A stretch of DNA of 40,478 nt from Escherichia phage PhiNW-B1. The notes under the pieces are model-generated. The model searched no databases, had not been told where the DNA came from, and was given only the letters and a program-made list of their open reading frames with translations. The DNA lies in sequence record PQ476010.1, one strand, 5' to 3'. Position numbers and translations under genes: made by a program. This document shows, in pieces, positions 1 through 40,478 of the stretch; positions within the stretch are counted from its first letter, which is position 1; every line of letters starts with the position of its first letter.

Positions 1-264
1 ATGACGCAGATGGACTTAGAGAAGTTCCTCTTGATGCTAGATACTGAACGTGCTCGACTCATGCTGCAAGACCTGCGGGATGACACTAAGCGTTCACCTC
101 AGCTTTACAACGCCATTGAGAAGCTACTGGCTCGTCACAACTTCGTGCTAAGCAAGGTGTCTGTCGACGAGAAGACTCTGGCTGATATGGAGGCCCTGAA
201 CGCAGAGTACGATAAGGTGCTCTCGGCTACGGAAGATAATGACACCGGGTATGGTGTTCAATAA
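1..264 (+). CDS. 18: DNA packaging protein A / small terminase subunit (T7 gp18-like)
   Basis: 87-aa ORF; motif LxMLDT...RSPQLYNAIEKLL resembles T7 gp18 by recall; ATG at window position 1. Confidence 0.85.
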   Translation: MTQMDLEKFLLMLDTERARLMLQDLRDDTKRSPQLYNAIEKLLARHNFVLSKVSVDEKTLADMEALNAEYDKVLSATEDNDTGYGVQ

Positions 265-267
265 GTG

Positions 268-312
268 TTAGACTCAAGGTCATTACTGTATGTAGTGGCC
301 TTTATGGTTAAC
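268..312 (+). promoter_or_regulatory. conserved hairpin element (AAGGTCA / TGGCCTT arms), candidate RNase III processing site upstream of 18.5
   Basis: arms 276-282 and 296-302 pair with one G-U wobble; same element recurs at 5472, 9264 and 16633. Confidence 0.4.
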
Positions 313-366
313 ACTAACTAGTGGAGGAGACTCTACGTGAAAATCTGATAAACCGGGAGGGCAACT

Positions 367-810
367 ATGCTCGAATTTTTAAAGAGAGCGGCTCCGTGGT
401 TACTTGCAGCAGTGATGTTTGCTGGTGGCTACCACACCGCTAACAATAAGTGGGAGGCTAAGGTAAATGCAGAATACACCTCGAATCTTAAGGCATCGGA
501 AGATACAAGGCTTGCTGTCCAAGCTGAAGTCAACAAAGTGTCCAAACGGTTTCAGGACGAAATGTCCTCGCTGGAAGGCAGCACTGATAGGATTATTGCT
601 GACCTTAAGTCTGACAATAAGCGGTTGCGCATCCGAGTCAAACCAACGAGTGGAACCACGCAAAGTGACGGTCGATGCGTCATTGATGATTACGCCGAAC
701 TTGACGAACGAGATGCTAAACGTCTTATCTCCATCGGACTGAAAGGAGACGCTTGGATTAAAGCACTACAGGACACTGTGAGATCATTGCAGCAAGATAA
801 GGAGAAATAA
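367..810 (+). CDS. 18.5: i-spanin (Rz-like, T7 gp18.5-like)
   Basis: 147-aa ORF with N-terminal hydrophobic segment; position after gene 18; RBS GGGAGGG upstream. Confidence 0.8.
   Translation: MLEFLKRAAPWLLAAVMFAGGYHTANNKWEAKVNAEYTSNLKASEDTRLAVQAEVNKVSKRFQDEMSSLEGSTDRIIADLKSDNKRLRIRVKPTSGTTQSDGRCVIDDYAELDERDAKRLISIGLKGDAWIKALQDTVRSLQQDKEK
467..742 (+). CDS. 18.7: o-spanin (Rz1-like lipoprotein, gp18.7-like) embedded in +1 frame of 18.5; true start uncertain
   Basis: ORF wholly inside 18.5 in another frame; lipobox-like LTISGC preceded by hydrophobic stretch ALIGLLLTLSL; N-terminal 35 aa before signal is atypical so start may be internal or non-canonical. Confidence 0.5.
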   Translation: MQNTPRILRHRKIQGLLSKLKSTKCPNGFRTKCPRWKAALIGLLLTLSLTISGCASESNQRVEPRKVTVDASLMITPNLTNEMLNVLSPSD

Positions 811-1196
811 TGCTAACCGACTTTACTTACTCAGATGGGAAGTTGTTCAGGAAGGGACGCGAAGTCGGCTCAATGGACAACCACGGGTATCTAAGGACTA
901 CGGTCAACTACCGTAAGTATCTCGTACACCGTCTAATCTACAAGCTACACAACCCTGAGTTCGACCTTGAGTCAGACCTCGTTATTGACCACATCAACCG
1001 CGACCGAACAGACAACAGGATTGAAAACCTTCGGGCTGTGACTAAGGCTGAAAACAACAGGAACAGGGACCTACCGAGAGGCGTGTCTTATTGCAAACAG
1101 ACCGGGAAGTGGAAGGCTATCCAACCTCGCTGGCTCGGTCGATTTGATACTGAACAGGAGGCCATAGATGCAGTTAACGCCGCAAGAGCGGAATGA
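810..1196 (+). CDS. HNH homing endonuclease with C-terminal AP2-like DNA-binding region
   Basis: motif [28 protein letters not shown] (HNH); C-terminal GVSY...WKA...LGRF..EQEAIDA; RBS AAGGAG; ATG overlaps 18.5 stop (ATAATG). Confidence 0.8.
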
Positions 1197-2931
1197 GGCA
1201 GTAACCAATCGGATGAAAGAAGACTTCGTGTTCTTCTTATTTGTCCTCTGGAAAGCACTTAGCCTACCAGTACCAACCAGATGCCAGATAGATATGGCCC
1301 GTAAGCTCTCCGCTGGGGACAACAGGCGCTTCATCCTACAGGCGTTCCGTGGTATAGGGAAGTCCTTCATTACGTGTGCCTTCGTGGTCTGGAAGCTATG
1401 GAATAACCCAGACTTGAAGTTCATGATTGTGTCGGCCTCAAAGGAACGAGCCGATGCTAACTCCATCTTCATCAAGCGAATCATCGACCTCATGCCTCAG
1501 CTTCGGGAACTCAAACCTAAGCAGGGGCAGCGAGATGCGGTTATCAGCTTCGACGTTGGACCAGCCAAGCCAGACCACTCACCTTCGGTTAAGTCCGTTG
1601 GTATCACTGGTCAGTTGACTGGTAGCCGTGCTGACATCCTGATTGCCGATGACGTGGAGGTTCCGAACAACTCAGCGACTCAGGCTGCCCGAGACCGTCT
1701 GTCAGAGCTTGTGAAAGAGTTCGACGCTATCCTGAAGCCGGGAGGTACAATCATCTATCTGGGTACTCCTCAGAACGAGATGACCTTGTATCGTGAGCTG
1801 GAAGGCCGTGGGTACACCACTACTATCTGGCCTGCTCGTTATCCACGCGACAGGAAGGACTGGCAGTCTTACGGCGACCGTCTGACTCCTATGCTTCAGG
1901 CAGAGCTTGAAGAGGACCCTGAGTCCTTCTACTGGCGTCCTACCGATGAAGTACGATTCGATGATACGGACCTGAAGGAACGTGAGCTGTCCTATGGTAA
2001 AGCTGGCTTCGCTCTACAGTTCATGCTTAACCCTAACCTAAGTGATGCCGAGAAGTACCCTCTGAAGCTCCGTGACCTTATCGTAGCAGACTTGGACCCA
2101 GCGTCTAGCCCAATGGTCTACCAATGGCTTCCTAACCCTCAGAACAAGCGTGAGGACGTTCCTAACGTTGGACTCATGGGTGACTCATACCACACGTATC
2201 AGACTGTAGGTTCTGCCTTCAGTTCGTACACCCAGAAGATTCTGGTCATTGACCCTAGTGGTCGTGGTAAGGATGAAACTGGCTATGCGGTACTGTATCA
2301 GCTCAACGGCTACATCTTCGCTATGGAAGTTGGTGGTATGCGTGGTGGTTATGAAGACTCTACGCTGGAAGCACTAGCTAAGATTGGTCGTAAGTGGAAG
2401 GTCAACGAATACGTCATTGAGGGTAACTTCGGCGATGGTATGTACCTTGAGCTATTCAAGCCTGTAGCGGCCCGTATCCATCCTGCTGCTGTAACTGAAG
2501 TGAAGAGTAAGGGTCAGAAAGAACTCCGCATCTGTGACGTTCTGGAGCCTATCATGGGGTCTCACCGACTTATCGTTAACGCTGCTGCTATCGTCCAAGA
2601 CTACCAGTCAGCCTCTGATAAGGATGGTGTGCGTAACCCTATCTACTCTCTCTTCTACCAGATGACCCGTATCTCTCGTGAACGTGGAGCCTTGGCACAC
2701 GATGACCGACTTGATGCGCTGGCTATCGGTGTACAGTTCTTCGTTGAGTCGATGGCTAAGGATGCCAACAAAGGCGAACGTGAAGTCACTGAGGAGTGGC
2801 TGGAGGAACAGATGGAGAACCCACGGAAAGGCTTCGAGTCCATCCACACTGAGTTCTGGGACAATGGGGTCCGGGTGACTCACGATACGGACGACGAGCT
2901 GGGACTAGGGTCATACGTTACGTTCCACTAG
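1168..2931 (+). CDS. 19: DNA maturase B / large terminase subunit (T7 gp19-like)
   Basis: 587 aa; strong similarity by recall to T7 gp19 ([49 protein letters not shown]); RBS AGGAGG 6 nt upstream. Confidence 0.95.
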
Positions 2932-2940
2932 CTTAATGAA

Positions 2941-2989
2941 TAACTATAGGTGAAAACTGCATGAATACGCAGTTAGTAACCTATAGTTA
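2941..2989 (+). repeat. 49-nt palindrome (11-bp perfect outer stem TAACTATAGGT/ACCTATAGTTA with nested 6-bp stem) immediately after gene 19
   Basis: arms 2941-2951 and 2979-2989 are exact reverse complements; inner AACTGC/GCAGTT 2954-2959 and 2970-2975. Confidence 0.6.
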
Positions 2990-3025
2990 CTACCAGTCTA
3001 ACCTACTGTTTTACAAGGAGTTTGG

Positions 3026-3048
3026 ACTTAACTATCACTATAGGGAAG
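3026..3048 (+). promoter_or_regulatory. phage RNAP promoter (phiOR-like), +1 G at 3043
   Basis: ACTTAACTATCACTATAGGGAAG matches the 23-bp consensus repeated 11 times in the window; located between gene 19 and 19.5 as phiOR is in T7. Confidence 0.75.
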
Positions 3049-3227
3049 ACCCCCGGTTACTTATAGTATTACTGTAGTGAATATACATATGCAGACTTTA
3101 TGCAAGACCTTAGGAGGCAGACTCCGAGTTCTTACCTAAGGCTTGCACCGATGGAAGGAGGTGATATTAATCATAATACCTCCAATACAGATAGTCACAG
3201 ACCATAGATACAGGAGGTATGTAGCAT

Positions 3228-3386
3228 ATGGCAAAGACCAAAGCTGTACTTAAAGCTCTGGCGACCAATCGAGCTACATACAGGTTTCTTGCTGCTGTTC
3301 TACTTGCTGCTGGCGTTACTGCTGGAAGTCAGTGGGTCGGGTGGGTCGAGACTCTCATATGTTCTCTGGTGTCTGAGTGTCATTAA
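3228..3386 (+). CDS. 19.5: small membrane protein (gp19.5-like)
   Basis: 52-codon ORF MAKTKAVLKALATNRATYRFLAAVLLAAGVTAGSQWVGWV...; RBS CAGGAGG 9 nt upstream; below the ORF-track size cutoff. Confidence 0.5.
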   Translation: MAKTKAVLKALATNRATYRFLAAVLLAAGVTAGSQWVGWVETLICSLVSECH

Positions 3387-3421
3387 CGCCGTAATGGTAA
3401 CAATCAACGAAAGGAGGTAGT

Positions 3422-3490
3422 ATGGACGAAGAGTCTTACGGTTCGTTCTCTGAAGAGGACTATAAGACGGAGTGGGAATACGCACATTGA
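3422..3490 (+). CDS. 22-codon acidic mini-ORF (MDEESYGSFSEEDYKTEWEYAH), existence uncertain
   Basis: strong RBS AAGGAGG 4 nt upstream of ATG; no homolog recalled. Confidence 0.2.
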   Translation: MDEESYGSFSEEDYKTEWEYAH

Positions 3491-3494
3491 AGAC

Positions 3495-3535
3495 CTAAGG
3501 TCAGTTCATAGCTGACGCTACTCTACTGACCTTAG
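3495..3535 (+). promoter_or_regulatory. hairpin (10-bp perfect stem CTAAGGTCAG/CTGACCTTAG) downstream of 19.5
   Basis: arms 3495-3504 and 3526-3535 are exact reverse complements, 21-nt loop. Confidence 0.4.
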
Positions 3536-3610
3536 CTACTGTAGTCAAGGACTTTAGGTAACACCTTAAGAGAAGCTCACTTAGTGTCATCCTACTTATT
3601 GGTCTATCCT

Positions 3611-3650
3611 AGTGTCGCCTGACCTACGGTCCTTGACCTACAGTGGCTGT
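3611..3650 (+). repeat. short-repeat array (3 copies of GRCCTACRGT) on the right side of the terminal repeat (SRR-like)
   Basis: GACCTACGGT 3611-3620, GACCTACAGT 3625-3634, GGCCTACAGT 3641-3650. Confidence 0.8.
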
Positions 3651-3698
3651 GGCCTACAGTAGTGACGATGAGTTTTGGACCAAAAGTTTGAGACCACA

Positions 3699-3915
3699 TC
3701 TCACAGTTCAAGAACCTCAAGTCTCCCCATAGGCCCTCTTTAAGTCCAGACCAAATGCCCTACCAGTTACTGCTCCTTGCAGTCACAGCCAGTCTATCAT
3801 AAGGTTGGACCGATGGTCAAGACGTTAGGTCGACGATAGGTCTAGGCTATGGCTTAGGGAAGGACGATAGGTGGTGACTATTGGTCTGTCTTTGAGTCTC
3901 TATCTGTATCAGACC
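3699..3915 (+). repeat. putative terminal-repeat segment at the concatemer junction (single copy here); boundaries approximate
   Basis: starts TCTCACAGT...TCTCCCCATAGG resembling the T7 left end TCTCACAGTG...TTCCCCCATAGG by recall; flanked by short-repeat arrays on both sides; contains TATCTGTAT near its end. Confidence 0.45.
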
Positions 3916-3920
3916 ATAAG

Positions 3921-4010
3921 TCACTAACCTACAGTCTCACTAACCTACAGTCTCACTAACCTACAGTCTCAATCATAAGACACCAACACCTACAGTCATA
4001 GACCTACAGT
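3921..4010 (+). repeat. short-repeat array on the left side (3 perfect tandem 16-mers TCACTAACCTACAGTC, then 2 more ACCTACAGT copies; SRL-like)
   Basis: units 3921-3936, 3937-3952, 3953-3968; ACCTACAGT again at 3988-3996 and 4002-4010. Confidence 0.9.
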
Positions 4011-4121
4011 TACTAGACACAAAGCTATAGACTTAAGGTCAAAGACATGTTAGTCAAAGACTATATCCTATTACACCATGGGGCCGACGATAGCTTAATC
4101 AATATTATTTCAAATTACCTA

Positions 4122-4150
4122 TTGACTATAGGTCTAGACTATGGCTTAAT
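4122..4150 (+). promoter_or_regulatory. candidate host sigma70 early promoter (TTGACT-17-CTTAAT)
   Basis: -35 TTGACT 4122-4127 (identical to T7 A1 -35), weak -10; inference. Confidence 0.3.
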
Positions 4151-4262
4151 AGCTTCCGTCAACACGACACGGCAACAACCGGATAGTGAAGACGCCTGGT
4201 CATCCCGGTTAAGTAGACAGCCTGATAAGTCATACGAACAACAGGCAGATGACAGAAAGTAG

Positions 4263-4291
4263 TTGACAAGAAGTAAGACTTAAAGTAGTAT
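4263..4291 (+). promoter_or_regulatory. candidate host sigma70 early promoter (TTGACA-17-TAGTAT)
   Basis: consensus -35 TTGACA 4263-4268, 17-bp spacer, -10 TAGTAT 4286-4291; upstream of first early gene. Confidence 0.45.
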
Positions 4292-4418
4292 GTACCACAT
4301 CAACACGAAACAACGGTGAAGCCTAACACTGAAACAGGCTAGCACGGCGACGACAGCCAGTGCGAATGCTCTTTAACAATCTGGATAACTCTTAATGTGC
4401 GCCGATAGCGACTAACTA

Positions 4419-4450
4419 CAGGGCCTTTTAGTCTACATCTGAAGGCCCTG
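4419..4450 (+). promoter_or_regulatory. hairpin (9-bp perfect stem CAGGGCCTT/AAGGCCCTG), candidate RNase III site before first early gene (R0.3-like)
   Basis: arms 4419-4427 and 4442-4450; followed by ACTGATAGTCACTAAC, which recurs at 4768-4783. Confidence 0.4.
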
Positions 4451-4473
4451 ACTGATAGTCACTAACTTAACGG

Positions 4474-4728
4474 ATGGACACTATGAAACACTTAAGCACA
4501 ATCACTAATCGCAATGAAGTATTCGTGAACACTAAAGGTTATGCGTGGATTCAGCTTAAAGAGATGAGAGGAGCGCGTCACCGTGTGGTAGTTCGCAAGG
4601 TATCAAGCAAGCCGTTCAGCAACTACAGCGTAGATACTATGCGTATAGACAACGAGACTTACCTGATAGACTCGCAGATAACCGTGCGTCCTACAGCGGG
4701 CATCTCAGCTCCTTATTTCGCTAACTGA
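4474..4728 (+). CDS. hypothetical early protein (84 aa)
   Basis: ORF in early region upstream of ocr; no homolog recalled. Confidence 0.55.
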   Translation: MDTMKHLSTITNRNEVFVNTKGYAWIQLKEMRGARHRVVVRKVSSKPFSNYSVDTMRIDNETYLIDSQITVRPTAGISAPYFAN

Positions 4729-4745
4729 GAGTGATTAACTACAGG

Positions 4746-4783
4746 TCGTTAGACTGATAGCGGCCTGACTGATAGTCACTAAC
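4746..4783 (+). promoter_or_regulatory. second copy of early hairpin element (stem CAGGTCG/CGGCCTG plus ACTGATAGTCACTAAC)
   Basis: 7-bp stem with one G-U; shares 5' GA(C/T)TAACTACAGG and 3' CCTGACTGATAGTCACTAAC with element at 4410-4467. Confidence 0.35.
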
Positions 4784-4811
4784 ACATAATTAACTTTGAG
4801 AGGATATAACT

Positions 4812-5315
4812 ATGGAACGTAATGCTAACGCATACTATGAGCTGCTGGCTGCAACCGTTGAGGCATTTATCGAGCGTATTCAGTACGACCACCTGACTCA
4901 AGATGATGACTACAGCGATGCGCTGCATGAGGTCGTAGACGGTCAGGTTCCACACTATTACCACGAGATTTTTACGGTGATGGCTGCTGATGGTATAGAC
5001 CACGAGTTCGAAGACTCTGGGCTGATGCCTGAAACCAAGGACGTAACGCGTATACTACAAGCTCGCATCTATGAGGCGCTTTATAACGATGTGTCTAATA
5101 GCTTGGATGTAGTCTGGTTTGAGGCTGAAGAGGCAGACGAAGAGGATGAATATTGGGTAGTTGACGCTAAAACAGGCGCAATAATTGTGCAAGCTGTAGC
5201 TCTTGAGGTCGCTACTGCATGTGCCAAGGTCAACTATGCAATAGGTCGCCACCTGAAGGTGGAAGACATCAATGATAACGTAGTGTTCGACCCTGCGGCT
5301 GAGGACTGCGAGTGA
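4812..5315 (+). CDS. ocr: Ocr-like anti-restriction DNA mimic (T7 gp0.3 homolog) with about 54-aa C-terminal extension
   Basis: N-terminal ~113 aa align by recall to T7 Ocr ([35 protein letters not shown]); 167 aa versus 117 in T7. Confidence 0.85.
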
Positions 5316-5464
5316 TGGTAACTTATGGTCTCTGCCAGCACCACGTCGCCAACGCCCGGCTTATGGTCAAGACCGGGCGGTTAACCCATGATGAGACTAT
5401 GCGTCTCCTGAAGGTGGTCTACAAGCGCCGCAAGCGCATACACGACAGTTTGCACGCTGAGTGA
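5315..5464 (+). CDS. hypothetical small basic protein (49 aa)
   Basis: ATG overlaps ocr stop (TGATG); [49 protein letters not shown]; below track cutoff. Confidence 0.4.
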   Translation: MVTYGLCQHHVANARLMVKTGRLTHDETMRLLKVVYKRRKRIHDSLHAE

Positions 5465-5471
5465 TAAACGA

Positions 5472-5496
5472 GAGGTCACTACTGATAGGTGGCCTC
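5472..5496 (+). promoter_or_regulatory. hairpin GAGGTCAC / GTGGCCTC, member of the AGGTCA/TGGCCT hairpin family
   Basis: arms 5472-5479 and 5489-5496 pair with one G-U wobble. Confidence 0.35.
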
Positions 5497-5530
5497 AAAG
5501 ATTACCACTTACATTGATAGGAGAATTACT

Positions 5531-5698
5531 ATGAAATTTACAATCATCGCACTTTACGTAACCATTATTCTATCTTGGCTTACTGCGGTGCTCACTGATG
5601 GTAACGCATTACGACTGGGCTGGCTGGCAGTGGACATTATATTCTCTCCGGTAGGTGTCGTGCGCGGTATCTTGATGTGGATTGGACTGGCAGGATAA
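5531..5698 (+). CDS. small hydrophobic early protein (56 aa, predicted membrane)
   Basis: ATG 5531 preceded by AGGAGA 6 nt upstream; track ORF 5489 begins at a GTG without RBS. Confidence 0.5.
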   Translation: MKFTIIALYVTIILSWLTAVLTDGNALRLGWLAVDIIFSPVGVVRGILMWIGLAG

Positions 5699-5701
5699 AC
5701 T

Positions 5702-5899
5702 ATGAGTCTTGCACTATTGATAGCCATAGGCTATGGACTTATCGCCTACGTGCTGGTGAGAGACATCAACAAAGCGCGTAAAGTCTACAAATTCAACTAT
5801 GTACGTCTGGGCCGCTGGACTGTACGTCAACCTAACGGACGATTCATGCGCAACTTAGCGAACGTCTGGGATATAGCAACTATTGGGAGCAAACTGTAA
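5702..5899 (+). CDS. small early protein with N-terminal transmembrane helix (65 aa)
   Basis: MSLALLIAIGYGLIAYVLV hydrophobic N-terminus; tightly packed after previous gene. Confidence 0.5.
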   Translation: MSLALLIAIGYGLIAYVLVRDINKARKVYKFNYVRLGRWTVRQPNGRFMRNLANVWDIATIGSKL

Positions 5900-6159
5900 T
5901 GAAAACCGTATACATTAACAAACCATCTAGCCATAGCCGTGTAGAGCAAATAGAGCGTGACATGTTCTTACATCGCCGCATGAGGGCTGAGGGCCATAAG
6001 TACGAACTGATGAGTCTGGCGTTTGGTGGACGACCGATCACTGACGATGGTAAACTTTTAGTCTCAGGCTGGAAGGCGATAGACCAACGGTCAACCATCA
6101 AGCACACGACTCACGGTGACTTCAGCCATCTCCACGCTAACCCACTGATATGCAAGTGA
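5899..6159 (+). CDS. hypothetical early protein (86 aa)
   Basis: ATG overlaps previous stop (TAATG); no homolog recalled. Confidence 0.55.
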   Translation: MKTVYINKPSSHSRVEQIERDMFLHRRMRAEGHKYELMSLAFGGRPITDDGKLLVSGWKAIDQRSTIKHTTHGDFSHLHANPLICK

Positions 6160-6164
6160 TTATG

Positions 6165-6187
6165 ACTTAACTATCACTATAGGACTC
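6165..6187 (+). promoter_or_regulatory. phage RNAP promoter immediately upstream of the RNAP gene, +1 G at 6182
   Basis: ACTTAACTATCACTATAGGACTC matches the window consensus. Confidence 0.65.
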
Positions 6188-6256
6188 AAGGTCTAAGACT
6201 CCAAGTGAAAGACCAAAGAGACTTTAAGTGAAAGACTAATAACAAGGACTTTAAGT

Positions 6257-8938
6257 ATGAGCGTCATCTCTATTGACAAACACGACTTCTCTGATGTGTC
6301 GAACGCCATTGAGCCGTTTAACCTGCTGGCTGACCACTACGGGCAAGACCTTGCAGTCAAACAGCTTCAGCTTGAGCATGAGGCCTACACTGAAGGTGAG
6401 CGACGTTTCATCAAGAACCTTGAGCGTCAGACTGAGCGCGGGGAACTGGCAGACAATCAGGTCGCCAAGCCTTTGATGCAGACTCTGGTTCCTAAGATTG
6501 CGCAAGCCGTCAAGGAGTGGCACGAAGGTCCAGACGGGAAGCTGTCAACCTCTCGTCCTAGCGTAGCGTTCACCATGTTGAGCACTGAAGAGAAGGCCGT
6601 CAAGGACCGCTCTCTTCGCATCTCCTGCGAGTCTGCTGCGGTTATCATACTGAAGGTCATCCTCTCCAAGCTGGTCAAGCCTGAAGGGATACCGATTACA
6701 CCGATGGCCTCCGCGATAGGTCGCACACTTGAGGACGAAATCCGCTTCGGTCGCATCCGTGACAAGGAGAAGGAGCACTTCAAGAAGGCGATAGCTGAGA
6801 ACTTGAACAAGCGAGCTGGGGCATCCTACAAGAAAGCCTACATGCAAGCGGTCGAGGCCTCCATGTTGGAGCAAGGACAACTGGAAGATGCGTGGGGAAC
6901 TTGGAGTCCGACCGAGGCTGTCCACGTTGGCATCAAGATGCTTGAGATTGTCATCCAGTCAACACAACTGGTCGAGCTTAAGCGGTACGGTGCTGGCAAT
7001 GCAGCGGCTGACGTAGAGATGGTCCACCTGTCAGACTTCTGGGTCAAGAAGATGGCACAACGCGGATTTAGCCTTGCGGGTATCGCCCCAGTCTACCAAC
7101 CTTGCGTCGTTCCACCTAAGCCGTGGACCGGTGTCGTAGGCGGTGGGTACTGGGCCAAAGGTCGCAGACCATTACCACTGATTCGCTTAGGGTCTAAGTC
7201 TGCGGTGGCACGTTACGAAGACGTGTATATGCCTGAAGTCTATGACGCTGTTAACATCATCCAGAATACACCTTGGAAAGTGAACAAGAAGGTTCTGGAC
7301 GTGGTGAACATGGTCGAGAAGTTGAACAACACGCCTATTGATGACATCCCTCAGATGGAGCCACTGAAGCCTGAAGAATATGCGGGTGAGACTGAAGAGG
7401 AACTCAAGGCGTGGAAGAAAGCGGCTGCTGGTATCTATCGCCGCGAGAAGGCCAGACAGTCACGCAGATTGTCACTGAGCTTTATCGTGAACCAAGCTAA
7501 CAAGTTCTCTCAGTTCAAGGCCATCTGGTTCCCGTACAACATGGACTGGCGCGGTAGAGTCTACGCTGTGCCGATGTTCAACCCTCAGGGTAACGACATG
7601 CAGAAGGGTCTCCTGACTCTGGCAGTCGGTAAGCCTATTGGTGCTGATGGTTTCAGATGGCTGAAGGTCCACGGTGCAAACTGTGCGGGTATTGATAAAG
7701 TAACCTTCGAGGAGCGCATCAAGTGGGTGGAAGATAACCACGACAACATCATGGCTACCGCTAAGGCACCGATGGACAGCATTGAGTGGTGGGGTAAGTT
7801 AGACTCTCCGTTCTGCTTCCTAGCGTTCTGCTTCGAGTATGCTGGCGTAATGCATCACGGATTGTCTTACTCCTGCTCGCTGCCGATAGCATTCGATGGG
7901 TCCTGCTCTGGGATTCAGCACTTTAGCGCGATGCTTCGTGATCACATCGGTGGACATGCAGTAAACCTGACGCCTTCCGGTAAGGTCCAAGACATCTACC
8001 GCATCGTGTCTGACCGCATTGAGGAAGAGCTTAAAGTCCTGCTGGTTAACGGCACGGACAACGAGATGGTAACTCACGAGGACAAGAAAACTGGTGAGAT
8101 TACCGAGCGTCTCAAGCTGGGGACACGAGAGCTGGCCCGTCAGTGGCTGACCTACGGTATGTCACGAAAGGTCACTAAGCGTTCGGTCATGACTCTGGCC
8201 TACGGGTCGAAAGAGTACGGCTTCGCAGACCAAGTTTACGAGGACATCGTGATGCCAGCGATTGACTCAGGGTCTGGCGCTATGTTCACTGAACCAAGCC
8301 AAGCATCTCGCTTCATGGCTAAGATGATTTGGGAAGCTGTGAGTGTGACCGTAGTTGCTGCGGTTGACGCGATGAAATGGCTTCAGGGTGCTGCCAAGCT
8401 GCTGGCGGCTGAAGTGAAGGACAAGAAGACGGGTGAAATCCTGAAGCCTTGCCTTCCGGTACACTGGGTCACACCTGATGGGTTCCCGGTCTGGCAGGAA
8501 TACCGCAAGAAGGATACCACTCGTCTGAATCTGATGTTCTTAGGGTCATTCAACCTTCAGCCTACCGTCAACAAAGGCACGAAGAAAGAGCTGGATAAAC
8601 ACAAGCAGGAGTCAGGCATTAGCCCGAACTTCGTCCACTCACAAGATGGTAGCCACCTGCGCAAGACTGTAGTCCACACGCATCGCAAGTATGGCGTGAT
8701 GTCATTCGCAGTGATTCATGATAGCTTCGGGACCATCCCGGCTGACGCTGAATATCTGTTCCGTGGTGTCCGTGAGACGATGGTCGAGACCTACCGCGAC
8801 AACGATGTGCTGCTTGACTTCTACGAGCAGTTTGAATACCAGCTTCACGAGAGCCAGCGCAATAAGTTGCCAGAGCTTCCGAAGAAAGGTAAACTGAATA
8901 TCGAAGACATCTTGTCTTCAGACTTTGCATTCGCTTAA
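6257..8938 (+). CDS. 1: single-subunit DNA-dependent RNA polymerase (T7 gp1 homolog)
   Basis: 893 aa; extensive identity by recall to T7 RNAP (AIWFPYNMDWRGRVYA, NPQGNDM.KGLLTLA, DGSCSGIQHFSAMLRD, HDSFGTIPADA, C-terminal FAFA). Confidence 0.98.
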   Translation: MSVISIDKHDFSDVSNAIEPFNLLADHYGQDLAVKQLQLEHEAYTEGERRFIKNLERQTERGELADNQVAKPLMQTLVPKIAQAVKEWHEGPDGKLSTSRPSVAFTMLSTEEKAVKDRSLRISCESAAVIILKVILSKLVKPEGIPITPMASAIGRTLEDEIRFGRIRDKEKEHFKKAIAENLNKRAGASYKKAYMQAVEASMLEQGQLEDAWGTWSPTEAVHVGIKMLEIVIQSTQLVELKRYGAGNAAADVEMVHLSDFWVKKMAQRGFSLAGIAPVYQPCVVPPKPWTGVVGGGYWAKGRRPLPLIRLGSKSAVARYEDVYMPEVYDAVNIIQNTPWKVNKKVLDVVNMVEKLNNTPIDDIPQMEPLKPEEYAGETEEELKAWKKAAAGIYRREKARQSRRLSLSFIVNQANKFSQFKAIWFPYNMDWRGRVYAVPMFNPQGNDMQKGLLTLAVGKPIGADGFRWLKVHGANCAGIDKVTFEERIKWVEDNHDNIMATAKAPMDSIEWWGKLDSPFCFLAFCFEYAGVMHHGLSYSCSLPIAFDGSCSGIQHFSAMLRDHIGGHAVNLTPSGKVQDIYRIVSDRIEEELKVLLVNGTDNEMVTHEDKKTGEITERLKLGTRELARQWLTYGMSRKVTKRSVMTLAYGSKEYGFADQVYEDIVMPAIDSGSGAMFTEPSQASRFMAKMIWEAVSVTVVAAVDAMKWLQGAAKLLAAEVKDKKTGEILKPCLPVHWVTPDGFPVWQEYRKKDTTRLNLMFLGSFNLQPTVNKGTKKELDKHKQESGISPNFVHSQDGSHLRKTVVHTHRKYGVMSFAVIHDSFGTIPADAEYLFRGVRETMVETYRDNDVLLDFYEQFEYQLHESQRNKLPELPKKGKLNIEDILSSDFAFA

Positions 8939-8952
8939 CAGGAGAGAGAGCT

Positions 8953-9168
8953 ATGAAATATGCACACAAGCATACTGGCGTTAATGGTGGGACTCAAATC
9001 GTGACCGTAACAGAACACAACGGCAAGGGTCTGGTGAAGACCACGGTCATCCCTACCGAGATGTCCAAGCAGCTTAACATCCCGTTCAAGACTCTTGTAG
9101 ATCTGGTCGAGTCCAGCCACGAGAAGTACCTGAAGGACGCAGTGTCCAAGCTGGAGCAGGCCAAATGA
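8953..9168 (+). CDS. hypothetical protein (71 aa)
   Basis: RBS AGGAGAGAG; position just after gene 1. Confidence 0.55.
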   Translation: MKYAHKHTGVNGGTQIVTVTEHNGKGLVKTTVIPTEMSKQLNIPFKTLVDLVESSHEKYLKDAVSKLEQAK

Positions 9169-9242
9169 CAGACCTACAGTTACTGGCCTTGTGGCTAGGA
9201 GCACTCGCAGTATTCATTTTAATCCAACGCAGAAGAGGTTAA

Positions 9243-9265
9243 CCTAAACTATCACTATAGGATTA
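9243..9265 (+). promoter_or_regulatory. phage RNAP promoter (phi1.1-like), +1 G at 9260
   Basis: CCTAAACTATCACTATAGGATTA. Confidence 0.75.
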
Positions 9266-9307
9266 GACTCAAGGTCATGACTCAAAGTCGTGGCCTTCAT
9301 GATTAAC
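9264..9307 (+). promoter_or_regulatory. conserved hairpin element (AAGGTCA / TGGCCTT), candidate RNase III site R1.1-like
   Basis: arms 9271-9277 and 9291-9297; flanks TAGACTCAAGGTCAT ... GTGGCCTTCATGATTAAC shared with copies at 268 and 16633. Confidence 0.4.
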
Positions 9308-9338
9308 CCTAAATAAACACTACTGGAGATTTAACCGT

Positions 9339-9518
9339 ATGTATCAGAATACTATCAACTTCGAGCGCATCCGTGAACGTCAGCAGACTGAAGGCTACAT
9401 CCCTAAGGGCCGCAAGCTGAACAAGACCAAGCGTGGCGGTGGCATCAAAGGAGCTTTCCGAAACGCTGAAGGTAAAGACTCTCTGGTCAACCAAGAGAAA
9501 TACTTCGTAGGAGCATAA
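9339..9518 (+). CDS. 1.1: gp1.1-like small basic protein (59 aa)
   Basis: contains KGRKLNKTKR as in T7 gp1.1 by recall; below track cutoff. Confidence 0.6.
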   Translation: MYQNTINFERIRERQQTEGYIPKGRKLNKTKRGGGIKGAFRNAEGKDSLVNQEKYFVGA

Positions 9519-9522
9519 CCAA

Positions 9523-9786
9523 ATGGGCCGACTTTATAGTGGCAACCTCAACGCTTTCAGAGCAGCGCGCAACAGGCTTTATCAGTTAGACTTCGCTGTC
9601 ATATCTCAGGAGTTTCAAGACTATACGTCACGCCAAGAGTGCATGAAACTCAGGGTGGAGGACCGAGCTGGTAACATCTTCGCGCTTGAGACCTTCGCAC
9701 ACTATGATGAAGACGTTCTGTATAATACCGCAACCGACTACCTCAACGGTCTCGCTGACCAACTCGACACATGGAGCAAAGCATAA
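9523..9786 (+). CDS. 1.2: gp1.2-like (host dGTPase inhibitor family)
   Basis: MGRLYSGNL.AF.AA.N.L.QLD.AVI ... HYDEDVL.N..TD.LN resembles T7 gp1.2 by recall. Confidence 0.85.
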   Translation: MGRLYSGNLNAFRAARNRLYQLDFAVISQEFQDYTSRQECMKLRVEDRAGNIFALETFAHYDEDVLYNTATDYLNGLADQLDTWSKA

Positions 9787-10826
9787 TGACAACTATCAAA
9801 ACTAACCCGCACCGCGCTGTAGATTACTCTGAGTCTGGCATTAAGAAGGCACTGGAAGCAGCCGGGTCTCTGGAAGCTGAAGTGAAGTATGACGGTGTGC
9901 GTCTAAACCTCACGGTCCTGCGTGAAGGTGAGACCTACTGGCTGAGCCGTGAGTCTAAACCTCTTCCAGCCTTGGAGTGGATGAACTCTGAGTTAGGGAA
10001 TGCGTGTACCCAAGCTGACTGGCGATGGTTCCTGCGTCAAGCTGGCTACGAAGGCGTGGGCCTGATGATTGACGGAGAGGTAATGGTAAAAGGAGTGGAC
10101 TTCAATACCTCCTCAGGTCTCATCCGAACGAAGTGGCTGAAGCCCAACAACGAGGCGTTCGCTGAATGCTATCAGGGCCGTGGCAAGAAGGTCCCGTTCT
10201 GGGTCGCCCGGTCCCGACTTCAGGTTGTGGTCTACGGTGTCGTCGACATGACGACCATAGCCGACCCGAAAGCAGAAGGTCCTATCCATAGCGTCACACG
10301 CCTGAAGGCCGAAGCTATCGTACCTCTACTCCAGAAATACTTCCCGGAAATCGACTGGGTTCTGTCTGAGTCACACACGGTCTATGACCTTGAGTCGCTC
10401 AACTCCCTGTACGAACAGAAGCGTCTGGAAGGACATGAGGGTCTGGTGGTCAAGGACCCACTTGGCAAATACAAGCGCGGCAAGAAGTCAGGCATGTGGA
10501 AAATGAAGCCTGAGGAGACAATTGACGGGACCGTGTGTGGACTCGTGTGGGGGACTCCGGGTAAGGCTAACGAAGGTAAGATCATCGGCTTTGAGGTTCT
10601 ACTGGAAGATGGCATGGTGGTTAACGCCTGTGGTCTGACTGAGAAGCAGAAGGACGAGTTCACGGAAGCCTGTAACACTGACACATATATCCTTGGTGGT
10701 GTCAATCCTTACGAGGGCTGGCAGGTTGAAGTCCTCTACATGGAGCGATTCCATGACGGCTCACTGCGTCACCCTAGCTTCAAGTGCTGGCGCGGGACGG
10801 AAGATAACCCGACCATTAAGAGCTAA
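9786..10826 (+). CDS. 1.3: ATP-dependent DNA ligase (T7 gp1.3 homolog)
   Basis: KYDGVR adenylation motif, LRHPSF, EGHEGLVVKDP; start chosen at ATG 9786 (MTTIKTNP as in T7 MMNIKTNP) overlapping 1.2 stop. Confidence 0.95.
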   Translation: MTTIKTNPHRAVDYSESGIKKALEAAGSLEAEVKYDGVRLNLTVLREGETYWLSRESKPLPALEWMNSELGNACTQADWRWFLRQAGYEGVGLMIDGEVMVKGVDFNTSSGLIRTKWLKPNNEAFAECYQGRGKKVPFWVARSRLQVVVYGVVDMTTIADPKAEGPIHSVTRLKAEAIVPLLQKYFPEIDWVLSESHTVYDLESLNSLYEQKRLEGHEGLVVKDPLGKYKRGKKSGMWKMKPEETIDGTVCGLVWGTPGKANEGKIIGFEVLLEDGMVVNACGLTEKQKDEFTEACNTDTYILGGVNPYEGWQVEVLYMERFHDGSLRHPSFKCWRGTEDNPTIKS

Positions 10827-10835
10827 CTAAATGTC

Positions 10836-10874
10836 AACCCAGTGGTCTTAGGACTGCTGGGTTTCTTTGCTTTG
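10836..10874 (+). terminator. early terminator (TE-like) after ligase gene
   Basis: stem 10838-10845 / 10854-10861 (8 bp with 2 G-U) followed by TTTCTTTGCTTTG; position as T7 TE after gene 1.3. Confidence 0.55.
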
Positions 10875-10909
10875 TGCTAGCAAGCTATCGTCTGGGACAC
10901 CAGCTAGAC

Positions 10910-10932
10910 CCTAAGCTATCACTATAGGACAA
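10910..10932 (+). promoter_or_regulatory. phage RNAP promoter, +1 G at 10927
   Basis: CCTAAGCTATCACTATAGGACAA (G at -12). Confidence 0.7.
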
Positions 10933-10956
10933 CCATCAACAACCTAAGGAGACTCT

Positions 10957-11217
10957 ATGTCTAAGAACTTAATGTTCAACCGTTATTCTAATACCTTCCA
11001 CCTGTCCAACAACCCGTTCGCTTGCATTAAGCGCAACGAGAAGATTGGCTACTTCGGGAAGGCCGTTAAGCTGTCACCTACAGTCTACGCTCTGATTACT
11101 CCGGGCAAAGCTGAAGAGGCTCGCCAGAAGCGTGAGACCAACGTACATGTGGTCTACACCAAGTGGCCTCGCGTTCGTCTGTTTGTTGAGTTCGTGAAGG
11201 AGGTGATCAATGGTTAA
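10957..11217 (+). CDS. hypothetical protein (86 aa)
   Basis: RBS TAAGGAGA upstream; no homolog recalled. Confidence 0.55.
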   Translation: MSKNLMFNRYSNTFHLSNNPFACIKRNEKIGYFGKAVKLSPTVYALITPGKAEEARQKRETNVHVVYTKWPRVRLFVEFVKEVING

Positions 11218-11650
11218 GGTTGGGGATACAGTTGCATATGTTGGACCAGTTGAAGCCTACATGGGACGCTACTGTGGCAAGGTGATAGTGGTTAAGAATG
11301 AGCATGTAGCTGTTGTTAAGTGGCCCGGTTTATCTGAACCACGCAGTCACTCCATTAGCTCCTTAAGTATTACCAATCAGGCTCAGTCCGAGCCGACAAC
11401 CATAGGTCAGGGAGATAGCGTCCGTAAGCCGTCGTACTATCAGGTATTTGACGGAGTGGAGTCCATTGAGATTATCGCTCGGTCCATGACTGTCAGCGAG
11501 TTCCGTGGGTTCTGCATGGGTAACGTCCTGAAGTATCGACTCCGAGCTGGTAAGAAGTCCGAGCTGGCTACTATGGAGAAGGACATGGCGAAAGCTGAGT
11601 TCTATGGTGAACTTTACGAGAAACATAAGGACAAGTGTTATGACGCGTGA
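11210..11650 (+). CDS. hypothetical protein, position-equivalent to T7 gene 1.6/1.7 (possible gp1.7-like C-terminal domain)
   Basis: RBS GAAGGAGGTG; segment KPSYYQVFDGVESIEIIA...GNVLKYRLRAGKK resembles a conserved phage domain; assignment tentative. Confidence 0.55.
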   Translation: MVKVGDTVAYVGPVEAYMGRYCGKVIVVKNEHVAVVKWPGLSEPRSHSISSLSITNQAQSEPTTIGQGDSVRKPSYYQVFDGVESIEIIARSMTVSEFRGFCMGNVLKYRLRAGKKSELATMEKDMAKAEFYGELYEKHKDKCYDA

Positions 11651-11867
11651 AGAACTTAAAGCTGTAGGGGTGAAGCGTAGAGCGCTCAGTTTTTACCGAG
11701 CATACAAGGCGCTACGTAAGGGTATGTTAGCGTTCTCATTAGGACACAGTGAGTATTATGACTATGACCTCCTACCGTTTGCTTATATGAAGACTCCTAG
11801 TATGATTATTAGGGTAGAGGAGTATGACCATTCTGACGACTGTGTAATGGTGAACCGATATGCTTAA
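11640..11867 (+). CDS. hypothetical protein (about 75 aa; track start 11604 is alternative)
   Basis: in-frame ATG at 11640 gives smaller overlap with upstream gene. Confidence 0.45.
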   Translation: MTREELKAVGVKRRALSFYRAYKALRKGMLAFSLGHSEYYDYDLLPFAYMKTPSMIIRVEEYDHSDDCVMVNRYA

Positions 11868-11954
11868 ACCGAGTGAGTGGTGCCGGGAGATGTACGAGAA
11901 GACTCTCAACCAGGACTACATTACGTTATACAACCAATGGAAGGAGCGTGGTCT

Positions 11955-12113
11955 ATGACTGACGTAGAAAAGAAATACATCGTGGAGCTTGAGGGTCGCG
12001 TTCAGTCATTCGAGGTTCCGGTGTACGCAAAGTCTCTTGAAGAGGCTACCCTGAAGTCCCAAGAGTATGAGGACGCTGGTTTTGTGGTCGGACGAATCCG
12101 TCCTGAGACCTAA
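11955..12113 (+). CDS. 2: gp2-like inhibitor of host RNA polymerase
   Basis: [14 protein letters not shown]...GF.V.R.RP resembles T7 Gp2 (SFEVPIYAETLDEA...GFEVTRVRP) by recall; ATG 11955 with AAGGAG 8 nt upstream; track ORF starts at an upstream GTG lacking an RBS. Confidence 0.75.
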
Positions 12114-12131
12114 ACTATCACTGTAGGACAG
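12109..12131 (+). promoter_or_regulatory. variant phage promoter (phi2.5 position) with CACTGTAGG instead of CACTATAGG
   Basis: CCTAAACTATCACTGTAGGACAG; A to G at -3. Confidence 0.5.
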
Positions 12132-12170
12132 ACGTCCAGTTCGTAACTTTAAATTAGGAGATTTACACCG

Positions 12171-12869
12171 ATGGCTAAAGAGCAACTGAAGACTTTCACC
12201 ACTCCGGTAGCTGGTATCGTTGAGCCTTACGCATGGCTTAACAAAGCAGACACCAAGTTTAACGAGCGTGGTGAGCATAAGGTTAACCTGACTTTCAGTC
12301 TGGATGACCCGAAGGTCCGTAAGATGATTGATGTCTTACAGAAGATTCACGACGATGCGTATGCGAAAGCACTCGCAGACCACGAGAAGAACCCACCTCA
12401 GGTTCAGCGTGGCAAGAAGCCTATCGAGCCGCGTGAAGGCGATATGCCGTGGATTGAGAATGGTGACGGTACTGTTACCCTGAAGTTTAAATGCTTTGCG
12501 TCTTACCTGAAAGACGGCAAGTCCGAGCCTATCGTATTACGGTTCTACGACACCGATGCTAAACTCATCCGTGACGTCCCGAATATTGGCGCTGGGTCTA
12601 AGCTGAAGGTCAAGTTCAAAGTCCTGCCGTTCAAGTGGAACGCTGCGACTGGTGCAAGCGTTAAGCTCCAGCTTGAGTCCTGCCTTCTGGTAGAACTGAA
12701 GGAGTGGAAAGGTGATGGTGCTGGTGGTGATGGTGGTTGGGGTGACGATGAAGACCTAGGTACTGGGTACAAAGCGTCAACCGATGGTGACTTCGGGTCT
12801 GACGACTTCGGTGACGATGGTTCCGAAGGTGGTGACGACTCCAGCTCTGGTGGCGATTACGACTTCTAA
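12171..12869 (+). CDS. 2.5: single-stranded DNA-binding protein (T7 gp2.5 homolog)
   Basis: 232 aa as in T7; GDMPW..NGDGT.T.KFKC, GSKLKVK..L.P.KWN...GASVKLQLES; acidic C-terminal tail ending in F. Confidence 0.95.
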   Translation: MAKEQLKTFTTPVAGIVEPYAWLNKADTKFNERGEHKVNLTFSLDDPKVRKMIDVLQKIHDDAYAKALADHEKNPPQVQRGKKPIEPREGDMPWIENGDGTVTLKFKCFASYLKDGKSEPIVLRFYDTDAKLIRDVPNIGAGSKLKVKFKVLPFKWNAATGASVKLQLESCLLVELKEWKGDGAGGDGGWGDDEDLGTGYKASTDGDFGSDDFGDDGSEGGDDSSSGGDYDF

Positions 12870-13321
12870 TGGCCCAATGGTCTGCAAAACGGGGGCACTC
12901 TGTGGGTGCCTACCGCTCTGGACTTGAAGCCAAGAACCAGCAGTGGCTGGAACAGAACGGCGTCAAAGCGGAGTACGAAAGCCATTATATCAACTATGTG
13001 ATTCCGGCTTCCGACCACAAGTACACACCAGATTTTATCCTTCCCAACGGTATCATCGTGGAGACCAAAGGTATCTTCGATAGTGATGACCGTAAGAAGC
13101 ACCTTCTGGTACGAGAACAGCACCCAGAGTTAGACATCCGGTTCGTGTTCTCAAGTTCCCGCTCCAAGTTATACAAAGGGTCTCCGACCACGTATGGCGC
13201 ATGGTGCGAAAAGAACGGCTTTAAATTTGCCGATAAATTCATCCCGGTTGAGTGGCTGCGAGAGGCGACTGTACGTCTGCCTTCAGGTATACTCATCCCC
13301 AAGAAGAAAGGAGTTAAGTGA
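12869..13321 (+). CDS. 3: endonuclease I, Holliday-junction resolvase (T7 gp3 homolog)
   Basis: FRSGLE, HKYTPDF.LPNGI.VETKG...DDRKKHLL.REQHPELDIRFVFSSSR.KLYKGSPT.YG.WCEK.G.KFADK match T7 gp3 by recall. Confidence 0.95.
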   Translation: MAQWSAKRGHSVGAYRSGLEAKNQQWLEQNGVKAEYESHYINYVIPASDHKYTPDFILPNGIIVETKGIFDSDDRKKHLLVREQHPELDIRFVFSSSRSKLYKGSPTTYGAWCEKNGFKFADKFIPVEWLREATVRLPSGILIPKKKGVK

Positions 13322-13776
13322 TGACTACCTGTAAAGACCTTGAAGTTGGAACACGTTACAGATTCTCAAAGAACACCCTGTTGAATAACCCCAGCTTCAC
13401 TGATGCTGTTTTCGAAAAGCGAGAAGACCATAGCGTAATTGTGGAGAAGGGGTGGCATCCTGAGGATTATATCGGTGAGACTACCAGCTGGAATGGTCAC
13501 GAGACCTACAGTGTAGAAGTTGTTGACCAGCCTCAAGTCCTGCCAGCTTCGAGCGTACCTCCTGTGACTGTGAAGCGTGAAGTCCTGACAATCGACAAGA
13601 TTGGTGTAGGCCAGACGTTCATCGTCCATGGAAAGCCTGAAGAAGTTTACGTGAAGATTAGCAACTCACACGTCTTCAACCATAAGCGTCTCCAGATGCA
13701 CACCACGGACGCACAACGCTTCACCCAGCACCTGAATCTAGTGGTCGTAGAATTGGTGGTGTACAATGGTAAGTAA
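13321..13776 (+). CDS. hypothetical protein (about 151 aa) between endonuclease I and amidase
   Basis: ATG 13321 with AAAGGAG 7 nt upstream; no homolog recalled. Confidence 0.6.
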   Translation: MTTCKDLEVGTRYRFSKNTLLNNPSFTDAVFEKREDHSVIVEKGWHPEDYIGETTSWNGHETYSVEVVDQPQVLPASSVPPVTVKREVLTIDKIGVGQTFIVHGKPEEVYVKISNSHVFNHKRLQMHTTDAQRFTQHLNLVVVELVVYNGK

Positions 13777-14224
13777 GGTACAGTTCAACCCACGGTCCCG
13801 GACTGACGCTATCTTCGTTCACTGTTCGGCTACCAAGCCAGAGATGGACATCGGGGTAGAGACCATCCGTATGTGGCACAAGCAGCAAGGCTGGCTGGAC
13901 GTAGGCTACCACTTTATCATCAAGCGCGATGGTACTGTGGAAGAGGGTCGCCCGGTAAACGTCGTAGGGTCACACGTTAAGGACTGGAACTCACGGTCTG
14001 TAGGCGTCTGCCTTGTAGGTGGAATTGACGCTAAGGGCAAGTTTGAAGCTAACTTCACTCCGGACCAGATGAACTCCCTACGCAACAAGCTGGCTGACCT
14101 GAAGTCCCTGTATCCTCAGGCAGAAATCAAAGCACATCATGATGTAGCACCAAAGGCGTGTCCAAGTTTCGACTTACAGCGCTGGCTGTCTACTAATGAG
14201 CTGGTCACTTCCGACCACGGTTAA
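13766..14224 (+). CDS. 3.5: N-acetylmuramoyl-L-alanine amidase / T7 lysozyme homolog (gp3.5)
   Basis: VQF..R.RTDAIFVHCSATKP...WLDVGYHFIIKRDGTVE.GR....GSH.K..N..S.GVCLVGGID.KGKF.ANFTP.QM.SLR...HH.VAPKACPSFDL.RW...ELVTSD.G. Confidence 0.95.
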   Translation: MVSKVQFNPRSRTDAIFVHCSATKPEMDIGVETIRMWHKQQGWLDVGYHFIIKRDGTVEEGRPVNVVGSHVKDWNSRSVGVCLVGGIDAKGKFEANFTPDQMNSLRNKLADLKSLYPQAEIKAHHDVAPKACPSFDLQRWLSTNELVTSDHG

Positions 14225-14248
14225 TAAACTCTAAAGGAGAATAACTTA

Positions 14249-14464
14249 ATGATTAAACTTATCGAATTTCTAGGTCGTCTGGTGGTGCGTGGTTATCGTC
14301 GTGCTGCGGTACTGGAACGAAAGGTAGAAAAGAAGACTGCTGATGGCGCGGCTGATGCGGCTGCTCTGGCTGACAAGCTGACCATCGCGTCACTGGAAGC
14401 TGGCATGAAGGCTCGTCAGGCTGATACCAAAGCTGACCAGTTGGCTCAGTTCTTCAAAGACTAA
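14249..14464 (+). CDS. hypothetical protein (71 aa)
   Basis: RBS AAGGAGA 8 nt upstream. Confidence 0.55.
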   Translation: MIKLIEFLGRLVVRGYRRAAVLERKVEKKTADGAADAAALADKLTIASLEAGMKARQADTKADQLAQFFKD

Positions 14465-14482
14465 ACTATCACCTTAGGGATG
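14460..14482 (+). promoter_or_regulatory. degenerate phage promoter-like sequence (CACCTTAGGG instead of CACTATAGGG)
   Basis: GACTAAACTATCACCTTAGGGAT; upstream half perfect, 2 substitutions at -4/-3. Confidence 0.35.
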
Positions 14483-14532
14483 GGACCATGAGTCCTGTCC
14501 CTTTGTTCGCATTTGTGACTAAGGAGTGACCG

Positions 14533-14712
14533 ATGGTTACAGTTATTCTAGTTCTAACGCTTATCAGTGGTAGTGGGCAAACTATCAGCCAAGTACCTAT
14601 AACAGCACCAACATTACAGGACGCATTCACAATATGTGACCAGTCCGGCTCAAAGTGGGCCGACAAGTTTGGCGATGTCTCAAACGTTGCAGCAGGGTAT
14701 GAGTGTATTTAA
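14533..14712 (+). CDS. small protein with signal-peptide-like N-terminus (59 aa)
   Basis: MVTVILVLTLISGSGQ...; RBS TAAGGAGTGACC duplicated verbatim in front of gene 4; below track cutoff. Confidence 0.4.
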   Translation: MVTVILVLTLISGSGQTISQVPITAPTLQDAFTICDQSGSKWADKFGDVSNVAAGYECI

Positions 14713-14719
14713 GGAGTGA

Positions 14720-16423
<1,704 letters not shown>

Positions 16424-16465
16424 TCGGGACATCGCTGACTATAAGAATTTTACGGAGGACCGTTA

Positions 16466-16630
16466 GTGTTAAAGAAACTTAAAGCTCGATACCACATGTT
16501 CATGTACAAATGGTGGAGCGATGAAGCAACCTGCCTGTCGAACATTCTGGGAGACCAGCGGTTCAACTCTGAGGCATGGAAGAAAGCTAACCGGAAGTTC
16601 ATGTATCACTTCTTGCGTACAGACTTCTAG
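16466..16630 (+). CDS. hypothetical small protein (54 aa, GTG start)
   Basis: GGAGG 7 nt upstream of GTG 16466; VLKKLKARYHMFMYKWWSDEATC... Confidence 0.4.
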   Translation: MLKKLKARYHMFMYKWWSDEATCLSNILGDQRFNSEAWKKANRKFMYHFLRTDF

Positions 16631-16632
16631 GT

Positions 16633-16673
16633 CTAGACTCAAGGTCATTCATAGCGAGTGGCCTTTATGATTA
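16633..16673 (+). promoter_or_regulatory. conserved hairpin element (AAGGTCA / TGGCCTT) upstream of DNA polymerase gene
   Basis: arms 16641-16647 and 16659-16665; third copy of the TAGACTCAAGGTCAT...GTGGCCTTTATGATTAA element. Confidence 0.4.
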
Positions 16674-16693
16674 AACTAAAGCGAGGATTAACC

Positions 16694-18865
16694 ATGTTTG
16701 ACCTTAAGAGTATCTGGGGTTCTGACATCGAGACCAACGGTCTCCTTGATACAGTCTCCCAGTTTCACTGTGGGGTCCTGATTAACGCCGAGTCGAATGA
16801 GACCCTTAAGTATGGGGTAGCTCCGATGGTCGGTATCGTCGGCGGCTTCAAAGAGTATGTTCATAAAGTGGAAGAGATTGCCGCATCACCTGATGGTATG
16901 CTGGTATTCCATAACGGTATCAACTATGACGTCCCGGCTATAGACAAGCTGAAGCGTTTGTACTTTGGGAAACGCTTTAACTTCCAGAAACATAAGATGA
17001 TTGATACCTTGGTGCTGGGACGCTTGATGTATCCAAACATTAAGTTCTCAGACATGGGCGCGGTGAAAGCTGGTCGTCTGCCACCTAAGATGATGGGACG
17101 CCAGTCTCTTGAGGCTTGGGGCTATCGTCTCGGTGAGATGAAAGGTGAGTACAAACACGATTACGTTGCCAAGTGCAAGGCTGAAGGTATCGAATATAAG
17201 GCTGGGGACGAATGGTTGTTCCCGTCTCAGGAGATGCTGGACTATAACGTTCAAGACGTTGTGGTCACACTGGCGTTGTTCAAGAAGTTCCTGACTGACA
17301 AGTATTACTTCCAGTCTGAACAGTTCGCTTTCGACCAGATTTATGCGTTGCGTCTGGAACATGATGCTGCGTGGACCTGTGCGAAGATGGAGCGTAACGG
17401 CTATCCGATGAACACCGAGATGGTCGAAGGCTTATATCGTGAACTCACTGTCAAACGTGCAGAGTTGCTGGACAAGCTGCGTTCGACTTTCGGTAGCTGG
17501 TACGCACCAAAGGGAGGCAAGGAGTTCTTCAGGCATCCACGGACAGGTAAGGACCTTCCGAAGTATCCGAGGGTCGTGTATCCTAAGGTCGGTGGCATCT
17601 TTAAGAAGCCGAAGAACAAAGCTCAACGCTTAGGTCTTGAACCTTGTGAACGCGATACGCGAGACACGATGGAAGGAGCACCATTCACGCCAATCACTTA
17701 CGTTGAGTTTAATCCGGGAAGCGGAGACCACTTAGCGAAAGTCCTGATGGAGCGTGGCTGGGAGCCTGTTGACTTCACTGACACCGGGAAACCTGTAGTC
17801 GATGACGAGACGTTGGAACACGTTAAGTTACCAGACGCAGAGGCTCAGGCTTGCGTAGAGCTGGTCCGTGAGTATCTGGTAGTCCAGAAGCGCATCGGAC
17901 AGGCTGCTGAAGGTAAGAACGCATGGTTGAAACTTGTAGGTCCAGACGGACGTATGCACGGTTCAATCAACCCTTGTGGAGCAGTAACCGGACGTGCGAC
18001 CCATAGTTCACCAAACATGGCTCAGGTCCCGGCTAACGGTGCTCCATACGGTGAGACTTGCCGTGGTGCTTTCGGTGCAGCGTGGAACAAGAAGGACGGT
18101 AAGCCAGACCCTTGGATTCAAGTAGGCGTGGATGCTTCAGGTCTTGAGCTTCGTTGTCTGGGGAACCGAGCGGCTCCGTTTGATGGTGGCGCCTATGCGA
18201 AGACTGTGGTCGAAGGTGACATCCACTGGGCCAACGCAGTCAACGCTGGGTTAGCACCTAACGTCCCACGCAATAAGTCCAGCCACGACCATGATGCTTT
18301 CCGTAACAACGCTAAGACGTTCATCTATGCGTTCCTATATGGTGCAGGGGCCGCGAAGATTGGACTGATAGTTGGCGGTGGTAAGAAGGAAGGTTCAGCT
18401 CTCATGAAGAAATTCATTGAGGGTACACCAGCCATTAAGGACCTCAGGGAAGCTGTCAGTAATACGTTAATCTCGGACTCTAAGTGGGTAGACGGTGAGA
18501 ACATCGTGAAGTGGAAACGCCGCTGGCTGAAGGGTCTGGATGGTCGTCGCATTCACATCCGGTCCCCGCACTCAGCACTTAACGCCCTACTTCAGGGTGA
18601 CGGTGCGGTGGTCTGTAAGCACTGGATAGTCGAGACCGAGCGTATGCTTGAAGAAGCTGGCTATGTCCACGGCTGGGAAGGTGACTTTGCGTACATGGCT
18701 TGGGTTCACGATGAGCTGCAAATTGCGTGTCGTACTCAGGAGATTGCCGAAGAAGTCGTCAAGATTGCTCAACTTGCTATGCGTAAGGTGGGCGAGTTCT
18801 ATAACTTTAAATGCGTCCTTGACACCGAAGGGAAGATTGGACCAACGTGGAAGGAGTGCCATTGA
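16694..18865 (+). CDS. 5: DNA polymerase (T7 gp5 homolog, family A)
   Basis: SDIETN.LL..V.QFHCGV, GSWY.PKGG.E.F.HPRTGK.LPKYPR, NAKTFIYAFLYGAG, YMAWVHDELQ; start at ATG 16694 (RBS GAGGA) since track GTG start lies inside the hairpin. Confidence 0.97.
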   Translation: MFDLKSIWGSDIETNGLLDTVSQFHCGVLINAESNETLKYGVAPMVGIVGGFKEYVHKVEEIAASPDGMLVFHNGINYDVPAIDKLKRLYFGKRFNFQKHKMIDTLVLGRLMYPNIKFSDMGAVKAGRLPPKMMGRQSLEAWGYRLGEMKGEYKHDYVAKCKAEGIEYKAGDEWLFPSQEMLDYNVQDVVVTLALFKKFLTDKYYFQSEQFAFDQIYALRLEHDAAWTCAKMERNGYPMNTEMVEGLYRELTVKRAELLDKLRSTFGSWYAPKGGKEFFRHPRTGKDLPKYPRVVYPKVGGIFKKPKNKAQRLGLEPCERDTRDTMEGAPFTPITYVEFNPGSGDHLAKVLMERGWEPVDFTDTGKPVVDDETLEHVKLPDAEAQACVELVREYLVVQKRIGQAAEGKNAWLKLVGPDGRMHGSINPCGAVTGRATHSSPNMAQVPANGAPYGETCRGAFGAAWNKKDGKPDPWIQVGVDASGLELRCLGNRAAPFDGGAYAKTVVEGDIHWANAVNAGLAPNVPRNKSSHDHDAFRNNAKTFIYAFLYGAGAAKIGLIVGGGKKEGSALMKKFIEGTPAIKDLREAVSNTLISDSKWVDGENIVKWKRRWLKGLDGRRIHIRSPHSALNALLQGDGAVVCKHWIVETERMLEEAGYVHGWEGDFAYMAWVHDELQIACRTQEIAEEVVKIAQLAMRKVGEFYNFKCVLDTEGKIGPTWKECH

Positions 18866-19026
18866 TGAAGAAGCAGACCTTTACAAGACAGGAGGTCATA
18901 GACCTTATGAGAAGTGCTTGGTGGAGTGGTCACGAGACCTCTCGCTATTGCCCGAACTTGTCAGGGTCTTGTGCTTCTGACATCCGTGAGCTTCTTACAC
19001 CTGATGCCGAAGAGGAGAAAGACTAA
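18865..19026 (+). CDS. hypothetical small Cys-containing protein (53 aa)
   Basis: ATG overlaps gene 5 stop (TGATG); AAGGAG 8 nt upstream. Confidence 0.45.
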   Translation: MKKQTFTRQEVIDLMRSAWWSGHETSRYCPNLSGSCASDIRELLTPDAEEEKD

Positions 19027-19316
19027 TGGCTATGACCAAACGTATGCGAGTATCGTTCTCGCTGGGTGCTGTGCTATCTACTGAAGACGTGAAGCAGTTC
19101 GAGAAGTCTCTCTGTGAGCTGAGCCGTAAGGTCCTGAACGGTGAGAAAGTCTCAGGGTTCGAGCGTAAGATGGTTGAAGTTGGCGTGACTGAAGGTCTGG
19201 AAGCTGTAGTCGAGCTGGTCTTCAAGAAAGGTATCGTCGATGGTCTGAAAGAGGACCTGAGCCACTACGCCGACCAACCGTCCTTCGGTGACTTCCGAGT
19301 GGAGTTCAAACGATGA
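19026..19316 (+). CDS. 5.5: gp5.5-like protein (T7 gp5.5 binds H-NS)
   Basis: N-terminus MAMTKRMRVSF versus T7 MAMTKKFKVSF by recall. Confidence 0.8.
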   Translation: MAMTKRMRVSFSLGAVLSTEDVKQFEKSLCELSRKVLNGEKVSGFERKMVEVGVTEGLEAVVELVFKKGIVDGLKEDLSHYADQPSFGDFRVEFKR

Positions 19317-19522
19317 GCGAATACTTACGGGTCCTCGCGGCCCTTAAGTCCTGCCCGAAGACCTTCCAGTCCAACTATGTGCGCAACAACGCTGCACTGG
19401 TGGCTGAGGCTGCGAGTCGTGGACATCTAAGCTGCCTGTCTATGGACGGGCGTAACAACGGTGCGTGGGAGATTACCGCTGCTGACACCAAGTTCCTGAA
19501 CCAACATGGAGGCTGTCTATGA
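19313..19522 (+). CDS. 5.7: gp5.7-like protein
   Basis: MSEYL.VL.A.KSCPKTFQSNYVRNNA.LVAEAASRGH.SCL...GRN.GAWEITA almost co-linear with T7 gp5.7 by recall. Confidence 0.85.
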   Translation: MSEYLRVLAALKSCPKTFQSNYVRNNAALVAEAASRGHLSCLSMDGRNNGAWEITAADTKFLNQHGGCL

Positions 19523-19968
19523 AGATACCTGAAAGTCTGAAAGAGCTGGTCCTTGAAAGGGGTGAGTGCGAGATGACGCACCGTAAGTATGCTGAGTTCT
19601 ACGCATCTTGGTCTTACACCCTGACCGAGAAGGACGTTGAGTCCTACACCGAGTCTCCTTCTGATGCTTATGAGTGGAGTCCGTTCATCGGACTGACCAT
19701 CGTAGCTAGCGGTATGGGGGATGACAGCTACGGCTCAGAGGTAAACGACTGGGACGTGTACCGCCAAGTTGAGAAGGAGACCGAAATGTCTTCCAACTTC
19801 TGGAGCCTGATGTCCCACCTCAACTCAGATGACAACGACATGGCCCATGAGTTCGCCAACAAATGGTTGAAGCCTGAGGTGACTCTGGAACGTATTGAGG
19901 AGCCTAAAGTTCCCTTGATGCCATATGCAGTCGCTATGGCTACAGGAGGTCTGGACGATGGGTGCTGA
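19519..19968 (+). CDS. hypothetical acidic protein (149 aa) in the position of T7 gene 5.9
   Basis: GGAGG RBS; many D/E residues; no similarity to T7 gp5.9 recalled. Confidence 0.6.
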   Translation: MKIPESLKELVLERGECEMTHRKYAEFYASWSYTLTEKDVESYTESPSDAYEWSPFIGLTIVASGMGDDSYGSEVNDWDVYRQVEKETEMSSNFWSLMSHLNSDDNDMAHEFANKWLKPEVTLERIEEPKVPLMPYAVAMATGGLDDGC

Positions 19969-20827
19969 GAAGAAGATAGCTCTTGTTCTTGATGGCGATT
20001 ACCTAGTATTCTCTTCTATGGCTGCTGCCGAGGACGAGACAGACTGGGGTGATGACATCTGGACCCTTATCTGCGACCACGAGAAGGCTCGCCGTATCCT
20101 TGAGAACACCATCGCTGAAATCATTAAGAAGCGAAAGGCGTGGAAAGACGCTAAGATTGTGATGTGCTTCACCGATGACGTGAACTGGCGCAAGTCAATA
20201 TTACCTACCTATAAGGCCAACCGTAAAGGTTCTCGCAAGCCTGTAGGATACAAGAAGTTCGTAGCCGAAGTGATGGCTGACCCACGGTTCAACAGCTTCC
20301 TGCGTCCTACGCTTGAAGGTGATGACTGTATGGGCATCATCGGGACCCGACCTCAGATTGTCGGCTGTGATCATGCGGTTCTGGTATCCTGCGATAAGGA
20401 CTTCAAGACCATCCCGAACTGTGAGTTCTTCTGGTTAACCACTGGTGAAATCCTGAGTCATACGACTGCTGAGGCAGACTACTGGCACATGGAGCAAACC
20501 ATCAAGGGTGACACTACAGATGGCTACGGTGGCATTCCGGGGATGGGTGAGGACACCACTCGTGCGTTCCTTGACGAGCCGTACTACTTCGTGCAGGAGA
20601 GCCGTGAGCTTAAGACTGGTAAGAACAAAGGCCAGATTAAGACTGAGTGGAAGAAGTATCCAAAGCGTGAAGACATGACGCTGTGGGACTGCATGGTGAC
20701 TCTGGCTGCTAAAGCGGGGATGACCGAGGAGGAACTTCTGGTCCAAGCTCAGGTCGCTCGTATTTGTCGAGCCTCTGACTACGACCCTAAGTCAAAGGAG
20801 GTCATCCTGTGGACACCATCCATGTAA
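19958..20827 (+). CDS. 6: 5'-3' exonuclease (T7 gp6 homolog)
   Basis: LVLDGDYLVF, KANRK...KPVGY, SCDKDFKTIPNC, QTIKGD.TDGY.GI; start at ATG 19958 with AGGAGG upstream. Confidence 0.95.
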   Translation: MGAEKKIALVLDGDYLVFSSMAAAEDETDWGDDIWTLICDHEKARRILENTIAEIIKKRKAWKDAKIVMCFTDDVNWRKSILPTYKANRKGSRKPVGYKKFVAEVMADPRFNSFLRPTLEGDDCMGIIGTRPQIVGCDHAVLVSCDKDFKTIPNCEFFWLTTGEILSHTTAEADYWHMEQTIKGDTTDGYGGIPGMGEDTTRAFLDEPYYFVQESRELKTGKNKGQIKTEWKKYPKREDMTLWDCMVTLAAKAGMTEEELLVQAQVARICRASDYDPKSKEVILWTPSM

Positions 20828-20901
20828 TTTACTGGGCCGGACTTCTGGCCCTTTACTGCATGTACAAGTGGTTCGGGTCGAACAACCGCCCTAAACACTG
20901 A
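20809..20901 (+). CDS. small hydrophobic peptide (30 aa, GTG start), gp6.3-position
   Basis: AAGGAGGT exactly 6 nt upstream of GTG; VDTIHVIYWAGLLALYCMYKWFGSNNRPKH. Confidence 0.4.
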   Translation: MDTIHVIYWAGLLALYCMYKWFGSNNRPKH

Positions 20902-20953
20902 GTCTAACCGATAGTCATATCCTATCAATCCAACAGTCATCCATAGGTGAAAT

Positions 20954-20976
20954 ACTAAACTATCACTATAGGGACT
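20954..20976 (+). promoter_or_regulatory. phage RNAP promoter (phi6.5-like), +1 G at 20971
   Basis: ACTAAACTATCACTATAGGGACT. Confidence 0.75.
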
Positions 20977-21037
20977 TTAGGACCTAAGATATGACTATAA
21001 GATAGACTTTAGTCTTAACTTAAAGAGGAGATTCAAG

Positions 21038-21310
21038 ATGGCGATTAATGCTATTGAAAACGTTGTTAAGCAGTTACAGGAAGAAAGACTTGATGTCCCT
21101 AACATCTCCCAGTCTGCCATCCAGTTCCTGCACGTATTGTTCAACGCAAGCTATGCTGAGAAGATGGGAGCTATCAGTCTCCTCAAGCAGCAAGGCTACA
21201 GCGATGCGTTCATTGCCGGGTTCATCAAGGGTCTCCAGTATTGTTCTGACACTCTCGACTCTGCGATTGCTATGCGTCGTGAGCTGAAAGATACCGTTCA
21301 GTTCGATTAA
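21038..21310 (+). CDS. gp6.5-position hypothetical protein
   Basis: 90-aa ORF downstream of promoter; RBS AGAGGAGA. Confidence 0.65.
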   Translation: MAINAIENVVKQLQEERLDVPNISQSAIQFLHVLFNASYAEKMGAISLLKQQGYSDAFIAGFIKGLQYCSDTLDSAIAMRRELKDTVQFD

Positions 21311-21324
21311 CTGTAGGAGGGACT

Positions 21325-21549
21325 ATGTGTTTCAGTCCAAAGATTAGCACTCAGAAGCCTTCGGTCCAAGCACCTGAACCAGCACCTCTGAGTGAGGAAG
21401 TTGCGTCAGTTGACATCGGGGCTGAATCGGATGTTGACACCAACAAGACCAAAGGTATCAAAGACCTGAAGGTCAAGAAGGAGTCTGCACCTAAAGATAA
21501 ATCGTCAGTTAGCCGCGCTATGCGAGCCTCTGGCGTCAACATGGGGTAA
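21325..21549 (+). CDS. 6.7: gp6.7-like virion protein
   Basis: N-terminus MCFSPKI...PEPAPL as in T7 gp6.7 by recall. Confidence 0.8.
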   Translation: MCFSPKISTQKPSVQAPEPAPLSEEVASVDIGAESDVDTNKTKGIKDLKVKKESAPKDKSSVSRAMRASGVNMG

Positions 21550-21553
21550 GACA

Positions 21554-21958
21554 ATGCTACCATATCTCAACTCACGCGAAGGTCGCCACATGTGCGCTTG
21601 TCGCCTCTGGGAAGACGGGCAGTCTAACTTCAAGTCATTCGAGGACTTCAAGGCTCATACTTACCGTATGGCTGACGAGTTCGATGGTGAAGAGTACACA
21701 ATCTACGATGTCTCAGGTCAACCAGTAGCGTATCTCTACATGCTGGCTACCGCATCTTGGCACCGACCGACTCCCGGTCTTGACCTTTCAATCGTCGCTA
21801 TCCGTCGTGACTCGCAGTCCTCCCGTAAGGTTCTTGAGACTGTCAGGCACATCATAGACGAAGAGTGCAAGCGTTGGGGTCTTGGCTGGTATTCTCGTGT
21901 CAAGCATGTTTCCGGGTCGGTAGACATCGTAACAACTAAGGAGATTAATCGTGGGTAA
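21554..21958 (+). CDS. 7: gp7-position protein (T7 gp7 host-range/virion protein)
   Basis: 134 aa (T7 gp7 is 133); position between 6.7 and 7.3. Confidence 0.7.
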   Translation: MLPYLNSREGRHMCACRLWEDGQSNFKSFEDFKAHTYRMADEFDGEEYTIYDVSGQPVAYLYMLATASWHRPTPGLDLSIVAIRRDSQSSRKVLETVRHIIDEECKRWGLGWYSRVKHVSGSVDIVTTKEINRG

Positions 21959-22199
21959 ATCAATCAGTAAGGCATTCAAGAAAGTGGTGAAAAGTACGCT
22001 AGGGACCGTTGGTCTCGGCTCTGATGACGCGCCTAAGGTTGTTGAGGCTCAGACCCCAGCAGCACCAGTGGAAGTACCGAACGACAAAGTGGAGGATGTG
22101 GATACTGAAACAACCGCATCTGACGAGAAGAAAGTGAAGCGTTCCGGTAAGCGTAGTCTTCAGGTCTCTCGTACCTCTGGTGGCGGTATTTCTATATAG
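21951..22199 (+). CDS. 7.3: gp7.3-like tail assembly protein
   Basis: lysine-rich N-terminus and C-terminal SGKRSLQVSRTSGGGISI (T7 ...SLSVARSSGGGINI); GTG start with TAAGGAGA upstream. Confidence 0.85.
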   Translation: MGKSISKAFKKVVKSTLGTVGLGSDDAPKVVEAQTPAAPVEVPNDKVEDVDTETTASDEKKVKRSGKRSLQVSRTSGGGISI

Positions 22200-22209
22200 G
22201 AGGTGACGA

Positions 22210-23778
22210 ATGGCTGAACGTGAAGGGTTCGCTGCTGAAGGAGCCAAAGCGGTCTATGACCGACTGAAGAACGGTAGACAGCCATATGAGACACGCGCTC
22301 AGAACTGTGCTGCTGTCACTATCCCGTCACTGTTTCCTAAGGAGTCCGACAACTCGTCTACTGAGTACACAACTCCGTGGCAAGCTGTAGGTGCTCGATG
22401 TTTGAACAACTTGGCTGCAAAGCTGATGTTGGCATTATTCCCTCAGTCACCGTGGATGCGACTGACAGTCTCCGAATATGAGGCCAAGACCTTGAGTCAG
22501 GACTCAGAGGCTGCTGCTCGTGTTGACGAAGGGCTTGCTATGGTCGAGCGTGTGTTGATGGCCTACATGGAGACTAACAGTTTCCGTGTGCCATTGTTCG
22601 AAGCTCTGAAGCAGCTTATCGTCTCCGGTAACTGTCTGCTTTACATTCCAGAGCCTGAACAGGGTACTTACAGTCCTATGCGAATGTACCGCTTAGTGTC
22701 ATACGTTGTTCAACGTGATGCTTTCGGTAATATCTTGCAGATTGTGACTCTCGACAAGGTAGCGTTTAGTGCTCTACCGGAAGACGTTAAGTCACAACTC
22801 AACGCAGACGACTATGAGCCTGACACCGAGCTGGAAGTATATACGCACATCTACCGTCAGGACGATGAGTATCTGCGCTACGAGGAAGTGGAAGGCATTG
22901 AGGTAACAGGGACCGATGGTTCCTACCCGCTGACTGCATGTCCATACATCCCGGTACGAATGGTTCGACTGGATGGTGAAGACTACGGTCGTTCTTACTG
23001 CGAGGAGTATCTGGGAGACCTGAACTCGCTGGAGACGATTACAGAAGCTATCACCAAAATGGCTAAGGTAGCCTCCAAAGTGGTGGGCCTCGTTAACCCG
23101 AACGGTATCACGCAACCTCGTCGTCTGAATAAGGCGGCTACAGGTGAGTTCGTGGCTGGTCGCGTTGAGGACATCAACTTCCTGCAACTGACGAAAGGTC
23201 AGGACTTTACGATTGCTAAATCGGTGGCTGACGCTATCGAGCAACGTCTAGGCTGGGCCTTCCTTCTTAATAGTGCTGTTCAGCGTAATGCCGAGCGAGT
23301 CACTGCCGAAGAGATTCGTTATGTTGCTGGCGAACTGGAGGCGACCTTAGGTGGCGTGTACTCAGTACAGTCACAAGAGCTTCAGTTACCTATCGTCCGT
23401 GTGCTGATGAACCAACTTCAGTCTGCTGGCATGATTCCTGACCTTCCGAAAGAAGCGGTAGAGCCTACGGTCTCCACTGGTCTGGAAGCTCTGGGCCGTG
23501 GTCAGGACTTGGAGAAGCTGACTCAGGCGGTTAACATGATGACAGGTCTTCAGCCGCTATCTCAGGACCCGGACATCAACTTGCCGACCCTTAAGCTGCG
23601 CCTCCTGAACGCTCTGGGCATCGACACCGCTGGCCTACTCCTGACGCAAGACGAGAAGATTCAGCGCATGGCTGAGCAGTCGTCTCAACAGGCAGTTGTC
23701 CAAGGTGCTAGTGCTGCTGGTGCTAACATGGGTGCTGCTGTAGGTCAAGGAGCTGGTGAGGACATGGCTCAAGCCTAA
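22210..23778 (+). CDS. 8: portal (head-tail connector) protein (T7 gp8 homolog)
   Basis: YETRAQNCA, TPWQAVGAR.LNNLA.KLMLALFP, YVVQRDAFGN, RMVRLDGE.YGRSY.EEYLGDL, VTAEEIRYVA.ELE.TLGGVYS. Confidence 0.98.
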   Translation: MAEREGFAAEGAKAVYDRLKNGRQPYETRAQNCAAVTIPSLFPKESDNSSTEYTTPWQAVGARCLNNLAAKLMLALFPQSPWMRLTVSEYEAKTLSQDSEAAARVDEGLAMVERVLMAYMETNSFRVPLFEALKQLIVSGNCLLYIPEPEQGTYSPMRMYRLVSYVVQRDAFGNILQIVTLDKVAFSALPEDVKSQLNADDYEPDTELEVYTHIYRQDDEYLRYEEVEGIEVTGTDGSYPLTACPYIPVRMVRLDGEDYGRSYCEEYLGDLNSLETITEAITKMAKVASKVVGLVNPNGITQPRRLNKAATGEFVAGRVEDINFLQLTKGQDFTIAKSVADAIEQRLGWAFLLNSAVQRNAERVTAEEIRYVAGELEATLGGVYSVQSQELQLPIVRVLMNQLQSAGMIPDLPKEAVEPTVSTGLEALGRGQDLEKLTQAVNMMTGLQPLSQDPDINLPTLKLRLLNALGIDTAGLLLTQDEKIQRMAEQSSQQAVVQGASAAGANMGAAVGQGAGEDMAQA

Positions 23779-23796
23779 ACTATCACTATAGGAACA
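23774..23796 (+). promoter_or_regulatory. phage RNAP promoter (phi9-like), +1 G at 23791
   Basis: CCTAAACTATCACTATAGGAACA overlapping gene 8 stop codon. Confidence 0.75.
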
Positions 23797-23886
23797 GCAC
23801 AACTTGAGTGAGTGAACGCATGGCCAGCCGTAACGGGATGGCAGGTTGTTGTGTTTCCTATTAACGACTTAAAGGAGAATGACTTA

Positions 23887-24768
23887 ATGTCTCAATCAGT
23901 TTATGCCGAGTTCGGCGTTAGCTCTAATGCAATCACTGGTTCCGTTGAGGACCTGAACGAACACCAGAAGTCTATGCTTGAACAGGACGTAGCTGTTCGT
24001 GATGGCGATGACGCTATTACCTTCAAGCAACTGGAAGCCGAAAACGAAGAGGCGACCGAAGAAGACGAGAACGTCGAAGAGGCTGAAGGTGAAGACCACG
24101 AGTCCGATGACGAAGAGTCTGAGACAGATGGTGAGCAGCCTGAGTTCATTGAACTGGGTGATGCACCTAAAGAGCTGACCGAAAGTGTCACCGCTCTGGA
24201 TGAAAACGAAGCTGCATTTGACGACATGGTGTCTTCTGCTGTAGAAGCCGGCAAGGTCACTGCTGATGAAATTACCGCTATCAAGGCTGAATACGCCAAG
24301 GACGGTAAGCTGTCTGACGCATCCTACGCTAAGTTGCAGGAAGCAGGTTACACCAAGCGCTTCGTAGATTCGTTTGTCCGTGGTCAGGAAGCTCTGGCTG
24401 AACAGTATGCTGCTGGTGTGGTTCGCTACGCTGGTGGTGCTGAACAGTTTAATCGCATCCTGTCACACCTTGAGTCAAACGACCCATCAACTCGTGAAGC
24501 ACTGGAAGCTGCTATCGTTCGCAAGGACATTGCTACTACCAAAGCTCTGCTGAATCTGGCTGGCAAGACTCTGGGTAAAGCTGTGGGTGTTAAACCACAG
24601 CGTACCATCACCACTCAGGCTAAACCTGTGGTAGCACCTAAGGCTCCTCAGACAGAAGCATTCAGCTCAAAGTCTGACATGATTAAGGCTATGAGTGACC
24701 CGCGATACCTGCGTGACGCTAAATACACGATGGAAGTTCGCGCTAAGGTAGCTGCCTCAAGCCTGTAG
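23887..24768 (+). CDS. 9: capsid assembly scaffolding protein (T7 gp9 homolog)
   Basis: VYA.FGV.S....GSVE, acidic middle, GYTK.F.DS..RGQEAL.EQY, MIKAMSDPRY; start at ATG 23887 with AAGGAG upstream (track start 23812 lacks RBS). Confidence 0.9.
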   Translation: MSQSVYAEFGVSSNAITGSVEDLNEHQKSMLEQDVAVRDGDDAITFKQLEAENEEATEEDENVEEAEGEDHESDDEESETDGEQPEFIELGDAPKELTESVTALDENEAAFDDMVSSAVEAGKVTADEITAIKAEYAKDGKLSDASYAKLQEAGYTKRFVDSFVRGQEALAEQYAAGVVRYAGGAEQFNRILSHLESNDPSTREALEAAIVRKDIATTKALLNLAGKTLGKAVGVKPQRTITTQAKPVVAPKAPQTEAFSSKSDMIKAMSDPRYLRDAKYTMEVRAKVAASSL

Positions 24769-24769
24769 G

Positions 24770-24792
24770 ACTAAACTATCACTATAGGGATA
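24770..24792 (+). promoter_or_regulatory. phage RNAP promoter (phi10-like), +1 G at 24787
   Basis: ACTAAACTATCACTATAGGGATA; about 100 nt upstream of capsid gene. Confidence 0.8.
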
Positions 24793-24894
24793 CCAAGAGA
24801 TAGACTCAAGGTTTCCCTATTACTTCAGTCCATACGGATTGGGCATACAGTAAGTAATAAACTTTATCTTTCAATTGAATAGGAGAATTATCAT

Positions 24895-25938
24895 ATGGCA
24901 AACGTTCCGGGTCAGAAAATTGGTACAGACCAAGGTAAAGGCAAATCCAGTTCCGACGCTCTGGCGTTGTTCCTGAAGGTATTTGCTGGTGAAGTCCTGA
25001 CCGCATTCACTCGCCGCTCTGTAACTGCTGACAAGCATATTGTCCGTACCATTCAGAACGGTAAGTCTGCTCAGTTCCCTGTCATGGGTCGCACCTCTGG
25101 TGTGTATCTGGCTCCTGGTGAGCGACTGTCCGATAAGCGTAAAGGTATCAAACATACCGAGAAAGTGATTACCATTGATGGTCTGCTGACTGCCGATGTG
25201 ATGATTTTCGACATTGAAGACGCGATGAACCACTATGACGTGGCTGGCGAGTACTCCAACCAGTTGGGTGAGGCTCTGGCTATCGCTGCCGATGGTGCGG
25301 TTCTGGCTGAAATGGCTCTCCTGTGTAACCTCCCGGCTGCATCCAACGAGAACATTGCCGGTCTGGGCACTGCGTCAGTACTTGAAGTTGGTACTAAAGC
25401 CGCCCTGAACACTCCGGCTAAGCTGGGTGAAGCAATCATCGGTCAACTGACCATTGCTCGTGCGAAGCTGACCTCCAACTACGTTCCTGCTGGCGACCGT
25501 TACTTCTACACCACGCCGGACAACTACTCTGCAATCCTCGCGGCTCTGATGCCGAACGCTGCTAACTATGCTGCGCTGATTGATCCAGAGACTGGTAACA
25601 TCCGTAACGTGATGGGCTTCGTTGTTGTTGAAGTCCCGCATCTGGTACAGGGTGGCGCTGGTGAGACTCGTGGTGACGATGGCATCTCTATCGCTTCCGG
25701 TCAGAAACACGCATTCCCGGCAACTGCTACTGGCGACGTTAAAGTTGCTATGGACAACGTTGTGGGTCTGTTCTCTCACCGTTCTGCTGTGGGTACTGTG
25801 AAGCTGCGTGACTTGGCGCTGGAACGCGACCGTGACGTCGATGCTCAGGGTGACCTGATTGTGGGTAAATACGCTATGGGTCACGGTGGTCTGCGTCCTG
25901 AAGCGGCTGGCGCACTGGTTTTCAGCCCAGCGGCGTAA
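24895..25938 (+). CDS. 10A: major capsid protein 10A
   Basis: 347 aa (T7 10A is 345); position after scaffold; strong RBS; followed by Tphi-like terminator. Confidence 0.97.
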   Translation: MANVPGQKIGTDQGKGKSSSDALALFLKVFAGEVLTAFTRRSVTADKHIVRTIQNGKSAQFPVMGRTSGVYLAPGERLSDKRKGIKHTEKVITIDGLLTADVMIFDIEDAMNHYDVAGEYSNQLGEALAIAADGAVLAEMALLCNLPAASNENIAGLGTASVLEVGTKAALNTPAKLGEAIIGQLTIARAKLTSNYVPAGDRYFYTTPDNYSAILAALMPNAANYAALIDPETGNIRNVMGFVVVEVPHLVQGGAGETRGDDGISIASGQKHAFPATATGDVKVAMDNVVGLFSHRSAVGTVKLRDLALERDRDVDAQGDLIVGKYAMGHGGLRPEAAGALVFSPAA

Positions 25939-26069
25939 GCACATTTAGCCAACCTAACGTCGCTACAGTAGCGGCTGCACCTGAAGAGGGGACTCTAACT
26001 CCTCAGCAGAAAGCTGCGCGTACTCGTGCTGCGAACAGGGCCGCTAAACTGGCTGAGTCCAACAACTAA
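24895..26069 (+). CDS. 10B: minor capsid protein 10B by programmed -1 ribosomal frameshift near 25917-25923
   Basis: GGTTTTC at 25917-25923 about 15 nt before the 10A stop; the -1 frame is open for 50 more codons to TAA 26067-26069, just before the terminator; T7 makes 10B this way. Confidence 0.6.
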
Positions 26070-26072
26070 TTG

Positions 26073-26112
26073 AAACCCCTTGGGTGCCTTCGGGTGCTTG
26101 AGGGGTTTTTTG
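26073..26112 (+). terminator. Tphi-like late terminator
   Basis: long hairpin AACCCCTTGGGTGCC-TTCG-GGTGCTTGAGGGGTT with UUCG tetraloop (26089-26092) then TTTTTTG; resembles T7 Tphi by recall. Confidence 0.8.
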
Positions 26113-26126
26113 CTTAAGGAGGGACT

Positions 26127-26216
26127 ATGGTCCTTATTTACACAGGGTTAGCACTATTCGTCTTATTCTGGGCGTACCTGCTGTCCAGCTCACCGTCTAG
26201 CGCCTATGACCGTTAA
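26127..26216 (+). CDS. 29-codon hydrophobic mini-ORF between terminator and gene 11, existence uncertain
   Basis: AAGGAGG 4 nt upstream of ATG; MVLIYTGLALFVLFWAYLLSSSPSSAYDR. Confidence 0.25.
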   Translation: MVLIYTGLALFVLFWAYLLSSSPSSAYDR

Positions 26217-26227
26217 GGAGTAAACCT

Positions 26228-26794
26228 ATGGCTCAATACATTCCACTGAATGCTAACGATGACTTAGATGCCATCAACGATATGTTAGCTGCTATCGGTG
26301 AACCAGCAGTCCTACAGCTTGACGAAGGCAATGCTGACGTCTCGAATGCTCAACGTATCCTGCATCGTGTCAATCGTCAGGTCCAAGCTAAAGGATGGAA
26401 CTTTAACATTAATGAAGCTGCTGTCCTGACACCTGATGTCCAAGACAATAGGATTCGATTCTTGCCGTCATACCTTCGTATAATGACCGCTGGGGCCACC
26501 AGCTACTACAGCAACATGGGTGGATACCTGTACGACCTATCCACTCAGTCAACCACTTTCACCGACCCTATCACAGTAGAGCTTGTGGAGATGAAGCCAT
26601 TCTCCGAGATGCCTGTGGTCTTCAGGGACTACATCGTCACTAAAGCTAGCCGTGAGTTCAACGCTAAGTTCTTCGGTAGCCTAGAGTCTGAACTGTACCT
26701 TCGTGAGCAGGAAGCAGAACTCTATCAGCAGGTCATGGAATACGAGATGGATACTGGTCGCTACAACATGATGTCCGACATTGGGAGGGACTAA
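26228..26794 (+). CDS. 11: tail tubular protein A (T7 gp11 homolog)
   Basis: 188 aa; position and size; RBS TAAGGAG. Confidence 0.9.
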   Translation: MAQYIPLNANDDLDAINDMLAAIGEPAVLQLDEGNADVSNAQRILHRVNRQVQAKGWNFNINEAAVLTPDVQDNRIRFLPSYLRIMTAGATSYYSNMGGYLYDLSTQSTTFTDPITVELVEMKPFSEMPVVFRDYIVTKASREFNAKFFGSLESELYLREQEAELYQQVMEYEMDTGRYNMMSDIGRD

Positions 26795-29151
26795 TGCCGC
26801 TTATTACGCAAAGCATAAAAAATCTTAAGGGTGGCATTAGCCAACAGCCTGACATCCTGAGGTTCTCAGACCAAGGAGAGGCACAGGTTAACTGCTGGTC
26901 ATCCGAGAGTGATGGACTCCAGAAGCGCCCACCTACAGTCTTCAAGCGACGTCTTAACATCGACGTTGGGAGCAACCCTAAGTTCCACCTGATTAACCGT
27001 GACGAGCATGAGCAGTATTACATCGTGTTCAATGGGTCCAACATTCAGGTAGTTGACTTGAGTGGTAATCAATACTCAGTGTCAGGTGCTGTAGACTACG
27101 TTAAGTCCTCCAACCCACGAGATGACATCCGTGTCGTTACCGTGGCAGACTATACGTTCGTCGTTAACCGTAAGGTTGTCGTCAAAGGTGGAAGCGAGAA
27201 GTCACACTCTGGTTATAACCGCAAAGCACGAGCTTTAATTAACCTACGTGGTGGACAGTATGGTCGAACCCTTAAGGTGGGAATCAACGGTGGCGTTAAG
27301 GTCTCGCATAAGCTACCAGCAGGTAATGATGCCGAGAATGACCCGCCTAAGGTGGACGCTCAAGCCATTGGTGCAGCTCTGAGAGACCTTCTTGTTACTG
27401 CCTACCCTACCTTCACGTTTGACCTTGGGTCTGGATTCCTGCTAATCACAGCTCCTTCAGGTACCGATATTAACTCAGTGGAGACGGAGGATGGCTACGC
27501 TAACCAGCTAATAAGCCCAGTCCTAGACACTGTGCAGACAATCTCTAAACTACCTCTTGCCGCTCCTAATGGGTATATCATTAAGATTCAAGGTGAGACA
27601 AACAGTAGCGCCGATGAATACTACGTGATGTATGACTCCAACACTAAGACGTGGAAGGAGACAGTGGAGCCGGGAGTTGTCACTGGGTTCGATAACACCA
27701 CAATGCCACACGCTCTGGTACGACAATCTGATGGCTCCTTTGAGTTCAAGGCTCTGGACTGGTCTAAGCGTGGTGCTGGTAATGATGACACAAACCCTAT
27801 GCCTAGCTTCATGGATGCTACGATTAACGATGTGTTCTTCTACAGGAACAGGCTAGGGTTCTTGTCAGGCGAGAACGTAATCATGAGCCGTTCAGCAAGC
27901 TACTTTGCTTTCTTCCCTAAGAGTGTGGCGACACTGAGTGATGATGACCCTATTGATGTAGCTGTAAGTCACCCTAGAATCTCAATCCTTAAGTATGCCG
28001 TTCCGTTTAGCGAGCAGCTACTACTTTGGTCAGATGAGGTGCAGTTCGTGATGACAAGCTCAGGGGTCCTTACCTCGAAGTCTATCCAGCTTGATGTAGG
28101 CTCAGAGTTTGCCTTAGGAGATAATGCCAGACCATTCGCTGTAGGACGCTCAGTCTTCTTCTCAGCGCCTCGTGGGTCATTCACCAGCATTAAGCGATAC
28201 TTCGCTGTAGCAGATGTGTCTGACGTGAAGGATGCCGATGATACCACTGGTCACGTACTATCCTATATCCCTAACGGGGTGTTTGACATTCAGGGAACAG
28301 GGACTGAGAACTACATCTGCGTCAACTCTACAGGTGCATACAACCGAATCTACATCTACAAGTTCTTGTTTAAGGACGGCGTACAACTTCAAGCCTCTTG
28401 GTCGCACTGGGAGTTCCCTAAAGCTGATAAGATTCTGGCGTCTGCGTCGATTGGCTCTACCATGTTCATTGTTCGTCAGCACCAAGGCGGCGTGGACCTT
28501 GAGCACCTTAAGTTCATCAAGGAGGCAACTGACTTTCCGTCAGAGCCATATAGACTCCACGTTGACTCCAAGGTGTCTATGGTAATCCCAATTGGCTCAT
28601 ATAACGCTGACACCTATGAGACTACGGTCGACATTGGTTCTGCTTATGGTGGAAACGCTCCGTCTCCCGGTCGGTACTATCTGATTGACAGTCAGGGTGC
28701 CTATGTGGACCTTGGTGAACTGACCGACATCTCAACTGTGGCTATACTCAATGGCGATTGGTCGGGACGTACAGTGTTCATCGGACGGTCTTATCTGATG
28801 TCCTACAAGTTCTCACGGTTCCTGATTAAGATTGAAGATGAGAGTGGCACTCAGTCTGAAGACACTGGACGTCTACAACTTCGCAGGGCTTGGGTCAACT
28901 ACAAGGACACTGGCGCTCTTAGACTCATTGTCAGAAACGGTGAGCGGGAGTTCGTGAACACCTTTAATGGGTACACCCTTGGTCAGCAAACCATCGGGAC
29001 TACCAACATTGGGGATGGACAGTATCGCTTCGCTATGAATGGTAACGCATTAACCACGAGCCTAACCTTAGAGTCAGACTATCCTACCCCAGTGTCCATC
29101 GTTGGGTGTGGCTGGGAGGCGTCATACGCTAAGAAAGCTCGTTCCGTCTAA
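26794..29151 (+). CDS. 12: tail tubular protein B (T7 gp12 homolog)
   Basis: 785 aa (T7 794); N-terminus MPLITQSIKNLKGGISQQP resembles T7 gp12 by recall. Confidence 0.95.
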   Translation: MPLITQSIKNLKGGISQQPDILRFSDQGEAQVNCWSSESDGLQKRPPTVFKRRLNIDVGSNPKFHLINRDEHEQYYIVFNGSNIQVVDLSGNQYSVSGAVDYVKSSNPRDDIRVVTVADYTFVVNRKVVVKGGSEKSHSGYNRKARALINLRGGQYGRTLKVGINGGVKVSHKLPAGNDAENDPPKVDAQAIGAALRDLLVTAYPTFTFDLGSGFLLITAPSGTDINSVETEDGYANQLISPVLDTVQTISKLPLAAPNGYIIKIQGETNSSADEYYVMYDSNTKTWKETVEPGVVTGFDNTTMPHALVRQSDGSFEFKALDWSKRGAGNDDTNPMPSFMDATINDVFFYRNRLGFLSGENVIMSRSASYFAFFPKSVATLSDDDPIDVAVSHPRISILKYAVPFSEQLLLWSDEVQFVMTSSGVLTSKSIQLDVGSEFALGDNARPFAVGRSVFFSAPRGSFTSIKRYFAVADVSDVKDADDTTGHVLSYIPNGVFDIQGTGTENYICVNSTGAYNRIYIYKFLFKDGVQLQASWSHWEFPKADKILASASIGSTMFIVRQHQGGVDLEHLKFIKEATDFPSEPYRLHVDSKVSMVIPIGSYNADTYETTVDIGSAYGGNAPSPGRYYLIDSQGAYVDLGELTDISTVAILNGDWSGRTVFIGRSYLMSYKFSRFLIKIEDESGTQSEDTGRLQLRRAWVNYKDTGALRLIVRNGEREFVNTFNGYTLGQQTIGTTNIGDGQYRFAMNGNALTTSLTLESDYPTPVSIVGCGWEASYAKKARSV

Positions 29152-29158
29152 CTTATTG

Positions 29159-29208
29159 AAGGGCCTATAGATTTACCTTAACTATCACTATAGGGACTAT
29201 AGGCCCTT
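29159..29208 (+). repeat. 12-bp perfect inverted repeat (AAGGGCCTATAG / CTATAGGCCCTT) enclosing the phi13 promoter
   Basis: arms 29159-29170 and 29197-29208 exact reverse complements; 26-nt loop contains promoter -17..+4. Confidence 0.85.
29176..29198 (+). promoter_or_regulatory. phage RNAP promoter (phi13-like), +1 G at 29193
   Basis: CCTTAACTATCACTATAGGGACT. Confidence 0.75.
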
Positions 29209-29227
29209 AAGGTTATAAGGAGACTTT

Positions 29228-29698
29228 ATGTATATTCGCAAGGCTACGGAACCAGATGTCCACTACTTTCTGTGGCATCTTTCAGCAGATGATGTTAATG
29301 AGTGCAAAGCAAACTATGGGTCAACCGTTGGTCTCTCTGAGAGACTGCTTAAGCATCTATCTCCTTCATCTGTGGTTTTAACGAACTGTGTAGGCGAAGT
29401 GTTTGCCTATGGTGGAAACCAAGGGGATAACGTATGGTTCTTGACTTCAAGTCTTGTCGAAAGGTTAAGTCCGAAAGACAAGCGGGAGTTCATTCAGCGC
29501 ATCTCTGAGTACAGGGACTTAATGTTAGACCAATACGGGACCATCTGGAACTACGTGTGGTCAGGCAATAAGTCTCACATTAGATTCTTGCGGTTACTGG
29601 GAGCTAAGTTCCACCATGATGCGACTATCAGTCCAGTAACAGGTGAGCGTTTTCAATTATTCACAATCTCTAAGGAGGACGTATGTGCGAACCCGTAA
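29228..29698 (+). CDS. 13: internal virion protein (gp13-position)
   Basis: 156-aa ORF after phi13 with RBS AAGGAGA; position-based. Confidence 0.75.
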   Translation: MYIRKATEPDVHYFLWHLSADDVNECKANYGSTVGLSERLLKHLSPSSVVLTNCVGEVFAYGGNQGDNVWFLTSSLVERLSPKDKREFIQRISEYRDLMLDQYGTIWNYVWSGNKSHIRFLRLLGAKFHHDATISPVTGERFQLFTISKEDVCANP

Positions 29699-30270
29699 GT
29701 ATCGGTTTAGGTATCATGGCTGTAGCCGGGGCCACTATGTCCGCATCTCAACAGGCCAAAGCTGAGGGTGCTGCTATCGACGCTCAGAACAGACAGGCTC
29801 AGGAAATGGTTAAGCAGATGAACTACTCTGACGCCAACCTGAAGATGCAGGAGCGAGACCTGAAGGAGCAGCAGATGGCTGAACTGACAGAGACCACGTT
29901 AAATGGTATCCGCAATCAGGGTATGGTCCGAGCTGCTGTAGCTGAGTCCGGTCTGGAAGGCAACTCTATGGACAGGATTGAACGTCAGGTCGCTGGAGAC
30001 ACGGTCAAGGAGAGAGCCGGGATTACCGAAAGCTACAACCGTGACTATGCGGCTATCTTCGGGAACCGTATCGCCAACATTGAGAACACCAAGTCTGCTA
30101 TCCGTGGTCAAGGTAAAATCATCAAGACCAGCCCACTAGCTCATGCACTTAATGTTGCTAACGCCGGGATGCAGGGGTACGCTGCTGGTAAGTCAATATC
30201 TGGGGCATCAAGCTCTGGTGGTTCTGCACCGATTAGTGCTGCTAAAGGCGCACCTACAGGTCATAGCTAA
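29683..30270 (+). CDS. 14: internal virion protein A (T7 gp14 homolog)
   Basis: 195 aa (T7 196); MC...I..G..A.S..Q..A and overall pattern similar by recall. Confidence 0.85.
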   Translation: MCEPVSIGLGIMAVAGATMSASQQAKAEGAAIDAQNRQAQEMVKQMNYSDANLKMQERDLKEQQMAELTETTLNGIRNQGMVRAAVAESGLEGNSMDRIERQVAGDTVKERAGITESYNRDYAAIFGNRIANIENTKSAIRGQGKIIKTSPLAHALNVANAGMQGYAAGKSISGASSSGGSAPISAAKGAPTGHS

Positions 30271-30281
30271 GAGGAGGACTA

Positions 30282-32564
30282 ATGGCTAGTAATATTGAAT
30301 CAGCTCTGGCTAATCGGACTATGGGTCGTGGCAGAGCGCCGGGTAAAACTATCGCCGTCAACTATCAAGCAGCCAGCGTTCAGGCTCCGACTGGTGACTC
30401 CGGTCTGGCCCGTGCGTTAACCAACTTCGTTGAGTCTGGAACTGGATTGTACAAGCAGTTCAAAGATGATGAGAAGACGCGGGCTGACGAGAGGTCTAAC
30501 GAGATTATCCGTAAGCTGACCCCTCAGCAGAGACGAGAGGCTATCCAGAACGGGACACTGCTGTATCAGGACGACCCGTATGCTATGGAAGCACTTCGAG
30601 TCAAGACAGGTCGTAACGCTGCCTTTGCGGTGGATGACGAGATTAACGTTAAGATTCAGAACGGTGAGTTCCGTACACGTCAGGACATGGAAGAGTATCG
30701 CCACCAGCGACTTCAGGACGCCGCTAAGTCCTATGCTGAAGAGGCGGGTATTAACCCTACAGATGAGTTCTTCCAGCGCGGGTTCAACGATAACATCACA
30801 GACCGAAACATCGCTATCTATGGGTCTTTCAATAAGTATTTCAGTAAGCAGTCTGAAGAGACAGCAATGTTGAATACTCGTATTGAGATGAACTCATTCC
30901 TGAACGATGGCGACCTGATGCGTTCACCTGAGTCTGGCAAGACCTTCATGGCCTACCTTCGTGATGGACTAACTACTGCTGCTATCCCTTCGGACCAGCG
31001 AGCACGGGAGGTAATTACCCAGACGGTCCGTGACGCAATCCAGAAGTCAGGCGGCTCCAACTTCCTACAGCAAGTACGAGGCGAGCGAATCACCCTTAAC
31101 GGTGTGGATGCTACAGTCGAAGAGATTGTAGGACCTGATGTCTTCAACGCTGCTATTGTTGAGGCGCAAGGAACTGAGTACAAGCTGGTGGCTAAGTATC
31201 AGGAGGACTTAGCGTTAGGCGTTCAGTCTGCGATTCTTCAGGACGACCCAACCATCGGTCTGGACCAGATTCAGAAACTCAAGGAGCAGAACAACCTGCT
31301 TCAACCGGGTGAAGAACTCACGCCTCAGCGTCAGATGCTTATTAATGCCGAAGCCAGCTTGCTTGAAGCGGTAAAGCGTAAGTCTGCTGAACAGGCGAAG
31401 GAGAACACTAAGTTAATCCAGACTCAGAACAAGCAACTGGTAATTGACCAAGTGTATCAGCGACGTCTGGCTGGGGACAACGTGTCCACCAACTATGAGG
31501 ACCTTCCAGTCTCAGATGCTACAGGCGAGTTCAAGCGTTCTGACATGAACAACTATGCGTCTGCCAAGCTACAGCAGATTGACCAGATGGACATACCTGA
31601 GGCTGCTAAAGACGCTCAGAAGGTGGCATTGTTAAGAGCTGACACTAACAACGGTCCGTTCCGTAATGCCTTCCAGACTCTAACTCAGGACGCTGCTGGC
31701 GAGTGGCAAGCTGCGGTCATCCGGGGACAGTACGACCCAGACAAGATGCAACGCTTCGAGTCTCTTCGTCGTGCCTACACTCAGGACCCTTCAAGTTTTG
31801 CAGCTCTGTATCCTGACCAAGCTCAGTTGTTCTCTACGTTCGACCAGATGGACAAGATGGGTCTGGACCCTCAGACGATGATTGAAGCTGATAAGCAAGC
31901 TGCAAGTCAAAGCCGTGAGATGCGAATGGAGTCAGACAAGGCGTGGCAGGAGTTGAAGAACGACTCCAAGAACACCCAGTTGTCTCGCCTCCCAACGTCT
32001 CTGGACTCAAGTGCTCGTAAGGTCTGGGACTCATGGTACTATCGTACAGGGAACGCTGACGCTGCAACTCAGCAGACTCAACGCTGGCTTAACGAGAACA
32101 CCGTAACGTTCCAATCTGAAGGTTCGGACGGTAAGTCCATCGGCATGGTGTCCAAACACCAGCTTATGGTCGGGGATAACCCAGAGTCGTGGCAGGTGGG
32201 TCGAGACATTATCGACACAGCTCGTCAGCAGCTCATTAAGGCCAACCCTTGGGTAGTGAACTCTCAGCTCTCCGTAGTTGAGCAGAACGGCTCGGTCTTC
32301 CTTCAGGACGCTACCGGGACTATTCGTATTCGATACGATAAAGAGCTGGTAGGCAAACTGTACCGTGAACAGCAGAAGCAAGCCGAGGATAAAGCCTACG
32401 CTGAGGCCGAACGTAAAGCCAACACCCGCGCTCGCATTGTCGAGACTAAAGCGGCTGGTGATAAGCGTCGTAACGAGCGTGAAGCTAATATCCAGAAACG
32501 GGGCGGTATGTACAGCGATGTCTCTCTGGAGGGTATCGCAAACACCTTAATCGGTAAGGAGTAA
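30282..32564 (+). CDS. 15: internal virion protein B (T7 gp15 homolog)
   Basis: 760 aa (T7 747); position. Confidence 0.9.
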   Translation: MASNIESALANRTMGRGRAPGKTIAVNYQAASVQAPTGDSGLARALTNFVESGTGLYKQFKDDEKTRADERSNEIIRKLTPQQRREAIQNGTLLYQDDPYAMEALRVKTGRNAAFAVDDEINVKIQNGEFRTRQDMEEYRHQRLQDAAKSYAEEAGINPTDEFFQRGFNDNITDRNIAIYGSFNKYFSKQSEETAMLNTRIEMNSFLNDGDLMRSPESGKTFMAYLRDGLTTAAIPSDQRAREVITQTVRDAIQKSGGSNFLQQVRGERITLNGVDATVEEIVGPDVFNAAIVEAQGTEYKLVAKYQEDLALGVQSAILQDDPTIGLDQIQKLKEQNNLLQPGEELTPQRQMLINAEASLLEAVKRKSAEQAKENTKLIQTQNKQLVIDQVYQRRLAGDNVSTNYEDLPVSDATGEFKRSDMNNYASAKLQQIDQMDIPEAAKDAQKVALLRADTNNGPFRNAFQTLTQDAAGEWQAAVIRGQYDPDKMQRFESLRRAYTQDPSSFAALYPDQAQLFSTFDQMDKMGLDPQTMIEADKQAASQSREMRMESDKAWQELKNDSKNTQLSRLPTSLDSSARKVWDSWYYRTGNADAATQQTQRWLNENTVTFQSEGSDGKSIGMVSKHQLMVGDNPESWQVGRDIIDTARQQLIKANPWVVNSQLSVVEQNGSVFLQDATGTIRIRYDKELVGKLYREQQKQAEDKAYAEAERKANTRARIVETKAAGDKRRNEREANIQKRGGMYSDVSLEGIANTLIGKE

Positions 32565-32566
32565 AC

Positions 32567-33016
32567 ATGAAGAACGGGACAGCCAGTGAGAGACTGGCAG
32601 AACTGTCAGTAGCTGAAGAGTCTGGCTGTATCCGCTTCACCGGAAGCATTGAGAAGTCCGGGTACGGAAGGATAATGGTCAACAGGGTCAAATACGGAGC
32701 GCATAGACTTGCTTACGAGCTTGCTAACGGTCCTATACCCGATGGGTACGTTGTTCGCCATAAGTGCGACAACCCGTCCTGTATAAACCCAAGCCACCTT
32801 GAAGTCGGCACCCAAGCTGATAACATAAAGGATAAGGTGACTAGAGGTCGCCAAGCGTCAGGATGCTCCATAGGAGTATCTAAGCTCACTGAGGAAAGTG
32901 TGCGTGACATAAGGTCCAGCGACCTAAAGGTTTCACTCTTGGCTGAACGCTATGGAGTGAGTACGGTTTCTATTAGAAATATCTTGAGGAGAAAGACATG
33001 GCAACACGTGGAGTAA
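32567..33016 (+). CDS. HNH homing endonuclease inserted between genes 15 and 16
   Basis: motif VVRHKCDNPSCINPSHLEVGTQADN (HNH with Cys/His ligands); TAAGGAG RBS; packed with 2-nt gap to gene 15 and 19-nt overlap into gene 16. Confidence 0.85.
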   Translation: MKNGTASERLAELSVAEESGCIRFTGSIEKSGYGRIMVNRVKYGAHRLAYELANGPIPDGYVVRHKCDNPSCINPSHLEVGTQADNIKDKVTRGRQASGCSIGVSKLTEESVRDIRSSDLKVSLLAERYGVSTVSIRNILRRKTWQHVE

Positions 33017-36000
33017 GGAACGCAAATCCGGGCAATATCCGTAAGTCAAAAGACCAATGGGAAGGTGCTGTTGGCGATGACGGTGCATTCGTTATCTTCG
33101 ATAGTCCTGAATCTGGAGTAAGAGCATTAGCGAAAAACCTTCAAAGCTACGGTCGACAGGGCTATGACTCAATCGAGAAGATTATCAACCGCTGGGCACC
33201 ACCTAACGAGAACGACACTCAGTCCTACATCGACTCGGTTGTGGCTGCGACTGGTATTCCTGCAACCCAAAGTATCGACCTGAGCAACCCTGATGTACTC
33301 GCCTCTCTGTCTGAGGCTATCGGCTACCATGAGACTGGTTCCCGGTATGACCCTGAGGTCTACAAGACTGGCGTATCTCGTGCCTTAAGTGGTGCTGGAG
33401 GCATCACCCCAAAGACCTCACCAGTAAGCGCTAACGTCTTCGACGCTCTCACGGAGGGCTTGAAGTCGAAACCTAAAGTCGCTCTGGGAGAGAACCTTCC
33501 GGGCGTTACTGGTATGAACATCGAAGGTCAAGCACCTGAGGCTCCCAACGAGTCCTTCGGAGAGATGTTCTATAAGTCAACTGGCGAGACGCTGGACCAA
33601 CGGGCTGACCGCTCTACGTGGTTCGGCTTCGGTGGAGCTGCTGAGGCTGAAGTGAAGAACTCTATGGTCGGCGTGGCTATCCGCGCTGGTCAGACTGAGG
33701 ACTCACTGGATGTCATTGGCGATGTGTTCAACCCAACCCGATGGAACAACCATAAGTGGACTCGTGAGGAGCTGGACCAGATTCGTAACGCTGGGGTTCT
33801 GCCTCAGTATTACGGAGTCATTACTGGCGGCTCTCCTCAGAACCTGACTGAGCTTATTAACTTGGCGCTTGAGAACCAGAAGTTGGACCAAGAGAAGGCC
33901 AAGGCGGGGACTGGCGCTCAACTGGCGGCTGGTGTGATTGGTGCTGGCGTGGACCCTCTGACCTACGTTCCTATTGCTGGGCAGGTAGGTAAGGGCGGGA
34001 AGCTAATCAACAAGATGTTCACTGTGGCTGCTCAGTCTGGTGCTCTGGCTGGGGCATCCGAGATTGCTCGAACCTCAGTTGCTGGTGGGGACGCTCATGT
34101 GGCTGAGGCAATTATGGGCGGTGCTCTCTTCGGTGGGGGAATGACAGCTATCGGGGACGCTATCGGCAAGGCCTTAGGCAAGTCAACCAACGAGTTCGCC
34201 GGGCCAGCCACACGTCTGGAAGCCCGTGAGACTGCACGTAATGTTGATGGTCAGGACCTGTCGCGTATGCCAATCCGTGAAGGAGAGGAGACCTTTAGGC
34301 ATCAAGGAGTTAAGTTCGCTGACGTTCCGAATGAGCCGGGTAGTGTACGGCTTGAAGACGGCTCAATCCTGATTGGTGAGAACCCTCTGAACCCTAAGAC
34401 ACGTCAGGTCTTTGACGAAGTGATTGAGCCTGAACGGGCCGCTGCTGGTGTGAACCTTGGTGGTCTGACTGAGATTGGCCTGAAGCTGCTTCGGTCTGAG
34501 AACCCTGAGATTCGTGGAGTAGCTGCTGACTTAGTGCGTTCACCGACTGGTATGCAGTCTGGGGCATCAGGTAAAATCGGGACCACTGCGTCTGACGTAT
34601 TCGAGAGACTTCGTGCTGTGGACCATCGGTTCTACAACGACATCGACGATGCGGTTACTGAGGCACTAAAGGACCCGTACTTCCAGACAGCATTCTGGCG
34701 AGACTCTGGAGCATTCCGTCAGGACATCTACCAGCGCGTGTCTATGGCTATCGAAGATGGTAGCGGAAATCTGAAGGCTGAACTGACTCCTGGAGAACTG
34801 AAAGTCTATGACCTACTGAAGAACCAGTTTGACGCCAAGCGTGAGATGATGGAGAACCCGGCGATGTTTGGTCGTCCAGACGCTCAGTCTATCTTTCCGG
34901 GCAGCCGCTTCAAGGGAACATACGTCCCGCATGTGTATAGCAACCAGATGAAGGAGCTGTACATCAAGGAGCTTGGGAGTCCAGAGGCACTACAGGAGGC
35001 CATCAAGAAGTCATGGTTGACCAGCTATGCGTCTCGACCTGAGGTCAAGAAACGTGTGGACGAGGCACTCTTAGAGGCTGACCCTACGTTGACTCCAGAA
35101 GGACTTGCGGCTGCGGTCGATAAGTACGCCAACGATAAGGCTTATGGTATCTCTCACACCGAGCAGTTCGAGCGTTCATCCGTAATGGAAGAGAACATCA
35201 ATGGTCTGGTGGGTCTGGAGAACAACAGCTTCCTTGAGGCTCGTAACCTGTTCGATAGCGATATGTCAATCGTCCTACCTAACGGTCAGACCTTCAGTGT
35301 CAACAACCTGCGTGAGTGGGACATGGACAAGATTGTCCCGGCCTACAACCGTCGAGTTAATGGCGATATTGCTATCATGGCTGGTACAGGCAAGACCACG
35401 AAGGACATGAAGGACTTGGTTGAGACCATGATGAACAAGGCTGGGGATGACGGTAAGTTGAAAGGTGAAGTATCTACCTTACGTGACACTTTGAAGATTC
35501 TAACCGGTCGTGCTAGACGTGATGGTGCTGATGATGCGGCCTTCGCTACCGTGATGCGCACAATGACAGACCTATCGTTCTTCGCTAAGAATGCCTACAT
35601 GGGTGTTCAGAACTTAACGGAGATTGGTGGTATGCTGGCCCGTGGTAACGTTCGTGCAATGCTGCATGGAGTCCCAATTTTCCGTGACCTAGCCTTCCGT
35701 AACAAGAAAGTTGGGGCCTCAGAGATTAAGGACCTGCACAATGTTATCTTTGGTAAGGAGCTGGATGACTCAATCCGTCCGTCTAAACAGGATGTCATTG
35801 ACCGCCTGCGATCTTACAGTGACCTCGGTCGTGGTACAGCTACAGCTCTGGGGACTGCCAAGTATTACACTGGCGAACTTGCAGTACGCTCTCCGTTCAC
35901 TAAAGTCCTCAACGGTACGACCAACTACCTGTTAGATGCTGGACGTCAAGGCTTCCTGTCTGACATCGTGGAGCATAGCCTGACTGGTAGTAAGCGTAAG

Positions 36001-36894
36001 TTCGATGACCGCTGGCTTAAGACCGCTGGTATCTCTGACGAGCAGTGGAAGGGCATTAAGTCCCTCATCCGTGAGTCAGTGACTCGTGGTCCAGACGGGA
36101 AGTACACCATTAAGGATAAGAAGGCGTTCAGTCAGGACCCAAGGGCTATGGACCTGTGGCGTATGGGTGATACCATCGCTGACGAAACGTTACTACGTCC
36201 TCATAAGCTGTCCAACATGGACGCAAAGGCTTATGGTCCTCTCGCTAAGACTGTCCTTCAGTTTAAGAACTTCGTCATCAAGTCCATCAATGGACGTACC
36301 ATGCGAACCTTCTATAACGCCACGAAGAACAACCGAGCGATGGACGCTGCCCTGTCCACTGTGATCTCTATGGGTCTTGCTGGTATCTACTACATGGCTC
36401 AGGCTCATGTCAAGGCTTACGCTATGCAGGATGGTCGAGACCGTGACTACCTCAAGCAAGCTCTAGACCCGACGATGATTGGATATGCAGCTCTATCGCG
36501 TAGTTCACACCTTGGTGGACCACTTGGGGTAGCTAACATTCTGGGTGGCATCGCTGGGTATGAGGACACTAAGATGCTCCGTTCGTCTATCCTACCTCGT
36601 TCGCCCACAGAGAAGCCTGAACGTGCAATCGCGTATGGTGCAGCTACAAGTGACCCTGTGATGAATGTTGTTGGTAACTTCTTGGAGCAGGTTCCAGCTT
36701 TCGGATATGCTGCTAACGTTGGTGCTTCGGCTTATAACTTGGCTGGCTACCTGAAGGCCGACACTCGGGTAAACGAGCGAGACTACATGACCGGGATGTA
36801 TAACACCTTCCGTGAACTGGTTCCGAACGACCCGATTACTCAGAAGTTGCTACTGGGAACGTTTGAGGAGCAAGGTATCCACATCAAGGACTAA
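32998..36894 (+). CDS. 16: internal virion protein D (T7 gp16 homolog) with divergent N-terminal domain
   Basis: 1298 aa (T7 1318); from about residue 200 onward co-linear with T7 gp16 by recall (TWFGF..AAEAE, RWN.H.WT.EEL, PVDPL.YVP, LVRSPTGMQSGASGK, NDKAYGISH, NGDIAIM); first ~130 aa differ. Confidence 0.95.
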   Translation: MATRGVRNANPGNIRKSKDQWEGAVGDDGAFVIFDSPESGVRALAKNLQSYGRQGYDSIEKIINRWAPPNENDTQSYIDSVVAATGIPATQSIDLSNPDVLASLSEAIGYHETGSRYDPEVYKTGVSRALSGAGGITPKTSPVSANVFDALTEGLKSKPKVALGENLPGVTGMNIEGQAPEAPNESFGEMFYKSTGETLDQRADRSTWFGFGGAAEAEVKNSMVGVAIRAGQTEDSLDVIGDVFNPTRWNNHKWTREELDQIRNAGVLPQYYGVITGGSPQNLTELINLALENQKLDQEKAKAGTGAQLAAGVIGAGVDPLTYVPIAGQVGKGGKLINKMFTVAAQSGALAGASEIARTSVAGGDAHVAEAIMGGALFGGGMTAIGDAIGKALGKSTNEFAGPATRLEARETARNVDGQDLSRMPIREGEETFRHQGVKFADVPNEPGSVRLEDGSILIGENPLNPKTRQVFDEVIEPERAAAGVNLGGLTEIGLKLLRSENPEIRGVAADLVRSPTGMQSGASGKIGTTASDVFERLRAVDHRFYNDIDDAVTEALKDPYFQTAFWRDSGAFRQDIYQRVSMAIEDGSGNLKAELTPGELKVYDLLKNQFDAKREMMENPAMFGRPDAQSIFPGSRFKGTYVPHVYSNQMKELYIKELGSPEALQEAIKKSWLTSYASRPEVKKRVDEALLEADPTLTPEGLAAAVDKYANDKAYGISHTEQFERSSVMEENINGLVGLENNSFLEARNLFDSDMSIVLPNGQTFSVNNLREWDMDKIVPAYNRRVNGDIAIMAGTGKTTKDMKDLVETMMNKAGDDGKLKGEVSTLRDTLKILTGRARRDGADDAAFATVMRTMTDLSFFAKNAYMGVQNLTEIGGMLARGNVRAMLHGVPIFRDLAFRNKKVGASEIKDLHNVIFGKELDDSIRPSKQDVIDRLRSYSDLGRGTATALGTAKYYTGELAVRSPFTKVLNGTTNYLLDAGRQGFLSDIVEHSLTGSKRKFDDRWLKTAGISDEQWKGIKSLIRESVTRGPDGKYTIKDKKAFSQDPRAMDLWRMGDTIADETLLRPHKLSNMDAKAYGPLAKTVLQFKNFVIKSINGRTMRTFYNATKNNRAMDAALSTVISMGLAGIYYMAQAHVKAYAMQDGRDRDYLKQALDPTMIGYAALSRSSHLGGPLGVANILGGIAGYEDTKMLRSSILPRSPTEKPERAIAYGAATSDPVMNVVGNFLEQVPAFGYAANVGASAYNLAGYLKADTRVNERDYMTGMYNTFRELVPNDPITQKLLLGTFEEQGIHIKD

Positions 36895-36912
36895 ACTATC
36901 ACTATAGGAAAC
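36890..36912 (+). promoter_or_regulatory. phage RNAP promoter (phi17-like), +1 G at 36907
   Basis: ACTAAACTATCACTATAGGAAAC overlapping gene 16 stop. Confidence 0.75.
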
Positions 36913-36958
36913 TGGAGGCGCTACCATAGGTCTCCGTTTAAATAACAAAGGAGGCATA

Positions 36959-39900
36959 ATGTCCACGATTACACAATTCCCTTCAGGAAACACTCAGTAC
37001 AGGATTGAGTTCGACTACCTAGCCAGAACGTTTGTTGTTGTTACGCTGGTGAATAGCTCTAACCCTACCCTGAACCGTGTACTGGAAGTTGGTCGAGATT
37101 ACCGATTCCTTAATCCAACGATGATTGAGATGTTGGTTGACCAATCAGGTTTCGACATCGTTCGTATTCACCGTCAGACTGGAACTGACTTAGTGGTAGA
37201 CTTCAGGAATGGCTCAGTGTTGACAGCTAGTGACCTGACCAATTCAGAGCTTCAGGCTATCCATATTGCAGAAGAAGGTCGAGACCAAACGGTTGACTTA
37301 GCGAAGGAATATGCCGATGCTGCTGGTAGCTCTGCTGGCAACGCTAAGGATAGCGAGGACGAAGCACGCCGAATCGCTGAGAGTATCAGGGCAGCTGGTC
37401 TAATTGGCTATATGACCCGTCGCTCCTTCGAGAAAGGCTACAACGTTACAACATGGAGCGAGGTCCTGCTATGGGAAGAGGATGGTGATTATTACCGCTG
37501 GGATGGTACGCTTCCAAAGAACGTTCCTGCTGGTTCAACTCCTGAAACTTCCGGTGGGATTGGATTAGGTGCGTGGGTTAGTGTTGGTGATGCTGCTTTA
37601 AGAAGTCAGATTTCAAATCCTGAAGGGGCAATACTCTACCCTGAATTACATAGAGCACGCTGGCTTGATGAAAAAGATGTTCGTGGTTGGGGTGCTAAAG
37701 GGGATGGTGTCACTGATGATACAGCAGCATTAACGAGCGCATTAAACGACACACCGGTTGGACAAAAGATTAATGGCAATGGGGGAACATATAAGGTCAC
37801 ATCCCTGCCTGACATTAGTAGATTCGTCAATACTCGTTTTGTATATGAACGTATTCCTGGTCAGCCGCTTTATTATGTCTCTGAAGAATTTGTTCAAGGT
37901 GAACTGTTTAAAATAACGGACACCCCTTATTACAATGCGTGGCCACAGGATAAAGCGTTCGTTTACGATGATGTTATTTACTGCCCGTTCATGGCTGGTG
38001 ATAGACATGGGGTCAGTCGTCTGCATGTATCATGGGTTAAGTCTGGTGATGACGGTCAAACATGGTCTACTCCAGAGTGGTTAACTGATCTGCATCCAGA
38101 TTACCCTACAGTGAACTATCATTGTATGAGCATGGGTGTATGTCGCAACCGTCTGTTTGCCATGATTGAAACACGTACTTTAGCCAAGAACGCACTAACC
38201 AATTGTGCATTGTGGGATCGTCCTATGTCTCGTAGTCTGCACCTTACTGGTGGTATCACTAAGGCTGCAAATCAGCAATATGCAACAATACATGTACCAG
38301 ATCACGGACTATTCGTGGGCGATTTTGTTAACTTCTCTAATTCTGCGGTAACAGGTGTATCAGGTGATATGACTGTTGCAACGGTAATAGATAAGGACAA
38401 CTTCACGGTCCTTACACCTAACCAGCAGACTTCAGATTTGAATAACGCTGGAAAGAGTTGGCACATGGGTACTTCTTTCCATAAGTCTCCATGGCGTAAG
38501 ACAGATCTTGGTCTAATCCCTCGTGTCACAGAGGTGCATAGCTTTGCTACTATTGATAACAATGGCTTTGTTATGGGCTATCATCAAGGTGATGTAGCTC
38601 CACGAGAAGTTGGTCTTTTCTACTTCCCCGATGCTTTCAATAGCCCATCTAATTATGTTCGTCGTCAGATACCATCTGAGTATGAACCAGATGCGTCAGA
38701 GCCATGCATCAAGTACTATGACGGTGTATTATACCTTATCACTCGTGGCACTCGTGGTGACAGACTTGGAAGCTCTTTGCATCGTAGTAGAGATATAGGT
38801 CAGACTTGGGAGTCACTGAGATTTCCACATAATGTTCATCATACTACATTACCTTTTGCTAAAGTAGGGGATGACCTTATTATGTTTGGTTCAGAACGTG
38901 CAGAAAATGAATGGGAAGCAGGTGCACCAGATGATCGTTACAAGGCATCTTATCCTCGCACCTTCTATGCACGCTTGAATGTAAACAATTGGAATGCAGA
39001 TGGTATTGAATGGGTTAACATCACTGACCAGATTTATCAGGGCGGAATAGTTAACTCAGGTGTAGGTGTTGGTTCGGTAGTTGTGAAGGATAATTACATC
39101 TACTACATGTTTGGTGGAGAGGACCATTTTAACCCATGGACATATGGCGATAACTCAGCGAAAGACCCATTCAAATCGGATGGTCACCCCTCGGATTTGT
39201 ATTGCTACAAAATGAAGATTGGCCCAGACAATCGTGTTTCCAGAGATTTCAGATATGGTGCTGTACCCAACAGAGCTGTTCCCGTGTTTTTTGATACGAA
39301 TGGGATTCGCACTGTTCCTGCGCCAATGGAATTTACAGGGGATTTGGGTTTAGGTCATGTGACCCTTAGAGCCAGCACCAGTAGTAACATTCGCTCTGAA
39401 GTTTTAATGGAAGGTGAATATGGGTTTATCGGGAAGTCTATACCGACTGATAACCCGGCAGGGCAGCGCACCATATTTTGCGGGGGTGAAGGCACCAGTT
39501 CAACGACTGGCGCACAGATTACGCTTTATGGTGCAAATAACACCGACTCAAGGCGAATAGTTTACAATGGTGATGAGCATCTGTTCCAGACTGCTGATGT
39601 TAAGCCTTATAACGATAACGTCACTGCGCTTGGTGGGCCTAGCAACCGTTTCACCACTGCATACCTCGGAAGTAACCCTATTGTTACTTCTAATGGGGAG
39701 AAGAAAACAGAGCCGGTAGTTTTTGATGATGCTTTCCTAGATGCCTGGGGTGACGTTCACTACATCATGTATCAATGGTTAGATGCTGTTCAACTGAAAG
39801 GCAATGATGCTCGTATTCACTTCGGGGTTATTGCTCAGCAAATTCGTGATGTATTCATTGCACACGGTCTGATGGATGAAAACAGTACGAATTGTCGTTA

Positions 39901-40153
39901 TGCCGTTCTGTGCTATGACAAGTATCCACGGATGACCGATACGGTATTTTCGCACAATGAAATCATTGAACACACTGACGAGGAGGGCAATGTCACTACT
40001 ACGGAAGAGCCTGTATTCACTGAGGTTGTTATCCATGAAGAGGGTGAGGAGTGGGGTGTTCGGCCTGACGGAATTTTCTTTGCTGAAGCCGCTTATCAGA
40101 GAAGAAAACTGGAAAGAATCGAAGCCAGACTTTCTGCTCTTGAACAGAAGTAA
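36959..40153 (+). CDS. 17: tail spike: T7 gp17-like N-terminal adaptor fused to endo-N-acetylneuraminidase (endosialidase) and C-terminal intramolecular chaperone domain
   Basis: 1064 aa; N-terminus MSTITQFPSGNTQYRIEFDYLARTFVVVTLVNSS resembles T7 gp17 N-terminus; two Asp-boxes SGDDGQTW (38042-38065) and SRDIGQTW (38786-38809); same length as the K1F endosialidase precursor by recall. Confidence 0.93.
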   Translation: MSTITQFPSGNTQYRIEFDYLARTFVVVTLVNSSNPTLNRVLEVGRDYRFLNPTMIEMLVDQSGFDIVRIHRQTGTDLVVDFRNGSVLTASDLTNSELQAIHIAEEGRDQTVDLAKEYADAAGSSAGNAKDSEDEARRIAESIRAAGLIGYMTRRSFEKGYNVTTWSEVLLWEEDGDYYRWDGTLPKNVPAGSTPETSGGIGLGAWVSVGDAALRSQISNPEGAILYPELHRARWLDEKDVRGWGAKGDGVTDDTAALTSALNDTPVGQKINGNGGTYKVTSLPDISRFVNTRFVYERIPGQPLYYVSEEFVQGELFKITDTPYYNAWPQDKAFVYDDVIYCPFMAGDRHGVSRLHVSWVKSGDDGQTWSTPEWLTDLHPDYPTVNYHCMSMGVCRNRLFAMIETRTLAKNALTNCALWDRPMSRSLHLTGGITKAANQQYATIHVPDHGLFVGDFVNFSNSAVTGVSGDMTVATVIDKDNFTVLTPNQQTSDLNNAGKSWHMGTSFHKSPWRKTDLGLIPRVTEVHSFATIDNNGFVMGYHQGDVAPREVGLFYFPDAFNSPSNYVRRQIPSEYEPDASEPCIKYYDGVLYLITRGTRGDRLGSSLHRSRDIGQTWESLRFPHNVHHTTLPFAKVGDDLIMFGSERAENEWEAGAPDDRYKASYPRTFYARLNVNNWNADGIEWVNITDQIYQGGIVNSGVGVGSVVVKDNYIYYMFGGEDHFNPWTYGDNSAKDPFKSDGHPSDLYCYKMKIGPDNRVSRDFRYGAVPNRAVPVFFDTNGIRTVPAPMEFTGDLGLGHVTLRASTSSNIRSEVLMEGEYGFIGKSIPTDNPAGQRTIFCGGEGTSSTTGAQITLYGANNTDSRRIVYNGDEHLFQTADVKPYNDNVTALGGPSNRFTTAYLGSNPIVTSNGEKKTEPVVFDDAFLDAWGDVHYIMYQWLDAVQLKGNDARIHFGVIAQQIRDVFIAHGLMDENSTNCRYAVLCYDKYPRMTDTVFSHNEIIEHTDEEGNVTTTEEPVFTEVVIHEEGEEWGVRPDGIFFAEAAYQRRKLERIEARLSALEQK

Positions 40154-40287
40154 TAAACAAAACCCTTTTGCCATTAAGTTGGTGGGGTAGATGTTAGAAG
40201 GTTGTGGAGGTAGAGGCTAACTACACGCTAAACAACATAGGGTAACAACTTTGGGTCACGGACGACCCGCTTTAAACTGGAGGTTTT

Positions 40288-40478
40288 ATGATTGAGTTAG
40301 ACTTCAAGAATGAGGTCCTTAAAGCCTCTCCTATAGTCGGGACCGCTGCGGCTGATGGTGCCAGTCGGTTCTTCTTCGGACTCACACTTAACGAATGGTT
40401 CTACGTTGCAGCTATCGCGTACACCGTTGTCCAGATTGGTGTGCTAGTCTACAAAACGATTAAAGGAGGTGGTAAAAC
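40288..40478 (+). CDS. 17.5: class II holin (T7 gp17.5 homolog), 3' end truncated by window edge
   Basis: MIELDFKNEVLKASPIVGTAAADGASRFFFGLTLNEWFYVAAIAYTVVQIG resembles T7 gp17.5 by recall; GGAGG RBS. Confidence 0.85.
   Translation, partial: MIELDFKNEVLKASPIVGTAAADGASRFFFGLTLNEWFYVAAIAYTVVQIGVLVYKTIKGGGK

Follow-up and report, generated by a model that had tools for sequence, protein, structure and literature searches.

Does the DNA behind the major capsid gene of Escherichia phage PhiNW-B1 encode the C-terminal part of a second, longer capsid protein, produced by a programmed -1 ribosomal frameshift of the kind known from phage T7? The question arises in the window, by which is meant the whole 40,478-nucleotide stretch of record PQ476010.1 that was analysed, and in which a sequence-only reading had proposed a T7-like 10A/10B pair with its shift and extension at 25917-26069. 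From its database matches, the window is a K1F-like relative of T7 (genus Kayfunavirus, Studiervirinae) and a new isolate within a well-sampled group: the region 24800-26230 is nearest to Escherichia phage vB_EcoA_ASO2B (97.5%), the right-hand 20 kb have phage 216Ecol046PP as top match (95.8%), and no record is identical to the whole genome.

The capsid gene, the candidate shift site and the limits within which a shift could occur are placed as follows.

24895..25938, + strand: gene 10A, major capsid protein, zero frame, 347 aa, 36.2 kDa (36.19), stop TAA 25936-25938
25917..25923, + strand: slippery heptamer G_GTT_TTC (Val-Phe), the putative -1 shift site, from its sequence, register and identity with T7
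25902..25935, + strand: the only stretch (34 nt) allowing a -1 shift from 10A into the extension, from three-frame translation

The 10A protein matches the Gp10A-like family of Pfam (PF21703, E 8.7e-105), is near-identical to PDB chain 9vvq_I, and reaches an E value of 4.7e-147 with T7 10A (2xvr). GGTTTTC occurs in one + strand copy, in frame within the last codons of the capsid gene, and among the 35 + strand reading frames scanned (at least 100 codons from stop to stop) the sole in-frame G_GTT_TTC is this one, at 25917-25923. It is of the relaxed G_GU type and not the canonical X_XXY_YYZ. A productive shift is confined to 25902-25935 because the -1 frame is closed upstream by TGA 25899-25901; the 10A stop is the downstream border, and between the two GGTTTTC is the only good slip site. 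The heptamer had been placed 15 nt before the 10A stop. It is indeed present there, but the spacing from its end is 12 nt, or four zero-frame codons (SPAA, against three, KVE, in T7), and 15 nt is correct only when the count begins at the TTC codon's first base.

T7 carries the identical heptamer, G_GUU_UUC, in the same register and at the same Val-Phe of the C-terminal motif ...GHGGLRPEAAGA(L/V)VF (T7 record position 23986). Its GGTTTTC yields 10B in about 10% of translations (PMC1635266), and the site is classed as a G_GU heptamer at which tandem tRNA re-pairing takes place, a ribosomal event (PMC5009743, Atkins et al. 2016 review). The parallel drawn beforehand with T7 10A/10B holds for the heptamer, its register and its place in the motif; in length the two extensions differ, with 48 aa after the Phe in the window and 57 in T7, or a net gain of 44 versus 53 aa. 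A GGGGG run lies 3' of the T7 site and has no counterpart in the window. C-terminally extended minor capsid proteins arise likewise, by a -1 shift at the 3' end of the capsid gene, in phages of the T3 / phiYeO3-12 type and in those with Big_2-bearing extensions (PMC5009743, PMC2579914). In the T3 / phiYeO3-12 type, however, the shift occurs at lysine codons and adds an Ig-like domain, whereas in the window it would occur at Phe and adds a non-Ig tail; T3 is known to gain its Ig-like domain by frameshifting, and the T7 extension is not Ig-like (PMC5009743). These features place the window with the T7 (non-Ig) type. The 10B of Kluyvera phage Kvp1, with the site TTTTCA, was confirmed by mass spectrometry (PMC2579914); its poly-U/Phe shift site resembles that of the window, but the phage is of a different genus.

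The segment that would be specific to 10B is the following.

25923..26069, + strand: -1 frame coding segment, 48 aa after Phe343 (QPSGVSTFSQPNVATVAAAPEEGTLTPQQKAARTRAANRAAKLAESNN) and stop TAA

Read from 25917, the -1 frame (GFQPSGVSTFSQPNVATVAAAPEEGTLTPQQKAARTRAANRAAKLAESNN) is open for 50 sense codons up to TAA 26067-26069, exactly as the sequence-only reading had stated, and the translated peptide is the one that it gave. The predicted 10B, join(24895..25923, 25923..26069), has 391 aa and 40.8 kDa (40.76). A capsid species larger than 10A by about 5 kDa had been anticipated; a longer product is predicted, with a computed gain of 4.6 kDa and 44 residues. Independent initiation within the extension was considered and is ruled out, the -1 frame of 25917-26069 containing no ATG, GTG or TTG. 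With Pfam, the 391-aa product matches Gp10A-like only, and no Pfam or Ig-like match was obtained in the window's extension. Searched alone against PHROG, the tail matches the 'head protein' families 12582 (E 2.7e-9) and 20538. In BLASTP, the junction and tail together are 63% identical to T7 10B (E 7e-17). The T7 tail, GFQSGVMLGVASTVAASPEEASVTSTEETLTPAQEAARTRAANKARKEAELAAATAEQ, and that of the window, both non-Ig, have the block (E)TLTPxQxAARTRAAN in common, and a basic, alanine-rich stretch at the tail end (LTPQQKAARTRAAN) is conserved with T7; conservation between the two is poor in the N-terminal half of the tail.

With the extension as tblastn query, 80 phage records match, 78 of them over at least 80% of its length. 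All 80 are below 99% identity, and 63 fall at 95-99%, that is, at one or two differences. Position 25990 is G in the window and A in every relative directly examined, a change of GAG to GGG that replaces Glu by Gly (PEEETL to PEEGTL) and creates GAGGGG, which exactly matches the 3' arm of the terminator described below; it is probably neutral.

Phage K1F, of the same genus, has the same heptamer, and its shift-extension segment of 153 nt departs from that of the window at 4 positions. A -1 frameshift with 'addition of 44 triplets' was described for it (PMC6277420), the same extension length as in the window, and a stable fluorescent phage resulted when GFP was fused to its g10b at the 3' end (PMC6277420). 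A joined 10B coding sequence is annotated in the GenBank records of CR44b and Penshu1, and the EcoDS1 record notes a 'region of similarity to gp10B' that 'may be translated via slippery sequence'. The feature has precedents in both the genus and the family and is nothing new in kind.

Is the extension of the window itself used as protein? The length of the open frame was dropped as evidence, given that a -1 frame open this long has a chance of about 0.11 from base composition or 0.16 from shuffles, so that some 11-16% of random sequences of such composition would be equally open; run-on lengths behind the window's other genes are confounded, since genes downstream overlap. An open frame that is statistically usual would suit an alternative in which the -1 ORF is an untranslated relic of a T7-like ancestor, 10B is not produced in any meaningful amount in this lineage, and the stretch is no more than 3' untranslated RNA ahead of the terminator. 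The significance of the frame derives instead from homology and from the substitution pattern. The coding test used a 21-codon conserved block, in which the window was compared with three T7-type lineages, namely T7 and the IMG/VR sequences L014 and L033. At -1 frame codon positions 1/2/3 the differences number 5/4/14 for T7, 2/3/11 for L014 and 3/4/12 for L033, a third-position excess (14/23, 11/16 and 12/19 differences) with a binomial p of 0.004-0.007 in each comparison. The ratio pN/pS is low in the -1 frame only, with values of 0.06-0.22, and exceeds 1.3 in each of the other two. Because of this third-position excess and the low pN/pS, the extension is seen to evolve as protein in the -1 frame, and the claim that the stretch past the 10A stop is coding there is borne out. 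The pattern is that of purifying selection specific to the -1 frame, a frame that in this arrangement is reachable only by a -1 shift, and its presence across lineages argues against an untranslated relic.

A second line of evidence was provided by relatives of gene 10 collected from IMG/VR and from annotated phage records, among which 57 distinct sequences have Val-Phe at the site. Where GGTTTTC or GGTTTTT stands in frame, a -1 extension 40 or more codons long follows in 31 of 32 sequences, versus 9 of 25 where the heptamer is missing; Fisher's test gives p 5e-7 for the association, with the sequences not being phylogenetically independent. Among the 25 without heptamer, the synonymous, non-slippery GGTCTTC is found in 15 and an extension is missing from 16, so that the commonest state is GGTCTTC with the extension absent. 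The nine that bear an extension without the heptamer comprise two with CGTTTTC, three with terminator read-through lacking any homology, and four of Ig-like type (the presence of Big_2 having been confirmed with Pfam only for sequences of such type). The last four have a lysine codon just before the stop, and probably shift at this T3-style lysine site. The joint occurrence of heptamer and extension, and the synonymous non-slippery variant where the extension is missing, again count against a relic.

The single heptamer-bearing exception, vB_EcoP_F (IMG/VR copy L013; KY295894 / ON548433), has a 1-nt deletion, TAAG to TAG, aligned to window positions 25936-25939. Its heptamer and whole extension are intact, with the extension in the +1 frame instead of the -1 frame. 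This may be either a natural 10B-null phage or a sequencing error in the AA run; unless the record is erroneous, 10B can apparently be lost. Such a disrupted frame would fit an untranslated relic, as would the virion proteomics of two relatives, in which 10B is unreported: for CR44b, 10A was flagged and 10B was not, and for SH3 the major capsid protein alone is listed, from a search set that did not include 10B. The 10B protein of T7 is also said to be dispensable, a result attributed to Condron et al. in 1991; for K1F the contrary was conjectured (PMC6277420). These points are opposed by the fluorescence of the K1F g10b::gfp phage, in addition to the selection and the association described above, and it is very unlikely that the extension of the window is such a relic.

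A different role for the stretch would be at the level of RNA, with 25939-26069 kept for mRNA 3' stability, for terminator context or as a processing site, and the open frame a by-product. The structures that bear on this are two.

26072..26111, + strand: Tphi-like intrinsic terminator, a 17-bp hairpin and T-run, from folding and terminator scan, with CCCC at 26076-26079
25929..25964, + strand: predicted 8-bp hairpin, a possible local stimulator 5 nt past the heptamer, from folding

The terminator hairpin (26072-26109) has a folding energy of -25.2 kcal/mol and a z of -4.5, is invariant in 10 relatives, and is annotated in the ASO2B, EcoDS1 and Penshu1 records. Its arms, AACCCCTTGGG...GAGGGGTTTTTT, are those of the T7 Tphi-type terminator and stand right after the 10B stop. 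The stem had been said to start four nt past that stop; it starts 2-6 nt past it, depending on whether outer G-U/A-U pairs are counted, in agreement with the close placement claimed. Folded as a whole, the 199-nt segment is more stable than its shuffles (z -3.3), largely owing to this terminator, and third-position diversity of the extension among Kayfunaviruses is lowish, 0.054 where 44-codon windows of 10A have a median of 0.110. Both observations would favor a role in RNA. The diversity is low relative to the last 300 nt of 10A (Fisher p 0.002) but not relative to the whole gene (p 0.07). Among sliding 10A windows it ranks only at the 7th percentile, and an additional RNA-level constraint on the extension was set aside as not significant. 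Moreover, between T7-type lineages the synonymous sites diverge freely while the peptide is kept, and no compensatory change was found among 60 predicted pairs in a 10-sequence alignment. An RNA role would in any case be compatible with coding and would not exclude it; that it accounts for the open frame as a by-product is extremely unlikely.

The remaining alternative, in which the phage RNA polymerase slips on the T4 run and loses one U, is suggested by the four T's at the site and would give the same protein, yet four identical bases are a short run for productive polymerase slippage, and this origin of the longer protein has a next to negligible chance of being correct. The homologous T7 event is moreover treated as ribosomal (PMC5009743). 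The GGTCTTC relatives do not separate the two mechanisms, because with GTC in place of GTT the T run has two bases instead of four and the re-pairing site is gone as well.

The reading that very probably applies to the window is a T7-type programmed -1 ribosomal frameshift that produces 10B as a minor capsid protein. It is supported by the T7-identical site, the homologous tail, selection on the -1 frame and the association of heptamer with extension. As proposed, most ribosomes would read G GUU UUC AGC CCA GCG GCG UAA and release the 347-aa 10A, while a minority would slip back one base, with tRNA-Val and tRNA-Phe on GUU UUC re-pairing to GGU UUU. The slipped ribosomes would resume at CAG in the -1 frame and translate a further 48 residues up to TAA 26067-26069, giving a 391-aa 10B that consists of the whole 10A fold (residues 1-343) and a 48-residue tail. 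Such a protein would co-assemble in low copy number as part of the capsid and expose its tail. That slippage actually takes place, and that 10B enters virions, is inferred here by analogy with relatives, from the approximately 10% efficiency in T7 and the GFP fusion in K1F.

The shift may be aided by a 3' stimulator. In T7, the CCCC of the Tphi terminator was reported as a long-range frameshift stimulator (PMC5009743), and by analogy the CCCC of the Tphi-like hairpin, 153 nt downstream of the shift site in the window, is a candidate. A GGGG partner for it near the shift site is present in T7 and absent in the window, where the candidate pairing was rejected; the sole GGGG within the extension, at 25988-25991, is a product of the window-specific substitution at 25990 and is not common to the relatives. 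It is rather unlikely, though conceivable, that the extension RNA and the CCCC of the invariant Tphi hairpin form a long-range stimulator that sets frameshift efficiency. If they did, this RNA role would be a second constraint behind the somewhat low synonymous diversity of the Kayfunavirus extension. A local stimulatory hairpin or pseudoknot was also considered, and no convincing case could be made for one: the energy of the 25929-25964 hairpin is no better than that of shuffles (z +0.29 for a 67-nt stretch), one of its pairs is broken in K1F, and compensatory change is lacking.

The main value of these findings is in correct annotation, in that the genome should carry 10B as the joined coding sequence given above. 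Many other related records annotate 10A alone and omit the true frameshift product. In others (PV714130, OM867676, the PRF-SP / STP-SP series, PDB 9vvq), the name 'minor capsid protein' or '10B' is given to the 347-aa zero-frame 10A, a mislabelling that probably stems from best-hit transfer off T3/T7 10B entries, and the true frameshift product is missing there too. The 10B tail is also a natural place for the display of peptides or reporters on K1F-like phages, as with GFP in K1F. To the biology of recoding nothing new is added; the feature is real but ordinary.

The kind of extension is itself variable. Behind an identical GGTTTTC, relatives whose 10A is 94-99% identical to that of the window have markedly different -1 extensions, and because near-identical 10A proteins bear differing extensions, the extension behaves as a swappable cassette. 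One module of about 88 aa, with no Pfam match (…DVTDWSLL…SYSRRTNSLYFKA…), is found in L016-L026, L009, L077, L078 and L073. More distant relatives (L038, L046, L051-L058, L068) have Big_2 Ig-like extensions, and in L049 and L063 the site is GGTTTTT, followed by Big_2 and more than 250 further residues with a GDSLT motif, the frame extending for at least 333 codons and running off the contig.

Two further features flank this region. Upstream of gene 10, at 24770-24830, a K1F-type phage promoter (ACTAAACTATCACTATAGGGATA) is followed directly by a GGGA…TCCC inverted repeat, which in the ASO2B record is annotated as a terminator overlapping the promoter. Downstream, between the terminator and gene 11, the + strand has a 29-aa ORF (MVLIYTGLALFVLFWAYLLSSSPSSAYDR, 26127-26216) with the Shine-Dalgarno sequence AAGGAGG at 26116-26122. 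It resembles a single transmembrane helix, and homologues, 45-100% identical, are present in just 6 of the loci examined; T7 has no gene at this place, and the annotation of phage Pipis lists the ORF as a hypothetical protein that has a TM domain.

Follow-up and report, generated by a model that had tools for sequence, protein, structure and literature searches.

Genomic context of promoter phi13

The window, here meaning the whole stretch of DNA that was analyzed, comprised the 40,478 nucleotides of Escherichia phage PhiNW-B1 (PQ476010.1). The genome is K1F/EcoDS1/Vec13-like and belongs to the genus Kayfunavirus (Studiervirinae), and over positions 28600-29800 it was 99.4% identical to Vec13 and about 93% identical to K1F. 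Relative to the standard T7-type map the record is circularly permuted, with nucleotide 1 of K1F falling at position 3699, and the order is the gene 18/18.5 region, gene 19 (ending at 2931), the genome end and the early region, with gene 17 as the last gene. The analysis was centered on the spacer between genes 12 and 13, where the phage RNA polymerase promoter phi13 is located together with the following features:

24895-25938: gene 10, open reading frame
26087-26114, plus strand: Tphi-like intrinsic terminator in the gene 10/gene 11 interval, stem CCTTCGGGTGCTTGAGGG then GTTTTTTGCT
26228-26794: gene 11, open reading frame; gene order as in K1F
26794-29151, plus strand: gene 12, open reading frame for tail tubular protein B (gene 12 or tail tube in homologous records)
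29149-29153, plus strand: 5' strand of the lower helix, UAACU, including the gene-12 stop codon; pairs with 29211-29215 in the MFE structure
29159-29170, plus strand: 5' arm of the main stem, AAGGGCCTATAG, at -34 to -23 relative to the phi13 start
29171-29196, plus strand: apical loop of 26 nt, including promoter positions -17 to +4
29176-29198, plus strand: phage RNA polymerase promoter phi13 (-17 to +6), CCTTAACTATCACTATA followed by GGGACT, with the predicted start at G29193
29187-29195 then 29196-29204, plus strand: tandem 9-nt duplication, ACTATAGGG then ACTATAGGC, read from the sequence
29197-29208, plus strand: 3' arm of the main stem, CTATAGGCCCTT, at +5 to +16 in phi13 transcripts
29209-29210, plus strand: 3' side of the internal loop, AA (MFE structure)
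29211-29215, plus strand: 3' strand of the lower helix, GGUUA (MFE structure)
29217-29222, plus strand: Shine-Dalgarno sequence of gene 13, AAGGAG, outside the hairpin and unpaired in the fold
29228-29698, plus strand: gene 13, open reading frame with homologues, internal virion protein A

The phage-promoter consensus (A/C)CT(A/T)A(A/G)CTATCACT(A/G)TA, followed by the initiating GG, was matched at 10 sites in the genome, phi13 included, all of them on the plus strand. The 23-mer of phi13 is identical to the annotated phi13 of the EcoDS1 RefSeq record, the EcoDS1 sequence being identical here, and the CR44b record also carries an annotated promoter at the phi13 position. In the K1F, EcoDS1, and CR44b records, either the promoter alone or the genes alone are annotated at this place and the enclosing hairpin is unmarked. 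One paper dealing with the K1F RNA polymerase was found to contain no sequence of its promoter. Elsewhere in the genome, a consensus phage promoter (+1 at 6182; region 6166-6262) was located 75 nt upstream of the RNA polymerase gene (6257-8938), where it would let the phage RNA polymerase transcribe its own gene.

A perfect palindrome encloses phi13

An earlier note on this DNA had described the two arms as exact reverse complements, with phi13 from -17 to +4 lying in the loop between them. Inspection of the sequence bore this out: AAGGGCCTATAG and CTATAGGCCCTT are 100% complementary over 12 nt, and the 26-nt loop contains these promoter positions when G29193 is taken as +1. Among perfect inverted repeats of at least 12 bp with a loop of 3-60 nt, the phi13 palindrome was unique in the 40,478 bases, whereas first-order Markov simulations (200 runs) yielded 0.135 such repeats on average and never more than 2. 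The palindrome is thus real and non-random. It overlaps the tandem duplication, in which the first copy, ACTATAGGG, corresponds to positions -6 to +3 of phi13 and the second, ACTATAGGC, makes up most of the 3' arm. The whole promoter lies within the loop because the 3' arm is this tandem duplicate of the start region, placed at +5 to +16.

Folding of the RNA from 29140 to 29235 gave -27.8 kcal/mol, with a z score of -2.88 against dinucleotide shuffles, and the 71-nt core alone gave -23.2 kcal/mol (z = -3.07). In the predicted structure, the 12-bp stem is joined by two shorter helices of 5 bp each, a possible one above it (CCUUA/UAGGG) and a lower one beyond a 5 x 2 internal loop, and the gene-12 stop codon TAA (29149-29151) takes part in the lower one. 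The lower helix is short and AU-rich, so that the total helix reaches only about 17-19 bp; support for it is weak to moderate, as within the genus most of its pairs were kept, with one-sided U-A to U-G changes and some broken pairs. Since the 5' arm lies upstream of the promoter, read-through RNA alone can fold. The statement of the earlier note that both arms occur only in read-through RNA therefore holds, as RNA started at G29193 carries the 3' arm alone, and the phi13-initiated RNA was predicted to be unstructured (z = +1.25). A scan of the whole genome against Rfam returned 0 matches at the gathering threshold, with no family reaching it.

The earlier note had also suggested that the hairpin could insulate or attenuate upstream transcription. 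Such a device would pause or terminate the phage RNA polymerase coming from gene 12 and make gene 13 and the genes that follow dependent on phi13, and the strong hairpin that read-through RNA forms directly upstream of gene 13 speaks for it. The element also shares with Tphi-type terminators its late intergenic location and a GC-containing RNA hairpin. However, Tphi-type terminators have a short loop and a U-run, as at 26087-26114, and the phi13 palindrome has neither: its tail after the stem is AAGGUUAUAAGG, without a U-run, and its 26-nt loop is atypical of intrinsic terminators. The homologous hairpins of T7 and T3 are also devoid of U-runs. In accordance with this, the terminator scan called the Tphi-like site (26087-26104 plus the T-run) and not the phi13 hairpin. 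Given that the stem is not followed by a U-run and that no terminator-like call was obtained at this position, attenuation is very improbable, and this part of the earlier proposal was not sustained.

Comparison with the RNase III sites R13 and R6.5

A promoter nested in a hairpin before gene 13 is a known and annotated feature of this phage group, as the cases of T3, phiYeO3-12, and T7 demonstrate. In the T3 RefSeq record (NC_003298), a stem_loop described as "RNase III recognition site R13" (25443-25480) encloses phi13 (25457-25479) in the interval between genes 12 and 13, and R6.5 is annotated as enclosing phi6.5; the phiYeO3-12 record contains a "putative RNase III site R13" around phi13. 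For T7, one source lists R13 as an RNase cleavage site, namely a weak RNase III site, citing Dunn and Studier (1983), and R6.5 is described there as a strong RNase III site. The GenBank and RefSeq feature tables of T7 list the promoters and contain no RNase III features, and a literature search for the coordinate of T7 R13 returned no relevant match. Folding of the T7 gene 12-13 spacer gave a 15-bp stem, formed by UUCUCCCUGUGGUGG and promoter positions -8 to +7 (-25.5 kcal/mol, z = -7.8). The kind of hairpin observed here is therefore already known, annotated in T3 and phiYeO3-12 and reported in T7. In annotations of this genus, the hairpin around phi13 can be labelled as the R13 counterpart.

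The likeness to R13 of T3, phiYeO3-12, and T7 begins with the position, since the PhiNW-B1 hairpin occupies the same slot between the gene-12 stop and gene 13, overlaps phi13 and encloses it with its arms. It also extends to the organization: the 5' arm lies upstream of the promoter, the stem is not followed by a U-run, and the hairpin is formed in the sense orientation by read-through RNA only, with a duplex that spans one helical turn or more and contains internal loops. The overall fold was comparable to those of T7 R13, T3 R13, and the T7 phi6.5/R6.5 region. On the other hand, the 3' arm in T7, T3, and K11-type phages consists of the promoter core and start region (-8 to +8) and the stem is imperfect, G·U pairs or internal loops being present, whereas the PhiNW-B1 stem is a perfect 12 bp.

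In its architecture, the hairpin resembled R6.5, as seen in the T7 fold and the T3 annotation. In the fold predicted for the T7 phi6.5/R6.5 region, phi6.5 lies in an apical loop of 26 nt that tops an upper stem of 10 bp (AAGGUCCCUA/UAGGGGCCUU), and below this stem come a 4 x 5 internal loop and a lower stem of 9 bp. The start region is repeated in tandem there, and the copy forms the 3' arm (AUAGGGAG then AUAGGGGC). The two elements have in common arms of 10-12 bp with an AAGG start and a CCUU end, a promoter-bearing loop of 25-26 nt, an internal loop with a lower helix, and a 3' arm made of a tandem copy of the initiation region. They differ in that R6.5 sits upstream of gene 6.5 and in that the lower helix is 9 bp in T7 and about 5 bp in PhiNW-B1. 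Judged from sequence and predicted fold, the phi13 hairpin is R13-like in position and R6.5-like in architecture, and a tandem copy of the start region became the 3' arm twice, in T7 R6.5 and in Kayfunavirus R13. With a tandem copy as the 3' arm, the pairing partner need not be the promoter's own start region. At the phi6.5 region of PhiNW-B1 itself, no significant hairpin of the R6.5 kind was found (z = -1.0).

Some peculiarities of the T7 and T3 spacers were also registered. The T7 5' arm, CUCCC(U)GUGGU, has a second potential partner in ACUACGGGAG, a segment that overlaps the Shine-Dalgarno sequence of gene 13 (positions 475-500 of L002, T7 27274-27299). The downstream T7 segment AATACGACT repeats promoter positions -16 to -8, and the MFE fold prefers the pairing with the promoter. 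The T3 record NC_003298 contains a run of 17 G at about 25495-25511 (positions 1496-1512 of L068), about 25 nt upstream of the gene-13 ATG; T3-like IMG/VR loci have GAGGGG in its place, and the run may be a sequence or assembly oddity of that record.

Conservation within Kayfunavirus

The 161-nt region was present in 221 GenBank phage records, and the comparison within the genus was based on 14 distinct Kayfunavirus versions. With regard to conservation of the palindrome in relatives, which the earlier note had put forward as a check, the result was divided: the 9-bp core GGCCTATAG/CTATAGGCC was invariant in all 14 versions, while the perfect 12-bp form was restricted to a sub-lineage. The pair G29161-C29206 was present in 5 of the 14, and most relatives had a perfect core of 9-10 bp followed by a mismatch and an extension. 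The nine core pairs never varied, and one A-to-G change (L009) keeps the pairing as G·U. Variation was seen in the columns next to the 5'-arm core and in the left half of the loop but not in the core itself, and the 3' arm was invariant in the genus. No double changes (0 among the 14 versions) were observed that would indicate covariation within the genus; taken alone, this within-genus conservation could reflect constraint on the sequence rather than on the structure.

In the gene 12-13 spacers of L013, L020, L026, and L072, the loop carried a promoter of different specificity, ATTACACCCTCACTATAGGGA or ATTTAACACTCACTATAGGGA, the former being the replacement in L013, L020, and L072. Where the loop promoter differed, the arms GGCCTATAG/CTATAGGCC and the loop length of 25-26 nt were unchanged, and these sequences suggest that one promoter was exchanged for another while the surrounding hairpin stayed as it was.

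Arm pairing across the Studiervirinae

The gene 12-13 spacers of 62 gp13-anchored IMG/VR loci and several GenBank records were then compared. In every lineage, a segment located between the gene-12 stop and position -18 was complementary either to the promoter and start region or to the segment just downstream. Pairing with the promoter core and start region was found in T7, T3, K11-type phages, L060, L030 (GTTGGGTTAGTAGTG with CACTATTAGCCCAAC), L021 (GTCCCCTATGGT with ACTATAGGGGAC), and L062 (GAGTGTCTC with GAGACACTC), and pairing just downstream in Kayfunavirus (+5 to +16) and L027 (+7 to +14). The arms fell into eight sequence classes across the lineages, all of them complementary, with a combined shuffle p of 3.9e-10, and native arm pairs averaged -22.0 kcal/mol compared to -15.1 kcal/mol for cross-lineage pairs. 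These results revealed that the pairing was kept in evolution through compensatory or wobble changes and that the 5' arm of T7-like phages follows the promoter start region, whichever sequence the latter has. A genome-wide scan of duplex energies between upstream and downstream segments was not discriminating (null mean of -13 kcal/mol, with 1.3% of random positions reaching -23.5 kcal/mol), and for this reason the analysis relied on the perfect-stem statistic and the cross-lineage tests.

The hairpins were also more stable in the sense than in the antisense orientation, with -25.5 vs. -20.7 kcal/mol in T7 and -32.0 vs. -21.0 kcal/mol in K11-type phages, a difference related to G·U pairs. As G·U pairs favor the sense strand, this bias suggests a structure formed by the RNA of rightward transcripts rather than by the DNA. 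Considered together with the pairing across lineages, the phi13 element is very probably a selected sense-RNA hairpin.

The earlier note had also considered a cruciform or a protein-binding site. In this case the palindrome would act at the level of DNA, by extrusion or by binding a dimeric protein, and modulate phi13 firing. The palindrome is indeed perfect in PhiNW-B1, and its single-stranded DNA fold reached -11.8 kcal/mol (z = -3.06). However, a 26-nt spacer makes cruciform extrusion energetically very unfavorable, and the stems of T7, K11-type, and L030-type spacers hold 2-3 G·U pairs, whose counterparts in DNA and on the opposite strand are C·A mismatches. Moreover, the arm sequences are wholly different between lineages, which fits poorly with a conserved protein site. 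With such a spacer, G·U-containing stems and unrelated arms in other lineages, the cruciform or protein-binding reading was not supported, and a DNA-level role is very improbable.

A further explanation would dispense with function and regard the hairpin as a neutral by-product of promoter-core duplication, in which inverted and tandem copies of CTATAGG arose by recombination between promoters. The presence of CTATAGG in both arms, the identity of the 3' arm as a tandem copy of -6 to +3, and the use of the same word in another hairpin of this genome (2941-2989) are compatible with it. Nevertheless, the 5' arm is invariant in the genus while neighboring intergenic positions and the loop promoter change, and the arms of other lineages, although wholly different in sequence, are still complementary, partly through G·U pairs. 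A functionless origin is thus quite improbable, and the reading as a selected RNA hairpin was retained.

Proposed processing of read-through transcripts

By analogy with R13, the likely function of the phi13 hairpin is RNase III processing, of which it would represent the Kayfunavirus version. In the proposed mechanism, late transcripts would pass the Tphi-like terminator, traverse genes 11 and 12 and read through phi13; because of this upstream terminator, genes 11 and 12 should be reached mainly by read-through, in RNA that continues over phi13. In this RNA, 29159-29170 would pair with 29197-29208, leaving the promoter sequence as a 26-nt apical loop, and the short lower helix 29149-29153/29211-29215 would form beneath the internal loop. 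Host RNase III would recognize this irregular helix and cleave it close to the 3' base, at a position predicted at about 29209-29211. This placement is based on analogy with T7 R6.5, for which the start site is described as lying upstream of the cleavage site.

After such a cut, the gene 11-12 mRNA would end in a 3' stem-loop, which we infer to be protective against 3' exonucleases; at T7 RNase III sites in general, the 3' stem-loop protects the mRNA from these enzymes. The released gene-13 mRNA would have a 5' end within about 17 nt of the 5' end made from phi13, while transcripts initiated at G29193, which are devoid of the 5' arm and predicted to be unstructured, would escape processing. 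In T7, RNase III is said to cut just 3' of the upper stem, and the cleavage positions reportedly lie at about 27281 for R13 and about 18563 for R6.5. Under the substrate rules attributed to the Nicholson laboratory, the proximal and distal boxes, whose location is counted from the cleavage site, must reportedly be free of antideterminant base pairs.

The hairpin might instead act through its structure only and be left uncut by RNase III, either by blocking 3'-5' exonucleases once the RNA has been cleaved distally or by serving as a structural spacer that uncouples the translation of genes 12 and 13. Its stability and conservation as an RNA hairpin would suit such a role, and so would a helix of less than two turns and the listing of the T7 counterpart, R13, as weakly cleaved. 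This possibility was regarded as unlikely, however, since position and architecture match annotated or reported RNase III signals, and since a protective 3' hairpin needs an event that creates a 3' end and there is no terminator at phi13. Against the favored reading, processing by RNase III, stand the short lower helix, which is broken in some relatives, the weakness of R13 in T7 and the described ability of T7 to grow without this enzyme. In view of this last point, the element is probably a fine-tuning device.

Users of orthogonal expression systems built on the K1F RNA polymerase and its promoters may also wish to note that the natural context of phi13 brings along a hairpin specific to read-through RNA. 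In a broader and distinctly unlikely generalization, promoters placed in hairpins would constitute a general "transcript-origin discriminator" of T7-like phages. If this were true, the start region or its tandem duplicate would serve as the 3' arm, so that the same DNA would encode a promoter and half of an RNA signal, and the read-through and promoter-initiated mRNAs of the same gene would differ in processing, stability or translation. In the perfect-palindrome version of Kayfunavirus, upstream transcription might then additionally modulate the firing of phi13 through DNA or nascent-RNA structure.

Other hairpins in the genome

The same design was sought at phi6.5 and phi10 of PhiNW-B1, where only weak complements of about 7 bp with non-significant folds were detected. 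The imperfect complements of the promoter core were CCTGTAGG upstream of phi10 (24762-24794, z = -1.9) and CCATAGGTGA upstream of phi6.5 (20944-20972, z = -1.0), and they may represent chance or vestigial versions of the design.

A second strong hairpin was observed at 2941-2989, 10 nt after the stop codon of gene 19 and 54 nt upstream of a phiOR-like promoter (+1 at 3043). It is composed of the arms TAACTATAGGT/ACCTATAGTTA and an inner stem AACTGC/GCAGTT, with -21.7 kcal/mol and a z score of -4.65. Its arms contain the promoter-core word CTATAGG, the 5' arm resembling a degenerate promoter, and the hairpin is identical in K1F at 38767-38815. This element could be another RNase III-type or 3'-end hairpin. 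In addition, an inverted repeat whose 11-bp arms, CTAAGGTCAGT/ACTGACCTTAG, match perfectly around a 19-nt loop was located at 3495-3535, about 165 nt before position 3699, the counterpart of the left end of the K1F genome, and it is kept in K1F at 39323-39363.

Follow-up and report, generated by a model that had tools for sequence, protein, structure and literature searches.

The 149-codon open reading frame that separates genes 15 and 16 of Escherichia phage PhiNW-B1 is very probably a free-standing HNH homing endonuclease gene (HEG) of the T7 gp7.7 and I-HmuI kind, homing into the 15/16 junction. PhiNW-B1 itself looks like the product of a homing event, or of equivalent recombination, in which a K1F-type genome received a donor tract of about 1.4 kb. 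The window analysed here is the whole stretch of 40,478 nucleotides (PQ476010.1). The genome belongs to Kayfunavirus (Autographiviridae, Studiervirinae) and is approximately 95% identical to coliphage K1F over 25 kb by megablast, with Pipis, 216Ecol046PP, phiYIO1-1, and K1F as its closest genomes. The sequence is circularly permuted with respect to K1F and has an Rz-like gene, a first HNH gene, and the terminase at its left end. The terminase lies at 1168-2931, and the endonuclease gene is not next to it but between the genes for two internal virion proteins.

30282..32564, + strand: gene 15 (internal virion protein C, 760 aa), an open reading frame annotated as gp15 in relatives
32567..33016, + strand: probable free-standing HNH homing endonuclease gene of the T7 gp7.7 family, 149 aa (open reading frame, Pfam, PHROG, BLASTP)
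32998..36894, + strand: gene 16 (internal virion protein D, 1298 aa), an open reading frame of which residues 1-119 form a non-T7 N-terminal module
32998..33016, + strand: dual-coding overlap, read as M-A-T-R-G-V-R of gp16 in frame 0 and as W-Q-H-V-E-stop of the endonuclease in frame +1

The stop codon of gene 15 (TAA, 32562-32564) is followed by a gap of 2 nt (AC) and then by the ATG of the endonuclease gene, which overlaps gene 16 by 19 nt (32998-33016) from the gene 16 ATG at 32998. An HNH reading frame with this gap and this overlap had been proposed in the initial annotation, and the coordinates and the Pfam and PHROG matches agree with it.

The encoded protein matches Pfam HNH_3 (PF13392) over residues 43-86 with a score of 63 bits (cut-off 24.8, E 1.9e-17) and has a second, weaker match to zf-His_Me_endon, the zinc-binding loop of the His-Me homing endonucleases. 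Several PHROG HNH families were matched, including PHROG 59, 'HNH endonuclease' (E 7e-38). It is clear from the HNH_3 and PHROG matches that this is not a chance ORF. The motif RHKCDNPSCINPSHLEVGTQADN named in the initial annotation corresponds to residues 64-86. Alignment of 78 homologues identified G32, H65, C67, D68, C72, H77, G81, N86, and W145 as invariant, H65 being the conserved catalytic histidine of the HNH motif and N86 its conserved metal-binding asparagine. Every allele found in the 15/16 slot has kept H65, C67, D68, C72, H77, and N86. T7 gp7.7 is 50.8% identical over residues 21-148, with the same domain order.

32693..32824, + strand: HNH_3 (beta-beta-alpha-metal) nuclease core, residues 43-86 (Pfam, invariant columns, and model)
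32891..32986, + strand: three-helix, HTH-like putative DNA-binding domain, residues 109-140 (helices 109-117, 122-129, and 133-140, pLDDT about 94)

An AlphaFold (AF2) model generated from the homologue alignment has a pLDDT of 89.6; the run from the single sequence (pLDDT 37.8) was unusable. The predicted fold begins with N-terminal beta-strands, followed by a beta-beta-alpha core at residues 61-92 (strand 61-65, strand 78-82, helix 83-92) and a three-helix C-terminal domain at residues 109-140. A sequence search of the PDB with the endonuclease returned no match at E<=1. Foldseek comparison of the model against the PDB placed I-HmuI (1u3e) first (E 7.8e-4, probability 1.00, 144 aligned columns), with a TM-score of only 0.45, followed by I-PpoI and then by other His-Me finger folds. 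On this predicted structure the ORF is a member of the HNH / His-Me finger family with a beta-beta-alpha-metal fold. The C-terminal domain is predicted as HTH in the annotation of Citrobacter phage CR44b, and some distant homologues have C-terminal Pfam matches to HTH_7 or Sigma70_r4; when the C-terminal 56 residues of the PhiNW-B1 protein were searched alone against Pfam, the HTH matches were weak and all below threshold.

A total of 220 related phage records match the 2-kb region, and the insert is present in only about 20-25 of these (approximately 10%). The junction is empty in K1F, 216Ecol046PP, phiYIO1-1, Vec13, Pisces, SH4, and most other Kayfunavirus, so the gene is far from universal among relatives. 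The junction was read in 41 genomes, 14 of them occupied and 27 empty. At the 27 empty sites the TAA of gene 15 is followed by a spacer of 3-5 nt (CATA, TAACA, AAACT, TAATA) and then by the ATG of gene 16. The occupied sites have the same or a shorter spacer and then ATGAAGAAC, with an insert length of 431-433 nt. The insertion at the 15/16 boundary that had been suggested for PhiNW-B1 is therefore seen as presence or absence at the exact site. Such variation at one precise position, with the flanking genes intact, is characteristic of a mobile element. K1F, 216Ecol046PP, phiYIO1-1, and Vec13, which are relatives of the PhiNW-B1 backbone, are all without the insert, and Pipis, a close genome, carries an allele that is 59% identical. 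Because the nearest genomes either lack the gene or have another allele, its distribution is incongruent with the genome phylogeny.

For the orthologue in CR44b, the annotation '7.7C predicted homing endonuclease' dates from 2014 and owes its name to the similarity to T7 gp7.7; in other records the orthologues are labelled HNH endonuclease or hypothetical protein. The CR44b genome announcement does not discuss the 7.7C gene, and a search of the literature on the 15/16 locus, CR44b 7.7C, and T7 gp7.7 found no characterisation. Klebsiella phage phi1_146022 has an HNH gene of 37% identity in the same 15/16 slot, with an overlap of 17 nt into gene 16. The slot has therefore been used repeatedly.

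There are at least three deep lineages of alleles in the slot, all of exactly 149 codons. The PhiNW-B1 type, which includes the ZH4 and CHRF_10022/SD6 sub-types, has 81-97% amino acid identity; the Pipis/TM1/Ro45lw/GA2A type is about 59% identical to PhiNW-B1, and Ro103C3lw, the third lineage, is 58% identical. The ORF is intact in all 14 of the sequenced genomes that carry it. Compared with the PhiNW-B1 allele, the diverged alleles have dN/dS values of 0.08-0.24, at dS of about 1.6-2.4, where synonymous sites are saturated, and to judge from these values they are under purifying selection. Truncated homologues were found on full-length contigs of approximately 39 kb, assembled at high coverage. 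One decayed copy has lost 1 nt at about codon 90, giving a 90 aa product with the downstream frame still readable, and is present on at least 24 contigs from several samples. The other, which is independent of it, has a 2-nt deletion and a product of 122 aa. Both of the frameshifted copies are in the same 15/16 slot next to the same recoded gene 16 start. Their presence indicates that the endonuclease gene is dispensable and able to decay, and they fit the cycle of invasion, decay, and loss seen in selfish endonuclease genes.

The expression signals available to the gene belong to its neighbours.

29178..29194, + strand: late promoter for the phage RNAP (TTAACTATCACTATAGG), upstream of gene 13; no other lies closer on the 5' side of the endonuclease gene
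32556..32561, + strand: Shine-Dalgarno sequence AAGGAG within the last codons of gene 15, separated by 5 nt from the ATG of the endonuclease, which uses it
32986..32991, + strand: replacement Shine-Dalgarno sequence GAGGAG for gene 16, within the endonuclease coding sequence

The phage promoter consensus TAAACTATCACTATAGG has 11 matches in the genome, against 0.14 expected by chance, and none lie between 29194 and 36892, the flanking sites being those at 29178 and 36892. Sigma-70-like promoters and terminators at the insert were matched at chance level only, and no Rfam family was found at E<=1 in 32000-33600. With no promoter, terminator, or Rfam match of its own, the endonuclease gene is a free-standing ORF in the late 13-14-15-16 transcription unit. 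An intron-encoded (group I) HEG was considered and ruled out, since the insert is between two complete ORFs and no Rfam family was matched. In genomes without the HEG, the same Shine-Dalgarno sequence at the end of gene 15 serves gene 16 (GGTAAGGAGTAA, spacer of 3-5 nt, ATG). All alleles end in GAGGAGA(AAGAC/TTAAC)ATG, which places six bases between the replacement Shine-Dalgarno sequence and the gene 16 ATG.

The final codons of the endonuclease, ACA TGG CAA CAC GTG GAG TAA, encode T W Q H V E stop, and thus the first 19 nt of gene 16 encode the endonuclease C-terminus in frame +1, with seven gene 16 codons recoded. This C-terminus is native to the family: in 56 of the 78 homologues, most of which come from unrelated contexts, the chain stops 4-5 residues past the invariant tryptophan, the typical ending being W-x-H-[V/I/L] plus 0-1 residue and the stop. 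All 14 genomes with the HEG have T-W-[Q/R]-H-V-[E/V]-stop at the overlap. The common empty-site start of gene 16, found in both the K-type and P-type genomes defined below, is ATGGCGACTCGTGGTATTCGC and reads W-R-L-V-V-F-A in the +1 frame, without a stop. Carriers have T changed to A at nt 9 of gene 16, giving His147; they have G or A at nt 6, giving Arg or Gln146; and the changes at nt 15-19 create the stop and force an AGR codon for Arg7 of gp16. The start of gp16, M-A-T-R-G-(V/I)-R, is retained throughout. The start of gene 16 is therefore changed in every genome with the HEG because the overlap encodes the end of the endonuclease. The common empty-site start is present in 0 of 14 carriers and 22 of 27 non-carriers (Fisher p = 3e-7; the samples are not phylogenetically independent). 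The carrier-specific changes were also considered as markers of target-site immunity or co-conversion, a reading that was dropped as they are needed for His147 and the stop. As the overlapping coding explains the linkage to the gene 16 start, this linkage is not independent evidence for the position of a cut.

Some phages without the HEG have a start of this kind. The full recoded gene 16 start is present in HC13 and Esher7, and Monomax and phiYIO1-1 have only the part with the stop. A random synonymous version of the gp16 start fits the endonuclease C-terminal pattern only about 0.3% of the time, and these four phages are therefore best read, from their sequences, as former carriers or partial reconversions. 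Alternatively, they may represent an ancestral site.

Variation around the gene was assessed in an alignment of gene 15 and 2.6 kb of gene 16 from which the insert had been deleted; here K denotes the K1F/Vec13 type and P the Pisces/SH4-like type. Far from the junction PhiNW-B1 matches the K1F/Vec13 clade at 97-100%; near the junction its identity is 60-76% to K1F/Vec13 and 96-100% to the Pisces/SH4-like phages.

up to 32255: K-type backbone, 84 consecutive informative sites
32268..32564, + strand: left arm of the patch, P type, the last approximately 300 nt of gene 15 (56 of 57 informative sites)
33017 to about 33264, + strand: 'H-type' haplotype block in gene 16, with mixed informative sites, neither K nor P type
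33270..33645, + strand: right arm of the patch, P type (73 of 74 informative sites)
from 33669: return to the K-type backbone

The breakpoints are sharp (32255/32268 and 33645/33669) and delimit a foreign patch of approximately 1.4 kb (about 32256-33668). Its left arm is 100% identical to L004/Pisces, against 70-84% for Vec13/K1F, and its right arm is 98-100% identical to L004/Pisces. The H block is 88-98% identical to that of carriers on different backbones (PH1061, CHRF_10022, EFA-1, CR44b, Ro103C3lw). Over its first 150 nt the identity is 92-98% to PH1061 and Ro103C3lw, which have the HEG, and 60-74% to K1F, Vec13, and Pisces, which do not. In most carriers the block goes together with the endonuclease gene, and its right-hand end varies between carrier genomes, as expected for independent conversion tracts. 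Carriers with a K-type backbone often retain the recipient's spacer on the left side of the insert. Of all 100-nt windows in the 4.7 kb of genes 15-16, the one formed by the first 100 nt of gene 16 is the most diverse (pi 0.226, against a mean of 0.112 and SD of 0.034). The gene thus shows signs of recombinational entry, accompanied by about 1 kb of adjacent DNA. The patch is asymmetric and compound, made up of P-type arms and the H block, and its exact donor arrangement is found in no sequenced phage; Ro103C3lw has the same flanks as the PhiNW-B1 patch, but with an allele of 58% identity. There are other mosaic patches in genes 15 and 16, for example at approximately 1.0-1.2 kb into gene 16, and ordinary phage recombination could therefore also have generated a patch at the gene.

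It had been suggested that the insertion came with replacement of the flanking sequence and that the divergence of the gp16 N-terminus from T7 was a sign of this. The divergence itself is borne out: by BLASTP, gp16 of PhiNW-B1 aligns with T7 gp16 only from residue 120 (T7 residue 144) onward, with 54% identity; over its first 119 residues it has no similarity to the T7 protein. The same non-T7 module is present in all Kayfunavirus without the HEG, K1F included, so it does not co-vary with the HEG and its link to the insertion is rejected. Being genus-wide, the divergence from T7 reflects a module swap at the level of the genus, unrelated to the insertion. In distant viral contigs the module is found as a stand-alone protein of 135-168 aa beside lysis-like genes, with no HNH gene near these homologues. 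Replacement of the flanks does stand on other grounds, namely the patch of approximately 1.4 kb and the 19 recoded nucleotides.

The endonuclease had also been described as unrelated in sequence to the HNH protein encoded at 810, which is overstated. The ORF at 810..1196 likewise matches Pfam HNH_3 (E 6e-18), with a different C-terminal region that has a weak AP2 match, and the two proteins share a local BLASTP match of 16 identities in 32 positions (E 3e-7). Tblastn of either protein against the whole genome at E<=1 did not recover the other HNH gene, and no further paralogues were found in the PhiNW-B1 genome beyond these two HNH_3 genes. The genes at 810 and in the 15/16 slot are, on these comparisons, very distant paralogues. 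The HEG at 810..1196 corresponds to ORF 48 of Hafnia phage Ca; like the HEG at 15/16 it is of the HNH_3 type and overlaps the start of a downstream essential gene, but its slot differs, the overlapped gene being the terminase large subunit. Within a single phage stock, a HEG of the Hafnia phage Ca type has been reported to be polymorphic, with 397 bp either present or absent (PMC8861465).

A mechanism can be proposed for the spread of the 15/16 gene. The setting would be a cell infected at once by a carrier and by a relative whose 15/16 junction is empty. By analogy with I-HmuI, a monomeric enzyme would bind the junction in an extended manner through its N-terminal sheet, HNH core, and C-terminal HTH, and would nick or cut it, most likely within or beside the first approximately 25 nt of gene 16 (...GGTAAGGAGTAA-N3-5-ATGGCGACTCGTGGTATTCGC). 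Recombination-dependent repair would then copy the endonuclease gene, with variable lengths of its flanks, from the carrier genome. Carriers would be immune because their site is split by approximately 431 nt and altered at nt 6, 9, and 15-19 of gene 16. Cutting of the junction followed by such repair would match the well-known behaviour of free-standing phage HEGs (PMC2790892 and PMC10448857).

Other explanations place the benefit or the cause elsewhere. It is possible, though unlikely, that the phage has kept or domesticated the nuclease for its own benefit, for example as a weapon against the genomes of co-infecting relatives (interference competition or marker exclusion) or to degrade host DNA, and that the gene is not purely selfish. 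The purifying selection seen between alleles with saturated synonymous sites would fit this, as would the position in the late operon beside essential genes, and a phage intron endonuclease is described in PMC11620839 as aiding competition between co-infecting viruses. Yet the gene is missing from about 90% of the genus, K1F included, and frameshifted copies persist on many contigs. Added to this, a competitor excluded by cleavage of its empty allele undergoes mechanistically what homing does, so that this explanation overlaps with the main one and does not displace it.

The gene would be an inactive passenger if the intact ORF encoded a protein that does not cut, and if general homologous recombination accounted for both the patchiness and the patch. 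The mosaic patches elsewhere in genes 15 and 16, which have no nuclease gene nearby, and the pseudogenised copies, which mark a dispensable gene, are in keeping with this, but the dN/dS values and the invariant catalytic and zinc-loop residues suggest that an active protein has long been maintained. Three deep allele lineages that have all remained at exactly 149 codons, and a most diverse window of the region that abuts the slot, also make it improbable. A packaging-associated or virion HNH protein needed for morphogenesis, like HK97 gp74, is scarcely credible. HK97 gp74 is an HNH protein that assists the terminase. The 15/16 gene is within the late structural operon, as such a protein might be, but it is away from the terminase, beside which it is the HNH gene at 810 that is found. 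It is not conserved in most of the genus, and most of the close relatives build the same virion without it. The frameshifted copies on full-length, high-coverage genomes, together with the viable relatives that lack the HEG, effectively refute a role in morphogenesis. A homing endonuclease gene therefore remains the preferred reading.

This reading has consequences for the operon. A selfish nuclease gene would have been fitted into a tightly packed T7-like late operon without harm to its neighbours: it takes its ribosome-binding site from upstream, provides another for the essential ejectosome gene 16, and has 19 nt of coding sequence in common with that gene. Such elements would move pieces of flanking virion genes between distinct Kayfunavirus lineages. 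For the classification and engineering of K1F-type therapeutic phages, the 15/16 junction is insertion-tolerant and probably a recombination hotspot. As a tentative extension, and one that may well prove wrong, the slot could be a standing engine of allelic exchange, with the first approximately 400 nt of gene 16 as a result the most diverse part of genes 15-16 and the recoded start a scar of past occupancy in phages now without the gene. If so, each gain, loss, or allele swap would rewrite the start of gene 16 and carry with it a stretch of the gp16 N-terminal (cell-wall-degrading) module, tens to hundreds of nucleotides long. The element is nevertheless of a typical and already annotated kind and leaves the understanding of homing endonucleases unchanged. 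Only the 19-nt dual-coded fusion, its footprints, and the donor tract of approximately 1.4 kb are beyond routine.

I-HmuI of Bacillus phage SPO1 is the top structural match to the PhiNW-B1 protein, and both have an HNH_3-type core with a helical DNA-binding tail. Both are small and presumably act as monomers extended on their DNA; I-HmuI nicks one strand. The two proteins are only about 20% identical, with the TM-score of 0.45, and the PhiNW-B1 family differs in its invariant Cys/His loop (C67, C72, H77). I-HmuI is encoded in a group I intron, whereas the PhiNW-B1 gene is free-standing between two ORFs, without an intron. T7 7.7 is found between genes 7.3 and 8 and its PhiNW-B1 relative at the 15/16 junction; the 15/16 spacer of T7 is 26 nt and empty, and the T7 gene 16 start is unrelated to that of PhiNW-B1.

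The free-standing HEGs of T4-like phages, mobE and those for the Seg proteins, are described in PMC2790892 and PMC2330249 as intergenic, intron-less, sporadic in distribution, and beside conserved essential genes, with unidirectional gene conversion mobilising the gene and its flanking DNA. For these, cleavage and co-conversion have been demonstrated in crosses, whereas for PhiNW-B1 they are deduced from comparative sequence. The 19-nt dual-coded fusion with the start of a downstream essential gene is a detail of PhiNW-B1 in which it is unlike mobE and the Seg genes. In ICP1 and other phages, HEGs are near essential genes and at the boundaries of genetic exchange, as set out by Barth, Dunham & Seed 2023 (PMC10448857). 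The PhiNW-B1 HEG similarly lies at the 5' edge of a swapped gp16 N-terminal module and in the middle of a 1.4-kb tract. The scale differs, with about 1 kb in PhiNW-B1 against islands of >10 kb in the ICP1-type cases covered there, as does the HNH subfamily.

At their 5' ends (~35 nt) and 3' ends (~25 nt), the endonuclease alleles in the 15/16 slot are nearly identical across the three deep lineages found there, the shared ends lying at the following positions in the window and recurring at five loci of the other phages and viral contigs compared (L002, L009, L012, L043 and L044):

32567..32600, shared 5' end of the endonuclease alleles
32990..33016, shared 3' end of the endonuclease alleles

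Between these ends, the middles of the three lineages are saturated at synonymous sites. The combination of conserved ends and saturated middles suggests either that alleles have been replaced by recombination within the ends, or that the ends are constrained at the nucleotide level.

The start of gene 16, directly downstream, encodes a distinct module:

32998..33354, gp16 N-terminal module (aa 1-119)

This segment bears no likeness to the transglycosylase domain of T7 gp16, and Pfam gives no match for it. Stand-alone proteins of 135-168 aa from unrelated viral contigs (L028-L034) are 41-46% identical to it, and their genes adjoin lysis-like genes. The module appears to be a small protein of muralytic or endolysin-like type that has been captured.

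A second mosaic patch is present within gene 16 at window ~34000..34200 (+1000 to +1200 nt of the gene), where diversity peaks locally (pi 0.170) and a nearby nuclease gene is absent. Across the patch PhiNW-B1 matches K1F and 216Ecol046PP at 100% identity, whereas its identity to Vec13 and most of the remaining relatives is only 75-80%.

Other insertions are seen in the genus. Two relatives carry an extra ORF between genes 13 and 14, which is missing from the window:

494..880 in L050 (HC13) and 494..880 in L052 (pO91), 128-aa hypothetical ORF

This is a further insertion/deletion polymorphism of the late operon that holds the endonuclease slot. In a table of PMC9866566, the annotation of the relative Ro45lw splits the DNA polymerase into two ORFs with a homing endonuclease ORF between them; this interruption is another endonuclease slot of the genus. 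The window DNA polymerase (16658..18865) is apparently one uninterrupted ORF.

On the + strand, 11 sites match TAAACTATCACTATAGG, the consensus for promoters of the phage RNA polymerase, where chance would yield 0.14, and these define the transcription units of the phage:

3028, 6167, 9245, 10912, 12111, 14462, 20956, 23776, 24772, 29178 and 36892, + strand, promoter consensus sites

One compared record, L036 (MT350292.1), deposited as 'Enterococcus phage EFA-1' and flagged UNVERIFIED_ORG, is a Kayfunavirus ~93% identical to the window. Its assignment to an Enterococcus host is implausible because the phage is a K1F-like coliphage.

Another HNH_3 gene is located near the terminase:

810..1196, + strand, first HNH_3 gene, product of 128 aa whose C-terminus gives a weak AP2-like hit

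It is flanked by an Rz-like lysis gene (367..810) and the gene encoding the large subunit of terminase (1168..2931), overlapping the start of the latter by 29 nt. In Hafnia phage Ca, its homologue has been described as a 397-bp presence/absence polymorphism inside a single phage stock (PMC8861465).

Follow-up and report, generated by a model that had tools for sequence, protein, structure and literature searches.

An Enc34-type lysozyme-like domain is predicted at the N-terminus of gp16, in the position of the T7 transglycosylase, in a K1F-like Escherichia phage

The ejection protein gp16 of phage T7 begins with a soluble lytic transglycosylase (SLT) domain, and the gene 16 homologue of Escherichia phage PhiNW-B1 (PQ476010.1) raises the question of what kind of domain occupies this position in a related phage. 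A sequence-only reading of the 40,478-nucleotide stretch analysed here, which we call the window and to which all coordinates refer, had claimed that the N-terminal ~130 residues of the protein are not the T7-type SLT segment. The source phage is a K1F-like relative of T7 (genus Kayfunavirus, Autographiviridae, Studiervirinae), as judged by a megablast search with positions 20000-40478, in which this part of the window is 95% identical to K1F across 97% of its length. The genes of this region follow the order 12, 13, 14, 15, HNH, 16, 17, and the last encodes a 1064-aa tailspike whose K1F counterpart is annotated as endo-N-acetylneuraminidase. Three of the genes are central to the analysis:

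30282 to 32564, plus strand: gene 15, encoding internal virion protein C, which partners gp16 in the periplasmic tunnel (ORF listing; gp15 annotation at the equivalent position in K1F, CR44b and Pisces).
32567 to 33016, plus strand: putative HNH homing-endonuclease gene, an insertion at the gene 15/16 junction, adjoining the N-terminal module of gp16 but outside it (PF13392 HNH_3, 1.9e-17; phrog_59).
32998 to 36894, plus strand: gene 16, internal virion or ejection protein D (gp16 homologue), 1298 aa (ORF listing; BLASTP to T7 gp16; phrog_342; full-length match to PDB 9vvp_L).

The gp16 reading frame opens with an ATG that has a GAGGAG Shine-Dalgarno sequence 8 nt to its 5' side, and its first 19 nt are shared with the 3' end of the HNH gene. 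The encoded protein begins MATRGVRNANPGNIRKSKDQWEG, exactly as quoted in the sequence-only reading. BLASTP against T7 gp16 (NC_001604, locus L001) returned one alignment of 1190 columns with 54% identity, beginning at residue 120 of the window protein and residue 144 of T7 and running to the C-terminus, and residues 1-119 found no counterpart in T7 gp16 by this method. When all PDB sequences were searched with phmmer, the T7 gp16 structures 7eyb, 7k5c, 9jyy and 6yt5 aligned only from residue 119 (T7 residue 143). The body of the protein is orthologous to that of T7 gp16: the homology covers the gp15-binding, membrane and C-terminal regions, the gene follows genes 14 and 15 and precedes the tail fibre or spike gene, and the PHROGs search assigned the protein to phrog_342 with a score of 1089 bits. 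A full-length match was obtained for chain 9vvp_L, named 'Gp29' (2776 bits, phmmer), a near-identical Kayfunavirus-type gp16 of 1295 aa that is present in four chains; a literature search found no publication for this entry (PDB code 9VVP). In the record of phage CR44b, gp16 is annotated as detected by mass spectrometry.

The SLT model (PF01464) gave no match at E ≤ 1 in the N-termini of gp16 from the window, K1F or MmP1, while the N-terminus of T7 gp16, which served as a positive control, was matched at 2.6e-31. A profile of 41 sequences of the window module, compared with T7 residues 1-160 using hhalign, returned a probability of 0.15%. Because the SLT model misses the N-terminus and the profile comparison yields such a low value, the segment is not a divergent SLT domain. 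BLASTP, phmmer, the Pfam SLT model and hhalign all agree on this, and the claim made from the sequence is thereby borne out. The T7 catalytic residue Glu37, part of an early E-S motif in the helix before the substrate groove, has no alignable counterpart in the window module, and the module does not adopt the goose-lysozyme-like fold of GH23. A highly divergent SLT/GH23 lytic transglycosylase, orthologous to T7 residues 1-156 and with the catalytic Glu conserved, would have explained why the segment sits at the same position of the same protein, presumably with the same job; the report on the Enc34 endolysin moreover argues for a very remote common ancestry of that enzyme with GH73 and GH23, with a spatially equivalent Glu (PMC8943055). 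At the level tested, however, the SLT scan with its T7 control, the profile alignment and the fold comparison refute such an orthologue, which we regard as extremely improbable. When residues 1-150 and the complete gp16 were scanned against Pfam and NCBIfam, nothing relevant to the module was returned. A sub-threshold match to HCNGP in these scans was regarded as a chance hit.

Homology searches pointed to another family of cell-wall enzymes. Among PDB sequences, the catalytic domain of the Hafnia phage Enc34 endolysin (7q47_A) was matched by phmmer with E = 8.8e-12 over residues 3-118, and in PHROGs residues 2-130 matched phrog_873, annotated 'endolysin', at 2.1e-50. The same module also occurs within PHROGs families whose annotation is head protein, tape measure protein or tail injection transglycosylase, and tblastn also recovered Chi-like endolysins at 33-40% identity. 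Taking homology and modelling together, residues 1-131 very probably represent a lysozyme-like peptidoglycan glycosidase domain of the Enc34 type, predicted to be catalytically intact, in the slot of the SLT/GH23 domain of T7:

32998 to 33390, plus strand: predicted N-terminal Enc34-type (PHA02564) lysozyme-like muralytic domain, residues 1-131 of gp16.

According to the Enc34 report, the catalytic domain (CDD family PHA02564) lyses outer-membrane-permeabilised cells of E. coli, P. aeruginosa and Hafnia, and Glu131 was proposed as the catalytic acid from structural superposition, with Trp79 and Tyr95 also conserved (PMC8943055). In a HMMER alignment to 7q47, these three residues correspond to E112, W66 and Y77 of the window protein:

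33193 to 33195, plus strand: codon TGG for Trp66, equivalent of Enc34 Trp79 (RWAPP motif), nearly invariant, Tyr in MmP1.
33226 to 33228, plus strand: codon TAC for Tyr77, equivalent of Enc34 Tyr95, invariant.
33331 to 33333, plus strand: codon GAG for Glu112, equivalent of the proposed catalytic Glu131 of Enc34 (HETG / HENG motif; alignment to 7q47), invariant in 41 homologues and 10 phage proteins.

Neither E112 nor Y77 varies across 41 diverse metagenomic and genomic homologues, and W66 hardly does. The same conservation is seen in the 10 phage proteins, which include those of K1F, Ro103C3lw, CR44b, Pisces, MmP1, Bp-AMP1, JBD30, SPN1S and Enc34. Two acidic residues are invariant, E71 and Glu112, and the latter, located late in the domain, is the only one of them that is a candidate acid in this groove family.

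An AlphaFold2 model of the module, built on the alignment of 41 homologues, is confident (mean pLDDT 92.3, pTM 0.86) and contains helices at residues 37-53, 59-66, 74-85, 98-113 and 119-130. In a Foldseek search of the PDB with this model, chains of 7q47 alone scored below E = 0.001 (probability 1.00, TM value 0.83). The model reproduces the all-helical fold of 7Q47, and the nearest structural neighbour outside the family is a GH73 glucosaminidase. The structure prediction and profile searches that had been proposed as checks on the N-terminus thus returned an Enc34-type fold and not an SLT domain.

The transglycosylase of T7 gp16 is reportedly dispensable under most conditions, a finding attributed to Moak and Molineux in 2000, so that on sequence alone the module could have a relaxed or purely structural role. 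It could, for instance, be a non-catalytic peptidoglycan-binding domain or a purely structural 'wing' of the tunnel that has lost its activity, a decay that such conditional dispensability would permit. This is nevertheless unlikely: E112 and Y77 remain invariant, and position 66 aromatic, throughout Kayfunavirus and in MmP1, Bp-AMP1, SPN1S, JBD30 and Enc34, the pattern holds in the 41 diverse homologues, and the predicted fold is intact, with an r.m.s.d. of 1.6 Å from the active Enc34 enzyme. The sequence-only reading had left a choice between 'a different cell-wall hydrolase' and a 'binding module'; homology, predicted fold and groove residues favour the first, an Enc34-type muralytic domain, while the binding-only version shares the low probability just given. 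For the family as a whole, the bond specificity may be that of a muramidase, a glucosaminidase or a lytic transglycosylase, and no substrate complex was obtained for Enc34 (PMC8943055).

The alignments begin near residue 119, yet a slightly better estimate for the boundary of the Enc34-type domain is residue ~131 (nt 33390), directly ahead of a GGITPK motif at residues 134-139 that is also present in T7 and at which the T7 homology resumes. The last helix of the model, residues 119-130, is part of the Enc34-type fold, so that the true junction with the T7-like body lies at about residue 131-134. With the junction directly before GGITPK, the exchange has replaced the catalytic domain precisely and nothing else. 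In T7 gp16, the 'wings' of the periplasmic tunnel, which are the transglycosylase, extend over residues 1-156, and the gp15-binding segment comprises residues 157-228 (PMC8954989); the counterpart of this segment in the window is:

33397 to 33612, plus strand: junction motif GGITPK and segment homologous to T7 gp16 residues ~157-228 ('molecular tape', binds gp15; alignments, with T7 limits from PMC8954989).

The relatives of the module are numerous and varied in setting. Its distribution among phages was determined using tblastn, as a word-indexed protein search gave mostly short free-standing homologues and no close gp16. The module occurs in 779 phage records, about 220 of which, at 80% identity or more, are Kayfunavirus-type gp16 proteins of Escherichia, Salmonella, Citrobacter and Enterobacter phages. 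The T7-type SLT N-terminus was found in 1141 records, among them T7-, T3/Yersinia-, K11- and Pseudomonas-infecting relatives. Outside Kayfunavirus, gp16 of MmP1 (genus Minipunavirus) also carries an Enc34-type module, at ~41% identity, and the module forms the N-terminus of a gp16-like protein in the Burkholderia podovirus Bp-AMP1. In the epsilon15-like phage SPN1S it is internal (about residues 350-480) to a 937-aa ejection or 'head' protein encoded after internal virion proteins. When 1.84 billion representative proteins were searched with a profile, 18,518 clusters at 50% identity were returned with E ≤ 0.001; in these, the homologues stand alone or form either terminus or an internal part of proteins of up to 1421 aa. 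The family is thus very large, yet no Pfam or NCBIfam model matched in the copies searched.

Some of these homologues lie among lysis genes. P0085, a 138-aa homologue in Pantoea prophages, occupies the endolysin slot of a lambdoid lysis cassette: its gene follows that of antiterminator Q and is flanked by a holin gene (PF05106) and a DUF2570 / LysC pair of i- and o-spanins. Gene gp24 of JBD30 lies upstream of an Rz-like spanin gene, with one small ORF between them. Others belong to virions: P5 of the corticovirus PM2 and its homologues in Vinavirales have been modelled on 7Q47 and described as virion lysins (PMC9502842), and GP11 of vibriophage NO16 is listed among the virion proteins and has a proposed role at entry (PMC13552765). 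The window itself encodes a homologue of the T7 gp3.5-type amidase as a separate gene at 13769-14221 (68% identity to the T7 gp3.5 query sequence), and the gp16 module therefore need not be the lysis enzyme.

We next consider the part that the neighbouring HNH gene may have played. Its HNH motif, together with its patchy occurrence at one and the same intergenic position in close relatives, identifies it as a putative homing-endonuclease gene: it is present at the same junction in CR44b, LNA5 and Ro103C3lw and absent in K1F and Pisces. The window copy is 84-99% identical to its counterparts in CR44b and LNA5, and the Ro103C3lw allele in the same slot shows 58% amino-acid identity. In K1F, gene 16 begins 5 nt after gene 15 and encodes the same module; there, gp16 is 84% identical to the window protein over the first 200 residues and 97-100% identical after residue ~220. 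Identity profiles in 100-nt steps against five relatives delimit a region of other descent around the HNH gene:

32300 to 33700, no strand assigned: recombinant patch of different ancestry, running from the 3' end of gene 15 through the HNH gene and ~700 nt into gene 16.

This patch of ~1.4 kb is centred on the HNH gene and takes in the DNA that encodes the module. Outside it, genes 15 and 16 are 95-100% identical to those of K1F and LNA5, whereas inside it the identity is 66-89% to K1F and 79-96% to LNA5. In its outer flanks (32300-32560 and 33300-33700), the window matches Pisces and Ro103C3lw at 98-100% identity, against only ~80-88% elsewhere. At the protein level, the module allele of the window is 98% identical to that of Ro103C3lw and 91% to that of Pisces, and it sits in a K1F-type gp16. 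The location of the module DNA within a patch centred on the HNH gene is what might be expected had the non-T7 module entered gene 16 together with its neighbour, and co-conversion of flanking markers during homing could have produced such a pattern. Joint entry is nonetheless very unlikely, given that K1F and Pisces have the same type of module and no HNH gene, that gp16 of MmP1 and Bp-AMP1 has it at the N-terminus without an annotated HNH gene, that the ~220 records noted above share it at high identity, and that the outer flanks of the patch match the HNH-less Pisces. We therefore rejected acquisition of the domain with the HNH gene, and the suggestion that the module had been swapped in next to the HNH insertion does not hold in the sense of joint entry. 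As K1F and Pisces possess the module without the HNH gene, the module type is ancestral to the genus and independent of the insertion. The sharing of the module with HNH-less relatives and the match of the flanks to Pisces indicate that an allele of the same domain has moved, not necessarily with the HNH gene. The sequence comparisons suggest repeated recombination at the gene 15/16 junction, possibly through homing-associated co-conversion. The module exchange itself is ordinary and is common to the whole K1F phage genus.

The Enc34-type module most likely replaces the T7 transglycosylase and, by analogy with T7, cuts peptidoglycan during DNA ejection. T7 gp16 is said, from work of Moak and Molineux in 2000 and 2004, to be packaged in the core, to be ejected after gp14, to refold in the periplasm and to open the murein locally. 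In the same manner, gp16 of the window phage would be packaged in the internal core of the virion and, after adsorption, would be ejected through the tail, following gp14, and refold in the periplasm. There, the free N-terminal domain may cleave glycan strands locally, with Glu112 acting as general acid and Trp66 and Tyr77 positioning the substrate. The resulting local opening would let the gp15-gp16 tunnel cross the murein layer and reach the inner membrane. The segment after GGITPK would bind gp15 and, again as in T7, the C-terminal ~1100 residues would make up the part in the inner membrane and cytoplasm. Judging from T7, the muralytic activity probably matters most where peptidoglycan is highly cross-linked; T7 phages with gp16 mutated at E37 are reportedly delayed at 20 °C and on stationary-phase cells. 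The T7 model for packaging, ejection and the tunnel was taken in part from a published account (PMC8954989).

Compared with T7 gp16 (PDB codes 7EYB, 7K5C and 6YT5), the window protein has an orthologous body, the same gene order and an N-terminal muralytic module, predicted in our case, that is followed by GGITPK and the gp15-binding segment. The two differ in the module itself, which is a PF01464 SLT domain with Glu37 in T7 and of the Enc34 type with Glu112 in the window; moreover, the chemistry is established for T7, whereas the window module may be a lytic transglycosylase or a hydrolase. The gp16 proteins of Kayfunavirus (K1F, YP_338126; CR44b; 'Gp29' of PDB code 9VVP) have the same architecture throughout, the window being distinguished from K1F by a module allele of the Ro103C3lw/Pisces type and by the upstream HNH gene. 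In Enc34 the domain belongs to the endolysin ORF39 (PDB code 7Q47; Cernooka et al. 2022, PMC8943055), whereas in the window it forms the N-terminus of a 1298-aa ejection protein, with a presumed action at entry; two loop insertions of ORF39 are missing from the window domain. PM2 P5, NO16 GP11, Bp-AMP1 and SPN1S provide further cases of an Enc34-type module in or on the virion with a proposed action on the cell wall at entry. Their carrier proteins and virus architectures are different, and the module is internal in SPN1S but N-terminal in Bp-AMP1, as in the window.

Much of this was already in place: the domain family was characterised in 2022, a near-identical gp16 is in the PDB (9VVP), and the window protein is an ordinary Kayfunavirus gp16. 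In the searchable literature, we found no statement that K1F-type gp16 carries an Enc34-type rather than an SLT domain. Many Kayfunavirus gp16 records in GenBank are labelled lytic (exo)transglycosylase or 'peptidoglycan lytic exotransglycosylase'; the name was given to hundreds of them by transfer from T7, and the Enc34-type assignment of the N-terminal domain would correct it. The locus also offers a clean example of how ejection proteins swap cell-wall-degrading modules while the rest of the machine is kept.

A combined proposal, which is possible if on balance doubtful, is that the chemistry of the module differs from that of the T7 lytic transglycosylase and that the HNH endonuclease drives the exchange of entry-lysin alleles among co-infecting Kayfunaviruses by co-conversion. 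The first part is supported by the GH73 glucosaminidase as nearest structural neighbour outside the family; if it is true, the exotransglycosylase label on Kayfunavirus gp16 is wrong, and T7-like ejectosomes have at least two different chemistries for breaching murein. Co-conversion driven by the HNH gene would, for its part, account for the 1.4-kb mosaic patch. For therapeutic or engineered phages derived from K1F, W66, Y77 and E112 are the residues to mutate in testing the role of the module as an entry lysin.

A profile search with the homologue alignment A1 of the Enc34-type module, the lysozyme-like domain that forms residues 1-131 of gp16 in place of the T7 SLT domain, returned 18,518 clusters (clustered at 50% identity) when the cut-off was E<=0.001, and 13,089 of these reach E<=1e-10. 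Despite the very large size of this family, no model matching the module was found in the copies of Pfam-A and NCBIfam that were searched. Four stretches of one matched protein (P0121, 762 amino acids) align with the profile and are possibly tandem copies of the module. The sites discussed for the module and its homologues are as follows.

Window 33208-33219 (+): E71-N72-D73-T74 of gp16, motif PPNENDT (Enc34 counterpart ENNT)
Pantoea prophage loci L003-L005, 6001-6417: free-standing 138-aa homologue of the module
Salmonella phage SPN1S locus L013, 1954-4767: 937-aa "head protein" with the module

In the homologue alignments, E71 is a second invariant acidic residue, kept throughout the Enc34-type family. 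This residue could serve as a second catalytic carboxylate, an assignment that would bear on whether the chemistry is that of a hydrolase or of a lytic transglycosylase.

The free-standing Pantoea homologue is flanked by a holin gene and spanin genes, and hence occupies an endolysin slot. Its NCBI name, "structural protein", is probably misleading. In the epsilon15-like phage SPN1S the module is internal, at about residues 350-480. The protein that carries it comes after a pair of internal virion proteins and probably acts in ejection, with the lysin embedded in it. PhiNW-B1 itself has a candidate endolysin separate from the gp16 module, as judged from a homologue of the T7 gp3.5 amidase/lysozyme at 13769-14221 (68% identity to the T7 sequence over 151 amino acids).

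The module is encoded next to an HNH gene inserted between genes 15 and 16, a slot that is empty in K1F and Pisces and that holds, in different Kayfunaviruses, two diverged HNH alleles with 58% amino acid identity to each other.

Window 32567-33016 (+): HNH allele in the gene 15/16 slot
Ro103C3lw locus L007, 2668-3117: diverged HNH allele in the gene 15/16 slot
Window 32300-33700: recombinant patch surrounding the HNH gene, from nucleotide identity profiles against relatives

Outside the patch, genes 15 and 16 are 95-100% identical to those of K1F and LNA5; inside it, identity is 66-89% to K1F and 79-96% to LNA5. The flanks of the patch match Pisces and Ro103C3lw at 98-100% identity. For the HNH gene, identity to its counterparts in CR44b and LNA5 is 84-99%. 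These sequence profiles are compatible with homing-associated co-conversion. The gp16 start codon falls within the HNH ORF, 19 nt from its 3' end (32998-33016), and the gp16 Shine-Dalgarno sequence, GAGGAG, is itself HNH coding sequence, an arrangement that may couple gp16 expression, at the level of translation, to the inserted gene.

Among the related GenBank records, MT350292.1 ("Enterococcus phage EFA-1") is a Kayfunavirus record with 87.7% identity to the window region, HNH gene and gp16 included; its stated host, Enterococcus faecalis, looks doubtful.

Follow-up and report, generated by a model that had tools for sequence, protein, structure and literature searches.

Gene 17 of Escherichia phage PhiNW-B1 (sequence record PQ476010.1, whose whole 40,478-nt stretch is called the window here) lies where T7 carries its tail fibre gene, and this locus raised the question of whether its product is such a fibre or, as an earlier note on the DNA had claimed, a chimeric endosialidase spike directed at the polysialic acid of the Escherichia coli K1 capsule. 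Taken as a whole, the evidence makes it almost certain that the product is the precursor of a homotrimeric tail spike with endo-alpha-2,8-sialidase activity (endoNF, GH58) of a K1F-like podophage. The features discussed below are collected in Table 1.

Identity of the gene 17 product

When compared with K1F gp17 (1064 aa), the gene 17 protein was of equal length and differed in 24 of 1064 residues, giving identities of 97.7% at the amino acid level and 96.7% at the nucleotide level. The earlier note had put the length of the K1F endoNF precursor at 1064 aa, and this was indeed the case, the gene measuring 3195 nt in both K1F records (DQ111067 and AM084414). The codon changes between the two genes comprised 75 synonymous and 24 non-synonymous ones, indicating purifying selection on gene 17. 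The exact protein sequence was absent from a collection of 15 billion proteins, as determined by an exact-sequence look-up.

Pfam analysis identified seven domains above cutoff in the same order as in K1F, among which the four endosialidase domains gave E values from 9e-221 to 1.5e-37. Comparison of residues 240-910 with endoNF structures, proposed in the earlier note, showed approximately 98% identity to the crystal sequences 1v0e and 3gvl over aa 245-910, and four endoNF crystal entries were matched with E = 0. The alternative that the endosialidase likeness is a chance or low-complexity artefact, gene 17 encoding an ordinary T7-type fibre, could appeal to the Asp-box motifs, which occur in many beta-propellers and by themselves are not specific to sialidases. 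The collinear identity to K1F gp17 over the full length and the crystal matches nevertheless speak against it, as does the likeness to T7 gp17, which ends at about aa 115, and we assign this alternative no probability. Endosialidase activity, autoprocessing and a K1 host are predicted from the near-identity of the product to the characterised K1F protein.

Short ORFs inside gene 17, including a 131-aa ORF on the minus strand (39779-40174), were dismissed as by-products of the long plus-strand ORF, given that gene 17 runs collinear with its K1F counterpart and that most differences between the two are synonymous.

Table 1. Features of the gene 17 locus, with positions in the window
Feature	Position	Strand	Basis or remark
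Phage-RNA-polymerase-type promoter-like 18-mer ACTATCACTATAGGAAAC	36895..36912	+	47 nt upstream of the gene 17 ATG
Shine-Dalgarno AAGGAGG, strong	36948..36954	+	4 nt before the gene 17 ATG
Gene 17, predicted endosialidase tail spike precursor	36959..40153	+	ATG start; 1064 aa + stop
T7 gp17-like tail-attachment (anchor) module, aa 1-150	36959..37408	+	Pfam, T7 likeness
Intermediate module, aa 151-245	37409..37693	+	Pfam Tail_spike_N, solved tailspikes
Left junction zone of cassette	37482..37717	+	DNA homology break points
Endosialidase N-terminal extension, aa 246-312	37694..37894	+	PF12218, E 1.5e-37, 127.5 bits
Mosaic tract, aa ~261-360	37739..38038	+	Nearer YX22/UE-S5b endosialidase lineage than K1F
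Six-bladed beta-propeller catalytic domain, aa 313-755	37895..39223	+	PF12217, E 9e-221
Asp-box 1 SGDDGQTW, aa 362-369	38042..38065	+	
Beta-barrel inserted in propeller, aa 424-506	38228-38476	+	PF12195, E 1.2e-47, 160.2 bits
Asp-box 2 SRDIGQTW, aa 610-617	38786..38809	+	
Stalk, aa 756-910	39224..39688	+	PF12219 (End_tail_spike), E 2.3e-79; mature protein ends T910
C-terminal intramolecular chaperone/autoprotease domain, aa 911-1064	39689..40150	+	3gw6, Peptidase_S74
Right junction zone of cassette	40105..40224	+	DNA homology break points
Gene 17.5 (holin), cut by window end	40288..40478	+	Neighbour annotation; stop codon completed by window bases 2-4

Modules of the spike

The assignment of the first ~150 residues to the T7 gp17 tail-attachment domain, made in the earlier note, was confirmed by a PF03906 (Phage_T7_tail) match over aa 10-115 (nt 36986-37303; 58.1 bits against a cutoff of 25.2) and by approximately 40% identity to T7 gp17 over aa 6-113. 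The structures of the T7 gp17 N-terminus (PDB 7boz and 8dsp) also matched this module with E of about 1e-17. The anchor was found in 1311 records, all of which were T7-like genomes of about 38-41 kb, and it would fix the spike trimer onto the tail.

A fourth module, overlooked in the earlier note, was observed at aa ~151-245. It gave a match to Pfam Tail_spike_N (TSP1/Gp66-type) over aa 156-211 (nt 37424-37591; 68.8 bits against a cutoff of 25), and matches to the N-terminal parts of the solved tailspikes 4oj5, 5w6h and 6nw9. The spikes of IME207 and YX22 share it at 60-75% nucleotide identity. This module presumably connects the anchor to the enzyme.

The endoNF crystal constructs begin at aa 245/246. 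The propeller domain PF12217 was matched over aa 313-754 with 732.7 bits (cutoff 24), and the stalk domain PF12219 over aa 757-910 with 265.5 bits. Both Asp-boxes listed in the earlier note were found at exactly the positions given there, and a search of the whole 40.5-kb window in six reading frames gave no further match to S-x-D-x-G-x-T-W. In K1F, the key catalytic residues of the spike are H350, R549, E581, R596 and R647 (PMC13564897), and identical residues stand at the same positions in the gene 17 protein. The endosialidase assignment of the earlier note was thus upheld by the four Pfam domains, the identities to the endoNF crystals and to K1F gp17, and the retained catalytic residues. 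The distal region described there as GxG-rich was, on the other hand, not distinguishable from chance, as the protein contained 9 GxG against 8.2 +/- 2.6 in residue shuffles, with only 2 within aa 756-910.

Endosialidase activity of the gene 17 protein is predicted from its 97.7% identity to the characterised enzyme. The region of aa 246-910, consisting of the extension, the propeller with the inserted barrel, and the stalk, would bind and cleave the polysialic acid of the K1 capsule, and this cleavage would allow the virion to gain access to the outer membrane. A spike that binds polysialic acid in a lectin-like manner but is catalytically dead, as is the engineered inactive endoNF, appears extremely improbable, since all five catalytic residues are kept, the ratio of 75 synonymous to 24 non-synonymous changes from K1F indicates purifying selection, and the spike is essential to infect capsulated hosts.

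The earlier note had also described the C-terminal ~150 residues as a self-cleaving intramolecular chaperone and proposed a comparison of aa 911-1064 with peptidase S74. Indeed, PF13884 (Peptidase_S74) matched aa 914-971 (nt 39698-39871) with 36.6 bits against a cutoff of 22, and 3gw6, the crystal structure of the endoNF stalk and chaperone domain, matched aa 790-1064 with an E value of 3.8e-184. This domain was 98.1% identical to that of K1F at the amino acid level. A catalytic Ser-Lys dyad five residues apart (S911/K916) and the essential residues N912 and G956 have been described (PMC3742443), and S911, N912, K916 and G956 were all present in the gene 17 protein, which bears out the description as a self-cleaving chaperone.

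As for the cleavage site, the curated K1F record assigns codons 2-910 to the mature gp17* and 911-1064 to the C-terminal domain, and the endoNF crystal chains stop at T910. Because the K1F mature peptide and the crystal chains both end there, the scissile bond is predicted to be that between T910 and S911, so that the released domain would start with Ser911. The earlier note had written the site as NPIVTS/NGE; residue 911 is the Ser of NPIVTSNGE as stated, but the slash was off by one, cleavage falling before S911 and not after it. In the proposed maturation, the chaperone domain would drive trimerisation and stalk folding and would then be removed by its own Ser911/Lys916-dependent autoproteolysis at this bond.

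An exchangeable cassette and its mosaic tract

The distribution of the modules was examined separately. The catalytic part of the endosialidase was found in 138 records, the carriers belonging to Kayfunavirus, Vectrevirus, Gamaleyavirus (Schitoviridae), Ackermannviridae, phi92-like myoviruses, Kagunavirus, CUS-3 and Mannheimia A2 phages. The anchor thus occurred only in T7-like phages, whereas the endosialidase cassette occurred in at least four virus lineages.

The limits of the cassette could be located in the DNA. On the left side, homology to phages of the same genus with other spikes stopped at 37602 (EPr2) or 37717 (SHAK7854), and homology to endosialidase phages of other families started at 37482 (IME207), 37523 (YX22) or 37675 (UE-S5b). 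The protein of PDB 9vvr departed from the gene 17 protein after GWGAKGDGVTD, at aa 253. On the right side, homology to foreign cassette-bearing phages ended at 40165-40185, and that to EPr2 and SHAK7854 resumed at 40224 and 40105, respectively. As the SHAK7854 record is marked UNVERIFIED and its feature coordinates do not fit its sequence, only its DNA was used and its annotation was left out. The GC content of the cassette was 0.444-0.448 when compared with 0.500 for the genome, and the cassette contained the 2-kb windows of lowest GC in the genome. Module distribution, DNA junctions and GC composition are three independent lines of evidence for the chimeric, horizontally acquired spike claimed in the earlier note. 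They support the view that the distal ~2.5-2.7 kb (from about 37482/37717 to 40105/40224) acts as a mobile cassette swapped between unrelated phage lineages, for which T7/K1F is already known as the published type example of such domain exchange.

The exchangeable cassette is also mosaic within itself. The mosaic tract (~300 nt) showed nucleotide identities of 83-90% to K1F versus 92-96% to YX22/UE-S5b, and aa 361-700 showed the reverse pattern, being nearer to K1F than to YX22/UE-S5b. Six of the 24 substitutions relative to K1F (E337D, N338D, A342C, Y344F, G346A and S347G) were concentrated at aa 337-347 (patch DDVIYCPFMAG), immediately ahead of the catalytic H350. The annotated endosialidases of 216Ecol046PP, YX22 and UE-S5b carry this allele as well, and it is probably functional because it is shared with them. 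Other substitutions were located in the beta-barrel (R440Q and N500S) and the stalk (V783I, I803L, I838T and S878T).

These differences bear on another explanation, in which the protein is by descent an endosialidase whose specificity or discrimination between hosts has been shifted by the tract of aa 261-360 and the other substitutions, resulting in a host range unlike that of K1F; such a shift could be towards O-acetylated K1 polysialic acid, towards the K92 alpha-2,8/2,9 polymer or towards certain K1 strains. The position of the six substitutions next to H350, the derivation of the tract from another endosialidase lineage and the changes in the beta-barrel and stalk would agree with it, as in a deep mutational scan of K1F the loops of the beta-barrel, together with the stalk, were reported to tune how the spike discriminates between K1 strains (PMC13564897). 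The main text of that paper makes no mention of positions A342, Y344, G346 and S347. Nevertheless, the known catalytic residues are all unchanged, the propeller core (aa 361-700) retains 96-100% nucleotide identity to K1F, and the changes at aa 337-347 are conservative (E>D, N>D, Y>F, A>C, G>A and S>G). The patch is, moreover, a natural allele in phages isolated on APEC IMT5155, a K1 host (YX22), and on UPEC (UE-S5b). We therefore consider such a shift unlikely, and it is slightly more doubtful still that the recombinant tract and the beta-barrel and stalk substitutions measurably alter which K1 (or K92/O-acetylated polysialic acid) strains are infected. If they did, the gene 17 allele would be a naturally occurring case of the tuning of host discrimination that deep mutational scanning has recently mapped in K1F. 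The preferred reading remains an endosialidase spike of the K1F type.

Genome context, host and relation to known spikes

The gene for gp16 lies upstream of gene 17 and those for the holin and the terminase small subunit lie downstream, so that the order 16-17-17.5-18 is as in K1F. When the end of the window was joined to its start, the gene 17.5 product ended in KGGGKT followed by a stop codon. The backbone was 93-96% identical, over 88-98% of the two query halves, to K1F, 216Ecol046PP, vB_EcoP_F, LNA3 and others, and an ORF of 893 aa, the size of a single-subunit RNA polymerase, was located at 6257-8938. Judged by its sequence, the window is a complete, circularly permuted genome of a Kayfunavirus (K1F-like, T7-type; Autographiviridae).

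The promoter-like 18-mer upstream of gene 17 occurred in 10 copies (<=3 mismatches), all on the plus strand, against a chance expectation of 0.02. Its core CACTATAGG resembles T7/SP6-type promoters. We infer that the 18-mer acts as a promoter, and gene 17 would thus have its own phage-polymerase promoter. A scan of 36700-40478 for sigma-70 promoters and intrinsic terminators gave counts not above those of shuffled sequence, and no convincing terminator was found in it between gene 17 and the holin gene.

Among the hosts named for the closest spikes are O18ac:K1:H7, UTI89 and DSM 30083, and IMT5155 and strains labelled K1 served to isolate further relatives. With few exceptions, the endosialidase module is confined to phages whose hosts bear polysialic acid capsules (E. 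coli K1/K92 and Mannheimia haemolytica A2), and K1F lacking its spike forms no plaques on the K1 strain EV36 (PMC13564897). A few near-identical spikes carry other host labels as deposited, namely Acinetobacter baumannii, Klebsiella pneumoniae and K-12 MG1655. E. coli K1, with the polysialic acid capsule as the receptor, is thus very likely the host; the earlier note went too far in stating that the spike fixes it, as the K1 host is made very probable by the hosts of the relatives and the sequence alone does not fix it.

The window can accordingly be assigned to a K1F-like capsule-targeting coliphage, whose predicted receptor is the K1 capsule of neonatal-meningitis, UPEC and APEC strains, and this prediction is useful for annotation and for the choice of therapeutic or diagnostic phages. 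The earlier note was right in its main reading, yet the feature is already known, because gene 17 is a near-identical copy of the well-studied K1F tail spike, which digests the polysialic acid K1 capsule of E. coli. Earlier work on K1F has already described the enzyme, its structure, the self-cleaving chaperone and the modular gain of the enzyme by a T7-like backbone, so that the biology is not new. What is added is limited to a new allele, which the public protein collection examined did not contain, the exact positions of the cassette junctions and a short mosaic tract within the gene.

Among known systems, K1F gp17 (AM084414/DQ111067; PDB 1v0e, 3gvl and 3gw6) shares the length, the domain order, the site between genes 16 and 17.5, and identical catalytic and autoprocessing residues, and differs by the 24 substitutions and the mosaic tract at aa ~261-360. 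The closest deposited gene is the spike gene of the Kayfunavirus 216Ecol046PP (PP328844; 98.4% nucleotide and 98.6% amino acid identity, 1049/1064), which likewise carries the mosaic tract and the DDVIYCPFMAG patch; it differs by 15 substitutions, with local divergence at about aa 661-720 and 861-920 (90-94% nucleotide identity). The endosialidases of other lineages, namely K1E/K1-5 gp47 (Vectrevirus), UE-S5b (Schitoviridae), YX22 (Ackermannviridae), IME207 (Shuimuvirus), phi92 endoN92 (PDB 4hiz), K1G/K1H (Kagunavirus) and CUS-3, possess the same catalytic cassette with 52-96% amino acid identity over aa 246-910, and most of them also the same C-terminal domain. Their N-terminal attachment parts are unrelated, homology starting from aa ~141 (IME207), ~155 (YX22) or ~235 (UE-S5b), and the K1-5 spike attaches via a separate adapter protein (PMC6872550). 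Conversely, two Kayfunavirus spikes resemble the gene 17 protein only in the proximal part: that of PDB 9vvr (843 aa) is ~97% identical over aa 1-253 and unrelated past GWGAKGDGVTD, and gp55 of the Providencia phage EPr2 (779 aa) is 89.6% identical over aa 1-231 with an unrelated distal part. The T7 gp17 fibre shares the N-terminal anchor and the gene position, but differs throughout beyond about aa 115-150, consisting of a coiled-coil shaft and an LPS-binding tip without an enzyme or a cleaved chaperone (PMC6872550).

Identity and domain organization of the gene 17 protein

The gene 17 ORF was confirmed on the + strand (36959-40153, ATG start, 1064 codons plus stop). The PDB sequence search with its protein gave matches at E = 0. 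Residues 245-910 shared approximately 98% identity with the PDB sequences of endoNF, the tail spike of phage K1F (3gvl, 1v0e, 3gvj and 3gvk), and aa 790-1064 matched that of 3gw6, the endoNF stalk with the C-terminal chaperone domain (E 3.8e-184). Seven Pfam families each exceeded its gathering cutoff, and the endosialidase families among them, together with the crystal matches, bore out the endosialidase proposed in the earlier note. The proposed C-terminal intramolecular chaperone was likewise indicated by the 3gw6 match, the Peptidase_S74 domain and the retention of S911, N912, K916 and G956. The two Asp-boxes were present as described (SGDDGQTW, aa 362-369, and SRDIGQTW, aa 610-617), with no further S-x-D-x-G-x-T-W in six frames of the whole window, and residue 911 was Ser in the context NPIVTSNGE.

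Features of gene 17 and its surroundings in the PhiNW-B1 genome
Feature	Position	Strand	Basis or remark
Phage_T7_tail	aa 10-115		Pfam
Tail_spike_N	aa 156-211		Pfam
End_N_terminal	aa 246-312		Pfam
End_beta_propel	aa 313-754		Pfam
End_beta_barrel	aa 424-506		Pfam; inserted in propeller
End_tail_spike	aa 757-910		Pfam
Peptidase_S74	aa 914-971		Pfam
Asp-box 1	nt 38042-38065
Asp-box 2	nt 38786-38809
AAGGAGG	nt 36948-36954	+	upstream of gene 17 ATG
Promoter-like 18-mers	nt 3031, 6170, 9248, 10915, 12114, 20959, 23779, 24775, 29181, 36895	+	similarity

The observation of the earlier note was thus confirmed and its interpretation supported with small corrections. The distal region proved not to be GxG-rich, as the whole protein contained 9 GxG versus 8.2 +/- 2.6 in shuffled sequences, and only 2 fell in aa 756-910. 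The cleavage site, marked as NPIVTS/NGE, was displaced by one residue. In K1F, the curated record AM084414 assigns codons 2-910 to mature gp17* and 911-1064 to gp17-CTD, and T910 is the last residue of the endoNF crystal chains, so the scissile bond lies between T910 and S911. A fourth module had gone unnoticed, which was of the Tail_spike_N (TSP1/Gp66) type at aa ~151-245. It also occurs in the solved tailspikes 4oj5, 5w6h and 6nw9, and partly travels together with the exchangeable endosialidase-coding cassette in phages IME207 and YX22.

By analogy with the characterised K1F orthologue, the C-terminal domain (CTD, aa 911-1064) would gather three precursor chains and chaperone the folding of the triple-beta-helix stalk, and after trimer formation the Ser911/Lys916 dyad would cut the precursor and free the CTD. 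The mature trimer would be held on the tail by the T7-type N-terminus, with the propeller active site cutting alpha-2,8-polysialic acid and the beta-barrel and stalk sites binding the polymer, which would allow the virion to tunnel through the K1 capsule. In K1F the spike is essential, as spike-less phage formed no plaques on the K1 strain EV36 (PMC13564897).

Module distribution, junctions and composition

The earlier note regarded the spike as chimeric and horizontally acquired, and three independent lines agreed with this: distribution, DNA junctions and composition. In a set of 50,697 phage records, 1311 carried the anchor (aa 1-150). All of these were T7-like genomes of ~38-41 kb from many hosts, and in 116 of them the anchor was at least 95% identical. 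The catalytic part (aa 246-910) was found in only 138 records from unrelated lineages, which were Kayfunavirus (~95-98% aa identity), Shuimuvirus IME207 (~96%), Schitoviridae UE-S5b/PBM (~84%), Vectrevirus K1E/K1-5 (~82-83%), phi92-like myoviruses (~53%), Kagunavirus K1G/K1H (~52%), phages of Mannheimia haemolytica serotype A2 (~35%) and, as a partial match, CUS-3 (~68% over 35% of the query). YX22 (Ackermannviridae) also carried the cassette, with 81.9% nt identity and 80% aa identity over 957 aligned residues. The CTD occurred in 230 records, also joined to other enzymes such as the K5 lyase of AAPEc6.

In the N4-like Gamaleyavirus UE-S5b (PP301341.1), a 1215-aa endosialidase gene (1813-5460) directly precedes a gene (5645 onward) whose annotation is K5 lyase. 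This pair of K1 and K5 specificities parallels the known pair of K1-5, but on a Schitoviridae backbone.

DNA homology with phages of the same genus bearing other spikes ended at 37602 (Providencia phage EPr2) and 37717 (SHAK7854), and resumed at 40224 and 40105, respectively. Homology with the cassette-bearing foreign phages started at 37482 (IME207), 37523 (YX22) and 37675 (UE-S5b), and ended at 40165-40185. At the protein level, the EPr2 spike shared only aa 1-231, while the solved 843-aa spike 9vvr showed ~97% identity over aa 1-253 and diverged directly past GWGAKGDGVTD. The conserved GAKGDGVTDDT-type motif VRGWGAKGDGVTD (aa 241-253, 37679-37717) is the exact divergence point of several spikes whose distal domains are unrelated (9vvr, SHAK7854), and was overlapped by a sub-threshold Pfam match to Pect-lyase_RHGA_epim (aa 241-282). 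Anchor and enzyme modules may recombine at this motif, which would then be a linker common to these spikes. In the UNVERIFIED record of SHAK7854 (OR594182.1, vB_EcoM_SHAK7854), misc_feature coordinates are offset from the sequence, and the tail-spike N-terminus match at 35982-36431 lies under holin and terminase annotations.

The GC content was 0.482 in the anchor, 0.444 in the endosialidase part and 0.448 in the CTD, compared with 0.500 for the genome. Across the genome, the 2-kb windows with the lowest GC fell in the gene 17 region (37251-40250), at 0.4425 versus a mean of 0.502 (sd 0.021). A second low-GC region was seen at ~2500-3750.

Genome context and host

As judged from nucleotide similarity, the window represents the complete genome of a K1F-like phage in the genus Kayfunavirus. 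Each half showed 93-96% identity over ~88-98% of its length to K1F, 216Ecol046PP, vB_EcoP_F, LNA3 and others. Since the best genome-wide matches (LNA3, 216Ecol046PP and K1F) reached ~94-96% identity at ~91-97% coverage, PhiNW-B1 may lie just outside the 95% species threshold against every deposited Kayfunavirus. Gene 17 follows gene 16, which encodes a 1298-aa internal virion protein bearing a lytic domain, and precedes the holin gene (17.5), the same order as in K1F.

The window contains the whole genome in circularly permuted form. Its first three bases are the ATG start codon of gene 18 (1-261, terminase small subunit, PHROG 1351), and the holin ORF (40288-40478 joined to 1-4) is complete only after the two window ends are connected (ACA/TGA), bases 2-4 completing the stop codon. 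The physical ends and terminal repeat are expected near 3000-3400, 3' of gene 19, where GC is also low. The promoter-like 18-mer ACTATCACTATAGG(A/G)nnn, of the phage RNA polymerase type, occurred in 10 copies versus 0.02 expected, all on the + strand, and the copy at 36895-36912 is located a short distance 5' of gene 17. These copies probably mark the class II/III transcription units.

The earlier note took the host to be fixed as E. coli K1. Sequence alone does not fix the host; nevertheless, a polySia-capsulated (K1) E. coli is very likely, because a K1F-like backbone is combined with an endosialidase spike. The named hosts of phages bearing the catalytic part are overwhelmingly K1 strains. 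Near-identical K1F-type endosialidase genes also occur in PV615262.1 ('Acinetobacter phage vB_Aba_01KA', labelled host Acinetobacter baumannii), KX523699.2 / NC_031924.1 ('Salmonella phage IME207', Klebsiella pneumoniae) and MZ311862.1 (LNA3, K-12 MG1655). These host labels appear doubtful, seeming inconsistent with a polySia-specific spike.

Comparison with K1F gp17

The exact gene 17 protein was not found in a collection of 15 billion sequences; the closest deposited gene was that of Escherichia phage 216Ecol046PP (98.4% nt identity, 1049/1064 aa). The cassette is internally mosaic, as seen from its nucleotide identities. In gene nt ~780-1080 (aa ~261-360, window 37739-38038), the window and 216Ecol046PP showed 83-90% nt identity to K1F and 92-96% to YX22/UE-S5b, while aa 361-700 showed the reverse pattern (96-100% versus 61-75%). 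This tract holds six of the 24 substitutions relative to K1F (E337D, N338D, A342C, Y344F, G346A and S347G), immediately before the catalytic H350. The aa 337-347 patch is identical in the YX22 and UE-S5b enzymes, which argues for a natural functional allele rather than damage. It is unlikely that this tract and the beta-barrel/stalk substitutions tune discrimination among K1 strains; this possibility is the sole residual novelty, and of modest interest.

K1F gp17 has the same length and 97.7% identity, and the 75 synonymous and 24 non-synonymous codon differences fit the expectation for purifying selection. The catalytic residues named in the deep mutational scanning study of K1F (H350, R549, E581, R596 and R647; PMC13564897), the Ser-Lys dyad of the chaperone/autoprotease domain (S911 and K916) and its essential N912 and G956 (PMC3742443) were all at the K1F positions. 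The gene 17 spike represents one allele of a textbook protein that has already been described for K1F.
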